Shown piece after piece: positions 1 to 64,000 of a DNA stretch of 64,000 nt. Numbering within the stretch: position 1 is the stretch's first letter; each line of letters opens with the position of its first letter. This DNA is from Phyllobates terribilis (taxonomy: Eukaryota). Below the pieces are notes generated by a model. It was not told where the DNA came from. It was given only the letters and a program-made list of their open reading frames with translations, and did not search any database. The stretch is from the NCBI RefSeq assembly GCF_046119375.1, contig NW_027362764.1:707606001-707670000 (forward strand), written 5' to 3'. The position numbers and the translations under genes were made by a program.

Positions 1-810
1 AGTAAGAGGAAGAAGGAACAGAAACACCAGGAAAGGCCCAGGGACGCAAGAAAAGAGGGAACCCTAAGATCCCACGGAATAACGGGTGAAGGGTTGGCAG
101 AGCAGGGTACTGGATCCCAAACTGGTGGAGGCCAATTATCCTTAGCCAGGAACCAGAGGTCGTGGTCAAGCCTTGGCGCGACCCCTCACCATATCCCCCA
201 GGAAGGCATACCGTATAGGGTCAGGGAAACCGGGAAAGGTTTCGCCACCAGAAGGCCCGAGGGAGCCGGACAAAGGTGGGTCCCTGGTGGGGACGGCCAG
301 TAGGAAGGAAGAGAGGGGAGCTCTGGACCACGCTCTGGAATTGCCTGGGAGTTGGCCGAATCCCTGACCTGGTGGACACAGCATGACTCGGGCGGTCTTG
401 ACTGCGCATAAGGGACCTGATAAAGAACTGTGAGTAAAGCATTGAAAACTGCAGCTGCACGTCTCACTGAGTCCTTGTCGCACTAGCACCATCAGTACCG
501 GGACACTTGCACCATCACTACCACCATCTTCCACACTAGCTGCCCTGAGGCAATACTCCTCCCGTGGGGAGTCATCCCATACTGCGCTGCACAAACAACA
601 TCAGCCTCAGCGGTCTGCAGTGCAGCGGCGGTCCCCACTGACCGCAAACCACGGGTGGCGTAGTCGAACAGTATAAACATTGCCACTTAGTTTGACACCC
701 TGGGCACGGACCGGGTCACCGCCACGAGGACTACTGACCCCAACAGATCCGGCTCCGGGTATTCCCCGCGTGCGCAACGCTACATACAACATGGCCCAGG
801 GGGCGCGTCA
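1..810 (+). repeat. 5' LTR (partial)
   Basis: Direct repeat of 3801-4591; ends GGCGCGTCA just before the PBS. Confidence 0.9.
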
Positions 811-814
811 ACTT

Positions 815-832
815 TGGCGTAGTCGGCAGGAT
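815..832 (+). promoter_or_regulatory. Primer-binding site, tRNA-Ser
   Basis: TGGCGTAGTCGGCAGGAT is the reverse complement of the 3' end of vertebrate tRNA-Ser (...ATCCTGCCGACTACGCCA, from recalled sequence); 4 nt after the LTR end. Confidence 0.85.
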
Positions 833-1168
833 CCCGTGCCCGCAACCATCGGGTACTGCGTGCCTGAAGAAAAGCTCATATATACCTCAAAAAGAAGTCT
901 CCCGCCAATTCCAGAGGATTCCCGCCATCGGACCCCATCTGGGGTCGTTTCCCGCCGTTTGCCCGTCATCTGCAGCCTTTGCCCGCCATCTGCGGAGTTT
1001 CCCGCCATCAGGGGACGATTCCCGCCATCTTGGACAGTTTCCCGCCCTGGCAGAGCGGACGCCATTGTGGGCGTGCCAGAGGGTGGCAAGGGGCCACCTC
1101 CCATCGTGGGCATGGCCCCAGAGTGGCGCCAAAGGAGGGGACCGCCCCCACCAGCCGAGACTACAATC

Positions 1169-2701
1169 ATGGAGATGTCCATCAAAGTGGGGGGTCTGCC
1201 CCTGAAACTGAATGTCACTAAGTTGCCCCGGGACCACTCCCAATGGGGGCGGATAGGGAACAAAACGGAGAGGATGGGTGCGGCCTGGAGGAGTCTGGAC
1301 AGATCGCACCCGGGAATGGAGGAAGCGCCCAGCGATGCCGGCACCTCGGTCCGGAGCCTGCTGCAGGCCGCAACGCCAGGCAGCCTAGTGGAGATCCTGG
1401 CACAGCTCCCCAGAGATCCGGAGCGTGCACAGGCTGCGCTGGAGGACTTGGACCGGAGGATGGCCCGGGCACAGCAGGATGCGCTGGCCGAGTGGAAAAG
1501 GGAGATGGCCCGGCAGGCTGGGATCCGCCAGCAGGAGGCGCCACCCGCAACGAGGAACATGTTCACCTCTGAGGATGGTGCAGGAAGGACGAAGGCCGGA
1601 GACGACGCCGCGGAGGGAGCTGCATGGATGGAAGCAGGTAATGGGGACGTCATTACCCCGAGCCCAGTAGCCGCAAGCCTGCCCCAGCTCCCCGTCGCAG
1701 AGCCCGAAGTCCTACTCACCGCGCCCGTTGCCGCGCCGCCACTGCTCCCAACTAGGCCTCAAGCGGCAGGAGCCGCGGTCACGCCCTCATCCGCGCCACG
1801 CCCCTTGACCCTGAGCGCGGCGAAACAGGAAGTGCCACCGGCCTGGTCGCAAGGCCTAGTGAACCCGGGCGCCGCTGCCCCTACAGCGCCCTCCTCCTCA
1901 ATGGTGCCATCCCCAGTACAGAATAGAATTCCCCCGGCCTGGTCGCAAGGCAGAGTACCCCCGGGCGCTGCCGTCCCTACGGCGCCCTCAACCTCCACAG
2001 TGCCACTCCTGGGCGCAGATCTTTGTGCACAACATACCAGCCCGGACGGGCTGCCCTTCGTGTGGCCACCGGAATACGTCAACCTCCGACTCCGGAAGGA
2101 ACGGCCCCTGTGTGAGCCTCTGATCCCGGCTCCGGAGCCCGCCAAAATAGCTCCGATCCCGTTAGAGGACGCCCAATTTGAATGGGATCCGACCGGTGAG
2201 AACCTCATGGGGTTCACCCAGGAGACCCGGGCGGATGCAGCCCGGCGTGAGGAGTGCTGCCGTCAACAGCTGGAGGTCTTTGGAAGAGAACGGCGAGAGA
2301 GGCGGATCCGTGAGGAACAGCTGCAGGCCCGGGGCGCGGAACAGAAGCGCAGGGCCCGACAAGACCCCCGAACAGCCCACGGTCCCCGCACCGACGGGAC
2401 CATAATAAAGTTCCAGCTAGAGCATGGCTGGGGCTTTATCCGAGACCATCGAACACCCGGCGACGTCTTTGTCACCCGCAGGGATGTCGAGAGCCACCTG
2501 CCGGAGGGACACCGCGGACGTGATCTCTACCCGGGTGATGTGGTCACCTTCACCCGGCACAAGGGTGCCAAAGGACCATACGCCCTCCACGTTCACAGGC
2601 TCACGGAGGAGGAGCTACAGTACCACCAAGAAACAGAGTACACCGAGGGTCCGGACAGATCTGAAGACTACCCGGAAGAACAAAGAGGACACCGTTATTA
2701 G
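1169..2701 (+). CDS. Gag-position protein: helical N-terminus, Pro/Ala-rich linker, R/E-rich coiled segment, C-terminal cold-shock domain
   Basis: Open frame 680-2701; best Kozak ATG at 1169 (upstream in-frame ATGs at 791 and 1112); CSD at about 2393-2601 with GTIIKF..GWGFI (RNP1), DVFVT (RNP2) and L.PGDVVTF...GAKGPYALHV. Confidence 0.75.
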   Translation: MEMSIKVGGLPLKLNVTKLPRDHSQWGRIGNKTERMGAAWRSLDRSHPGMEEAPSDAGTSVRSLLQAATPGSLVEILAQLPRDPERAQAALEDLDRRMARAQQDALAEWKREMARQAGIRQQEAPPATRNMFTSEDGAGRTKAGDDAAEGAAWMEAGNGDVITPSPVAASLPQLPVAEPEVLLTAPVAAPPLLPTRPQAAGAAVTPSSAPRPLTLSAAKQEVPPAWSQGLVNPGAAAPTAPSSSMVPSPVQNRIPPAWSQGRVPPGAAVPTAPSTSTVPLLGADLCAQHTSPDGLPFVWPPEYVNLRLRKERPLCEPLIPAPEPAKIAPIPLEDAQFEWDPTGENLMGFTQETRADAARREECCRQQLEVFGRERRERRIREEQLQARGAEQKRRARQDPRTAHGPRTDGTIIKFQLEHGWGFIRDHRTPGDVFVTRRDVESHLPEGHRGRDLYPGDVVTFTRHKGAKGPYALHVHRLTEEELQYHQETEYTEGPDRSEDYPEEQRGHRY

Positions 2702-3315
2702 AGAATGGTAAAGAAGGACTGTACATAGTTACCCGTCGGGGTACAAGAACCATTACTAGATTGAAGTGTGGTCCCCGTTGGGACTGGTGTGGAACTGTTA
2801 AAGAACTGTTACCTGTGTGCCCCTTATCCCTAACCAGGCTGAGGACTGTGAGCAGCCATTCCTCTATTCCCACTGGCCGAGGACTGAGAGCGGCCATACC
2901 CTTGTAAATAGTTGCGCTTCTTAAAGCGCCCCCTATTGGTTTTATAAGAACTGCCTTTCTACCTTGGAAGTAGTGACTGTTGCACTTTACCTGGTCGCAA
3001 GTTGCACCATGGCCAGAAGATCAAGAATATGTTTTGAAAATGTTTGTGTGAAAATGTCTTATAATGGAAGTTTAATATGCTGCTAAAATAATAACGCCAA
3101 AAGTTTTTATATAGTGTTTTACAAAAGAGTTCCGGTGGCACTAGTAGAATGTTTTATAAAAATGTTTTATACCAGTAACGTTAAGAAGAAAAGAGTACCT
3201 CCCATAAAGGGATGAGTTCATAGTTAATGTCTTATATGCGAGTGCACTTTAAAAATAATTGTATGTTTAAAATGTTTTTATTCTATTCCAGCCCGAGGAT
3301 GTGCTGTGGTTTACC

Positions 3316-3324
3316 AGGGGGGAA
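3316..3324 (+). promoter_or_regulatory. Polypurine tract
   Basis: AGGGGGGAA directly before TGTAGC at the 3' LTR start. Confidence 0.75.
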
Positions 3325-4591
3325 TGTAGCACCCCGAGGACTCGGCTGCTACAGGGGTATTGCACCTCGAACCAGAGGTGTGGTATTCCACTCCCGGGTA
3401 AGGATGGAGTGTGGAACGGGGCTCAGTTAGCTGCATACACTACACTCACCCCATTTCCGGGAGACAGATCAACGGTACTCCCACCAGATAGATGTGCAGG
3501 TACGACAGCGTCTGTCCCTGCCTGGAGTGGGGAGGGGGGAGGAATATCCCAGTGGTGTAGGAGCAGACAGGGGAGGGACTCTGGGCATAGGTAGGAGCCC
3601 ATTGGGTGCTGGTCACCTGGGCTCGGGTGTCAGAAGGGAGTATATAAGGTGGGCACCATGATAGAACAAGAGGAGAAGAGGAGAGGAGAGGTGCAGAGGA
3701 GTGCAGTCTGAGAGAGTTCAGCCAGAGAGGGCTGACAGGGAGCTGTGGCTCAGTCCGGGCCCAGCTCCAGAGCCAGGCCTGAAGCAGAGAGAGAGAGAGA
3801 AGTAAGAGGAAGAAGGAACAGAAACACCAGGAAAGGCCCAGGGACGCAAGAAAAGAGGGAACCCTAAGATCCCACGGAATAACGGGTGAAGGGTTGGCAG
3901 AGCAGGGTACCGGATCCCAAACTGGTGGAGGCCAATTATCCTTAGCCAGGAACCGGAGGTCGTGGTCAAGCCTTGGCGCGACCCCTCACCATATCCCCCA
4001 GGAAGGCATACCGTATAGGGTCAGGGAAACCGGGAAAGGTTTCGCCACCAGAAGGCCCGAGGGAGCCGGACAAAGGTGGGTCCCTGGTGGGGACGGCCAG
4101 TAGGAAGGAAGAGAGGGGAGCTCTGGACCACGCTCTGGAATTGCCTGGGAGTTGGCCGAATCCCTGACCTGGTGGACACAGCATGACTCGGGCGGTCTTG
4201 ACTGCGCATAAGGGACCTGATAAAGAACTGTGAGTAAAGCATTGAAAACTGCAGCTGCACATCTCACTGAGTCCTTGTCGCACTAGCACCATCAGTACCG
4301 GGACACTTGCACCATCACTACCACCATCTTCCACACTAGCTGCCCTGAGGCAATACTCCTCCCGTGGGGAGTCATCCCATACTGCGCTGCACAAACAACA
4401 TCAGCCTCAGCGGTCTGCAGTGCAGCGGCGGTCCCCACTGACCGCAAACCACGGGTGGCGTAGTCGAACAGTATAAACATTGCCACTTAGTTTGACACCC
4501 TGGGCACGGACCGGGTCACCGCCACGAGGACTACCACCCCCAACAGATCCGGCTCCGGGTATTCCCCAAACATGGCCCAGGGGGCGCGTCA
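3325..4591 (+). repeat. 3' LTR (about 1267 bp)
   Basis: Starts TGTAGC after the PPT; contains TATATAA near 3641; its distal 790 bp match 1-810. Confidence 0.85.
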
Positions 4592-4853
4592 CATGCACGG
4601 GTTGTCACGGCTCCAAGCCCTGAGTACCGTGGTCTTTCAATGCGGATCACGCCTCGCTTTCACTGGGCAGTTGAAGGCAGACGCGTCATCCAGCACGTGA
4701 CCACTGGTCACAGGACTCATTTCCTGGATGCCGCCTCAATCTACGCATGCGCCATTGGCTCCACGCTGACAGCATCATCTTTTCATCTCCGCCTACTATC
4801 CCCTCATTGGCTTTTTGCTATATAAAAAACACGCACACCCCTCAGTTTGACAC

Positions 4854-4893
4854 GCCTCCTGAAGAAGCTAATGCGAAACGTGCGCGTCGGGGC
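4854..4893 (+). ncRNA. Minimal type I hammerhead ribozyme motif in a probable Penelope-derived remnant (about 4640-5450)
   Basis: GCCTC-CTGAAGA-a-GC(TAAT)GC-GAAA-CG(TGCG)CG-TC-GGGGC: core, three stems, GUC cleavage triplet. Confidence 0.65.
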
Positions 4894-5559
4894 AGGAAGC
4901 AGGAGCGCCTATATTGGTATGAAATAGCACTATACATTTTATTGTTGGTATATGCTTATGTGATGATTGTATCCACTCAGTATCAGTTATTATCGGCAGT
5001 GAGAGATCTATATATATCTATGTGCACTGGAGTGATCTCTTTGGCAGCAGGTGCTGGTCATGTAATTAATGAATTGTGCTGATCTATGTGCCTTTGTGCA
5101 CGAGAGCACCAGAATGTTACAGCACTGCTGCTCTGTTGATTCTGTCTAATGTGTGGCATAATAACTCATTTCTGATACTCCGTGTTGATATATATAACAA
5201 AAAATTTAAAATATACACCCTTCTAATTTATTATGGGTACTTTATTAATGGTACAATAAGTTTGATATAAGACTATTTAAGCTGGGTGTATGTATTAACA
5301 ATCAACCAGCAATTTATGCATACTTTTCTAAAGACTTTAAGATTTCTTCTCCTGTCTCCCTATGATTGGTACCTTTCTTTTTACGGTTTTATTCTTGATT
5401 TTAATAGGTCTATAATAAAATATTTATTTTAAAATTATTTTGTTACTTCCTGTTTTACTGGGTTATTACAATACATCCTGGTAAAAAAATTCGTGTTAAT
5501 AATTGATGTTTTGGAAGTATTATTGGTTTACCAATTATTTGGACACTTTTTGTGAAATC

Positions 5560-6799
5560 ATGAGAAAGCCAGCATTTAGCTGGCATTCATAGGAGACTGT
5601 GATTTTTGCAATACATAGCAGTGCTAATGCACTATCTATAGTACAAGTAATCAGATGATTGCAAGTTCAAGTACCCTAAGGGGACTAATAAATACAGTAA
5701 AGAGTGAAAAGAATTGCTTTCAAAAGTATGAAAAAAAAAGTTCAAACCAATCTATTTTTTCCCCATTAAAAAAATAAATAAATACATTTTAAAAAAACCA
5801 CAAAGTGGAGAAAGTAAGTATTTGATACACTGCCGATTTTGCAAGTTTTCCCACCTACAAAGAATGGAGAAGTCTGTAATTTTTATCGTAGGTACACTTC
5901 ACCTGTGAGAGACAGAATCTAAAAATAAAAACCAGAAAATCACATTGTATGATTTTTAAACAATTAAATTGCATTTTATTGCATGAAATAAGTATTTGAT
6001 CACCTACCAACTAGCAGGAATTCTGGCTCTCATAGGCCTGTTCGTTTTTCTTTAAGAAGCCCTCCTACTCTGCACTCATTACCTCTATTAATTGCCCCTG
6101 AAAATACTTATTTTCCCCACTGTATTTGGTATCGATACATTCGTAAAAGTCCGATCTATAAAAATATAAAATTAATTGACCCAATTGGTAAATTGTGTAA
6201 TCTAAATCTAAATGCTAGAATTAATGTTTTTCAGGCACCGCAACACTGCAAAAAAAAAAATGTAATAACAGGTGATCAAAACATATTTAGCCAAAATGAT
6301 ATCAATAAAAACGTCAGCTTAAGTCGCAAAAAATAAGTCCTCACGCAGCCCCATTGCTTAGAAATTGAAGCCGTTACGGGTCTCGGAAAATGGTGACAAA
6401 AGCAAAAAACATTTTTCTTTTCACAAATTTACAATTTTTTTTTTTGCCACAAAAAAAAAACTTTACAAGTTAAGTATCTGATTGTACTGACCTGATGAAT
6501 CATATTGATAAGTAATTTTTACCGTATGTTGAACGTGGTAAATAAAAAATAAAAAAAACAATCGAGGAATTGCACTTTTTTTTAGCCATTTCGCAGCGCT
6601 TTGAATTTTTTTCCTGCTTTCTAGTGCATCACATGATAAAATGAATGGTGTCACTCAAACGCACAACTCATCCCACAAAATACAAGCCCCCATATGTCTA
6701 TTTTGACAAAAAAAAATAAAAAAGTTAAGTCTCTTGAAAGAAGAAGAGGAAAAAACGAAAACGCAAAAAAGGAAAATTGCCATGTCAGGAAGGGGTTAA
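5560..6799. mobile_element. Partial non-autonomous TTAA-type DNA transposon
   Basis: AT-rich tract ending AAGGGGTTAA at 6790-6799; left end not found, start approximate. Confidence 0.45.
5801..6122. mobile_element. Tc1 internal-deletion derivative
   Basis: Degenerate left end CAAAGTGGAGAAAGTAAGTATTTG versus right end AAATACTTATTTTCCCCACTG followed by TA. Confidence 0.65.
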
Positions 6800-8785
6800 G
6801 GCACATACTAATTACCAGGGTACATCCAATAGTCCCAGTGGCTGCTAACAGGTCTGGGGACTAAAGAGATCTTGGGTTCTTTTTTATAATAAGAGACATT
6901 ATTTTGCCATTTTGCAAAACCAAGAGAGGGGATGTTGGTATAAACATGCCTGATCCATTACAAGTACTATTTTATGAGCAAATCTCTTTGTGTAACAAAT
7001 TTAGCTGCAAAATTCCAAAAAAACTGCCTGTGTGTAGGGCTTTCATTTGTTGCAGCCACTGACCCTTTAAAGCTCTAAGAGTCACTAATCCACTTATATT
7101 CGGTTGTATGAAAATGACTAATTATAACTATGACATTTCATTTTCGCGTATTGAAACCGGGAATCACTTAAACATACTTTGAAGGTAATTTTATTCTTAA
7201 TTTAAATTAATTAAGCTAGGCTCTTTTTTTGTGTGATGTTAAATGTATGCATGCACAAATTAATTAATATGGCTCTTAAAAGTAAATCCTATCCACAGCA
7301 GTGTAATAAGAAGAAAATTACATCCCAAATTGTAATGTTATTTGCAGCATCGACACTTGAGGTGTAACAAATGCCACAATCTCTACCAATCATTGTTGGT
7401 GGAAGAACCAGCTGTGCCATCCAGACACTACCAACCCATGATACAGTAGTTTGTTTCTTTTTTTTTTTTCATTGCTTTATGTCAATCGTTCCATTTTCAG
7501 AATCAGATTTCACTATAAATTTGACAATATTGACAACTAAAGGCTCTGCAATATTCAAGGGTTTTCCACCAGGAAGGGATCGGTATATACAGTACTGGTA
7601 GAGATGATGTCCAATCCAAACAGGCAAATAATTGTGTGAGGCCACTGTTTGGCTGAAGGGTAAGGTGATTTATGGATGAGATGTCATTTCTTCTGGTGGG
7701 GTCTAAGGGTTAATGCTTCTACTTATGGAGCGTGACATGCCTGACATACCAGTGTAAGGAGACTTATAGGCCATGAAATGTTATTCTGGAAAATTAAACA
7801 AGCAAATTGCCTCTTCAGAGAGGAAGAGGATTGAACTCTAGTGTCTCCTATTGGAAGTAGCAATCCTAAAAGTCAATATCGACCCTCTCACGTACACACT
7901 TCTCAGTATGTGACATGGGGTACGCCTGCATGGCTTTATTTCCTCTCAATCTTCTCAATCAATCTGTCACTCAACCCCTGTTATAAGCTGGAAAGTGAGC
8001 ATAAATCACACCCCAACACAGTCCACACACCCCGGCAACACGTGCTGCCACCTCTAATCAACATGCGCGCCGATGAGTTCCCAATTTTGCTACTGTCTGA
8101 CAATCAAATAAAATCAAACACTCTCTGAAAGGCCATGGATTCTTTAGAGCATAGAAGGACCTAAAGTTTTAAGCTTTAATATAAAAACACAGTGTTTAAA
8201 TGAAAAGATATAAAAAGATAAAAATAAAACGACACACAAATATGCAAAATAGTTAGAAAATAAAAAGGGAGAAACACCAGAAATATTTAAACTTTTCCGT
8301 ATAAAGTTATTCTTCTCTTTCCTTGAGGAAAGGAGAAATTTTGTAACCCATCTTTTAGATGCTTGGTCCTGGGCTCACAAGTCCAGGACATCCTTATAAT
8401 ATTAAAATTTCTGGTCTGTGACTGGACTCTGGGCTAATTTAGGGGCAAGCACCTTGCATTTTAAATACTTTGTGTCTCCACTCATCCTCTTCCATATAGT
8501 AAACAGGAAATATCCAGCCTGGCTACAATGACCATCTGCCCACTCTTTGGCCCAGAAGACTGAGGTGTCACGATTGACACCTCTGTACTCTCAGTGAAAA
8601 AAATCCCTTGGTGCTAGGTTCCTGTAAACAAAATACCTAGAGGTTATGCCCCTTATGTAGAGACAGTCCTGAGGATGGTAGACTTAAACTAAAGTAACTT
8701 TATTGATGTTATACATCTCCGTTGCAAACCCTTTAACAAGTCTAGCCTCAGGACTTAGGATAAAAGCCAAACCAGAATCTCAATT

Positions 8786-8826
8786 TGCAGACATGTGTTT
8801 TGGGATGTTTGCCCCTCCTCAGTGCA
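8786..8826 (-). ncRNA. Degenerate hammerhead motif in a short non-coding repeat
   Basis: Minus strand TGCA-CTGAGGA-GGG(GCAAACAT)CCC-AAAA-CACATGTC-TGCA; GAAA is mutated to AAAA. Confidence 0.5.
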
Positions 8827-9270
8827 AAGCAAGAGATCTGATTTGGCTGTACGAGAGAGAGGATTCTAACTAGGGTTTAAGGAGCAATGTTTCTCCATGT
8901 GGCTAGTTACATACCTGACATGACAACTCCTAATAACAATATCAGTGACTCTGTTAAAGTATACTTCCACTACCTGGCACCGAGGTTTCTAATGCAGATT
9001 TTTTTATTTTGTAAATGAGTTCTCTGTGCAGTTTAATAGCTTTTCACGTGCTAGCTGCATACTTCATGTATTTAAATATGGTGCAGATTAAGAGGAAACT
9101 TGAACTACTGCAGCCCTTTACTACCTCCCTGCTGAGAAAGTGCATGATTTTAACTTAAATATGGTTTCAACCTAAATAGGAAATGACAAGATGTAATAGT
9201 GTTAGAGGGATGAGAGAAAGCAAGTGTAATATAAGATAGCACATATGGAAAAACGCTGACTGTTGAGTAT

Positions 9271-9468
9271 TAGAGATGAGCGAACCCAAACTGTAAAGTT
9301 TGGGGTTTGTGCCATCCCGGAGGGAGATTGAGAGAGAAAATTCGGATCCCCATTGATTTCTATGGGGTTCGGGTTCAGTTTCAAGTTCGGGTAGAGTTCT
9401 GGTACCCGAACCGAACTTCGGACTAAAGTTCGGTCGAACCCGAACTTCCACTGGTCCGCTCATCCCTA
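9271..9468. mobile_element. hAT-type MITE
   Basis: TIRs TAGAGATGAGCG / CGCTCATCCCTA; internal CCGAAC/GTTCGG repeats. Confidence 0.75.
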
Positions 9469-10152
9469 GTGAGCATGCATAGTAACATGGCAGACAGTGA
9501 AAACTACCTCCAGTAAGGAATAGGGAAAAATGTGCTGCATATGTCATGTCTACACCAAATTGTTAGCAATGAAAACATCAACTCATCTTGAAAAAATCAG
9601 TTTTTCGTTACATTATATTTACAACTCGTCCAAGAAAAGATAACGACAATACCTGTGGAAAGCCAAGATTATCTGAACCAGACTTCCAGCAATCAGGTGA
9701 TAGACCTGTTGTCTTGCTTAGATTTAAAAGGTTGTCTTCATTAGGCAACCCCTTTTATACATTTTTGCAAGTAAAAATATATTTTAGATATATGTTCAGT
9801 GCAAATATGCAAAAATGTTCCGTATTATTTACTGCAGGCAATTCTTAATATTAGTTCATAAAAATTTAGAAAAATACAAAGAAAGATGTCAACTTCTAGC
9901 ACTGAGACATCTTTTTTTTACATGTGCAACATAAACAAGCGCAGCATCTCAAATCACAGAGAACATTGTGTTATTACTTGAAAGCCTTGTGCAGATAATG
10001 ACTGTGTATTATGTCCAAGTGGGAATAAAGAGCTGATCTGCCTGGTGCTATCGGGTAATGACCTATACTTCAATATGGTCTGATTCCTACTTTCAGCACT
10101 AGTCTCAGGAACGGAGTGTAATATAGAACTATCTACAGTATGTATGAACCGG

Positions 10153-10207
<55 letters not shown>

Positions 10208-10218
10208 TTATCTATCTA
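10153..10218. repeat. (TATC)n microsatellite
   Basis: About 16 near-perfect units. Confidence 0.95.
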
Positions 10219-12169
10219 AGCAGAGGGGAGAGCTCCCCTTATTCATACATTGGACTAATAGCCAAATATAAGAAAAATATTGTGCTGTTTTGGCTACTAG
10301 AAGAACGGACATGTCACCATACTATAATTCACTTACTGAACATAGGACAGAACACTAATTCCATAAAAGTTGGGATGCATTGTAAAATGTAAAAACAACA
10401 ATAATGCATTGATTTGAAAATCTCTTATAGCCATATTTTGTTCCCAGCAGAACATATGACACTGATCAGAAGTTGAATGATAAACATTTTTCCACTTCAT
10501 TTAAAAAAATAAACTCATTCATTAAGAAAATGATGGCAGCAACACATTTCAAAAAAGTAAGAATAGGGTTATTAAAAGGGTGGAAAATCAACTAAATCAC
10601 ATGGCTTCGTATAAAAAAGAGCATGTTAGAGAGGCAGAGTCTCTCAGAAGCAAAGATGGTCAGAGGTTCACCAATTTGAGAACAACTGCGTCTAACAATA
10701 GTGGAACAATTTGAGAAAAATGTTCCTCAATGTAAAATAGCAAAGAATGAATATCCCACCATCTAGAGTACATAGCATCAAAAGATTCAGAGATTCTGGA
10801 GAAATCCATGTGCACAAGGGACAAAGAATTTGGTCAATATTGGATGCTCGTGAACTCAGGCAGACGTAAATTAAAAACAAACATTATTCAGTCGAGCAAA
10901 TCACGGCATGGGCTCAGGAATACTTCCAGAAATCATTGTAAATACAGTTCGTCGTGAAATCCACAAATGCAAGTTAAACTTCAATCGTGCAAAGAAGAAG
11001 CTATATATCAACACAATCCAGAAAAGCTGTTGTCTTCTCGGGGACTAAGGCAAAATGGAAAACTGTTTTGTGGTCAGATGAATCTGAATGCAAAATTCTT
11101 TATGGAAACTACGGGCACGGTGTCCGGTGGACTCAAGAAGGGAGGGACCATCCATCTTATGGCATGGGAAGCTTACATATCTTGAAAGGCACTACCAATA
11201 GTGAGGCTTATATAGAAGGTCTTAGAACAACATATGCTTCCATCCCGACAACATAAATTTTAGGGATGGCCTTGCATATTTCAGACAATGCTAAATCACA
11301 TGCGGCATCCATCACAACAGCATGGCACCACAGAAGAAAAGTTCAGGTGATGGAACGTCCGTCTGCAGTTCAGACCTTTCACCAACAGAAAACAATTGAT
11401 GTGTTATGAAATGAAAAATCCGGCAAAGAAGACACAGTACTAGTGATGAACGAACATGCTCGCCACTACTCGGTACTCACCCGAGCATCACGGTGCTCGA
11501 CAAGCTCGGCGAGTATTTCTGGGTTGCTCGGACGGGAACTTGGGTCCCCGCCCTGCATGTTTGGCGCTGTTTATAGAGGCAATGAACATGCAGGGATTGC
11601 TTGCCATGCACTGTAATGGAGTAACCATGTTGGTTGTGGCATTCCTGTAATTGGCTGGCCACATAGCGCCATCAAGTCTATTTAAGACCCGGTGACGCTA
11701 GGCTCGTCACAGTCTACCCCGGAAACAGATAGAGTAGGGAGAGCTGCTGCTGAGTCAGGGAGAGATTTGCTTGTTTATAGTTAGTAAAAGTATTCCACAG
11801 CATATCTATATATCCATCTGAACTAACTGTCCTTCTGAGGACTAATCCAGCTGCATATATTCAGTGGTGATAGCAGAAGTTAGGCAGGCAGGGTTTGTGG
11901 CAGACTGCAGTGCATACAGCACAAGAGGGTCCCCATTGCACATTCTATCTGCTGCTGCTGTTGTTACAGATATTAGTAGACATAGCCCCAGATATCAGGG
12001 GCCATGGCTAATTTTTTTTTATCTTAATCCTGATTATTTGCTTAAAAAGCAATCCAAAGTACACCATTTTTCTGCTCCATTTGCTTGTTAGCACTACAGA
12101 ATACAGCCAAATCTTTTCCATATTACAGGAATAAAAATCCAGAAATTTGTAGTGAACGTGAAAACTATT

Positions 12170-12620
12170 GGCCTCCATTTACAGTTTGTTGCAGTGTGTC
12201 AGTGAAGCTATTCACACGTGGTGGCTGTGAAGAATAGTAACCTACAGGCCCGCTATTTAAAACCGTAGTTTTCAGTCAGACGTATCACATATAACTGCGG
12301 TCCAAATTCAGCCATTTCTGGCCTCCATTTACATTTTGTTGCAGTGTGTCAGTGAAGCTATTCACATAAGGTCGCTGTGAAGAATAGTAACCTACAGGCC
12401 CGCTATTTAAAACCGTAGTTTTCAGTCAGACGTATCACATATAACTGAGGTCCAAATTCAGCCATTTCTGGCCTCCATTTACCTTTTGTTGCAGTGTGTC
12501 GTGAAGCTATTCACACGATGTCGTTGGGAAGAATAGTATTAGCAAAATACATGCCCGCTATTTAAAATCGTGGTTGTCCATCAGACGTATCACATATAAC
12601 TGGGGTTCAGATCCAGCCAT
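12170..12620. repeat. Three tandem 150-bp units inside the hAT
   Basis: GCCTCCATTTAC recurs at 12171, 12321 and 12471. Confidence 0.9.
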
Positions 12621-13154
12621 TTGTAGTGAATGTGAAAAATATTGTCTTCCATTTGAAATGGGCAAGGCGAGTGTGGCAAGGGACGGGGAAGTGAATGTGA
12701 TGGTGCATGCAGAGGCCGAGGCCGTGGGCAAGCAGAAATTGTGCCACAAAAACCACCCACATCTTGTCGCTTGACCTTCCTATCACAATTAATAGGGGAC
12801 CACAGAACACCACTAAGGAACACAGAGCAGTGTCAAAAGGTTGTTGGTTGGATAGCAGATAATGCTTCCAGTCACTTTGCCACCACCACCACCACCATGT
12901 CTTCCACACGGTCAAGTCTCAGTAGCCGTGAGTCTGGACCGAATATTCCTCACCCTGATCCTCTTTCCTCCCACCATGCCAAGTGCCGGGAGACAACTGA
13001 TCCCACACTTGGACACTCAGAAGAGCTGTTCACTTTTCCATTTATAGATTCAGGCCTCTCGCCCAGCCAGCTTCAAGTGGGTCAAGAGGAGAACACGTGT
13101 AGTAATGCCTAAATATTTGAGCAGCCACGGTCACACGAAGGCAACGGTTGGAAA

Positions 13155-15940
13155 GTGCAATTACTGTCGCAAGAGGTGGATGATGATGATGAGACACAAT
13201 TGCCAGAAAGTCAGGAGGAGGACCAGGGAGCGGAAGTGGAAGAAGAGGTGGTGGATGATATAGTAACTGACCCAACCTTGGAGGGGGACATGCAGAGCAA
13301 AGACAGCAGCACACAGGCGGAGGGTGGTGTAGCACCACAACAGGCAAGAAGAAGCAGTGTGGTGGCCACAGACAGAAGGTGGGAAAGTGTTCCCCGTAAC
13401 ACCAACACAACGGAAGTCGCCAGTACAACTGTTAGGTTTTCCCGAGTCTGGTTGTTTTTAAAGACTCTGCCGATAACCCCAAAAAGGCCATTTGCACCAC
13501 CTGCCAGGCCAGCATCAGCAGGGGTAGCAAAACTAGCAGCCTGACCACCACCAGCATGATCAGGCACATGACAGCAAAGCACCCCACTAAGTGGGCAGAA
13601 CCCCAGAGTCCACAAACAGTGTCTGCGGGTGACACCGCTGCTACTTCCGCTGTTGTGCATGCATGCCAATCCCCTGTCCATGGCGCATTCGAAGATGCCT
13701 CCTGCCCTGTACCTGTCGTTGCACACTCTAAACTAGCACCATCAGCAAGCACGTCCACGTCCTTGTCCCAGCACAGCATTCAGTTGTCCCTATCCCAGTC
13801 CTTGGAATGCCAGCGCAAATACACAGCCAACCCCCCAAAGGCCACACTACTAAATTCACACATTTCGCAAATGCTTGAGCTCGAAATGTTGCCTTTTAGG
13901 CTCGTGGAGACGGAACTTTCCGCAACCTGATTGCAGCGGCCGTCTCTTGGTACTCGGTCCCCAGCCACCACTATTTTTCCTGGTGTGCCATCCAGGCATT
14001 ACACAAGCACGTGTCCCCACAACATTAGCCATGCCCTCAACAACGCAGTTACTGAGAAAGTCCACCTAACCATGGAAACGTGGACAAGTGCTTGTGGAAA
14101 GAGACGGTACATCTCACTGATGGCACACTTAGTTAATGTAGTGGAAGCTGGGACCCAGTTGGACCTTGGGATGGAACACGTCCTCCCGATGCCAAGGTTT
14201 GTGGGCCATGGGTCAATCAGGGTTGCCCCCACATTCTACAGCTCCTGCACCTCCTCCTCCTCCTCCTCTTCAGCCCCCATCTCCGAAATGACCACATCAG
14301 TCACAAGCTGGAAGCACTGCAGCACTGTCTCAGCCAAGCGGCAACAGGCTGTGCTGAAGCTAATATGCTTAGGTGACAAATTGCACAATGCTGAAGAGTT
14401 GTGGACATCTCTGAAAGAGCAGGCAGATCCTGTGGCTGACACCACTGAACCTACAGCCAGGCATGGTCATGTGTGACAATGGCTGGAACCTGGTGGCAGC
14501 TCTGAAGTGAGGCCAGCTCAAACACAAACCATGCCTGGCTTATGTGCTTAACCTCGCGGTTCAACGTTTTCTCAAAACCTACCCAGAGCTGCCAGATCTG
14601 CTTGTCAAAGTATGCCACGTGTGTGCCCATTTTAGAAAGTCAGCTACAGGTTCTGCCGCCCTTGACCTGCTTCACCAGCGTTTGCAGCTTCCAGCTCACC
14701 GAATGGTGTGCGATGTCCCCACGCCTTGGAACTCTACATTGCAGATGTTGGGAAGGATCTGTGAGCAGAAGAGGGCAGTTGTTGACTATCAGCATCAACA
14801 CGGCCGTCGGTATTCAGGTCAGACTCCACACATAAGACTTCAGGAGTGGACATGGATTTTAGACATATGTACCATCCTCCAAAACTTTGAGGACTCCACC
14901 AAGATGGTGAGCGGCGATGACCCCAGAATTAGCGTCACCATCCCGCTTCTCTGTCTTCTGAAACACTCTCTGCTCACAAGAGGATGCATTGCAGGCGGAG
15001 TACGATGAGATGGAGAAAGGAACCATACAGGGTGATTCCACACAGCCCAGCCTCGTCTCATCCCAACATGGACTGGGTGACAATGAGGAAGAGGAAAACA
15101 GGAGCTAGATTCCTATGCTAGACAGTACTACCTGCACAACTGTCATACCGTCTGTTCAGCGTGGATGGCCTGAGGACAGGGAGGGGGAAGAGGAGGAGGA
15201 GAGAATGGTCAGTCGTCCTCTTGGTGAGGACACAGAAGTCATGCCTCTACAGTCTGGCACACATGGCTGAGTTTATGTTACGCTGCCTTTTCCGTGACCC
15301 TCGCGTTATCCAATTTTTGGTAGACAGTCATTACTGGTTGGTGACACTTCTAGACCCATGCTACAAGGAGAACTTTCTATCTCTTATTCCCACAGCGGAT
15401 AGGCCTAATAAAATGGGGCAGTACCAGAAGAGCCTTGTTGAGGAATTACTAAAAATATTCCCATCTGAAAACGCTGGCGGCAGAGGTCACAGTTCGTTGG
15501 ACAACCAAGGAGTACAGGCGAGAGAGACACAAATCCAATCCAGCAGAGGCAGGGGAACACTGTCAAAGTTCTGGGACAGTTTTTTCAGACCCTCCCATCG
15601 AACAGGCCCTGATGCGAGGGATACTCGCACAAGGAAGGAAAAGTTTGGGAAGATGCAGAGGGAGTACCTTGGCGACCGTACCAATGTCCTCCGTAATTCC
15701 TCTGTGACTTATATTATTGGGTATCCAAGCTGGACATGTGGCATGAACTGGCTCTCTACGCCCTGGAGGTCCTGGCCTGCCATGCCGCTAGCGTTTTGTC
15801 AGAGTGGGTTTTTAGTGTCGCTGGTGGAATTATAACCTATAGGCGCATCCGCTTGTCAACTGAAAATGCTGACAGGCTGACTCTTATAAAAATGAACAAG
15901 GGCTGGATTGGGCCAGACTTCTCAACACCACCGAATGATA
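13155..15940 (+). pseudogene. hAT (ZBED-like) transposase, frameshifted, with stops
   Basis: Broken BED finger (RHMTAKHP), ETWTSACGKRRYISL, CDVPTPWNSTLQML and C-terminal dimerisation motif ELALYALEVLACHAASVLSEWVFSVAG. Confidence 0.88.
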
Positions 15941-16459
15941 CAAAATACGGAGGCCATTGAGTTCATAATTCTCATTAAAACATAATATTATATTAAGTAA
16001 TATATTAAAAACATTACATACTCAAGTACAAAAAAATAGAAATATATATGAAGCTAGACAGTATAAATACCCAGTATATGGGCAAGAGGAATCCACTTGA
16101 CAACAGGGAGTATATTAGTAGCAATGTTTTACAGCAAGTTAAAGGACAGCATACAAGGTAACGCAGTAGTATTATAAAGTCCCATATGCGCCACCTAATG
16201 GGCGATGTGTGCGGGGAACTAAAGATCCCAGCGCATACAGCCTCCCATGTAAAATGTCAGCAAGTGCCTGGTAGCACACAGGGAAATGAAGCAGATACAG
16301 AAATTTACTAGCGGTTCTATGCTGTATGGTAATATTAACTGAAACCAATGCCACAGACAAATCAAAAGACCAATGTCTAGTATTTAATAAAAAAAGATAA
16401 TTTCATTACCCATAGTCAGGTGCCAAGGAGAGCCTCCAACCCAGACCTACCACCATCTG
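15941..16459. mobile_element. Unidentified 519-bp insertion at the end of the hAT transposase
   Basis: Flanked by ACCACCGAATGATA (15927-15940) and ACCACTGAATGATA (16460-16473), a 14-bp TSD-like duplication. Confidence 0.6.
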
Positions 16460-16639
16460 ACCACTGAATGATAGCAGCGTAACAAACTCAAATACAGTGT
16501 CTTTTTTTGGGAGGTCTAACTCTATTCCCATGCACCTGTCTTCACACCCAGACATGGGTATACGCTTCCTGATTTTGTCTATTTGCTCCTGTCCTCCTCC
16601 TTCTCATCATCCTCCACCACCATATCACCACCATATCTA

Positions 16640-17300
16640 CCATATCTATGTCTCTTGCAAGGGGCATTGGAGTGCCTCCAATTTTTTGGCAGCCGTTGCA
16701 GTAACTGCATAGGCAAACAGTATGGGAGACCCACTTCCTAATAATAGGAACATTTTTTTCCAGAGGCCCTCCTCCATGTCTCTTGCAAGGGGAATTGGAG
16801 TGCCTCCAAATTATTGGCAGCCGTTGCATTAACTGCATAGGTAAACAGTATGGGAGACCCACTTCCTAATAATTTGAATTTTTTTTTCATGAGGCCCTCC
16901 GACCTCTGTCTCATGCAAGGGGCATTGGAGTGTATGAGACCCACCTCTATGTGTCTTTAAATTGTTATTGGGGTTTTTCCTAAATTTTGGCAGGCGATGT
17001 ACTCACTGCATACCCTATAACTGTATAGCAGACCCGCTCCTTTCTAATGGGAACATGTCATACTCGTTACTGAGGCCCACGTCTATGTGTCTTTAAATTG
17101 TTATTGGGGTTTTTCCCAAATTTTTGCAGCCCTTGCAGTCACTTCATGGGCATTACCACTATAGAAGACCCACTCATTTATAATGGGCACATTTTTTTTA
17201 CTGAGGCCCTCCTCTATGTCTCTTCAAAAGGGTATTGGGGTGCATCCAAATTTTTGGCAACCCTTGCAGTCACTGCATATGCAATAACAGTATAAGAGAC
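16640..17300. repeat. Degenerate 110-130-bp repeats in the hAT 3' region
   Basis: Recurrent TCTCTTGCAAGGGGCATTGGAGTG, TTTTTGGCAGCC and GGAGACCCAC motifs. Confidence 0.75.
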
Positions 17301-18781
17301 CCTATACTGTCCCTATATGTCGTTAATAATGGGAGCAACAAAGAATAGCCGGCAGATGGCTCTATAACAATAGTGAGGGCTGACTGCTGGCCCTTTAAGA
17401 ATAGTAAGGGCCGCCTGATTGCCCTACAAAAATAGTCTTTGTGACTTTCAGAGTCCCTCCTTCATAAATGAAACAGGATGTGTCTGATCATGTCTCACAC
17501 ACCACATGGCCAGATAAGGTACTAAAATGTTAAAATGACACTTCCCGGAGAATGTATTTTTCACCATTGAAAGCAATGCAAAAGTGCAAAAATGCTAAGT
17601 GTGAACATAGCCCAAGGTGTGGAGGAGCATTTTTGGTTTTGGCTATTTATTCTGTCTTATATACAAGTTACTTAACATATTTCCCAGGAAAATCCATTTT
17701 GGTTTAGTTTTCGTACGTTTTATTGTGAGTCCGTAAAAGTGGCGTAATACTCTGACAACATTGTTGACAGCAGTGACCTGGGAGTCACAGATGTTTCCAG
17801 GGGGCTTCCCCATGATGTTCCTATGTCATTTGAGCACTGTTCCCATTGATTTGGGCTATTTTTAGGCCCTCTGCAGATCGACGGGGAGGGGGAGGTGCCA
17901 GAAAAATGCTCAAGTTTCCCATAGACTTACATTGGGCTCGGTGCTCGTCGAGCACTCGAGTATTCCAATTTGCTCGACTCGAGCAACGAGTACCCGAGCA
18001 TTTTAGTGCTCGCTCATCACTACACAGGACTACTGAGCAAGAAGAATCCTACATCAGCGAAGAATGGGACGACTTTCCAGTCCCAAAACTCCAGTAATTG
18101 GTGTCCATTTATAGACAGTTGTAAAAAAAAAAAGAGGAGATGCTACACAATAGTAGACATGGCCCTGTCCCAACTTTTTAGAGATGTGTTTCTGCCATCA
18201 ATTTCTAAAGGAGTTAATGTGTTCAAATACTGTAAAATAGATAATGTCTAATTTTCATCTTCCGATCTGTATTCTATCTCCCGTTGTAAATAAATTTCTC
18301 ATAGAGAACACAGGAGCGCTCAGTTGATCGAGCACACCTGTGTATGGGAGAGAGGGCCGAGATGGCTGTCGGCAGAAGCATTGTTCATCCGACGGCCATC
18401 TAATGTGTATGGCCGGCTTCAAGGTGGCTCGTAGGTTAGTATAGCAGCAGGGCTATATTAGGTTGTGCTGAAGTTTTCATTAGTTTGACAAGCTGTGTTA
18501 CAAATTTTCAGAGAATGTGGATGCACTAGAGCAGAGGTCCCCAACCGCCGGTCCACGGACCAGGACCGGGCCGTTGGGGTTTTTCAGCCGGTCCGCGGCA
18601 CCGCCACAGACAATCACTAAACATTGACAGTGTGCTCTGGTCTGCGGTGGCTCAGAGCACACTGTGTGGGGTGGATGCTGCCCGCTGTTCTAGACTCCCG
18701 CAGGGTAGACCTGTAGAGGACCTGTGATGACATCAAGGTACATAACTGTGATGTCACCACAGGTCCTGAAGCAGGATGAAG

Positions 18782-19957
18782 CAGGGGCGGAACTACCGCC
18801 CGTGCAGCCGGTTCATTGAACGGGGGCCCCGAGGGAGAGGGGGCCCCTCCAGCCTCCAGCAGGGCCGCCATCAGGGCATGACTGCCCTGACTCCAGTATG
18901 GGGCCCGGCCGGTAGGAGCCCCCTCGGAGCCCCCCTCTTGTGCGTCTCTCTCCTCATGGGGCCCCCGGCCCCATGCAAAGCGCCGGGTCCAGGACATCTC
19001 ATAATTCCTCTGACTTCCGGTCATGTGACGGCGCCGTCACATGACCGGAAGGCAGGAGAACCTGGTGTCAGCGATTTGGACGAGCGCCAGGATTCTGCAG
19101 GGATCGCATGGGGGTAAGTATAACAAGTTTCATTTTTTTTTAAATACAATTAACTAGGAGTGGGGGGAATGGGAGATGCACATGGGGGGAGGGGAGAGAT
19201 GAGAGATCCACATGGGGGGGAGGGGAGAGATGAGAGATGCACATGGGGGGAGGGGAGAGATGAGAGATGCACATGGGGGAGGGGAGAGATGAGAGATCCA
19301 CATGGGGGGGAGGGGAGAGATGAGAGATGCACATGGGGGGGAGGGGAGAGATGAGAGATGCACATGGGGGGGAGGGGAGAGATGAGAGATGCACATGGGG
19401 GGAGGGGAGAGATGAGAGATGCACATGGGGGGAGGGGAGATATGAGAGATGCACATGGGGGGAGGGGAGAGATGAGAGATGCACATGGGGGAGGGGAGAG
19501 ATGAGAGATGCACATGGGGGGAGGGGAGATATGAGAGATGCACATGGGGGAGGGGAGAGATGCACATGGGGGGAGGGGAGAGATGAGAGATGCACGGGGG
19601 GGTGAGAGATGCACGGGGGGGATGAGAGATGCACGGGGGGATGAGAGATGCACGGAGGGGATGAGAGATGCACGGGGGGGTGAGAGATGCACGGAGGGGA
19701 TGAGAGATGCACGGGGGGTGGATGAGAGATGCACGGGGGGGTGAGAGATGCACGGAGGGGATGAGAGATGCACGGGGGGTGGATGAGAGATGCACGGGGG
19801 GGTGAGAGATGCACGGAGGGGGATGAGAGATGCACGGGGGGTGAGAGATGCACATGGGGGGGTTATGTTTACATAACTTTGTTGCCTTATGAAGGGCGGG
19901 GGGGGGCCCCCAAAAATTTCTTGCACAGGGCCCCACTACAGTCTGTGTCCGCCCCTG
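18782..19957. mobile_element. Second non-autonomous hAT nested in the first
   Basis: TIRs CAGGGGCGGA / TCCGCCCCTG; perfect 8-bp TSD GGATGAAG. Confidence 0.88.
19170..19860. repeat. G-rich minisatellite
   Basis: About 29-30-nt unit GGGGGAGGGGAGAGATGAGAGATGCACAT changing to about 19-21-nt GGGGGGTGAGAGATGCAC. Confidence 0.95.
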
Positions 19958-20502
19958 GGATGAAGTAAATGCAGCTGAACAGCAGCTGTCAGGACAGCTG
20001 CCCTGTCCTGCTGCAGGGCGTGATGGGGCCTCAGTGATGCGGCTCCTGGCACAGCACATTATGTGGGGCTCCTGGCATAGCTCCTGGCGGGGACCTGGTC
20101 TACACTATATAAGTATGCACTAAACTCCAAATCCCTCCATTACCCCGCCCCCATATGACCAAAGCCCCGCCCACCCCACCCCCTCCTTGCTGGGCCATGG
20201 AAAAATGATGTTGCTTCAAGCCGGTCCCTGGTGCAAAAAAGGTTGGGGACCACTGCACTAGAGAAATCGTGGGAGATGATTCTGTGAGGGGCAGACTAAA
20301 GAAGAGCAAAGATAGAGGTCTTGCGAGGAACAGGAATTAAGTGTGGGGAGCTCAGGGATGTCTTGAAGAGACAGCTGACAAATAAGGCTATAAGGGTACG
20401 AGAAAGAAAACCATAGGTTCAAAGAAAGTGGAAATCATAGACACTGAAATGGTGACCTTTCTCCAAGAAATCTTCCAAGCAACCACCCTTGTCCCTCAGA
20501 AG

Positions 20503-21537
20503 TGTTACACCCAATGGTGGCGCAAGTGGATTTGTGGACCCATTGTGCCACTGGGCGGGCCTGCCTAGGTAGGGGCGTAGTTAAGCGGCTACCTGGTGTT
20601 CACTGCAGCTCCTGAGGGTGGAGACAGGCTGGGCTGCAGGTAGCTGCCAGGTACTACTCCAAGGCAGATCCTGGTACTGCAGCAGCTGACCCCAAGGATC
20701 AAGTTAACTGACACAGACTTAGGTTCCGTTCAGACTAATAGGTTCAGCATCACTGCAGAAGGATTACTGACATGGAGACTCAGACAGGTACTTCAGAGAT
20801 AGGTTGTAGAAGTCCGGATACATGGGATACTCGGATAGGGAAACGTTCAGATACTGGTTGCATCGGGACCAGAGGACTTCAGGAACAGGACTGACGCACC
20901 AGGACCAGGGGACAATGTTCAGGCCTGGCCACATCGGGACCAGGGGACTTCAAGGACAGGTCTGGCCGGACCAGGACCAGGGGACAATGTTCATGCACTG
21001 GCCGCACCAGGACAAGGGGACTTCGGGAACAGGACTGGCCACACCAGGACCGAGGACAATATTCAGGCACTTGCTTAACTGGAACCAGAAGACTTTGGGA
21101 ACAGGGCTGGCCGCACCAGGACCACGGATTAGGGTTCAGGATTCTGGCCGCACCGGGACCAGAGGATCTAACAACTCACTAGTAAGGGAAACTACACACT
21201 AATGAATGTTGTTGGTTCGGCAACTCCCTACTGAAGAGGGACTCTTATATACAAGATGCCTCCCAGCAGTTGGCTGGGAGCCATCTTGCAGGTGTACTCA
21301 GATACTAAATGCCTCCCATCTATTCGCTGGGGGCATTTTACTATGTGCGCACTGCCCCTTTAAGAATGGGGGAGTGCGCACGCACACTAGATGCGCTGAC
21401 AGGAAGTGTGGCATGCACAAGCAGGAGACATGTCAGCAGAAGGGGATCACGCCGCGGAGCTTGAGCAGTGAGTATGCCAGCATCGCTGCATGGAGGGGGA
21501 AGGGAAACCATGCAGGGGCGCTGGCAATAGTGTTACA
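20503..21537. mobile_element. Solo LTR (1035 bp)
   Basis: TGTTAC...GTTACA ends; perfect 5-bp TSD AGAAG; internal GGCCGCACCAGGACCA tandem repeats at about 20860-21160. Confidence 0.8.
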
Positions 21538-22430
21538 AGAAGAACCTGAGTCTGCACAGCTTATCCCAGTTTCTTGAAAGGGGTAGTATAGCAGCTTTTG
21601 TACACTCATAGGTTCTTAATTTTTTTTGCAAATATTCCAAAGTGTGGGGAAAGGCAGAATCTATTAATGGTCCCCATTAATGGCGATATGGAACATGAAT
21701 TGGCCGGTTGGCTGACTCTTTATGGATCTTTATTTCTACAACATATAGGATGTTCATCAGAAATGTATGTACAGTTACACAATCACATGCAAAATCACAA
21801 AAGTAGGGAAAAAAGGGTAACTTCACTGGGTGGAACACGATTGACACCCCAATCCTCAGTAATGTATGAAGTTTGCAGTGCTTTTCATCCACGCACTAAC
21901 GTCATCAATCCCCAGAACAGTGGAAATGTCTGGAAAAACACATTTAACCACATTTCATCCAAGAGAATAAGAGATCGCTGCCTGATTATTCCAGGAATGA
22001 CTTCCAAGCCAGAAAAGCAAAGGAAAATTATTATTATTTTTAATAAGTAAAACTGTTAAACAGTGCTGAAAGGAAGACCGCAAAATATAGGCTTCAATGT
22101 ATAATGACATCATCAGATTCCTGAAGTGCTGTAAAAATATCATTATGGCTGGTTGAAAAATATAATTACACTGGTTTCCACTGTGCTCAGTCTCATGTGG
22201 TAGGAGATTTTTCAGGTGGTGGATTATCTTTCATTTAATACAGGCTCCCTTTCCTTTCTTCATCAAGAATATGGTGCCATGTTAAAAGGACCTACATCAA
22301 GCAGTGACCATATACATGGAGTGACCTTTTTAGAAGTTCCAAGTATGAGATCATAGTGATAATCATAGCACTGAAAAAGTCTATGATTCTGATAAAAAAT
22401 CACCATGTAATTCCAAACTAACATGTATTT

Positions 22431-23660
22431 GGGCAGCACGGTGGCTCAGTGGTAAACACTGTAGCCTTGAGGTGGGGTCCTGGATTCAAAACCCCCCAAG
22501 GACAAGTACGGAGTTCTCCCCATGTTTGTGTGGGTTTCCTTTGGATTCTCCAGTTACCTTTCACACTCCAAAGACACATAGATGGGGAATCTAGATTGTG
22601 ACCTCCATTGGGAATGGTTATAATAAAGTGCTGCGTGCAACGCTGGTGGGTGTGGACCACTGCGCATTGGGCCAGGCTTCCCGTCTACCGGGTCTTCATT
22701 GTAGCTTTTGGGCTGACAGGAAGCATGACATGACAAATAGGCTCTGCCAGGGGTTGTCATCAATGGAGGAAACAACCAGGGGACAAACAAGCTATTGCGC
22801 AGGAAGCTTAAGCTGATGAATCAGGTCAGGATGGATGAGATTGGCAATGGATCTGGAGTCAGAATGGGCTGCCGCAGAGAAAAGCCTCTTGCCACAAACC
22901 AAGGGTGACTTGGGTCAAAAGTTTTGGAGAGCTACCTCTCCCATCAAGGGTCATCTCTGTCCCAAGGCACTGGAGGCCTCTGGGCGTCACTGGGCACGGA
23001 CGAATATAATGTCAGTCGCTACATTCATACATTGTCATGATACCTTTGCTGTTGCTCTTTTTCAGAGGGTTTGGCTTGCTTTAATTGCATTGGCTCTACA
23101 GCAGGAGGTGGAGCTTGCAGCATCAAAGGGTACTGGAAGGTTAGAATCGACCTGAGAGGTTTCTCAAAAAAGAAGACTCTTGAGCCTGTTCTAGAGCTTG
23201 CTCATGTAAACCGAGATCAATCCTAGTTGTGAGGTGTATAAGGGCATCCAGAGAGGATGGTAGATCTTTGCCTGCCAACTCATCCTTGATACTACCAGAC
23301 AGGCCCTGCCAGAAGGTTGCAACCAGGGCTTCTAGGAACCAACATTCGGGCAAGGAGTGGTGGGAGGAGTTGCCTAATAAAGAGCCTGCTAGCACAGTAT
23401 AAGCCGGGGAACCTGATCCTTGCAGGACACAGCAGTTTTAAATTCTTGCAGAGACCTGCCCCGCCCCCCAAAAGCCAAATGGAAACACATTCAGATAAAG
23501 CAGTGTGGAGTGCTGCAAGAGGCAAAATTCTGTGAACCGCTTGAAGCGAGGAGAAGCTGCATGGTGACCAAGGTGAGCGGTGCGGTGCTGAGAAGGCATG
23601 CGGGTTACTGCCGTGATACTGTGGAATATAATGGCGCTATATAAGGTAGTAGAATAAATA
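22431..23660 (+). mobile_element. tRNA-derived SINE (V-SINE-like) split by an LTR-element remnant
   Basis: A-box TGGCTCAGTGG, B-box-like GATTCAAAACC; tail GAATATAATGGCGCTATATA resumes after 23623; homologous to 44917-45168. Confidence 0.7.
22636..23618 (-). mobile_element. Internally deleted Gypsy remnant
   Basis: Minus-strand gag fragment FWQGLSGSIKDELAGKDLPSSLDALIHLTTRID; TG...TA ends; TSD CTGCG / CTGTG. Confidence 0.7.
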
Positions 23661-23734
23661 TTGGATACTGTTTAATTAGCTTTTTTCTTGCCATTATACA
23701 AATTCTAACAGTCTATTCAGTAGGACTATCAGCT

Positions 23735-24105
23735 GTGTATCCACCTGACTTCTGCACAACACAACTGATGGTCCCAATCCCATTTATAAGGCAAGAAATC
23801 CCACTAATTAAACCTGACAGGGCACACCTGTGAAGTGAAAACCATTTCCGGTGACTACCTCTTGAAGCTCATCAAGAGATTGCCAAGAGTGTGCAAAGCA
23901 GTCATCAAAGCAAAAGGTGGCTACTTTGAAGAACCTAGAATATAAGACATATTTTCAGTTGTTTCACACTTTTTTGTTAAGTATATAATTCCACATGTGT
24001 TAATTCATAGTTTTGACGCCTTCAGTCTGAATGTACAATTTTCATAGTCATGACAATACAGAAAAATCTTTAAATGAGGTGTGTCCAAACTTTTGGTCTG
24101 TACTG
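23735..24105 (+). mobile_element. Tc1 deletion-derivative right end
   Basis: C-terminal remnant LPRVCKAVIKAKGGYFEE; ends GTGTCCAAACTTTTGGTCTGTACTG then TA. Confidence 0.75.
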
Positions 24106-24146
24106 TACATTACAAATTTTAAATTCTCATCTGCTTTCCTGCTACT

Positions 24147-24701
24147 TTAAAAAGATTTGGATTTTTTAGCCCAAAAATCTGGGCAGAAGACAACTGTCGC
24201 TCGTCCTGGTCCTGCTCCCCCCTTCTTCTTAAGATCACCGTCCTCCTTCTTACTTCGTGTGGATGACGCGTCCCTCCGTCAACCACACAGTCTCCCCGGC
24301 ATCGCGATCCTGCTCAGGCGTACCTTTCTGCCCTGTTGAAGGCAGAGCAAAGTACTGCAGTGCGCAGGCGCCAGGGTTCTTTGACCTTTCCTGGCGCCTT
24401 GTCAGGGCAGAGACGCACACCTGCACAGGAGCGCAATGCCGGGGAGACTGTGTGGATGACGAAGAGACGCGTCACCTTCACGGAGTAAGAAGGAGGACGG
24501 CGATTGTAAGAAGATGGGAGGCGCCGGACCAGGACAAGCGACACCCATCGGGCCGGACCACCACCCAGGTGAGTATAATAAAAGCTCTTTTTCTTCTCGG
24601 GTTGGGGGCTTATATACAGCATTATAGAATGCAGTATATCATGCATGAAAGGTGATGACCGTATCTGATATCGGCCAAACCTGGTGACAGGTTCCCTTTA
24701 A
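24147..24701. mobile_element. TTAA-ended T2/Kolobok-type MITE (left end degraded)
   Basis: Right end TGACAGGTTCCCTTTAA, same terminus as 44289-44718. Confidence 0.55.
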
Positions 24702-25554
24702 ACTAAGCATTAAAGGAAAGGAGATTCAGGTAGAAATTGATACAAAATAAACCAAAACAAGCATTCTAGGTTTAGTAATTCAACATCATGTATATTACAC
24801 ATTTTTTGGCTGCTATTTTACTAGTTGTAATTAATATATGCATACACCAAAAAGCTTAAAAAATTCTAAAATTGTTCACTCTCTAAAAAGCAAATAACGA
24901 AAATAAGCAAATAACGAAAATAAAGAAAATATGCGCCGAAGACTGAAAAAACGAGCGCACTGTCTACATCAACACTGGGGAACTGTACTGACCTTTGGTA
25001 CAAAGAAAACATTTTCTGTGATGAGACATATACACGGCTCACATGGGGATTGTAATCATTCAAAGAATGTCTTCTAATAATAAACAGAATCCTCAAATAG
25101 GTAGAAGAGAAAACATAGCGATGCGCTTGCATATGCCGGGGCAATTAGCTTGGCTAGAAATCAGCTCAGCAGTGCATTGATTACAGTTGATGTCTGTCAG
25201 GAAATTACCAGTCTGAGAATCGGAGCAGTCACAATATTTTATTAGAATATATACCAGTCAATAAATGTTTGAGCAATTGCACACACAGTTCATCGAAAAG
25301 CAACCAAATAACACATTCCGAGACTATGTGAAAAATCTACTCCACTTTATTTGTTGAGTCATAGCACTGGTAGTGAGATCCTATTGATTCTTCCATAGAT
25401 TCAGAAGTAAAGCTTAAAGGGGTTGTCTGACATTACAAAAAAAAATTCAGAAGGAAAAATAATTAGAGAAGATATATGTGTTGGTCTCTAGTGGGACAGG
25501 AAGTGATGTTCTTCAGTCACCTGATCCCTCAGCCAATCTCAGGCCATAGCAAGC

Positions 25555-26004
25555 AAGTGACTAAAGACCTGTACGGGAACTATGGGGGTTCGAGGTGAAC
25601 AAATAGATTCAAGGGCCTCTGGTCCAGAGTCTAGGTTAGCCAAGTCAGTGGTATCTGGCGGCTAGAAAGAAAGACTCAATCAGGTAACTAAAGACCTGTA
25701 CTGGAACTATGGGGGTTACAGGTGAGCGGATAGATTCAAGGGCCTCCGCTCCAGCGTCCAGGTCAGTCAAGTCAGTGGTATCTGGCGGCTAGACTGAAGG
25801 CTCACGAATCTCTTACCTTTCAGCGGCCATATATTTGATTTATCGGGGCTGGCGTGACATCATCTTTGCACCAGGGACGCCAGAAGGTAAGATATTCGCG
25901 GGCCTCCCGTCTAGCCGCCAGATACCACTGACTTGACTGACCTGGACGCTGGAGCGGAGACCCTTGAATCTACCCGCTCACCTCTAACCCCCATTAGTTC
26001 CAGC
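25555..26004. repeat. Foldback element with one arm tandemly duplicated
   Basis: About 127-bp unit at 25560 and 25687; inverted copy at about 25880-26004. Confidence 0.8.
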
Positions 26005-26913
26005 CATCATCTGCCTCTAACAGCAACAAACATAGCCTGACTGACAGGTCACTCATTTTTCAGAGACAGCAGGCAGACAGCGGGTGGAGAATAATGAAAA
26101 AGGGAGGAAACCTATCAGTGCAATGTCCGCCCACTGCACTTGCATCTCATTATTATACAATTTCAACTATGGATTTCTCTAAAACAGAAAAATAGATTTC
26201 TACAAGCAAGGTGAGAATTTACACAGCATAAAAGAAACTTTACATACATCGCATTAGATTAGGGTATAAAATCCTGAATCTCTTGTTTGTATAGAAACTT
26301 ATACTATATATACCATATAATTATTTTTGTGGGAGGGGTGTGTGGTGGGGAGCAAAAAAAAATATGTAAGCAATTTACTAATATTTTCTCAGGTTATGAA
26401 CTCTATAGAGCGCAATAGGCTAAGCTGCTGGATAATAACGATTCTCTATAGAAGATATTCTATTGGTACAAAGATAAAGGCCCTATGACGATCCTGCAAA
26501 TAACCGCTTCAGGTAGGATAAATTAGTTTACTTTGTAAAGAAAAAGTGAAATTTCAGCTTCACTGAAGGATATCCGGCTGTGTATTAGATAAAGCAATAT
26601 TGGTTACACATGGTAAATTCCTTACTTACGGCAGCATAAAAAAAGATTCAGCCTAATGCATATTTTATTCTTTCCTGGATTGAAAGCATTTCTGGGGAAT
26701 TTATTAACTAATGAAAGCACGCTGGAGCTCAATGAGGTTTTCTTACTTCCGAAATTGGACAAATTAAAATAAATGATTATTTACAGCTCTTTGTGACCGG
26801 CACATACAGGGGTTTTAGCAGAAACGTCACTGCTTAGATGGGAAATGTAGAATCAGCCTTGTTATAATAAAACTGTCCTCAATGTTTACTTTTTACTGCA
26901 GTTTTGGATTTGC

Positions 26914-27495
26914 TTAAAGGGGTTGTCTCAAAATTTAAACTTCTCACCTATCCTGTTAATACATGAAAGAATAGTCTTATAGTCCTGATTAGTGATGAGC
27001 GAGCGTGCTTGTTTAACCCTTTCACCGAGCATACTCGGGTGCTTACCGAGTAACTTCGGCATGCTCGTATATTATGTTCGAGTCCCTGCGTCTGCATGAT
27101 TTACCGCTTTTAGACAGCCTCAACACATGCAGGGATTGCCTGTTTGTTAGGGAATCCTCACGTATTGAGGCTGTCTTACAGCTGTAAATCATGCAGACGC
27201 AGGGACTCGAACCTAATATACGAGCACGCCGAAGATACTCGGCAAGCACCCGAGCATGCTCGATTAAAGGGTTAAATGAGCACACTTGCTCATCACTAGT
27301 CCTGATATATAGTCTTATAGAAAATGAATGGAGCAGCAGCGAGCAGGTGCGACCGAGCTCCATGAACAGAGGCGACTTGGGGACCCCACTTACTTATGAT
27401 CAGTGGAAGTCCCAGAGGTCAGGGCAAGAAGTGATCAAACATGTGTCTCCTATTCCACGGATAGGTGATGTTTTGATTTTGGAACAACCCCTGTA
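26914..27495. mobile_element. TTAA-type MITE hosting a hAT MITE
   Basis: TTAAAGGGGTTGTC ... GAACAACCCCTGTA ends. Confidence 0.6.
26990..27298. mobile_element. Palindromic hAT MITE with the same TIR type as 11441-18022
   Basis: TAGTGATGAGCGAG / CTTGCTCATCACTA; perfect 8-bp TSD GTCCTGAT. Confidence 0.9.
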
Positions 27496-27878
27496 GTGTA
27501 AACCATGCATACAGATGTGTTATTGTTCCATACAACCTCATACTTAAACAGGCGATAGGACTCTAATTTTATAGGGACAAAAAGTAGCATGCTCTGTCAG
27601 CGGTACAGTATTTTGCACTAAAAGTATTGCTACTAGCAGGATGTGGCGGTACAAACAAGTGTAGTACGGAGGAGCCATAAGGACTTCATTCACTGAAGCA
27701 CAGGTTCATTACATGTGGTAGTGACAATGGAGCCTAAATCTGCCCAGGCTTGGTCTTATACTAGATATTGCCACAAAAAATACTTTCTGTTGGCACTTTA
27801 TTATATATGTAATATCGTACAATTTGCCTAAATAACAATGCTATATAGTGATGCCACCACTGTACACTGCAAAATAAC

Positions 27879-28302
27879 TGTTAGAACTCTCCTGTTAGGT
27901 TTTTTCTATTATGCTGGTCACATGACCGTTTTTGCCTATTTAATCCTGCTCCGCTCTTCTGGCCTTGCTGGACTTCATTGTAATTTCTACTCTTAAGCTA
28001 GCCAGGTGCTTTGTTACCTTTCTCAGTCAGTTTAGTTAGGTCTTTTGACCTCTATGTTCTATGTTGTGTGTTTGTCTTTTTACTGCTACAATTTCTGCTA
28101 GGAGGTGTCCATCTTTCTCCCAGTCCCTAGTTCTTGTAGGGATCCCTCCCTCACATCTATAGGTCTTGGTTCAGACTAGCTGAGGACTTTAGCGGGTCTG
28201 ATCGCAGGATCAGGTTCCCCGTTACATCATAGGGATCTAGCTTAGTTCTATTGTAGGGACAGATCTCCTGTCTTTCCTTAGTGCTTGTAGCAGATCATAA
28301 CA
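27879..28302 (+). repeat. Outer element 5' LTR
   Basis: TGTTAG...ATAACA; TATTTAA at 27937. Confidence 0.93.
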
Positions 28303-29010
28303 GTAAGTCCAGCCCAAAAAATTTCTCTAAGGAAAGACCTCCAGTTTCCATTATGGTGTTGGTTCAGGATTTGGCTCAATGCCTGCGGGGACTCTCTCTG
28401 GAGGTGGCCGAGCTCCAACAACACATGAGTAGCTGTTCTGGAGCGCATTTTGTGGAGCCAAAGGTACGATTGCCTGATTTATTTTTTGGTGAACAACAAG
28501 ATTTTTTTTCCTTTAAAAATGCTTGTTTATTGTATTTTCGTTTGAGACCCAGATCCTCTGGTGATGAATCACAGCGCATAGGGTTCATAATGTCACTTTT
28601 GCGCAAAGAACCTCAGGGATGGGCCTTTTCTCTCCAACCTAGTGATCCGTGCTTTAGATCAGTGGATAGTTTTTTTTCTGCTTTGGGGTTGTTGTATGAT
28701 GATCCTGATCGTGTCTCATCAGCTGAGACGGAATTGAGACATTTGAGGCAGGGATCAGGTAATGTGGAAAATTATTGTACTCACTTCCGTCAGTGGTCTA
28801 CTCAGGTGGGGTGGAACGATTCAGCTCTGAAAAGTTTGTTTCTTGCTGGGCTAGGTGAAAGGGTTAAGGATCTGCTGATTGCTTATCCTACACCTGGAAA
28901 CTTGCAGGAGGCAATGCAATTAGCTATACGGGTGGACAGGAGACTGCGTGCAAGGGTTAATGAGCGTAAATCCTCTGCCATGTCAGCCCCGAGTCTTGAG
29001 AGGGTCTGTA

Positions 29011-32000
29011 TGTTATGTTCTGCTACCAGAGCTAAGGAAAGAGAGGAGATCTGTCCCTACGATAGAACTCAGCTGAATCCCTACGATGTAACAGGGGACC
29101 TGATCCTGCGATCAGACCTGCTAAAGTCCTAAGCTAGTCTGTACGGAGACCTATAGATGTGGGGATGGAATCCCTACAAGTACTAAGGACTGGGAGGAAA
29201 ATGGACACCTCCTAACAGAAATAGTAGCAGACAGACGAACAAACAAAATATATAGAACATAGAGGTCCGTAGACCAAGCAAACTAACAGAGTTGGATACA
29301 GAGCACAGGCTAGCTAGAAAGTAGTAATACAATGAAGTCCAGCAAAGCCAGAAGGGCGGAGCAGGATTAAATAGGCCAACAAGGTCATGTGACCAGCAAA
29401 GGAAAAAACCTAAGAGCAAGGTTCTAACAGTACCCCCCCTTCTAAGAGGATCCTCCGGATCCCCTAGGACCAGGCTTATCGGGAAATCTCCTGTGAAACG
29501 CTCTGATAAGTCTGGATGCGGAAACATCATCTGACCTCACCCAAGAGTTATCCTCGGGTCCGAAACCTTTCCAGGCCACAAGATACTGCAAACTACCTCT
29601 ATACCGTCTAGAGTTAAGGATGCGAGAAATTTCATATTCCCCGTCCTCCACCACCGGAGGAACAGAGGCAGAGGCGTCACCATCCGACACAACAGCTTTT
29701 TTTAACAGAGAGACATGAAATACCGGATTAATTCTCCAGGAGGTAGGAACCTCCAACCTAACAGCAGATTGGTTGACAACCTGAAGCACCTTAAAGGGCC
29801 CTACAAACTTGGGACCCAATTTCTTAGAAGGAATCCTCAACCGCAGATTCCTAGAGGACAACCAAACCATGTCACCAACAGCGAACAAAACCTCCTGTCG
29901 TTTCCTATCAAAGTAGTCTTTAGATTTTCTGTTGGCCTCCTGAAGATTACCACGCACATCCGTCCAAACTCTCTCCAAATCACCGGAAAAATTCTCCTCC
30001 TCAGGCACGGCAGATCCCAACTTGGAGAACGACCCAAACGACGGATGTCTCCCAGAACAACAAAAAAAAGGCGAACAACCAGCAGAAGAAGATGTATGAT
30101 TGTTCAGAGCAAATTCAGCAAGTGGCAGAAACTCAGACCACCCCTCTTGATTGTCTGCCACAAAACAACGCAAGAACTGCTCAACATCCTGGTTTTTCCT
30201 TTCTGTCTGGCCATTAGATTCAGGATGATATCCGGACGAGAACGATAAATGAACTCCCAACCTGTCACAAAAGGCACGCCAAAAACGAGCCACGAACTGA
30301 GGACCCCTATCAGAAACAATGTCAGTAGGAACGCCATGAAGTCTGACAATTTCCTTGACAAAGGCCTTAGCGAGAGTTTTAGCGCAGGGCAGTTTGACGA
30401 AGGGAACCAAGTGACACATCTTGCTAAAACGGTCCACGACCACCCAGATGACAGTAAAACCCTCAGAGGGGGGAAGGTCAGTTATAAAGTCCATAGCCAA
30501 ATGTGTCCAAGGAGCACTGGGAACCTCCAAAGGACAAAGCAACCCCGCAGCAGGAGTATGTGAGGACTTAGATCTAGCACATATAGTACATTGACGCACC
30601 CACTTAATGACTTCCTTCTGCCATCCAGGCCACCAAAAACTGCGACCCACCAGTCTCTTGGTCTCAGAGATTCCGGGATGACCTGCCAACCGAGATTCGT
30701 GACACTCAACAAACAAATCTCTCCTAAAGGTCCCAGGCACAAACAACCTCCCATGAGGAGTGTTAGATGGGGCATTCTCCTGTGCTTTAAGAATCTCATC
30801 TTCCAAAACGGAGTCCAAAGCAGCTATCACAACACCTTCTTGTAAAATGTTCTCCTCTTTCTCAGCACCGACTATGGGAGAAAAACTGCGAGACAAGGCA
30901 TCCGCCTTAACATTCTTAGTACCAGGGATGTAAGTAACGGAGAAATTAAACCGCGAGAAAAACAGTGCCCACCTAGCCTGACGGGCATTCAGGCGCTTGG
31001 CAGCATCAAGATATATCAGATTTTTATGATCCGTAAGAACCTGAACGGGAAATTCCGCACCTTCCAAGAAGTGGCGCCAGTGTTCAAATGCGAGTTTAAT
31101 AGCCAATAATTCCCGATTACCAATATCGTAATTCAGTTCAGTCTCCGAAAATTTTTTTGAAAAAAAAGCACAGGGATGTAATCCATCCCCGTTATCCTGA
31201 GACAATACTGCGCCAACCCCCACAGAGGAAGCATCAACCTCAACCAAAAACGGCTTAGTCACATCAGGCTGCATAAGGATGGGAGCAGAGGTGAACCTCT
31301 CCTTGAGATACACAAAAGCTTCAATAGCCTCAGAAGACCACTGAACCGCATCAGCACCTTTCCTGGTGAGATCGGTCAGAGGTTTGACAATACTAGAAAA
31401 ATTTTTTATGAATTTTCTGTAATAATTGGCGAAACCTAAAAACCTCTGGATCGATTTCAAACCAATAGGCCTAGGCCATTCCTGTACAGCTTGAACTTTA
31501 ACCGGGTCCATCTCAAAACCTTCGCTGGAGATAATGTAACCCAAAAAACTAATTCTCTGTACAGCGAACTCACATTTCTCCAGCTTAGCAAAAAGCGAAT
31601 TGTCCATTAACAACTGTAATACCTCACGTACGCTCCGCCAATGAGACTCCAGATCCGGCGAATAAATCAAAATGTCATCCAAATACACAACCACATTTTT
31701 GCCGATCAAAGGTCTAAGGATGTCATTAATAAGATTCTGAAAAAATGCAGGAGCATTGGTAAGACCAAAAGGCATCACCAGATTCTCAAAATGACCCACA
31801 GGAGTGTTAAAAGCAGTCTTCCATTCATCACCCTCCTTCATGCGCAACAGATTGTATGCCCCCTTAAGGTCAATTTTAGAGAACCACTTGGCCCCCATTA
31901 ACTGGTTAAATAAATCAGGAATCAATGGCAGTGGGTAAGGATTGCGTACAGTAATTTTGTTAATCTCCCGAAAATCCAGACAAGGACGTAAACCGCCGTC

Positions 32001-33976
32001 CTTTTTTTTTACAAAAAAAAATCCAACCGCCACAGGAGACTTAGAAGGCCTAATGTGACCGGCGGCCAAACTTGTCTGTATGTATTCCTCCAAAGCCTTC
32101 CTCTCAGGAATAGTAAGGTTAAATAAACGACTTTTAGGAAGAGTCGCTCCAGGGACAAATTCAATAGAACAATCATAGTCTCTATGGGGAGGCAAAACCT
32201 GCGATTCCTTCTCAGAAAAAACTCTCCAAAAATCCTGAATAGGAACAGGCAATTCTCCCCTATCCAAAGCTGCAATACGCCCGTTACAACACTTGTCATA
32301 ACATTTATGGCTCCAGGATTTAATTTCACTGGTAGACCAATCCAGTACAGGATTGTGAAATTTTAACCAGGGCAATCCCAATATTACTGGAGAAGGCAAG
32401 TTATTCAACACTACCAAATCCAATTTCTCATGGTGAACACCATTAATAGTGAGAGGAAATTCACAGACCTTGAGAGTAATATTCTTCAAAGGGGAACCAT
32501 CCACAGAAACCACAGCAATGGGGGATGATAAAGGTTTGGGTTTTAAATTGAGTCTTTCCAAGAATCCCCCATCAATTACATTCAGAGTAGACCCACAATC
32601 GACAAACACCCGAAATTCCATTAATTTTTCCTGAGCAATCGTGGAAGCAGCTAAAAATACACCCTTGGAATTTAAACAGGCAATACGGGCATGACTGACC
32701 ATTTTTTTTTCTTTCTTCATACGAAGCTCACAGCCTTTAATCAAATGACCAGATTTTCCGCAATAGAAACACAAGCCTTCAAAAAGTCTACGGTCTTTTT
32801 CTTGAGAGCGAGGTGCCACCGATCCAATCTCCATCGGTTCACCACTGTTAGTACACTCATTCTCATAACCAAAAACTGACATAGCAGAGGATTTGCTCTC
32901 ATTAACCCTTGCACGCAGTCTTCTATCCACCCGTATAGCTAATTGCATAGCCTGTTGCAAATCTTCAGGTGTAGGATAAGCAATTAGCAGGTCTTTAACC
33001 CTTTCATTGAGCCCAGCAAGAAATAGACTTTTCAGAGCAGAATCGTTCCACCCTGTTTGAGTAGACCATCGACGGAAATGAGTACAATATTTTTCCACAT
33101 TACCTGATCCCTGTCTCAAACGTCTTAACTCAGTCTCAGCTGATGCGACACGGTCAGGATCATCATATAATAGCCCCAAAGCAGAAAAAAAACTATCCAC
33201 TGATCTGAAGCATGTATCACTAGTTTGCAAAGAAAAGGCCCACTCCTGAGGCTCTTTGCGCAAAAGTGACATTATGAACCCTATGCGCTGGGATTCATCC
33301 CCAGAGGACTTGGGTCTCAAACGAAAATATAATAAGCAAGCATTTTTAAATGAAAAAAATTCTCGGTGTTCACCAAAAAATAAATCCGGCAAACATACCT
33401 TAGGCTCCAAGAAATGTGCTCCAGGACAGTTACTCACGTGCTGACGGAGCTCGGCCACCTCCAGAGAGAGTCCCTGCAGGCGATGAGCCAAATCCTGAAC
33501 CGACACCATGATGGAACAGAAAAATCTTTCCTTAGAGAATTTGCAGGCTGGACTTACTGTTATGTTCTGCTACCAGAGCTAAGGAAAGAGAGGAGATCTG
33601 TCCCTACGATAGAACTCAGCTGAATCCCTACGATGTAACAGGGGACCTGATCCTGCGATCAGACCTGCTAAAGTCCTAAGCTAGTCTGTACGGAGACCTA
33701 TAGATGTGGGGATGGAATCCCTACAAGTACTAAGGACTGGGAGGAAAATGGACACCTCCTAACAGAAATAGTAGCAGACAGACGAACAAACAAAATATAT
33801 AGAACATAGAGGTCCGTAGACCAAGCAAACTAACAGAGTTGGATACAGAGCACAGGCTAGCTAGAAAGTAGTAATACAATGAAGTCCAGCAAAGCCAGAA
33901 GGGCGGAGCAGGATTAAATAGGCCAACAAGGTCATGTGACCAGCAAAGGAAAAAACCTAAGAGCAAGGTTCTAACA
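29011..33976 (-). mobile_element. Intact full-length Gypsy chromovirus inserted antisense in the gag of its relative
   Basis: 419-bp LTRs 29011-29429 and 33558-33976 with no difference seen; perfect 5-bp TSD CTGTA; PPT next to 29430. Confidence 0.96.
29442..33509 (-). CDS. gag-pol: Gag-PR-RT-RNase H-integrase-chromodomain polyprotein (1355 aa)
   Basis: Single ORF: CFYCGKSGHLIKGC, FVDCGS, YLDDIL, VEVDASS, HHCC finger, DFITD/VSDRG/ERKNQ core, GPF motif, YLVAWKGFGPEDNSW. Confidence 0.96.
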   Translation of the reverse strand: MVSVQDLAHRLQGLSLEVAELRQHVSNCPGAHFLEPKVCLPDLFFGEHREFFSFKNACLLYFRLRPKSSGDESQRIGFIMSLLRKEPQEWAFSLQTSDTCFRSVDSFFSALGLLYDDPDRVASAETELRRLRQGSGNVEKYCTHFRRWSTQTGWNDSALKSLFLAGLNERVKDLLIAYPTPEDLQQAMQLAIRVDRRLRARVNESKSSAMSVFGYENECTNSGEPMEIGSVAPRSQEKDRRLFEGLCFYCGKSGHLIKGCELRMKKEKKMVSHARIACLNSKGVFLAASTIAQEKLMEFRVFVDCGSTLNVIDGGFLERLNLKPKPLSSPIAVVSVDGSPLKNITLKVCEFPLTINGVHHEKLDLVVLNNLPSPVILGLPWLKFHNPVLDWSTSEIKSWSHKCYDKCCNGRIAALDRGELPVPIQDFWRVFSEKESQVLPPHRDYDCSIEFVPGATLPKSRLFNLTIPERKALEEYIQTSLAAGHIRPSKSPVAVGFFFVKKKDGGLRPCLDFREINKITVRNPYPLPLIPDLFNQLMGAKWFSKIDLKGAYNLLRMKEGDEWKTAFNTPVGHFENLVMPFGLTNAPAFFQNLINDILRPLIGKNVVVYLDDILIYSPDLESHWRSVREVLQLLMDNSLFAKLEKCEFAVQRISFLGYIISSEGFEMDPVKVQAVQEWPRPIGLKSIQRFLGFANYYRKFIKNFSSIVKPLTDLTRKGADAVQWSSEAIEAFVYLKERFTSAPILMQPDVTKPFLVEVDASSVGVGAVLSQDNGDGLHPCAFFSKKFSETELNYDIGNRELLAIKLAFEHWRHFLEGAEFPVQVLTDHKNLIYLDAAKRLNARQARWALFFSRFNFSVTYIPGTKNVKADALSRSFSPIVGAEKEENILQEGVVIAALDSVLEDEILKAQENAPSNTPHGRLFVPGTFRRDLFVECHESRLAGHPGISETKRLVGRSFWWPGWQKEVIKWVRQCTICARSKSSHTPAAGLLCPLEVPSAPWTHLAMDFITDLPPSEGFTVIWVVVDRFSKMCHLVPFVKLPCAKTLAKAFVKEIVRLHGVPTDIVSDRGPQFVARFWRAFCDRLGVHLSFSSGYHPESNGQTERKNQDVEQFLRCFVADNQEGWSEFLPLAEFALNNHTSSSAGCSPFFCCSGRHPSFGSFSKLGSAVPEEENFSGDLERVWTDVRGNLQEANRKSKDYFDRKRQEVLFAVGDMVWLSSRNLRLRIPSKKLGPKFVGPFKVLQVVNQSAVRLEVPTSWRINPVFHVSLLKKAVVSDGDASASVPPVVEDGEYEISRILNSRRYRGSLQYLVAWKGFGPEDNSWVRSDDVSASRLIRAFHRRFPDKPGPRGSGGSS

Positions 33977-34705
33977 CTGTACTGACACTGGAGAGCCGAT
34001 GGAGATTGGGGCGATGTCACCCCGCTCTCAGGAAAAAGACCGCAGGTTTTCTGAAGGTTTGTGCTTTTATTGCGGCAAATCTGACCATTTCATTAAGAAC
34101 TGTGTGCTTCGTATGAACAAAGAAAAAAAAAAGGTCAGTTACGCCCGTATAGCCTGTTTAAACACTAAGGGTGTATTTCTTTCTGCTACTACCGCAGCTC
34201 AGGAAGAATTAATTGAATTTCAGGTATTTGTGGATTGTGGTTCAACTCTGAATGTGATTGATGGGGGATTCTTGGAAAAACTTAATTTAAAACCCAAACC
34301 TTTATCATCCCCTATTGCCGTGGTTTCTGTCGATGGCTCTCCCTTGAAATGTGTTACTCACAAGGTTTATGAATTTCCCCTCACTATTAATGGTATTCAC
34401 CAAGAAAATTTGGATTTGGTGGTATTAAATAATTTGCCTTCTCCAGTAGTTTTGGGGTTGCCCTGGTTAAAATTGCACAATCCTGTACTGGATTGGTCTA
34501 CCAATGAAATGAAGTAAAATAAACAATAAAGACCAAGCTCAACTATGGACAAGACGGGTGCCAGGAATACAACAAATGCATCCGTGTAAATAAAGATTCC
34601 GGCACACCAAATAATATGGAAAAAGTCTCATATAGGTAATGAAATAATAGATGCTTTATTTCTCCAACATAAACTGGTTCATATAGTAGTCAGTATACAG
34701 TTGCC

Positions 34706-34746
34706 TGCCCAACGTTTCAACCCCAACGGGGTTTTCCTCAGGGGCA
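34706..34746 (-). ncRNA. Mirror hammerhead ribozyme
   Basis: Exact reverse complement of 39233-39273. Confidence 0.75.
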
Positions 34747-36176
34747 TCAAAGGAGCTTCAAAACCAGAAAATAAACAAAATAAAGACATAAGTGTGACAC
34801 AAAATAAAAGACGATACAATGAGTAATATACAACAAAATAGGCATATGTGAACGGAGCAAGACAAGGGGGAAAGAAAGGGAGTAGGGGGGGGGAGAAAAG
34901 AGAAGGGGGGGGAATCGGGGAGAACAATGGGAGTAAAAGGAAGGGGGAACAATGTGCATACAGAACAAACGAACGGATTGATGTAGAAATAAAAAGGAAA
35001 AGGATACCTAGTTGCTATGCGCTGATTAATATCTGGGAGAAAATCCCAGTGGTAGTGGAGAAACTCAGGGGAAAATAAAGAGAACCAGTCTTGGTAGTGG
35101 TAAGGGAAAACAGGGGATCAGCCGGCAAAATAGCTGTAAACAGACGGCAAAGGGAAAATGAGACACCAGTAGTCAGAATAAAACCAGTATCCAAACACAA
35201 GAGATGACTTGCCTTAAGTGAGGGAAGGTCAAAAATGCAGAAGTCTGAGGGAATAGCCAAGGAGACCTGCCTGCGGGGTAAGGTAGGTAGACCTGAGGGT
35301 AAAGAAAGGGGGTAAAAACTGGAGACTATGGGGACATATGGGATGCCACGCATAGAGGGCTCTTACCTATATGTGGAAATGGAGCAAAAGTCCGGCCGTT
35401 GGTGGTGTAGTATCTAGAGCGTTGGCGGTATTATAAGTGCTGTGAGGCTTCCTGCTTCCGGAGCGCGGGGACGCAACTTCCGGTTAGGTGGAACGCAACA
35501 TCCGGTGGCGTGGAACGCATAAACGCGCATGCGCGCGGTCAAAAGGGAGAGAAATACAGGAAGGAATGAAGGCACAGCGGCGCGTGCGCGGGATATGAAT
35601 AAAGGAGCAGGGAACCTCAAAGAGGAAATAAGAGACAGGGGGAGCAGAGGCACCAAAAGAATGGGGGTAAAAATTGGATAAGGGGGAGGAGAAAAAAGGG
35701 AAGAAAAGACCAAAAATAGGTAAAGAAAAGGGGCAAAACAGAGGAATAAAAGTAAAAATTAAAGTAATAAATGATAAGAGGGGAAGGCAGGGAAGACATA
35801 CACAATAAGGATATGACGGTATCTGTAGGGAGAGAGAAAGGGGGAGGGGGGAATGGATGTATAGAATAATAGAAATGTATATATATAGCAATGTGAAAGG
35901 AAAACAGGGGAAATACATGTTATACAAAGTGCATGTCACATAACATCTGCAATATAATAAATGATCCGGTGCAATATGAAAATTATTATATACAGTGACA
36001 AAAAGGATATATCCGGTTCAAATATGTAGGGTCTGTGAAAGAAGTAAAAATATAATATAAGAAATACAGACAAAGCGAAAATCATGGGCAATAAGTAAAA
36101 TTAAACCTATCTACCTGTATAAACCTCGGGAAGAGCAAAGGAACCACATTGGTAAGATAATAAAAGAGAAGGTATC

Positions 36177-36983
36177 TCAAACGTGAACCTCATATTCTCG
36201 GTTGAGGCCATGAGGTTCCAATGTCTGAAGGGTAAAGATCCAGAATGCCTCCCTTTCTTTGAGCCTCTGGATCCTATTGCCCCCTCTTCTGCCCGGTGGA
36301 ACGTGGTCTATCACCTGGTAGCGTAATTGAGCAATAGAGTGATGATGGGCAAGGAAATGGTTAGGGATTGGTAATAAATTATATTTGCATCGAATAGTGG
36401 ATTTATGTTTGCTAATCCTATCTCTGATATGCTGTGTTGTTTCCCCCACATATCCTAGGCCGCATGGACACTTGATCAAATATACTACGAATGAGGAGTC
36501 ACAAGTGAAATAGCCCTTGATCGGGAACCTCTTGCCTGTCAGAGGGTGTGTAAATGAACTACCTCGGGTAATGTTAGAACATTGACGGCAGCCTAGGCAT
36601 GGGAAATTGCCTGAGGGTGGTGTCGATAATGTCGTCTGGTGTGTCCTTGGGTTAGAACTCCCAATGTCGGCCCGTACAAGTTTGTTCTTAAGGTTAAGAG
36701 GTCTTTTGTTACATACCATGACTGGCTCCTGAAAGTCCGGGATCTTGGGGTATGAATTGCTCAGTATTGGCCAATGAGTCCTAAGTATATCACGGATAAG
36801 GGTCTGGTACGGATGGTAGGTGTTAACAAAAGTCATGCGGTTTGTCTTGGGTGTCCGTTGTCGGGGGATAAGTGGTGGAAAAGCTATGGGAGGTGGGTAG
36901 CCTCTGTTGACAAATTTTTTTCCGATTTCCAAGTGTCGTAAGGTGCGTGAAGATGGATCCGAAACAATTCTACTGACCCTGGT
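36177..36983 (-). pseudogene. Mirror copy of the Penelope-like ORF fragment
   Basis: Identical translation on the opposite strand. Confidence 0.88.
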
Positions 36984-36993
36984 GTCACAACAC

Positions 36994-37800
36994 ACCAGGG
37001 TCAGTAGAATTGTTTCGGATCCATCTTCACGCACCTTACGACACTTGGAAATCGGAAAAAAATTTGTCAACAGAGGCTACCCACCTCCCATAGCTTTTCC
37101 ACCACTTATCCCCCGACAACGGACACCCAAGACAAACCGCATGACTTTTGTTAACACCTACCATCCCTACCAGACCCTTATCCGTGATATACTTAGGACT
37201 CATTGGCCAATACTGAGCAATTCATACCCCAAGATCCCGGACTTTCAGGAGCCAGTCATGGTATGTAACAAAAGACCTCTTAACCTTAAGAACAAACTTG
37301 TACGGGCCGACATTGGGAGTTCTAACCCAAGGACACACCAGACGACATTATCGACACCACCCTCAGGCAATTTCCCATGCCTAGGCTGCCGTCAATGTTC
37401 TAACATTACCCGAGGTAGTTCATTTACACACCCTCTGACAGGCAAGAGGTTCCCGATCAAGGGCTATTTCACTTGTGACTCCTCATTCGTAGTATATTTG
37501 ATCAAGTGTCCATGCGGCCTAGGATATGTGGGGGAAACAACACAGCATATCAGAGATAGGATTAGCAAACATAAATCCACTATTCGATGCAAATATAATT
37601 TATTACCAATCCCTAACCATTTCCTTGCCCATCATCACTCTATTGCTCAATTACGCTACCAGGTGATAGACCACGTTCCACCGGGCAGAAGAGGGGGCAA
37701 TAGGATCCAGAGGCTCAAAGAAAGGGAGGCATTCTGGATCTTTACCCTTCAGACATTGGAACCTCATGGCCTCAACCGAGAATATGAGGTTCACGTTTGA
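36994..37800 (+). pseudogene. Penelope-like ORF C-terminus (RT thumb remnant plus GIY-YIG endonuclease), 5'-truncated
   Basis: F..RGYP, C..C..C, VVYLIKCPCGLGYVGET, EREAFWI..LQTLEPHGLN; no genuine start codon. Confidence 0.88.
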
Positions 37801-39232
37801 GATACCTTCTCTTTTATTATCTTACCAATGTGGTTCCTTTGCTCTTCCCGAGGTTTATACAGGTAGATAGGTTTAATTTTACTTATTGCCCATGATTTTC
37901 GCTTTGTCTGTATTTCTTATATTATATTTTTACTTCTTTCACAGACCCTACATATTTGAACCGGATATATCCTTTTTGTCACTGTATATAATAATTTTCA
38001 TATTGCACCGGATCATTTATTATATTGCAGATGTTATGTGACATGCACTTTGTATAACATGTATTTCCCCTGTTTTCCTTTCACATTGCTATATATATAC
38101 ATTTCTATTATTCTATACATCCATTCCCCCCTCCCCCTTTCTCTCTCCCTACAGATACCGTCATATCCTTATTGTGTATGTCTTCCCTGCCTTCCCCTCT
38201 TATCATTTATTACTTTAATTTTTACTTTTATTCCTCTGTTTTGCCCCTTTTCTTTACCTATTTTTGGTCTTTTCTTCCCTTTTTTCTCCTCCCCCTTATC
38301 CAATTTTTACCCCCATTCTTTTGGTGCCTCTGCTCCCCCTGTCTCTTATTTCCTCTTTGAGGTTCCCTGCTCCTTTATTCATATCCCGCGCACGCGCCGC
38401 TGTGCCTTCATTCCTTCCTGTATTTCTCTCCCTTTTGACCGCGCGCATGCGCGTTTATGCGTTCCACGCCACCGGATGTTGCGTTCCACCTAACCGGAAG
38501 TTGCGTCCCCGCGCTCCGGAAGCAGGAAGCTTCACAGCACTTATAATACCGCCAACGCTCTAGATACTACACCACCAACGGCCGGACTTTTGCTCCATTT
38601 CCACATATAGGTAAGAGCCCTCTATGCGTGGCATCCCATATGTCCCCATAGTCTCCAGTTTTTACCCCCTTTCTTTACCCTCAGGTCTACCTACCTTACC
38701 CCGCAGGCAGGTCTCCTTGGCTATTCCCTCAGACTTCTGCATTTTTGACCTTCCCTCACTTAAGGCAAGTCATCTCTTGTGTTTGGATACTGGTTTTATT
38801 CTGACTACTGGTGTCTCATTTTCCCTTTGCCGTCTGTTTACAGCTATTTTGCCGGCTGATCCCCTGTTTTCCCTTACCACTACCAAGACTGGTTCTCTTT
38901 ATTTTCCCCTGAGTTTCTCCACTACCACTGGGATTTTCTCCCAGATATTAATCAGCGCGTAGCAACTAGGTATCCTTTTCCTTTTTATTTCTACATCAAT
39001 CCGTTCGTTTGTTCTGTATGCACATTGTTCCCCCTTCCTTTTACTCCCATTGTTCTCCCCGATTCCCCCCCCTTCTCTTTTCTCCCCCCCCCCCTACTCC
39101 CTTTCTTTCCCCCTTGTCTTGCTCCGTTCACATATGCCTATTTTGTTGTATATTACTCATTGTATCGTCTTTTATTTTGTGTCACACTTATGTCTTTATT
39201 TTGTTTATTTTCTGGTTTTGAAGCTCCTTTGA

Positions 39233-39273
39233 TGCCCCTGAGGAAAACCCCGTTGGGGTTGAAACGTTGGGCA
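39233..39273 (+). ncRNA. Minimal type I hammerhead ribozyme in the Penelope-like 3' region
   Basis: TGCCC-CTGAGGA-a-AACCCC(GTT)GGGGTT-GAAA-CGTT-GGGCA; stem III reduced to the palindrome AACGTT. Confidence 0.75.
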
Positions 39274-39920
39274 GGCAACTGTATACTGACTACTATATGA
39301 ACCAGTTTATGTTGGAGAAATAAAGCATCTATTATTTCATTACCTATATGAGACTTTTTCCATATTATTTGGTGTGCCGGAATCTTTATTTATACCAATG
39401 AAATGAAGTCCTGGAGCCCTAAGTGTTATGACAAGTGTTGTAACGGGCGCATTGCTGCTGTGGATAAAGGGGAATTACCTGTACCTATTCAGGATTTTTG
39501 GAAAGTTTTTTCTGAGGAGGAGTCGCAAATTTTGCCTCCCCATAGAGACTACGATTGTACCAATTTGTCCCTGGAGCGACTCTTCCTAAAAGTCGTTTAT
39601 TTAATCTGACTATTCCTGAGAGAAAGGCTTTGGAGGAATACATACAGACGAGCTTGGCCGCCGGTCATATCAGACCCTCTAAGTCACCTGTGGCGGTTGG
39701 ATTTTTTTTTGTTAAAAAAAAGGACGGCGGTTTACGTCCTTGTTTGGACTTTCGCGAGATTAATAAAATTACTGTACGCAATCCTTACTCACTGCCATTG
39801 ATTCCTGATTTGTTTAACCAGTTAGTGGGGGCCAAGTGGTTCTCTAAAATTGATCTCATACAATTTGTTGCGCATGAAGGAGGGTGATGAATGGAAGACT
39901 GCTTTTAACACTCCTGTGGG

Positions 39921-40882
39921 ACCTTCAGAGGGATTTGGATAAGCTGGGTAGGTGGAGCATTAAATGGCAAATGAGGTTTAACGAGGAGAAATGTAAGGTC
40001 ATACATATGGGAAGGAAAAATGGAAGTCACCAGTACTCACTGAATGGGAAATCATTGGGGAATTCAGAGATGGAGAAGGACTTGGGCATCTTGATTGATA
40101 GCAAACTAAATTGGAGTGCCCAAAGTCAGGCCGCTGCTGTAAGGGCAAACAGGGTAATGGGATGTATCAGAAGAGGTATAGCTGCAAAGGATGAGAACAT
40201 TGTTCTTCCACTGTACAAAGCACTGGTCAGACCACACTTGGAATACTGTGCTCAGTTATGGGCCCCAATATATAGAAAGGATATAAATGAGCTTGAAAAG
40301 GTACAAAGGAGGGCAACAAAATTAATAAAGGGAATGGAGGGACTGCAATACCCAGAGAGGTTGGCAAAACTAGGACTATTCAGCCTGGAAAAGAGAAGGT
40401 TGAGGGGGGACATAATAAATGTGTACAAATATGTTAGGGGACAGTATAGAGACCTTGCCCGGGATTTGTTCAAAAGGACGGATATTACGGTAACAAGAGG
40501 GCACTCACTAAGACTGGAAGAGAAAAGGTTTCAGCACCAGCATAGGAAGGGGTTCTTTACGGTAAGAGCAGTGAGAATATGGAATTCACTGAGTGAGGAG
40601 ACGGTAATGTCGGATTCACTACACCAGTTCAAGCGGGGACTGGATGCTTTTCTAGATACCAGGCAGATTTCTGCATATACTTAAAAATAGAATAAAATAG
40701 TAGGTTGATACAGGGATTTATTCTGACTGCTGGTTTCAGAGTCGGGAGGGAATTTTTCCTCAGGTGAAGATTGGCTAAATCATTTGGGGTTTTTGCCCTC
40801 CTCTGGATCAACTTTAGCAACTACAGAACTTACAGGTCGAACTTGATGGACGCAAGTCTTTATTCGGCTTTACAAACTATGT
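39921..40882 (+). mobile_element. 5'-truncated CR1 LINE inserted in the outer RT
   Basis: [42 protein letters not shown], stop at 40684; 3' end ACTATGT; host NTPVG|HFENL resumes after it; no clear TSD. Confidence 0.9.
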
Positions 40883-43236
40883 GTCATTTTGAGAATTTGG
40901 TTATGCCTTTTGGTCTTACCAATGCACCAGCATTTTTTCAGAATCTTATTAATGACATCCTTAGACCTTTGATCGGCAAAAATGTGGTTGTGTATTTGGA
41001 TGACATTTTGATTTATTCGCCTGACCTGGAGTCTCATTGGCGGAGCATACGTGAGGTATAGCAGTTATTGATTGACAATTCGCATTTTGCTAAGCTGGAG
41101 AAATGTGAGTTCACTGTACAGAGAATTAGTTTTTTGGGCTACATTATCTCCAGCGAGGGCTTTGAGATGGACCCGGTGAAAGTGCAAGCTGTGCAGGAAT
41201 GGCCTAGGCCTATTGGTTTGAAATCGATACAGAGGTTTTTGAGTTTCGCCAATTATTACAGAAAATTCATTAAAAAATTTTCTATTATTGTTAAACCACT
41301 GACCGATCTCACCAGGAAAGGTTCTAATACGGTTCAGTGGACTACTGAGGCCATTGAAGCTTTTGTGTTTCTAAAGGAGAGGTTCAGCTCTGCCCCCATC
41401 CTTATACAGCCTGATGTGACTAAGCCGTTTTTGGTTGAGGTTGATGCTTCTTCTGTGGGGGTCGGTGCGGTGTTGTCTCAGGAAAACAAGGATGGAGTAC
41501 ATCCCTGTGACTTTTTTTCTGAGACTGAACTTAATTACGATATTGGTAATCGGGAATTGCTGGCTATTAAACTCGCATTTGAACACTGGCGTCATCTCTT
41601 GGAAGGTGCTGATTTTCCCATTCAGGTTTTCACTGATCATAAAAATCTGATCTATCTTGATGCTGCCAAGCGCTTGAATGCCCGTCAGGCTAGGTGGGCA
41701 CTTTTTTTTTCGCGGTTTAATTTTTCTGTTACTTACATCCCGGGTACCAAGAATGTTAAACCTGATGCTTTGTCTCGCAGCTTTTCTCCCATGGTCGGTG
41801 CCGAGGAGGAGGAGAGCATTTTACAAGAAGATGTTGTGATTGCTGCATTGGACTCCGTTTTGGAAGATGAGATTCTTAAAGCCCAGGAGGATGCCCCATC
41901 TAACACTCCCCATGGGAGGTTGTTTGTGCCTAGGACCTTTAGGAGAGATTTGTTTGTTGAGTGTCATGAGTCTCGGTTGGCAGGTCATCCTGGAATTTCT
42001 GAGACCAAGAGACTTGTGGGTCGCAGTTTTTGGTGGCCTGGATGGCAGAAGGAGGTCATTAAGTGGGTGCGTCAATGTACTGTGTGTGCTAGATCTAAGT
42101 CTTCACATGCTCCTGCTGCGGGGTTGCTTTGCCCTCTGGAGGTTCCTAGTGCACCTTGGACACATCAGGCTATGAACTTTATTACTGACCTTCCCCTCTC
42201 TGAGGGTTTCACGGTCATCTGGGTGGTCGTGGACTGTTTTAGCAAGATGTGTCACTTGGTTCCCTTCATCAAACTGCCCTGCGCTAAGACACTCGCTAAG
42301 GCCTTTGTCAAGGAGATTGTCAGACTCCATGGTGTTCCTACTGACATTGTTTCTGATAGGGGACCTCAGTTCGTGGCTCATTTTTGGCGTGCCTTTTGTG
42401 ACGGGTTGGGAGTTCATTTGTCATTTTCATCTGGATATCATCCTGAGTCTAATGGCCAGACAGAAAGGAAGAACCAGGATGTTGAGCAGTTCTTGCGTTG
42501 TTTTGTGGCAGACAATCAAGAGGGGTGGTCTGAGTTTCTGCCGCTTGCTGAATTTGCTCTTAACAACCATACATCCTCTTCTGCTGGTTGTTCGCCTTTT
42601 TTTTGGTGTTCTGGGAGACATCCGTCTTTTGGGTCATTCTCCAAATTGGTATCGGCTGTGCCTGAGGAGGAGAGTTTTTCCGGTGATTTGGAAAGAGTTT
42701 GGACGGATGTGCGTGGTAATCTTCAGGAGGCTAACAAAAAATCTAAGAGGTACTTTGACAGGAAACGTCGAGAGGTTTTGTTTACGGTTGGTGACATGGT
42801 TTGGTTGTCCTCTAAGAATCTGCGGTTGAGGATTCCTTCTAAAAAATTGGGTCCCAAGTTTGTAGGGCCCTTTAAGGTGCTTCAGGTAGTTAACCAATCT
42901 GCTGTTAGGTTGGAGGTTCCTACCTCCTGGAAGATTAATCCGGTGTTTCATGTTTCTCTATTGAAAAAAGCTTATGTATCAGATAGAGACGCCACTGCCA
43001 CTGTTCCTCCGGTGGTGGAGGACGGGGAATATGAAATTTCCCGCAACCTTAATTCTAGACGGTATAGAAGGAGTTTGCAGTATCTCGTCGCTTGGAAGGG
43101 TTTCGGTCCCGAGGATAACTCATGGGTGAGGGCAGATGATGTTTCTGCTTCCAGACTTGTCAGAGCGTTTCACAAGAGGTTTCCTGATAAGCCTGGGCCT
43201 AGGGGATCCGGAGGATCCTCATAGAAGAGGGGGTAC

Positions 43237-43664
43237 TGTTAGAACTCTCCTGTTAGTTTTTTTCTATTATGCTGGTCACATGACCGTTTTTGCCTATTTA
43301 ATCCTGCTCCGCCCTTCTGGCCTTGCTGGACTTCATTGTAATTTCTACTCTTAAGTTAGCCAGGTGCTTTGTTACCTTTCTCAGTCAGTTTAGCTAGGTC
43401 TTTTGACCTCTATGTTCTATGTTGCTTGTTTGTTTGTCTTTTTACTGCTACAATTTCTGCTAGGAGGTGTCCATCTTTCTCCCAGTCCCTAGTTCTTGTA
43501 GGGATCCCTCCCTCACATCTATAGGTCTTTGTTCAGACTAGCTGAGGACTTTAGCGGGTCTGATCGCAGGATCAGGTTCCCCGTTACATCGTAGGGATCT
43601 AGCTTAGTTCTATTGTAGGGACAGATCTCCTGTCTTTCCTTAGTGCTTGTAGCAGGTCATAACA
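43237..43664 (+). repeat. Outer element 3' LTR
   Basis: Matches 27879-28302; followed by TSD ATAAC. Confidence 0.93.
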
Positions 43665-44288
43665 ATAACAATGCTGCAAAGTGCCTAAGTTAATATTAAG
43701 GTATTGTGTCCAAATAAATCCAATACACTGTGTCCAAAACAGCACCATACAATAAAGAATCTAATAAGAAGTTCAAATTATAGCAAGGAGGCTAAATTGC
43801 ATGTCTCATGGGCCTTTTGCAGGAGCTGATGTGTCGTGTTACCGCTCTTCCATTATTATTATTAAACATGATGTAGTAGGGCCTTTGTTAATAACCTGTG
43901 GGAGGAGAAAGGCGCCCATTACTGTGCCCACGTACCAGGACATAGAATTAGGGCAGCAAACTGAACCAATGTGCCAATGTAAGTAAAACCTAGCTAAGAA
44001 ACTGACTCCTATGTGTGATGTGACAATCTTCGATCCTGACCAGGCAAATATATTTATTTGGCATTCTTATGATCTTTACGTCATTGTGTAGGTTTGCTCA
44101 CACAATCCCAAAACATATCTCTTTCCTATAAAAATGGCTGTTTGTGTGCTTCACATTGATAAATTAGACCATGCACTTCACACTGGGTATAGGGACTGAT
44201 GTATATGATGACAATCTGTGATGAGCTGCAGAATATTTTGGTGATATATAAGAAAAAGCAAAATAACTAGATAAATGCTCTAAAGTAT

Positions 44289-44718
44289 TTAAAGGGAACC
44301 TGTCATCAGAAATAACGCTATTAACCTACAGATATGGGGTTAATCTGCAGGTTAACAGCGTTCTTATGCTGCCCAGCGCCTGCGTGCAGCCGAATGCAGC
44401 GGGGAGAAAATTAACTTTATTCTCCCTGCCAGCATTCGGTTTCAGTCATGGGGCACTGTGGTTTCAGTCATGGGGCACTGTGGGTTCAATCACTGCTCTA
44501 AGAATACAGAGCAGCAGCAGTAACTGTGCCCCCGGTCCTGCCTGACAGCCGGTCCCAATACAGAGGGAGTGTCAGGGTCGGGGGCACAGTTATAGCGGCT
44601 GCTGTGTATTCTCAGAGCTGTGTGCAGGCGCCGGGCAGCATAATAACGCTGTTAACCTGCAGATTAACCCCATATCTGCAGGTTAGTGGCGTTCTTTCTG
44701 GTGACAGGTTCCCTTTAA
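44289..44718. mobile_element. TTAA-ended T2/Kolobok-type MITE
   Basis: TTAAAGGGAACCTGTCA ... TGACAGGTTCCCTTTAA with extended inverted arms. Confidence 0.85.
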
Positions 44719-44916
44719 AGGGCATTTAAAGAGTGCTACCTAAAACAGAGAAAATGTATTCTCATCTCCTGAAATGGAACCGCTCCTCTTCACTGAGCCC
44801 TGTGTACCCCACCAGTCTAATGGCATAACTAATGTCACACGACAGCTTCAGATGATCAGTGGCAGTAGCCTTGCTGCAACGAACAGCTCCTTTAATGTTG
44901 CACACTGTTACAGGTA

Positions 44917-45168
44917 GGACAGCACAGTGGCTCAGTGGTTATCACTGCAGCGTTGAAGCACTGGGATCCTGGGTTCAAATGCCACGAAAGACATCTACAA
45001 GGAGTTTGTATGTTCTCCCCGTGTTTGCGTGGGTTTCCTTCTGGTTCTCCGGTTTCCTCCAAAGACATACTGATAGGGAATTTAACCAGAATGGGGACAG
45101 TGATGATAATGTCTGTAAGGCGCTGGGGAATTAATGGCGCTATATCAGCAAGGCATAATAAATAAATA
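44917..45168 (+). mobile_element. tRNA-derived SINE (V-SINE-like)
   Basis: A-box TGGCTCAGTGG, B-box GTTCAAATGC, core GTTCTCCCCGTGTTTGCGTGGGTTTCC, (AAAT)n tail. Confidence 0.8.
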
Positions 45169-45789
45169 TTGGTAAGTGGCTATTTCAGTTGCATATCTCT
45201 CTGCTTTGGTGTTAGAAAACTCCTAATACTTCCAGCAACAGCAATTAGAAAGTCACAATGTTTGCAATTAATACAACATAGCAAATAAGTACATAACTAG
45301 GGTCCAGGACTTTTCTAGACAAAAGACTGGTAGTAGGGAACATAACTGTACCATGAAATAATAAAAAAAGTTATCCAATTATTTTTGCATAATTGCAATA
45401 GTTTGGCAATTGTGAATCGCATGCCTTTCCTTAACCTACAGAGACCTTGACCTTTATTACGCCCATTATAATGATACCTTATTATGATAAATCATGACAG
45501 AGGCTCTTTTACACAATGTACCACCGAGTCCTGGTCATTAAAGAATATTCCACATGCAGAAAACATACGGCAGACAATAAGGATAAAAGTCCAGGCAGAA
45601 TGAGACATGTCCTCACCTTTATCTCATAGCCCATTCTCGTACCTGTGAAATGCGCACAGTCTTTGGAGGAGATCATTAGTAAGCATAACATTCAGTCTTA
45701 TAATGGTCATTTCTTATGTACAGATCATTATCTCAGGTGTCTCTGGATGATAGTATGTGCCTCATTAGCCACAATGGATAAGCACGGAT

Positions 45790-46010
45790 GTAGGGGCTGA
45801 GCTGCTAGAACAAAAGTTCTTCAGATGAGATAACAGGAAGGTTCCTATTTCCTTTGCGTTTTGGTGCCAGAACGGCAACTTTTTCAAGACGAAAACCCGA
45901 TGTTTTTGTCTTGAAAAAGATGCCTGCCTGGCACCAAAATGCATTGGCAATAAAAACATTCCTGTTATCTTGTCTGAAGAACTTTCATTCCAGTAGCGCA
46001 GTCCCTCCAT
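45790..46010. repeat. Degenerate palindrome of about 220 bp
   Basis: Core 45814-45984 with paired blocks AAGTTCTTCAGA, GATAACAGGAA, TTTTGGTGCCAG and TTTTTCAAGAC around a 5-nt loop. Confidence 0.8.
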
Positions 46011-49000
46011 TTCTGAAATAACCTTGGAGAATTAATTCCCCAAGTCGCGAAGCAGCAGCTGGACCTAAATCTTTACAGGAGTGGTGCCTGATCACAACAT
46101 CTCCATGTGAGCACAACTATCCGTGTCTCTATTATCTCCCATTGGGGCATCACCAGATTTGTGCGCTTTTTTGCTCCACCCCAGCACATCTTCATTAGCC
46201 ACCATGTCTGACTTCCATAGATAGTTAATGTTCTTTAACAAGGGAGGACAAGCAGAACCATGGAGATACACATCAATGATAATTTGCAAATTGGAGTGGG
46301 TTTGACCACTTGGACCTCCAGAGATAGTTCCATGGACAATGAATGCAGCAGTGACGTGAATCCGTGGTCACAATTTCATTCCGACTGGGAATTTCAGACC
46401 CGAGTGATAGGTCAGACAGGGTCCTAGCAGTTAGACCTCCAACCATCATCCACCATATATGTAATGAGTTGTAGTTTTGAATACAATTTACAATATAATG
46501 TACCAGAAAAAGGAAATATAATTCTAAGCAGGGTGAAATGGTGAAAAAAAATTCTGCCATTGTGTTTTGGGGTTTTGTTTTTACGGCCTGGTAATGTGTT
46601 TCTCAAGGTCAGTTTAATATTTTGGTTTGTGTTGCCATTTTCTAATACCCAGAACTTTTGTTTTTTTCATTTTCCATCGACGGAGCTTGTTTTTTGGGGG
46701 CTGAGCTGACATTTCTAGCAGTACCCTTTTAGGGCATAAATTACTTTTTGAGCACCTTTTATTCCAATTTTTTGAGCAGCTGAGGAGTGTTTTGATTTTT
46801 TCTTTATTGTATGTATAGTATAGGTTCAATAATTTTATATTTGGAAAAATTGGACTTTTACAAAAGCGGCAGTTACAAATATTCAATTTTTTTTTATTGG
46901 AACAAGGGGATGATTACAATTATCTTTTTATATTTTTTTTTTAACTTTTTGTTACTATTTTATTTACATCTTAGCCCAACCCCCTATGGGAATTAAACTT
47001 GCGTTTGATCACTTGCACTATATTCTGTATTTTCAATTTACAACATTATCCTTTACTTGACATTTGACTCTTAAATATCATATTTTATTGCCTTGTTTTT
47101 CTTTATAAGATTCTGGTTTGGGCTGAAATCCAGGCCACGGTCTGAAATTGTAAGACATTGCAAACACAATGGTGATGTCCAAATCTGTGAAAAGAATTAC
47201 CAGCAGATATTAATAAAAGCTGTTTCTTTCATTAGATTTGTCTTGATGTACACAAGGTTTTTCTATCAGTATCACTAGAGTCTGCGCCAACCTCCAGGTC
47301 CGTGGAAAGTAAATAATGGAAACTGTTGACTCTACTATTACTGAACCAATATAATTACTTCCTTTCTTAAAGGAAATTCACTAAATCCACTATCTAAATA
47401 TGTTTACCCAGAGCTTATACTCCAAAATAAAATTATGTTCACACAATGTGGTAAAAAAGTGAGTGATTTTAGGGTTTTCACATTGTAGAACGCAATATGC
47501 ACGCTGATTTAATTGTGGAAAATCTGTAGCGTACAAAACTATATGTATATTAGAAGAAAATAGCAAATTCCAGTTTTGCTGCATGCACAGTTTCAGAATC
47601 CAGCTGTACTTTGGCCTTGTTCACTCTAGCAGTGAAACATCCCTGTTATTAACATTCCCTTTTATTGCAAAACAGACAAAATGATCATGTAATTGGCGTT
47701 CCATTTTTCAGATACAAAGCTCCATATTCTTTGCTTACCTTCAAACAGCCATAGAATCAGATGATAATATTTTGGTTGCCTACAGCAATCACTAGGGGGA
47801 GCTCAGGAGATTCTGGCATACGTAGTTATTAAAAGCTCCTGACATAGATGCTAGGTGTGTAGATGAGACTTCATTAGCCCAATGGAGACTAAAAGAGTTC
47901 AGTTTTGGCCTCTGTCAGTCCAGTGTATGTTGATATATCGTCAAAAATAAAGTATGTATTAACGAATTAAACAACACTATTCCATACAGTATCCATACAT
48001 TACCCTATATAAAGCACTATTGGCTATTTTTAGAGAATAATGTAGAGGTTCTTGTCTATATCTTCTGTACACATGTTTTAGCTTATGTGTCATTTCTGGG
48101 TTGCCTTCATCTTGCTTTCTTCTTATATAGTTCCTTTAATGCAAAATGCATTTTCCGTGACATCTCTGCTTTTACAAAGGGATGAAGTTTCATGACATTG
48201 CACATGCTATGTTCTGAATTCTTTCTAAGGGCAGTATTAGTAGGTCAATTATAGAACAGCGGTCCCCTTAAACTGCAGAGTCTTAGTTTAATACAGCTTC
48301 AGACTGTGTCCCCTCTCTCCTGCTTGCAAACACTGACATGTGGAAACCTATCACAAGCAGGAGACAAGTAAAACAGGCTGAAGCTGCATTACATAGATTA
48401 CATTGGATATTCTGTACCCATCACTCATAGATAGTATAAACTGTGTGAGTTGTTCAATTTATAACTGAGCAGCTACTGTATAGAGAATAATGTATTTGCT
48501 CTCTTATATGAATCAAATATGATCATTTAAACAACATGGGATGAGAAACAAAGGAATAAAGAAAAAAATTTACCTCCTGTCTACACAGAAGTGGATGCAC
48601 TAGACTGGCAGTCAGTCTGTGATCACACTACACAGCTATCATTGAAAGGATTCATCACATATGGATGCCACTGTATTGGAGATGAAAGAATATTGCTGGT
48701 GGGCTAGCATTAAATGTACAAAAATTGGTTACTGTTGTGAGGCAGTGACCGGGATCGTATACGAGGGACATTATATATCCCCCAGAATGTGTACAGAGAC
48801 CTATTAAATCCATTGGAGTGCATTGCAGTCACAAACTCACCTGCGGCTGCAATGCAGGAATGAAGGTGAGCATTGACCTGGTCAGGCTATCAGGCTAAGG
48901 CAGATTAGTAAAACCTGGCAGGGCCTTCATTTCTTGGAGGAGGCTACAGGAAGGCAGTGGGGCAGCCTCCTCCCTCCAACCCGGGTTTTCCAGTGGCTCT

Positions 49001-49321
49001 TGCCACAGGTCCTTTAAAAACCCTGCATTAAGGAGTAGTGTTGTTCAGTATTGGGACCTGCTAGAAACATAGCAGGAAAGCTCGGTGGGCCTGTGTGTAG
49101 CTGAACCCACGCCTGGGGAGGCTCTGCACCCATCAGGCTCTGAGTGACCCGGCATGGCCGTTGCCCACAGCAACTGTTGTTTAAGGACTCATGTTAACCC
49201 GGCTGCGAACCGGAGGACTTTTCTGTTTACCCATGAGTTGCTGAATAAAGCTGTATATGTTGGACTTGCTTGGGTCACTGCCTCAGTTACTGCATGGTGT
49301 GAACATCGCCGCCTTACAGCT

Positions 49322-49339
49322 TGGTGGAGAATGAGGGCA
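49322..49339 (+). promoter_or_regulatory. Primer-binding site, tRNA-Ala-like
   Basis: TGGTGGAGAATGAGGGCA, one mismatch to the recalled tRNA-Ala 3' complement TGGTGGAGAATGCGGGCA. Confidence 0.7.
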
Positions 49340-49410
49340 TTGTGACTGAGGCATACCCCACCGGCAGCTGCATGACCACAATCGGGCCTGCCACCTTTCA
49401 GCCCAACCCC

Positions 49411-52400
49411 ATGGACAAAATGGAGGAGCTGTTAAGACAATTGGTCCTCACGCAGCAGCAGAAGCAGCTCTCACGCAGCGGCAGCAGCAGAAGCAGTTCA
49501 AGAAGCAGCAGCACACCAATGAGCTGATCGTGCAGCAGCTCACAGCCCTGCGGGAGACGCCGACGGCACCAGCCCCGGAATTTCGAGAAGCCCGGGACAA
49601 GGTTCGCTCAGCATTGAGGAAGATGGGACCGGAGGACAACGTGGAAGCCTTCCTGACCATTTATAAGCACACAGCAGAACAGGAAAACCTACCAGCCGGC
49701 CAGTGGGCAGAAGTGGTGGCTCCGTTTCTGGTCGGCGATGCCCAAAAGGCCTACTTCGACCTCAGTCGGGAGGACGCCCAGGAATACCAGAGGCTCAAAG
49801 GTGAGATCCTTGTCCGACTGTGGGTCAATACATACGTGAGGGCTCAGCGTGTATTTTCATGGGCCTATGTGGAGACCCGAGCTGCCCGATCTCAGGCTTA
49901 TGACCTTTCGCAGCTAGTAAAGAGGTGGCTCCAGCCTGAGTCTTCAACTCCAGCCCAGATGGTGGAGAGGGTGGTGGTCGACCGGCTGGTGAGGCCTCTG
50001 CTGGCAGATATCCAACGTTGGGTGGGGCAAGGGGACCCCGGCACCCTCGACCAGGTGGTCAGCCTGATCAAGAACTACTTGGCCACTCAGGACTTTATCC
50101 GAGACTCTTCCCCCTCGCGGCTGTCACGCCGATCCCTGCCAACCCAGGAAATGGGAAAGGGGTGGCGTCCCTCTGCTGAGGACAGTCAGCACCGTACCCG
50201 TGCTGAAGGGGTACCCCGGAGTGAGAGTGGCAGGAGAAAGGTTCCTTCCCAAACAGTTATAAGACCTAACAGTACCTCCACCATTAGGTGCTGGCGGTGT
50301 CAGGGGCCGGGACATGTGGTTGCTAACTGCCCCCTGACTACGGAAAGCATGGACTGCGGGTATAACCGCCGGGTCTCAATGTACGCCCAGACCGTCTGCA
50401 CTGCGAGTGCCGACCCCTCGGACAGCGAACCCTAACTGTGCCAGGTACTGGTTAATGGGTACCCCACGGAGGCCCTCCTAGACTCGGGGAGCCTAGTGAC
50501 TTTGGTACATGGGTCGCTGGTGGCAGGAAACAACCCCAGTGGACGGACAGTCGGGGTTGTGTGTATCCATGGGGTCCTCCGAGAGTACTCAACCGAGGAG
50601 GTAGTTTTGTCCACGCCATGTGGAGACATAAAACATGTGGTGGGGGTGGTAAAAACTCTTCCCTATGGGACTGTGTTGGGAAGAGACTTGCCCCTGTTCT
50701 GGACTCTGTGAGAAAACAAAATCCACTCTCCCCTGGTAAAATTTGTTACAGGCGCTGTACCCGACGAACCCGAGTCAGGGGTACCTGCCGTAGTGGTGTC
50801 CAACCTAGGGACAGAGTGTGACCCCGATAGGTCTCCCATAGAGATGCTGGCAGGAGAGGTCGAGGAGACCCCATCGATCCACGAGCTGGAAGTGTCCCGG
50901 GGCACGTTTGGGACAGCTCAGCTACAGGATCCCACTCTGACTTGGCCGTGGGAAAGGGTGTTAGAGGTAAATGGCGTAGCTCAACAGCCCGGTGCAGATA
51001 CTGTATTTCCACGCATGGTAGTCAATGGTGAGTTGCTCTATAGGGTAGACAAAATCAGGGACGAGGTCGTGGAACAGTTAGTGGTACCGTCGGGTGGTTC
51101 TGGAGTTGGCACACACACACCTGCTGGGTGGACACTTAGGGGTTAAAAAGACGCAAGTGCGTATCTTGCTGCGGTTCTTTTGGCCAGGGATTTACGTGGA
51201 GGTCCAAAAATACTACGAATCCAGCCCTGAATGTCAGTTGACCACACCCACCGCAAGTTTCCTTAGCCCATTGGTACCCCTGCCAGTGATAGAGGTACCT
51301 TTTGAACGGATTGCAATGGACTTGGTAGGGCCCATTTTAAAATGCGCTCGTGGCCACCAACATATACTGGTGGTCGTCGACTATGCCACCCGGTACCCAG
51401 AGGCTATACCGCTACGCCACACCTCGGCGAAACTGATTGCACGGGAGCTGTTTGCCATGTTCTGTCACCTTGGACTACCTAAGAAGATCCTGACGAATCA
51501 AGGGACGTCTTTTATGTCCAAGGTGACAAGGGAATTGTGCAAACTGCTAAAAATTAAACAATTGCGCACCTTGGTGTACCCCCTCAAACCGACAGACTAG
51601 TGGAACGGTTCAATAAATCCCTCAAGTCCATGTTAAAAAAGGTGGTTTCTAAGGACGGAAGGGATTGGGGCATGTTGCTACCCTATTTGATGCTCGCCAT
51701 CCGTGAGGTACCCCAAGCTTCCACAGGGTTCTCTCCCTTTGAGTTATTGTACGGCAGACACCCTAGGGGTCTGTTGGACGTAGCCAAAGAGACATGGGAA
51801 CAAGAGTCGACTCCACATAGGAGTATAATTGAACACGTAGCTAGTATGCAGGACCGGATTGTGGCGGTCATGCCCATCATAAAAGAACATCTGCTGGATG
51901 CCCAGGCAGCACAGAGGCGCACATATAATAAAAGAGCCACGGTCAGGTCTTTTAACAGGGGTGATCTGGTGTTAGCACTGGTACCCACAGCCGAGAGTAA
52001 GCTCATGGCCAAGTGGCAAGGGCCATATGAGGTTCGAGAAAAGGTGGGGGAGGTAAATTACCTGGTGTATCAGCCCGGAAGGAGGAAACCTGAGCAGCTT
52101 TATCATGTAAATCTGCTAAAACCTTGGAAAGATCGAGAGTGTTTAGTTACAGACGTCACTCTGGGCATATCGCCAGAGAGTTCTCTACCTTCAGCCAGGG
52201 ATGCGTCCGGGGGAGAGGTCAGGATAAGTGATGATCTCACTAAACAGCAGCGACGGGAGGCTCGCTCGCTGGTGCAGCAGAATACCGACGTGTTCTCAGA
52301 GCTACCGGGTAGGACTACAGTTCTCCAACATGACATTGTCACCGAACCTGGGGTAAGGGTGCGAATGAGACCGTACCGGGTACCTGAAGCCCGGAGGCAA

Positions 52401-53600
52401 GCCATCACGGCTGAGGTAAAACAAATGCTCCAGTTAGGCGTCATAGAGGAATCACAGAGTGAGTGGGCTAGCCCCATCGTACTGATTCCAAAACCAGACG
52501 GATCGTTACGCTTCTGTAACGATTTCCGGAAATTAAATGAAGTGTCGAAGTTTGACCTTTATCCAATGCCCAGGGTGGATGAGCTGATTGAGAGACTGGG
52601 GCAGGCCCAGTACTTTACCACGCTCGATCTCACCAAGGGTTACTGACAGATACTTCTCACGAAATCGGCGAAGGAAAAGACTGCCTTCATAACTCCGGAG
52701 GGTCTATATCACTATGTGGTCTTACCTTTTGGGTTACATGGGGCCCCGGCTACATTCCAGAGGTTGATGGACATAGTGCTCAAGCCTCATTAGGAGTACG
52801 CGTATCTAGATGATATTATGATCTATAGCACTGACTGGCATACGCATCTATCCCAAGTACAAGTGGTGCTGGATTCTCTCAGAGCCGTGGGGTTAACGGC
52901 AAACCCAAAAAAATGTGCGATAGGGCTAGAGGAAGCCCGATATTTGGGGTATGTGATTGGCCAAGGAGTTATCAAGCCCCAAATCAATAAAGTTGAGGCA
53001 ATAAAAAACTGGCCTAAACCGTCAAGTACAAAGCAGGTGAAGGCGTTCCTTGGCATCCTTGGGCATTACCGCTGGTTTATACCTAATTTTGCTGGGAGAA
53101 CAGTGGCCCTGACCGATCTCTTCAAAGGAAAAAAATCGGTAATGGTTCAGTGGAACCCTCAGGAAGAAGAAGCTTTTCAGTCTATGAAGTTGGCCCTGTG
53201 TGGACTGCCGGTCCTCATCAGTCCCAACTTCAAGGAAACCTTCATTGTACAGACAGATGCCTCGGAGGTAGGCCCAGGAGCGGTATTGTCACAAAAAGTG
53301 AATGGTGAAGAGCACCCGGTCACCTACTTGAGTAGAAAACTTGTCCCGGCAGAGAAAAACTATAGCGTGGTAGAGAAAGAGTGTTTGGCTATTAAGTGGG
53401 CCTTGGAATCACTACGTTATTATTTACTCAGGTGTCAGTTCCGCTTGGTGACGACCACTCACCCTTGGTATGGATGAGGAATGCGCGAGTCACCAGGTGG
53501 TTCCTGTCAATGCAAAATTTCAGTTTCTCAGTAGAACATCGCCCTGGGAAGTCGCAGGCAAACGTGGATGCCCTGTCCCGGGCACCCTGTATGGTGTCAA
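49411..53600 (+). pseudogene. gag-pol: Gmr1-type gag-pol with stops and frameshifts
   Basis: SCAN-like capsid, CWRCQGPGHVVANC, LLDSGS protease, integrase (DYATRYPEA, ERFN) at about 51094-52150, then RT (FCNDFRKLN, YLDDI) and RNase H (QTDASE). Confidence 0.88.
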
Positions 53601-54512
53601 ATGTTCAACCCCACAAATTTGAACGGGGGGAATATGTGAGGCAGTGACCGGGATCGTATACAAGGGACGTTATATATCCCCCAGAATGTGTACAGAGACC
53701 TATTAAATCCATTGGAGTGCATTGCAGTCACAAACTCACCTGCGGCTGCAATGCAGGATTGAAGGTGAGCATTGACCTGGTCAGGCTATCTGGCTAAGGC
53801 AGATTAGTAAAACCCGGCAGGACCTTCATTTCTTGGAGGAGGCTACAGGAAGGCAGTGGGGCGGCCTCTTCCCTACAACCCGGGTTTTCCAGTGGCTCTT
53901 GCCACAGGTCCTTTAAAAACCCTGCATTAAGGAGTAGTGTTGTTCAGTATTGGGACCTGCAAGAAAAAAAAACAGGAAAGCTCGGCAGGCCTGTGTGCAG
54001 CTGAACCCACGCCTGGGAAGCCTCTGCACCAGTCAGGCTCTGAGGGCCTGAGGTGGCCGTTGCCCACGGCAAGCGTTGTTTAAGGATTCATGTTAACCCG
54101 GTTGCGAACCGGAGGACTTTTCTGTTTACCTGTGAGTTGCTGAATAAAGCTGTTTATGTTGGACTTGCTTGGGTCACTGCCTCAGTTACTGCACGGTGTG
54201 AACACCGCCACCTTAGACTGTGTCATTTTAAAAATGAGATATCTCATGGGCAGAAAAACTATTTCTACATTTTTACATCCATAATAAATCAATAGGCCAT
54301 GTGAGGCCAGAGTGCATTGGAAGCACCAACCAGATGAATGCTTGTTGGCCTCCACTACCTTTGTAGCATGTTTTAGAAACTTTACACTACGCTTGAATCT
54401 CAGATGTACTGCTCCTGTACGCTTATATTTTTATTTTTTGACATCTCAAAAAGAGATGTACCGTAATTGCAGAAAGCGCAACTCAATTTTCGTTAGCAAC
54501 GAAAGTTTTGTA

Positions 54513-54979
54513 TTAAAGAAGCACTCCTCCTCCCATCAAAGTTTTTATCCTCTTAACATATTGCAGTCATCATATTATATAGCATTGTGTACTTACAATT
54601 GCTCATTTTGCCTTTCTACCCAGATAATTCTTCTGTTTTCCATTAGGTCTATGACATCACGTGATTAAAAACTGACGAGCTGAATCCTTCTAAGCTCTAT
54701 GAAGAAACAGGAGGTCAATTTTCTCAGCACAAGTCATCAGTCACTGTAAAAGTCTATGACAGGGGGGAAGAGCGGAACTGCAGGGTCAGGAGTTGAAGAC
54801 AGGAATGAGTCACGCAGGAACAAGAGACTCCCTGTTTCTACATAGAGCAGAGAAAAGAGTATAATTAGTTCGGAAGAAAGGCAGAATGAGCAATTGTAAG
54901 TACACAGTGCTATATAATATGATGATTGCAATATATTAAGAGGATAAAAACGTTGATGGGAGGAGGAGTGCTTCTTTAA
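54513..54979. mobile_element. TTAA-ended MITE with long TIRs
   Basis: TTAAAGAAGCACTCC ... GGAGTGCTTCTTTAA; about 110-bp inverted arms. Confidence 0.85.
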
Positions 54980-56381
54980 CAAGGCCATACACATTAGTTG
55001 TCTGTCAGCCAAACGATAGTTCGGCCAGCTGTCATTTCGGCTGTCTTTACCATACACAGGAGCGCTCTTTCTGTTGGGTGCTCCTGTGGCCTCTATGAGA
55101 GCAGCTGGCAGACATCTCTGAAGGCGGCTTATGTCAGGTAGAAAAAAAGGATTGGCCAACCAAAATTGGTTATACCGAATCCTTAACTCCCCCAACAATA
55201 AATTATCCGGGGTCCCCATACACATTAGACTGTAGGCCGAGCCCGTCGCTATCGGCAAGTTCGGCCAACATTAGTCTAATGCGTTTGGGGGACTTTAGTT
55301 AAATTTCCTAGAGGTATTACTGGACGGTAAATCGAACTCACTGGTGGATTCTTGTGATGAAAAAAATGATTTCTTGAGGTTCTAACAATAAAGTCACTTC
55401 CCTCCCACGCCTGCAATAATTCATTCATCATTAGGTGATCAATCACATGGGAAACTAGAAAATCCCTTTAAGTTATAGAAGTCCTAAGCAAACTAAAGTT
55501 ATTGAAAAACAGCTATCCTGCTTGCTGATGGTATCCTAAAGACAAACACATCCAAAGTAAAAGTGAGCTACAATATGTAAAAATAATAAAAATGATTATG
55601 AAGATGCTATTCAGCAGCTGAATTTTTCTTTGGTGTTGCTTCCCAGAAGAATTTCTGTACTGCATCACCGACTAACCTGTAGGGAAAAAAGACATGAAAA
55701 GAGCAGAAGTCACTGGATTTTTTATGTGTACTCCTTTGTGCTCAAACCTCAGAGCCTGCAGTAAATCATTTACTCTGGGCAGAGAGGAGTGTAAATATAC
55801 TGTAATTTGATTTACAGGTATAGGTCTGAGTGGGTACTCCTTATTCCTCGGGATGTGTACCGCTGTAAAGCTCCATTTATCTTCTGTGGTGTTTTTTCTA
55901 TTGGACTTTTTAATTGAATTTGGAACACAAATACTACAGTGTGATACAAAACTAAACTGAACTGGGTTTTCTGAGGTGAAGCTAACTAAAATCAAGACAA
56001 AAAGAAGAAAACATGCGAGTCTGAAATTACCCTGCAGGCAAAAATAACCTATTTGAAATTATAGAAAATTCTCATTTGGTCTCAAAAAGTGGAAAACCAA
56101 ATGCATTAATATTTACATAAACAAAAGTACAATTGCAAAAAAAAATAGAGTAAATGCATATATAATAATGGCCCCACACACATTAGATAGTTGTTGACTT
56201 CCCAACTCCTCCATAAACAGGAACGCTATACTGACCCGAACCCTTCTCTGTTCTCTATGAGAGAGCCGCCACCAATCCTCTGGCAGTGGCTTATCTCCCT
56301 GCCAACGAAGAATGATCAGCTCACCCATTCATGTAGAAGATAGGCTTCCTCGCACGGAAACTGGCAGTGCCACAGGAAAAG

Positions 56382-56703
56382 TATTCAAAAGACAAGGACT
56401 ATCCAGCGTGGAAAAAATATCCATAAAAATGGAAAATTTATTAATGAAAAGTATTAAAACATTTTTTTTCAGAGACAGAAGATGACATCAAATCAGAAGA
56501 GAGTACTTAAGCAGACGCGTTTCGGAATGAAACTTCCTTATTCATTGCTATCCATAAACATGTGTTTGTCGGTGTTTTTATGTCATATCCTGACTATGCA
56601 CTTGGTTGTCTCTGAAAAAAAAATGTTTTAATACTTTTCATTAATAAATTTTCTATTTTTATGGAGATTTTTTCCATGCTGGATAATCCTTGCCTTTTGA
56701 ATA
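56382..56703. repeat. Foldback element with about 96-bp arms and a decayed hammerhead-like motif in the spacer
   Basis: Arms 56382-56477 and 56607-56703; minus-strand 56511-56548 GCA-ATGAATA-a-GGAA(GTTTCA)TTCC-GAAACGCGTC-TGC. Confidence 0.7.
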
Positions 56704-57587
56704 AGGATCCAACGTACCGAATCCTTCTTTCCACAGGTATCATCTGTTGGAAGAGAGCCCCCCATATGTATTAGATTTTGGCTGATCCTGGCAAAATTGG
56801 ACAGTACGTTTGACTTTGGTCTTAATATGTATGGGGGGCTTTATGGGTGAGACCACACCTGGCAGCTTGCCGCATGCGGACGGAACTCAACCCACCATGA
56901 TAGCCAGTTGCCACACATTTTAATTCACAATCGCGCAGATATTGGCCTATTGGGTGGGTGGAGCTTCTGCCTTATAGCCAGTCAATTGGTTCAATAGTCC
57001 CACCCCTTCCTTTCCTGCTAAGTCACTCACACTTTTAAGAAAAGCATTAGAGCTGGCGCAAAAAGGCAGAAAGTTGTAAAGTTTTGGCACAAATGAGGTT
57101 TGAACAAAAATTTTAGATTGTTTAAATACTGAATGAATTACCTCTTAATTAGTTTCTGCAGCCTGATAGCTATAAGAGTCAGATATGTTAGTCAAGTAAT
57201 ACACCCACAACAAATCATTGGCTACAACAGTGATTCGTGCCTCAACCAGTGATTAACTGAGTGGGCATTTCCTGTGTAAAAAGTTTCGACCAGGAATTAG
57301 AAACCAGTAGGGATAGGATAAGCAATGCAATGGAAGCTGCACGGGATCAGAGAAGGTGATTATTACAGTTTTCATATTTTTCCAACTAGTCTAAGTCCAT
57401 TGAAAAAGCATTTTTTCTCCTGGCCAACCATTTTATAGATTATACTTCTTTTCGCTCCTACTTAACGATGCATTGCCTATAGGCATGACATGTCATGTAA
57501 TGGAGCCCACCAATCACGACGTGACACCTCAGCATACAACTATGTGAGCAAATATAATATGAACCTAAACAGTGTCTTCCAAATAGC

Positions 57588-58185
57588 TGTGAAGATTTCC
57601 CTTGTTCTGGTGTTGCAAGGGTTAAGCTGTGCAAATTTCCCTTGTTAGATTGTTGCAAGGGTAAACCAGTTCTGTTTGTCTCCCAGAGCTCTCCATCCTG
57701 AGTTATCTCAGCTGTTCTGAGTTTGCCACTCCCATCTGGTATAAATGCTCACCTCCTAGCTTGAGTAGTTGCCAGTGCTAGCTTACTATTACCTGGTTTG
57801 GAGCTGGAAGTTTGAGCTTGGTGATGAGAGATCGTCTAGGCGTCGTCTCTGGAGATATCTGTTTGGAAGTTTGTTTGAGTGTCTTTTCCTTACCTTATCT
57901 CCTATTTGGTTTGACTCACCTAATCCTTCCCCTTTTCCCTTTCTATAGGACATTGAGTGATGGCTGTTTCTTTTAGCCTTGTGTGTTTCCCTTTGTGTCT
58001 TTAAGTTAGAGCAGGACTAGCGTTTCTGCTAGCTTACGCACTAGCCAGGGTCGTTCTCAGCGTAAGTCAGGGATAGGAACTTGATCACCGCACGGGGTGA
58101 AAGAACCCATCTAGGGACACTAGGAAGCTTAGGGTCATGCAGGGCAAGTGTCACGGTGCCCCCCTTTAATCTTCCCCTAGTGGCA
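57588..58185 (+). mobile_element. Probable degraded solo LTR
   Basis: TG start, TATAAA at about 57741, T-rich tract; TSD not found, ends approximate. Confidence 0.4.
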
Positions 58186-58229
58186 GAGAGAAGCCCTTTC
58201 CTTCTGTCTCGCTGAGCGCCATCTTACTT

Positions 58230-59480
58230 CTGATAGAAGCATGACGTAACGGCTGACAGTCTGGCCACTTATTTCAAAGAAAAAATTCACCATATTCAAC
58301 AGGAAATTTTCTTCCAATCCCCAAATAGTAAAGATCCTCTTCTCTTCCACACTAGCCATCAAGTTCACTTTTCGTCTTTGAACCGGTTACAGAAGAAGTT
58401 ACCAGGATCCTTGCTTCTTTTTGCTCTACTACCTGTACCACTGAGCCCATTTCTTATTACCTCCTCCAGTCCATTTCCCCAGCTGTCACTACCCACCTAA
58501 CTAAAATATTTAACCTTTCTTTTTCATCCAGTATCTTTCCCTCCTCCTTGAAACACGCCATCATAAACCCTTCGCTAAAAAAAGACATGATTCAACTAGA
58601 ACTGCTAACGACAGACTTGTCTCTAACCTCCCCTTCATCTATAAACTCCTCGAACACTTGGTCCATTCTTGTCTAATCTGATATCCTACAGATATTTCTC
58701 TTCTGGACTCTACATTACGGTTTCAGCTCTTTACACTCCAGAGAAACTGTCCTTACAAAAGTCTCTAACAATCTATTAACAACTAAATCTAATGGTCACT
58801 GCTCCCTGCTGATTCTCCTGGATCTCTGCTGTATTTGACACTGGATCACCAGCTCCTTCTCACTATGCTCCACACTATCATTCTCAAGGATACTGCTCTC
58901 TCTTGGTTCTCCTTTCTCACTGACCTCTCCTTCACTGTATCATTTGCCAGCTCTTCTTTCACTCTTCTTCTCCTTACTATTGGGTTCCTCAGGGTCCAGT
59001 CCTAGGTCCCCTTCTCTTCTCTCGATACAATTGGACAAACTAGCAGAAAATTTGGTTTCCAGTACCATCTGTATGCTGATGAAACACAATTGTACACTTG
59101 TTTTCCTGACATCACCCCCACCTTACTACAAAATACCAGTGATTGCCTGTTCATTTTCTCAAACATCATGTTCTTCTTCTGTCATTGCCATTTCCGTGGG
59201 TGGTTCCACCATTACTTCCAAGCAGTACCCTCACTGTCTTGGGGTTATATTTTACTCAGTTCTTTCCTTTATTCCCTATACCTAATCACTTGCACCTCAA
59301 AAACATCTTCAAAATCTGACCTTTCCTTAACATTGACAGTGCAAAAAAAACATTTACTGTTGCTTTGATTAATTTAAGTCCAAACTAATGCAACTCTCTA
59401 TCAATCACAGGACAATAAGCTTTCACACTCCTTATCTATGAACTGTTTCAATATTTAAGCCACAACTGTTTCTCCCTCTG
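58230..59480 (+). mobile_element. Degenerate L2 LINE RT region
   Basis: Broken frames LTKIFNLSFSSSIFPSSLKHAII, VSNLPFIYKLLE, GVPQG-like and YADETQL motifs. Confidence 0.7.
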
Positions 59481-61559
59481 CCATACTGATAGTTCTGCTT
59501 CACGTCACTTGTCTCATCTATTGCATTATTCCTGTGTCCTGTTGTGCATAAAAATGTGACTCTTTAGATTTTGTGTTGTTCTATGCCTGATGAAAAGGCC
59601 TGAGTAGTTATTCGATATCATCTTTGCGCTAGCCATTAAAAGGTATCAACTACTGAGGACTCTCAAATCTTAATATTTTTCAACTTTTTTTTTTAAATCT
59701 GATCTCTTGTATTACCTGTTTCCTCACCCTCCATGCCCTCAGTAGCACTTTGTATCTGTACTGCTTGTAAGCTTGCTCACTTCTCTTGGTAGTTGGTGAA
59801 TTATGCATTGCAATGTAATGTCTGATATTGTTTGTGAATGTTCCTTTTGAAATATCAAGTGCTGCATAATATTTTTGGCGCAATAGAAATAAAGATTATT
59901 ATTATTATAAAGGGCTGTAGGATGTAAAATAGGGAGCGCCTTAGACTCTGATAAACAGAGTGTCCCACGCCACGCCTGACTGTCGATGCTTATTATGAAC
60001 TGACGGTTTCATTACAGATATGTATGTCTTAGCCTCAGGGTAAAGAGGGAGAAGTGCAAAATTAGAAAAAAAAATGGAGATGGCCTTTAATAACGCATTG
60101 ACTATAGCTTAGCATCATGAAATTTACTGTTCTGTTAATGTCAATACTAGTAGAATATGAACAGCAGCCTCAACAAAAATTATTAAACCATGCAAATGTC
60201 ACAGAGCCGCCAGCACGAATGACAGCACTTTCCAGTTCTCAGCTCCGTTCATTCCCAGGATTATGCCACAAAACAAATTAGTGCAGCCATACAAAGGTTT
60301 ACTTTTCTGTGGGTGGTTTTGATCATTTTCTATGCATTCCTCCTGGGACAATATGTCTATAAAATGTCATGTTGTAAAAGACAAGATTTGTTACAGAGAG
60401 GGCCTACGAAGGAAATCATGTTATACCTGCACAGAGTACACATTATGGGTCTTGTTTGTACGGTCTCCTAAACTAAGAACAACATCTCAGCACACAAGAC
60501 AACAACCTAAAAAAGCAGAAAGACTCTGCACTTTTAGCACGGATTTTACCTAAAACACTTAGCGCTTTCTGTTTTTTTTTCAAGAACGCTTGAAGTACAC
60601 AGGTCACAACAGCAAGCACTTAGAGAAGCCAGGAAGCAACTGAAATTGGGAACATGACGTGTCTCTCTATGAGATGTAAAATAATCTTACGAAACCACTG
60701 AGCACTAAAGGACGTTCTGTCTATTCCGAGCTCTGACAAATATTTAGGTAAGGGGTTTTTGGGAAATGGATCTTGGCTGAGAGCAACAGCAGTAAAGTTT
60801 ATCTCATTTTAACTAATGAAATTTCAGTGAGTTTAGAAAAAAACATCTACCAAAAATGGAAAATGCAACTTGTTTGTAAGCCGGCACAACTTTCTGCTAG
60901 CTTCGAAAACATTAAAAGGAATCTGTTACCCCCAAAACTCAAATGATATGTTCATATAGGGGTCTTAGCGCCTATAAAAATCATCCTTGTGGTACAGATT
61001 TAAAATTTTAGAGAAATAAATGAGGGTATTTTAGATATGTATATGAGGGTTCCTTAGTGCATGTCTGGCATGGCCAAGGGTTTAATGCCATTTTCCGCCC
61101 CCTCAATTACAATCCTCTGCATTTCCCCTTATGCTGATAGTCAGCACTCGCTTTGGAGCGCTGCCTGAGTTGAATCTTCAGCCCTGCACACACGGACATT
61201 GCACTTGTTTGCCATTTCATCAATCAGTTTTCTGGCATAAAAGTCAAATTCATAACATTTTTGGACAAAGTTAAGTTGGTGTCTTCACGCCAATCCCTGT
61301 CAGCTCTGCGAAGGTGGGAGAAGCATGGGAGGGGGCATGGCGGCACCCGCCTGCCAACTTCATCAAAAGTTACACTGTGTTGGTGGTGTAACATAGTCAG
61401 ATATGTTACGCAAGTCTCTGGCTGGAATAGAATTTCTGGGGAGATACACGCCACGGAGAAGATGCACCAAATTTATTAACCCTAGAACGCATACCTGGGG
61501 CCTCTCAGGCCCGCCCTGTTAATTGTTTTCTATTTTCTGCAAGATTTCTTTAGTTAGAA

Positions 61560-62179
61560 TTTTGAAACTCTAGGTATTTATTCTAGGTGATGTTACATTT
61601 GCACATAGGACTCCTTGTTCGAAAGGAGCTTCTGAACTCTCTCGTCCATTGAATTTGTCAGGTTTTGGATGGTTTCTGCTTCAACTGTTTTGCATGAGGA
61701 CAGAATACCCTCCCAGAGCTGTTGCTTAGATGTGAACTGCCTCCCGCCATCAGAGACTCTCCTTTTGATGATGCTCCAGAGGTTCTCAATGGGGTTGGGG
61801 TCAGGGGAGCATGGGTGCCACACCATAAGTTTGTCCCCTTTTATGCCCATAGCAGCCAGAGATGCAGATGTGTTATGTGCAGCATGAGACGGGGCATTAT
61901 CATGCATGAAATGATCTCGATGGTCCAGATGGATGGAGTGGAGGATGGCTGGTTGATGGACACCCCATGCAAACACGGCTACGGCGCTAACAAGGAGGAG
62001 GTGGAGTAATGTTTTGGGCTGGAATCATGGGGAGAGAGATTGTTGGCCCTTTTAGGATCCCTGAAGGGGTAAAGATGAACTCCATAATGTATGTTGAGTT
62101 TCTCAAACAGCACTTCCTTCCATGGTTCAAGAAGAAGAACCGTGCATTCCGCAGCAAGATCATTTTCATGCATGATAAT
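61560..62179. pseudogene. Tc1 transposase fragments in opposite orientations
   Basis: Plus 61919-62179 DGPDGW...GVMFWAGI...IIFMHDN; minus 61917-61593 MHDNAPSH...WHPCSPDPNPIENLW. Confidence 0.85.
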
Positions 62180-64000
62180 TAGTGTTGAGCGATACCTTCC
62201 GATATCAGGAAATATCGGATCGGATTGGATCGGGCCGATACCCAAAAAGTATCGGATATCGCCGATTCCGATACCGGAAACCAATGCAAGTCAATGGGAC
62301 ACAAATATCGGAATGAAAATAAACCCTTTCTTTCCTTGTAGGTTAATTCTACATGAAGGAAAACAACTAACAAAAATGTAGAATGTATTGGGGGAGGTGG
62401 TTTCCCAAATCGATGGGAACAGTGGTCACAGTGAAACATGAAAAGCCGGCAATTCAGCAGCGGCATACACCGGTACCCGACAATTTATAACAGAAAGAAT
62501 AGAGCTTCACACATAGATTAGATAGATAGAAACATGTCAGTCACATATATATGAAGTACAGTGACAGTGTTGCTTACTGTACTTGTCATTTAGTGTAAAG
62601 GATTTATTAAAAAAAATAACAGTGTTTTCATGCACCGTCTCTTTAAAAAAGCCGGCCGGCAATTCAGCAGCGGTACCCAACAATTTAGAATAGAAAGAAT
62701 AGAGCATCACACATAGATTAGATAGATATAAACATGTCAGTCACATATATAATAAGTACAGTGATAGTGTTGATTACTGTACTTGTCATTTAGTGTTAAA
62801 ATAAAGGATTTATTAAAAAAAAAAATTGGCGTGGGGTTCCCCGTAATTTTAGTCTCTAGCGGAGGTTAAGCAGACGGCTGGGGCAGATGTTTGAAGCCTG
62901 GGAAGGGGGTAATACCCACGGAGCTCCCCAGGCTACTAATATGAGCCCCCAGCTGAATACCTAGCCTTTACTAGCTATTAAAATGGGGGACCCCCCCAAA
63001 AAAATGAAGTGGGGTCCCCCCTATTTTAATAGCTAGCAAAGGCTAGGCAGACAGCTGGGGGCTGATATTAATAGCCCAGGAAGGGTACCATGAATATTGG
63101 CCCCCTCCCAGGCTAGAAACACCAGCCGTCAGCCGCCCCAGAAATGGAGCATCCATAGGATGCGCCAATTCTGGCACTTAGCCTCGCTCTTCCCACTGCC
63201 CTGTAGCGGTGGCAGTGGGGTAATAGGGCTGGGGTTGATGTCAGCTTATAATGCCAGCTGACATCAAGCCCAGGTTAGTAATGGAGAGGCGTCTATAAGA
63301 CACCCCCATTACTAACCCCATAGTCAAAGTTAAAAAAAAAACACAAACACCCAGAATAAAGTCCTTTAATTGAAATAAAGACACAATTCTTTATTGTTCT
63401 AAATTAAACCATACTTACCATCACGCCCATTCCAGCTGAAGCCAACGATCTCCTGCAATAAAAGAAAAATAATAAACCAACCTCATCCTTACCTTTCCAT
63501 GGTTCCCAGGACAGCTTCAGCTCTGCTACATCGAGATGACAGGAAGGATCGCAGCAGAAAGCTGCCATCCAGCCTGTCATCCCGCGGACACTGAGAAGCG
63601 CAGGCATGCTTGCGCTCCTCAGTGTCAGGCTGTGACGGCATCCAGATGAGCCGAGTCTCTCACGCTCACCGCATGCGCAGGAGAATTCTCCCACGCTGTC
63701 AGTGACGTGCATGAGGTGAGCTGAGTTCATTGTCGGCTCATCTGGATGCCGTCACAGCCAGACACTGAGGAGCGCAAGCATGCCTGCGCTTCTCAGTGTC
63801 TGTGGCATGGCAAGCTGGATGGCAGCTTTCTGCTGCGTCCAGCCTGTCATCTCGATGTAGCAGAACTGAAGCTGTCCTGGGAACCATGGAAAGGTAAGGA
63901 TGAGGTTGCTTTATTATTTTTCTTTTATTGCAGGAGATCGTTGGCTTCACCTGGAATGGGCGTGATGTTAAGTATGGTTTAATTTAGAACAATAAAGAAT
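62180..64000. mobile_element. Non-autonomous hAT-type element running off the window
   Basis: Starts TAGTGTTGAGCGATACC with ATCGG/CCGAT repeats; internal duplication at about 62450-62830; inverted arms at about 63390-63660 and 63735-64000. Confidence 0.65.

Follow-up and report, generated by a model that had tools for sequence, protein, structure and literature searches.

The window analyzed here, a 64,000-nucleotide stretch of Phyllobates terribilis contig NW_027362764.1, opens inside a recent, intact LTR retrotransposon that lacks pol and carries a single open reading frame (ORF) (Table 1). The first-pass annotation had described near-identical LTRs, a tRNA-Ser primer-binding site (PBS), a polypurine tract (PPT), and one uninterrupted ORF of at least 510 aa, and all of these are present. 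The LTRs show 11 differences in 1265 aligned positions (99.13% identity), in addition to a 19-nt indel close to the U5 end; they carry TG...CA ends and are flanked on both sides by CATG. The 3' LTR contains a TATA-like motif at 3641 and AGTAAA at 4233. The PBS is the single match in the whole window, and the PPT adjoins position 3325. Three genomic copies have an over-long PBS that reproduces approximately 45–55 nt of the tRNA 3' half, in one case as far as the TGA anticodon, so the primer fits tRNA-Ser(UGA); ARAGORN found no tRNA gene at these three loci. An Rfam scan of window positions 1–4700 gave no match, and the U5-PBS RNA fold is weak (z −2.1).

Table 1. Features of the element, in window positions; helpers are the gag-pol elements described below.
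Feature	Position	Strand	Remarks
5' LTR, in-window part	1..810	+	starts 474 bases upstream of window; full length 1284 bp; locus L021
PBS-like motif GGTGGCGTAGTC inside U5	654..665	+	second occurrence at 4454
PBS, tRNA-Ser	815..832	+	
Leader	833..1010	+	first ~200 nt of internal region 70–78% alike to helper leaders
Single ORF	1169..2701	+	510 aa from ATG 1169; putative start
N-terminal helical segment (predicted)	1340..1528	+	dN/dS 0.39; without Gag similarity
Pro/Ala/Ser/Thr-rich region, predicted disordered	1547..2158	+	PPAWSQG repeats, number variable
Long charged helix, predicted coiled coil or single α-helix	2210..2374	+	dN/dS 0.10
Cold-shock domain (CSD)	2393..2596	+	Y-box-length loop; dN/dS 0.10–0.11
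PPT	3316..3324	+	directly before 3' LTR; form as in helpers
3' LTR	3325..4591	+	1267 bp
Target-site duplication (TSD) CATG	4592..4595	+	same CATG also flanks 5' side

The reading frame is open from stop to stop between 677 and 2701 (674 aa), with further in-frame ATGs at 791, 1112, and 1175. Translation from the ATG at 791, within U5, is not favored because this codon is missing from some subfamilies, the leader has a dN/dS of 0.82 (0.64–1.08), and the frame is open in the helpers too. Contigs from four sequencing runs, which are of uncertain kind and may be DNA, cover all 30 bins and speak neither for nor against expression. The full-length protein model has a mean pLDDT of 46, and a three-copy oligomer prediction for the helix and CSD scored 0.04. 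The N-terminal model is likewise of low confidence and may conceal a very remote capsid fold.

The cold-shock domain and its conservation

The Pfam CSD model (PF00313) matches ORF residues 573–640 with 31.1 bits, above the curated cut-off of 27 bits, which upholds the first-pass reading that the ORF ends in a CSD. No other Pfam family reaches E ≤ 1 on the full-length ORF, and the same search gave no match to CCHC, protease, reverse transcriptase (RT), or integrase, the domains whose absence had been proposed. The domain is modeled as a five-stranded barrel (pLDDT 82) with a TM score of 0.88 to CspA by target length. Its best profile matches are YB-1 and YB-2 (51.5–53.6 bits; next entry 43.4), and the Y-box-length loop seen at first reading agrees with this match and with the alignment to YBX. 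CSDs related to this one are found in an older lineage, in a further family whose LTRs are unrelated (family C), and in Ranitomeya, Anomaloglossus, and Bufo proteins; the family C and Bufo sequences align to YBX without gaps. No partner with a matching LTR end was found among 30 loci for family C. Some element copies are annotated as host genes, such as the Bufo "Y-box-binding protein 2-A-like", or are fused into gene models.

We consider it probable that the element CSD derives from a Y-box protein. A tree of CSDs (70 columns, 40 rows) does not place YBX as sister, and single-sequence and fold searches with the CSD rank bacterial CSPs first. A genome-wide Pfam CSD search recovered CSDE1 retrocopies and elements, and none of the 15 loci examined was a YBX retrocopy. 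Relative to YBX1/YBX2 (FRGY1/2), the element retains the CSD fold, the loop length, F74, F85, and K/R at 118, but identity is approximately 30%, W65 and H87 are replaced, and E121 is a tyrosine. The element CSD is also intronless, whereas the host YBX gene splits its CSD over four exons, and it is preceded by a long helix and lacks the Y-box tail. Given that W65 and H87 are listed among the RNA contacts of YB-1 (PMC7498358), RNA binding by the element CSD is not assured.

The family is a multicopy, non-autonomous LTR retrotransposon. The CSD motif has 22,719 exact matches in the genome, and dispersed copies each have their own TSD (4 bp in all 16 long elements and in 43 of the 48 short ones). 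Among 93 long loci with a CSD match, nine have same-strand gag/pol matches; eight of these lie outside the element and the ninth is a chimera (L053, below). The helix and CSD are under strong purifying selection, with dN/dS values of 0.10 and 0.11, respectively, across 14 ORFs (leader 0.82) and 0.08 after removal of CpG codons (24 ORFs); the value for helper RT is 0.04. The full ORF is retained in 22 of the 31 sampled CSD-family copies. Nearly all lesions in near copies are private; the one nonsense mutation that two copies have in common lies at a CpG codon, and pN/pS is 0.49 for private and 0.23 for shared changes, a difference that is not significant (p = 0.34). The first-pass annotation had named neutral decay of the ORF and a single copy as outcomes that would count against it, and neither was found: the family, with thousands of matches and a CSD dN/dS of about 0.10, keeps its CSD ORF.

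Helper elements and shared signals

A pol-bearing partner, from which the first-pass annotation supposed that pol is borrowed, exists as a class of elements with the same U5, PBS, and PPT. Of 80 long-flanked PBS sites, 45 are followed by gag-pol elements and 31 by the CSD family, with four unclassified. These helpers, which may be Mag-like, are Ty3/gypsy elements with a PNMA-like Gag (the PNMA match is below the cut-off) that includes an intact zf-CCHC, and a pol order of PR-RT-RH-IN. PNMA has been reported in Cer and Gmr elements (PMC4131045), and the Gmr1 clade is defined by an integrase that precedes RT (PMC4131045); assignment to Gmr1 was rejected since the helper integrase does not precede RT. 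The helpers are as young as the CSD elements (median LTR identity 99.4% vs 99.5%).

Helper and CSD elements have U5, PBS, leader, PPT, and TSD length in common, and the GGTGGCGTAGTC motif is found in 31 of 32 aligned elements of the two kinds. LTR similarity is restricted to the last ~300 bp, in the window from about 4250–4320 to the LTR end, and the leaders diverge beyond ~200 nt. The element is not a simple deletion derivative of the helper, a possibility that the first-pass annotation had allowed for, because only U5 and the first ~200 internal nucleotides resemble it. The leader at 833–1010 is likely the packaging region. In a U5/PBS tree built from 16 CSD and 16 helper elements, monophyly of the CSD elements is rejected (p-AU 1e-5). 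Judged from sequence, U5 is exchanged between CSD elements and helpers; the mosaicism could alternatively reflect genomic gene conversion.

Two chimeras bear on this relationship. L053 has a CSD-type U3-R, a helper leader (95–99%), and gag codons 1–68 joined in frame to the helix-CSD half at a 6-nt microhomology, with an LTR identity of 98.7% and a 4-bp TSD. L175, in the older lineage, is a second, decayed gag/CSD join. These joins point to co-packaging of CSD-element and helper RNAs. We conclude that the element is very probably a satellite of Ty3/gypsy gag-pol helpers.

Possible roles of the cold-shock protein

We hypothesize, with a probability of roughly 45%, that the CSD protein is a cis-preferring RNA-escort factor that favors its own RNA. 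The element would be transcribed from its own U3 and its ORF translated, and the helper's products would likely package, reverse-transcribe, and integrate the element RNA, for which the chimeras and the U5 exchange are clues. The CSD protein would likely bind its own element RNA, with a preference in cis, and once bound would favor the survival of that RNA or its entry into helper particles, the step of action being one that we infer. The cis preference is hinted at by 38 near copies, which have no net frameshift in common and in which the large indels detected are in frame. LINE-1 ORF1p, a cis-preferring RNA chaperone composed of a disordered region, a long helix, and an RNA-binding domain, has a similar layout and offers a working analogy, although it carries an RRM-CTD rather than a CSD and belongs to an autonomous non-LTR element.

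Helix and CSD are missing from five of the 31 sampled copies, with five different breakpoints. The LTRs of four of these copies were resolved and are 99.8% identical in two (L093, L110), and one CSD deletion joint (2050 to 2510) is present in contigs of three of the four sequencing runs at a depth similar to its flanks. CSD-less RNAs were apparently copied without making the protein themselves, and their existence argues against a strict need for it.

Y-box proteins have a tail of alternating basic and acidic stretches, which is absent from the element protein; with W65 and H87 also replaced, we think it unlikely that the protein works instead as a Y-box mimic, acting on translation or stability against FRGY2/YBX2 masking or RNA decay and having no role in packaging. 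Such a mimic would accord with the YB-1/YB-2 profile matches, the acidic tail and charged helix, the masking of transcripts by FRGY2 in frog oocytes (PMC7825780), and the high gypsy expression in Oophaga pumilio ova (PMC6278860). A trans-acting counter-defense or accessory factor that blunts host silencing or aids the whole group, helper included, would suit the CSD-less derivatives, one of which may be amplified, and the retention of the CSD in families with unrelated LTRs. We consider it quite unlikely, because broken copies should exploit such a factor, yet most copies keep the full ORF and their lesions are nearly all private. An interference role, in which the protein would bind helper RNA or block it and passenger RNA would enter helper particles instead, is distinctly improbable: the passenger occupies 31 of 76 classified PBS sites and the divergence of the leaders would permit discrimination, but the equal youth of the helpers gives no sign of suppression.

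The first-pass suggestion of a nucleocapsid substitute in a Gag-like protein is hardly tenable. The ORF does lie at the place of gag, as that annotation stated, and ends in a nucleic-acid-binding fold, but it has no similarity to Gag: there is no Pfam Gag match, BLASTP against helper Gag gave E 0.19, and HHalign gave a probability of 0.1%, so we rejected a Gag or capsid origin. HHalign comparisons of the N-terminal and helix alignments with helper Gag and the integrase C-terminus were negative, a search of the ESM Atlas with the whole protein returned CSD clusters below 0.9 only and one with residues 1–130 returned nothing, and fold searches with the low-confidence full-length model gave no meaningful match. 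Approximately 200 residues at the would-be capsid place are predicted to be disordered, and a CCHC is present in the helper Gag itself. LTR elements commonly capture pieces of host mRNA (PMC12287698), but functionless, neutral cargo is barely credible given dN/dS values of 0.08–0.21 in three CSD sets, with every interval below 0.35, and free variation at synonymous sites in the CSD motif, which argues against RNA-level constraint.

Extending the RNA-escort reading, we tentatively posit that frog satellites without gag and pol keep a re-tuned host Y-box protein as a piracy factor that chooses their own RNA for the helper particle, after one ancient capture that now spans unrelated LTR lineages, several frog families, and ~1% of the genome.

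Relation to known elements

Our literature searches, whose coverage lay mostly outside subscription papers and bioRxiv supplements, found no paper on a pol-less, single-gene CSD architecture; the novelty suggested at first reading may hold for the combination, but both parts have been published separately, so that it is somewhat lower than was assumed. To our knowledge, the non-autonomous LTR elements described so far either have no coding capacity or retain Gag. Du et al. in 2010 reportedly described soybean SNARE as one of an autonomous/non-autonomous pair. The plant pairs Dasheng/RIRE2 and BARE2 (PMC4079214) resemble the present case in their high-copy passengers, cis signals in common with the helper, and LTR swapping, but a conserved host-derived RNA-binding protein is not mentioned in the portion of that source available to us. 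Like our element, 1A11, Xretpos, and lambda-olt 2-1 of Xenopus (PMC4585706) are amphibian elements that lack pol and carry a single long ORF. Unlike the present ORF, 1A11 has been described as Gag-like; that paper names no helper, and "cold shock" does not occur in it. The zebrafish BHIKHARI families Bik-1 and Bik-2 (PMC12067270) are also young and non-autonomous, with a single intact ORF and pol in trans, but that ORF is described as a Gag that contains a capsid domain, and the families as lokiretroviruses, whereas the frog partner is Ty3/gypsy. LTR retroelements that acquired a CSD are reported among birds (46 ERVs, classified by RT; PMC12287698), where capture is proposed to be adaptive. 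The bird captures appear as several separate events at varying positions, whereas the frog elements share one diverged CSD lineage (Pfam E 2e-7, against 1e-24 to 1e-26 for two bird rows of Supplementary Table 6 in that paper), and the frog CSD lies in the only gene that these pol-less elements carry, at >22,000 copies.

The only gene of this element is thus neither gag nor pol, and its C-terminal half is conserved nearly like helper RT; as selection implies, a passenger can profit from encoding an accessory protein itself. The system lends itself to studying how helper and passenger compete for particles, and how a fold that packages germline mRNA is put to selfish use. At about 5 kb each, the 22,719 matches amount to roughly 110 Mb, or about 1% of the assembly, with solo LTRs left out of the sum, and the family adds to the size of this giant frog genome.

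A single-gene LTR element whose protein ends in a cold-shock domain

The element at the start of the window has the near-identical LTRs (11 differences in 1,265 aligned positions, plus one 19-nt indel), tRNA-Ser primer binding site (PBS), and single open reading frame (ORF) that the first-pass annotation described. Pfam found one match in the ORF, a cold-shock domain (CSD) at residues 573–640 (31.1 bits; cut-off 27), which upholds the earlier reading of this domain. Its long loop is of Y-box length, as also noted earlier. Three genomic copies (L151, L152, and L153) have an over-long PBS that extends 45–55 nt into the 3' half of the tRNA, apparently by read-through beyond the usual stop in plus-strand synthesis; one reaches a TGA anticodon, which fits tRNA-Ser(UGA). 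A PBS-like motif inside U5, ~160 nt upstream of the PBS, is kept in both element classes described below, and the 3' UTR is AT-rich with AAAATGT motif repeats.

Coordinates of the element, its neighbors in the window, and related loci
Feature	Location	Strand	Remark
5' LTR	474 bases before window to 810	+	
PBS-like motif	window 654–665, 4454–4465		
ORF	window 677–2701	+	674 aa between stop codons; from ATG 1169, 510 aa
PBS	window 815–832	+	sole match within window
AT-rich 3' UTR	window 3030–3290		
3' LTR	window 3325–4591	+	
Target site duplication (TSD)	both flanks of element		CATG
Gypsy pol remnant	window 29844–32063	-	
Gypsy pol remnant	window 39660–42822	+	
Gypsy pol remnant	window 51088–53587	+	
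Gag/CSD chimera	L053:2562–6878		
CSD family with unrelated LTRs	L188:4248–6341	-	
CSD family with unrelated LTRs	L185–L199, L215–L244		

The protein opens with short predicted helices, followed by a stretch of ~200 residues that is rich in Pro, Ala, Ser, and Thr and contains variable repeats. A predicted charged helix of 55 residues then leads to the CSD, which is followed by an acidic tail. The CSD is predicted to form a five-stranded barrel (pLDDT 82) that matches CspA and YB-1 structures. A profile of 11 element-type CSDs matched YB-1/YB-2 best (51.5–53.6 bits; next 43.4), which, with the loop length, favors a Y-box origin. Against such an origin, searches with a single CSD sequence or with the fold ranked bacterial cold-shock proteins first, and a tree of only 70 columns does not place YBX as sister to the element CSDs. 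In this tree, all 29 element-type rows plus one long-branch bacterial row form one group (94/91), which is compatible with, though not proof of, a single old capture. The host Y-box gene splits its CSD over four exons; that of the element is contiguous, as expected of capture from mRNA. The RNA contacts of YB-1 include W65, F74, F85, H87, and K118 (PMC7498358). Given that the element CSD retains F74, F85, and K118, replaces W65 and H87, and has aromatic residues at positions 72 and 121, nucleic-acid binding with changed specificity is plausible.

Abundance, selection, and relatives

The family proved to be multicopy: across 10.6 Gb of genome a degenerate pattern built on the motif RRDVESHLP has 22,719 exact matches (reversed control, 0) and the exact PBS occurs 69,769 times. 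Among named proteins, the best matches come from Phyllobates terribilis, which fits the genome of a poison frog. A protein search gave 42,545 candidates, and the 150 scored, a sample biased to the best-scoring, are all 92–100% identical, 7 with an internal stop. Eighty PBS sites with long flanks, all within the initial 14 Mb of a single contig and hence a non-random sample, led to 45 gag-pol elements, 31 CSD-family copies (22 with an ORF of at least 500 aa, 4 broken, and 5 without helix and CSD), and 4 unclassified sites. In a set of 80 loci, the ends of 65 elements could be placed; with one intermediate element excluded, 4-bp TSDs flank 43/48 short and 16/16 long elements, with median LTR identities of 99.5% and 99.4%, respectively. 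Based on these identities and TSDs, we infer recent activity of both classes.

Comparison across copies, a check proposed in the first-pass annotation, indicates that the CSD is retained under purifying selection. In a set of 14 diverged ORFs, the long helix has a dN/dS of 0.10 (0.05–0.15) and the CSD 0.11 (0.06–0.18), compared with 0.39–0.51 for the N-terminal and Pro-rich parts and 0.82 (0.64–1.08) for the U5/leader frame. The intervals are optimistic because the counting was pairwise and the copies are related. The CSD value is 0.08 with CpG codons excluded (24 CSDs), and that of the reverse transcriptase of the long elements is 0.04. With one partial locus set aside, 38 near copies include 17 with an intact ORF, or 18 if L030, with a 663-aa ORF, is counted; no net frameshift is common to copies, and the large indels seen are in frame. 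Two copies have in common a nonsense change at a CpG codon. The pN/pS is 0.49 for private versus 0.23 for shared changes, a difference that is not significant.

An older, decayed lineage (~55% identity in the region compared) uses another PBS, TGGCGTCACGAACAGGAT, which has 8,117 genome matches; 30 were sampled, yielding 5 CSD-family and 24 gag-pol elements. A further pol-less CSD family combines the Ser PBS of the window element with unrelated LTRs (TGTAATAG...TTACA) and a different, Arg-rich N-terminus. Its CSD dN/dS is 0.19–0.21, its junction has 515 matches, and the CSD is present in 27 of 30 loci, among which no partner was found. Protein annotations of Ranitomeya variabilis, R. imitator, Anomaloglossus baeobatrachus, and Bufo bufo include related CSD proteins, which probably also belong to elements. 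More diverged CSD ORFs with partial or indistinct LTR structure occur at L184, L191, L197, and L210, two of them similar in sequence to Ranitomeya and Bufo proteins. Retrocopies resembling CSDE1 (UNR), which lack introns and are duplicated in part, lie at L200–L205, one of them running into LINE-like sequence, and public gene models (host or transposase; P0003, P0004, P0074, P0126, and P0127) contain fused element fragments.

A gag-pol class with the same cis signals

A pol-bearing partner with the same LTR ends and PBS, sought since the first-pass annotation, was found in the long elements, which by sequence are Ty3/gypsy. We refer to these as helpers and to the short CSD elements as passengers. 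Helpers encode a PNMA-like Gag (match below cut-off) that contains a zf-CCHC, and pol in the order PR-RT-RH-IN, which rules out Gmr1. The gypsy pol remnants of the window were rejected as helpers (25–47% identity to helper pol). The LTRs of both classes start with TGTRRCACCC and are alike over their last ~300 bp; between the LTRs, the PBS, ~200 nt of leader, and the polypurine tract (PPT) are also common to the two. No likeness was found beyond these, which argues against the passenger being a simple helper deletion. The common LTR segment is most likely U5, given that it starts directly after AGTAAA at LTR position 909. In a tree of the U5/PBS region, 16 CSD and 16 helper elements are interleaved, and CSD-element monophyly is rejected (p-AU 1e-5).

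In one chimeric locus, L053, U3-R is of CSD type, the leader and gag codons 1–68 are those of a helper, and the helix-CSD half follows. The switch is in frame at a 6-nt microhomology, the LTRs are matched, a TSD is present, and the locus encodes an open 212-aa gag/CSD fusion. A second, decayed gag/CSD join (L175) lies within the older lineage. Template switching between two RNAs within one particle is an established source of such chimeras; alternatively, they could arise by conversion within the genome. No element combining a CSD ORF with pol was found among 93 long loci with a CSD match; nine have same-strand gag/pol matches, eight outside the element and one in L053. The reported absence of pol is thus borne out, the CSD being the sole Pfam match.

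Possible role of the CSD protein

Passengers use the cis signals of the helper class, recombine with it, and keep the CSD protein under selection. Given that selection across subfamilies would act most simply through the copying success of the encoding RNA, we favor, at a probability of about 0.45, a cis-preferring RNA-binding factor: the protein would bind the RNA that encodes it, which would be shielded or taken into helper particles. The main contrary point is that the helix-CSD segment is missing from 5/31 copies (L093, L098, L110, L259, and L293) by independent deletions with differing breakpoints, each removing roughly that segment; one CSD-less joint (2050 to 2510) is also present in contigs of three of four sequencing runs, of uncertain kind and maybe DNA. 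The leading rival, though unlikely, is a Y-box mimic that works through masking or stability. Counter-defence in trans is less probable again, and interference with helper RNA is improbable. The nucleocapsid substitute proposed initially is very hard to sustain, as the ORF has no similarity to helper Gag or to the helper integrase tail and helper Gag has its own zf-CCHC. Neutral cargo, set against the dN/dS values, is the least credible reading.

Pol-less LTR elements with a single ORF are described in Xenopus (PMC4585706) and zebrafish (PMC12067270); there the ORF is Gag-like, whereas the frog CSD ORF lacks Gag similarity. Bird endogenous retroviruses have captured CSDs several times (PMC12287698), and helper/passenger pairs are on record in plants (PMC4079214), with Du et al. 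2010 reportedly describing another case. The suggestion that the architecture is undescribed therefore holds in part: pol-less elements and CSD capture are already published, yet our literature search, with Repbase, Dfam, and most subscription papers outside it, returned no gag-less, pol-less LTR family with a selected CSD protein as sole gene, and an unpublished library entry is possible. The CSD family is real, abundant, and under selection, a variant among non-autonomous LTR retrotransposons.
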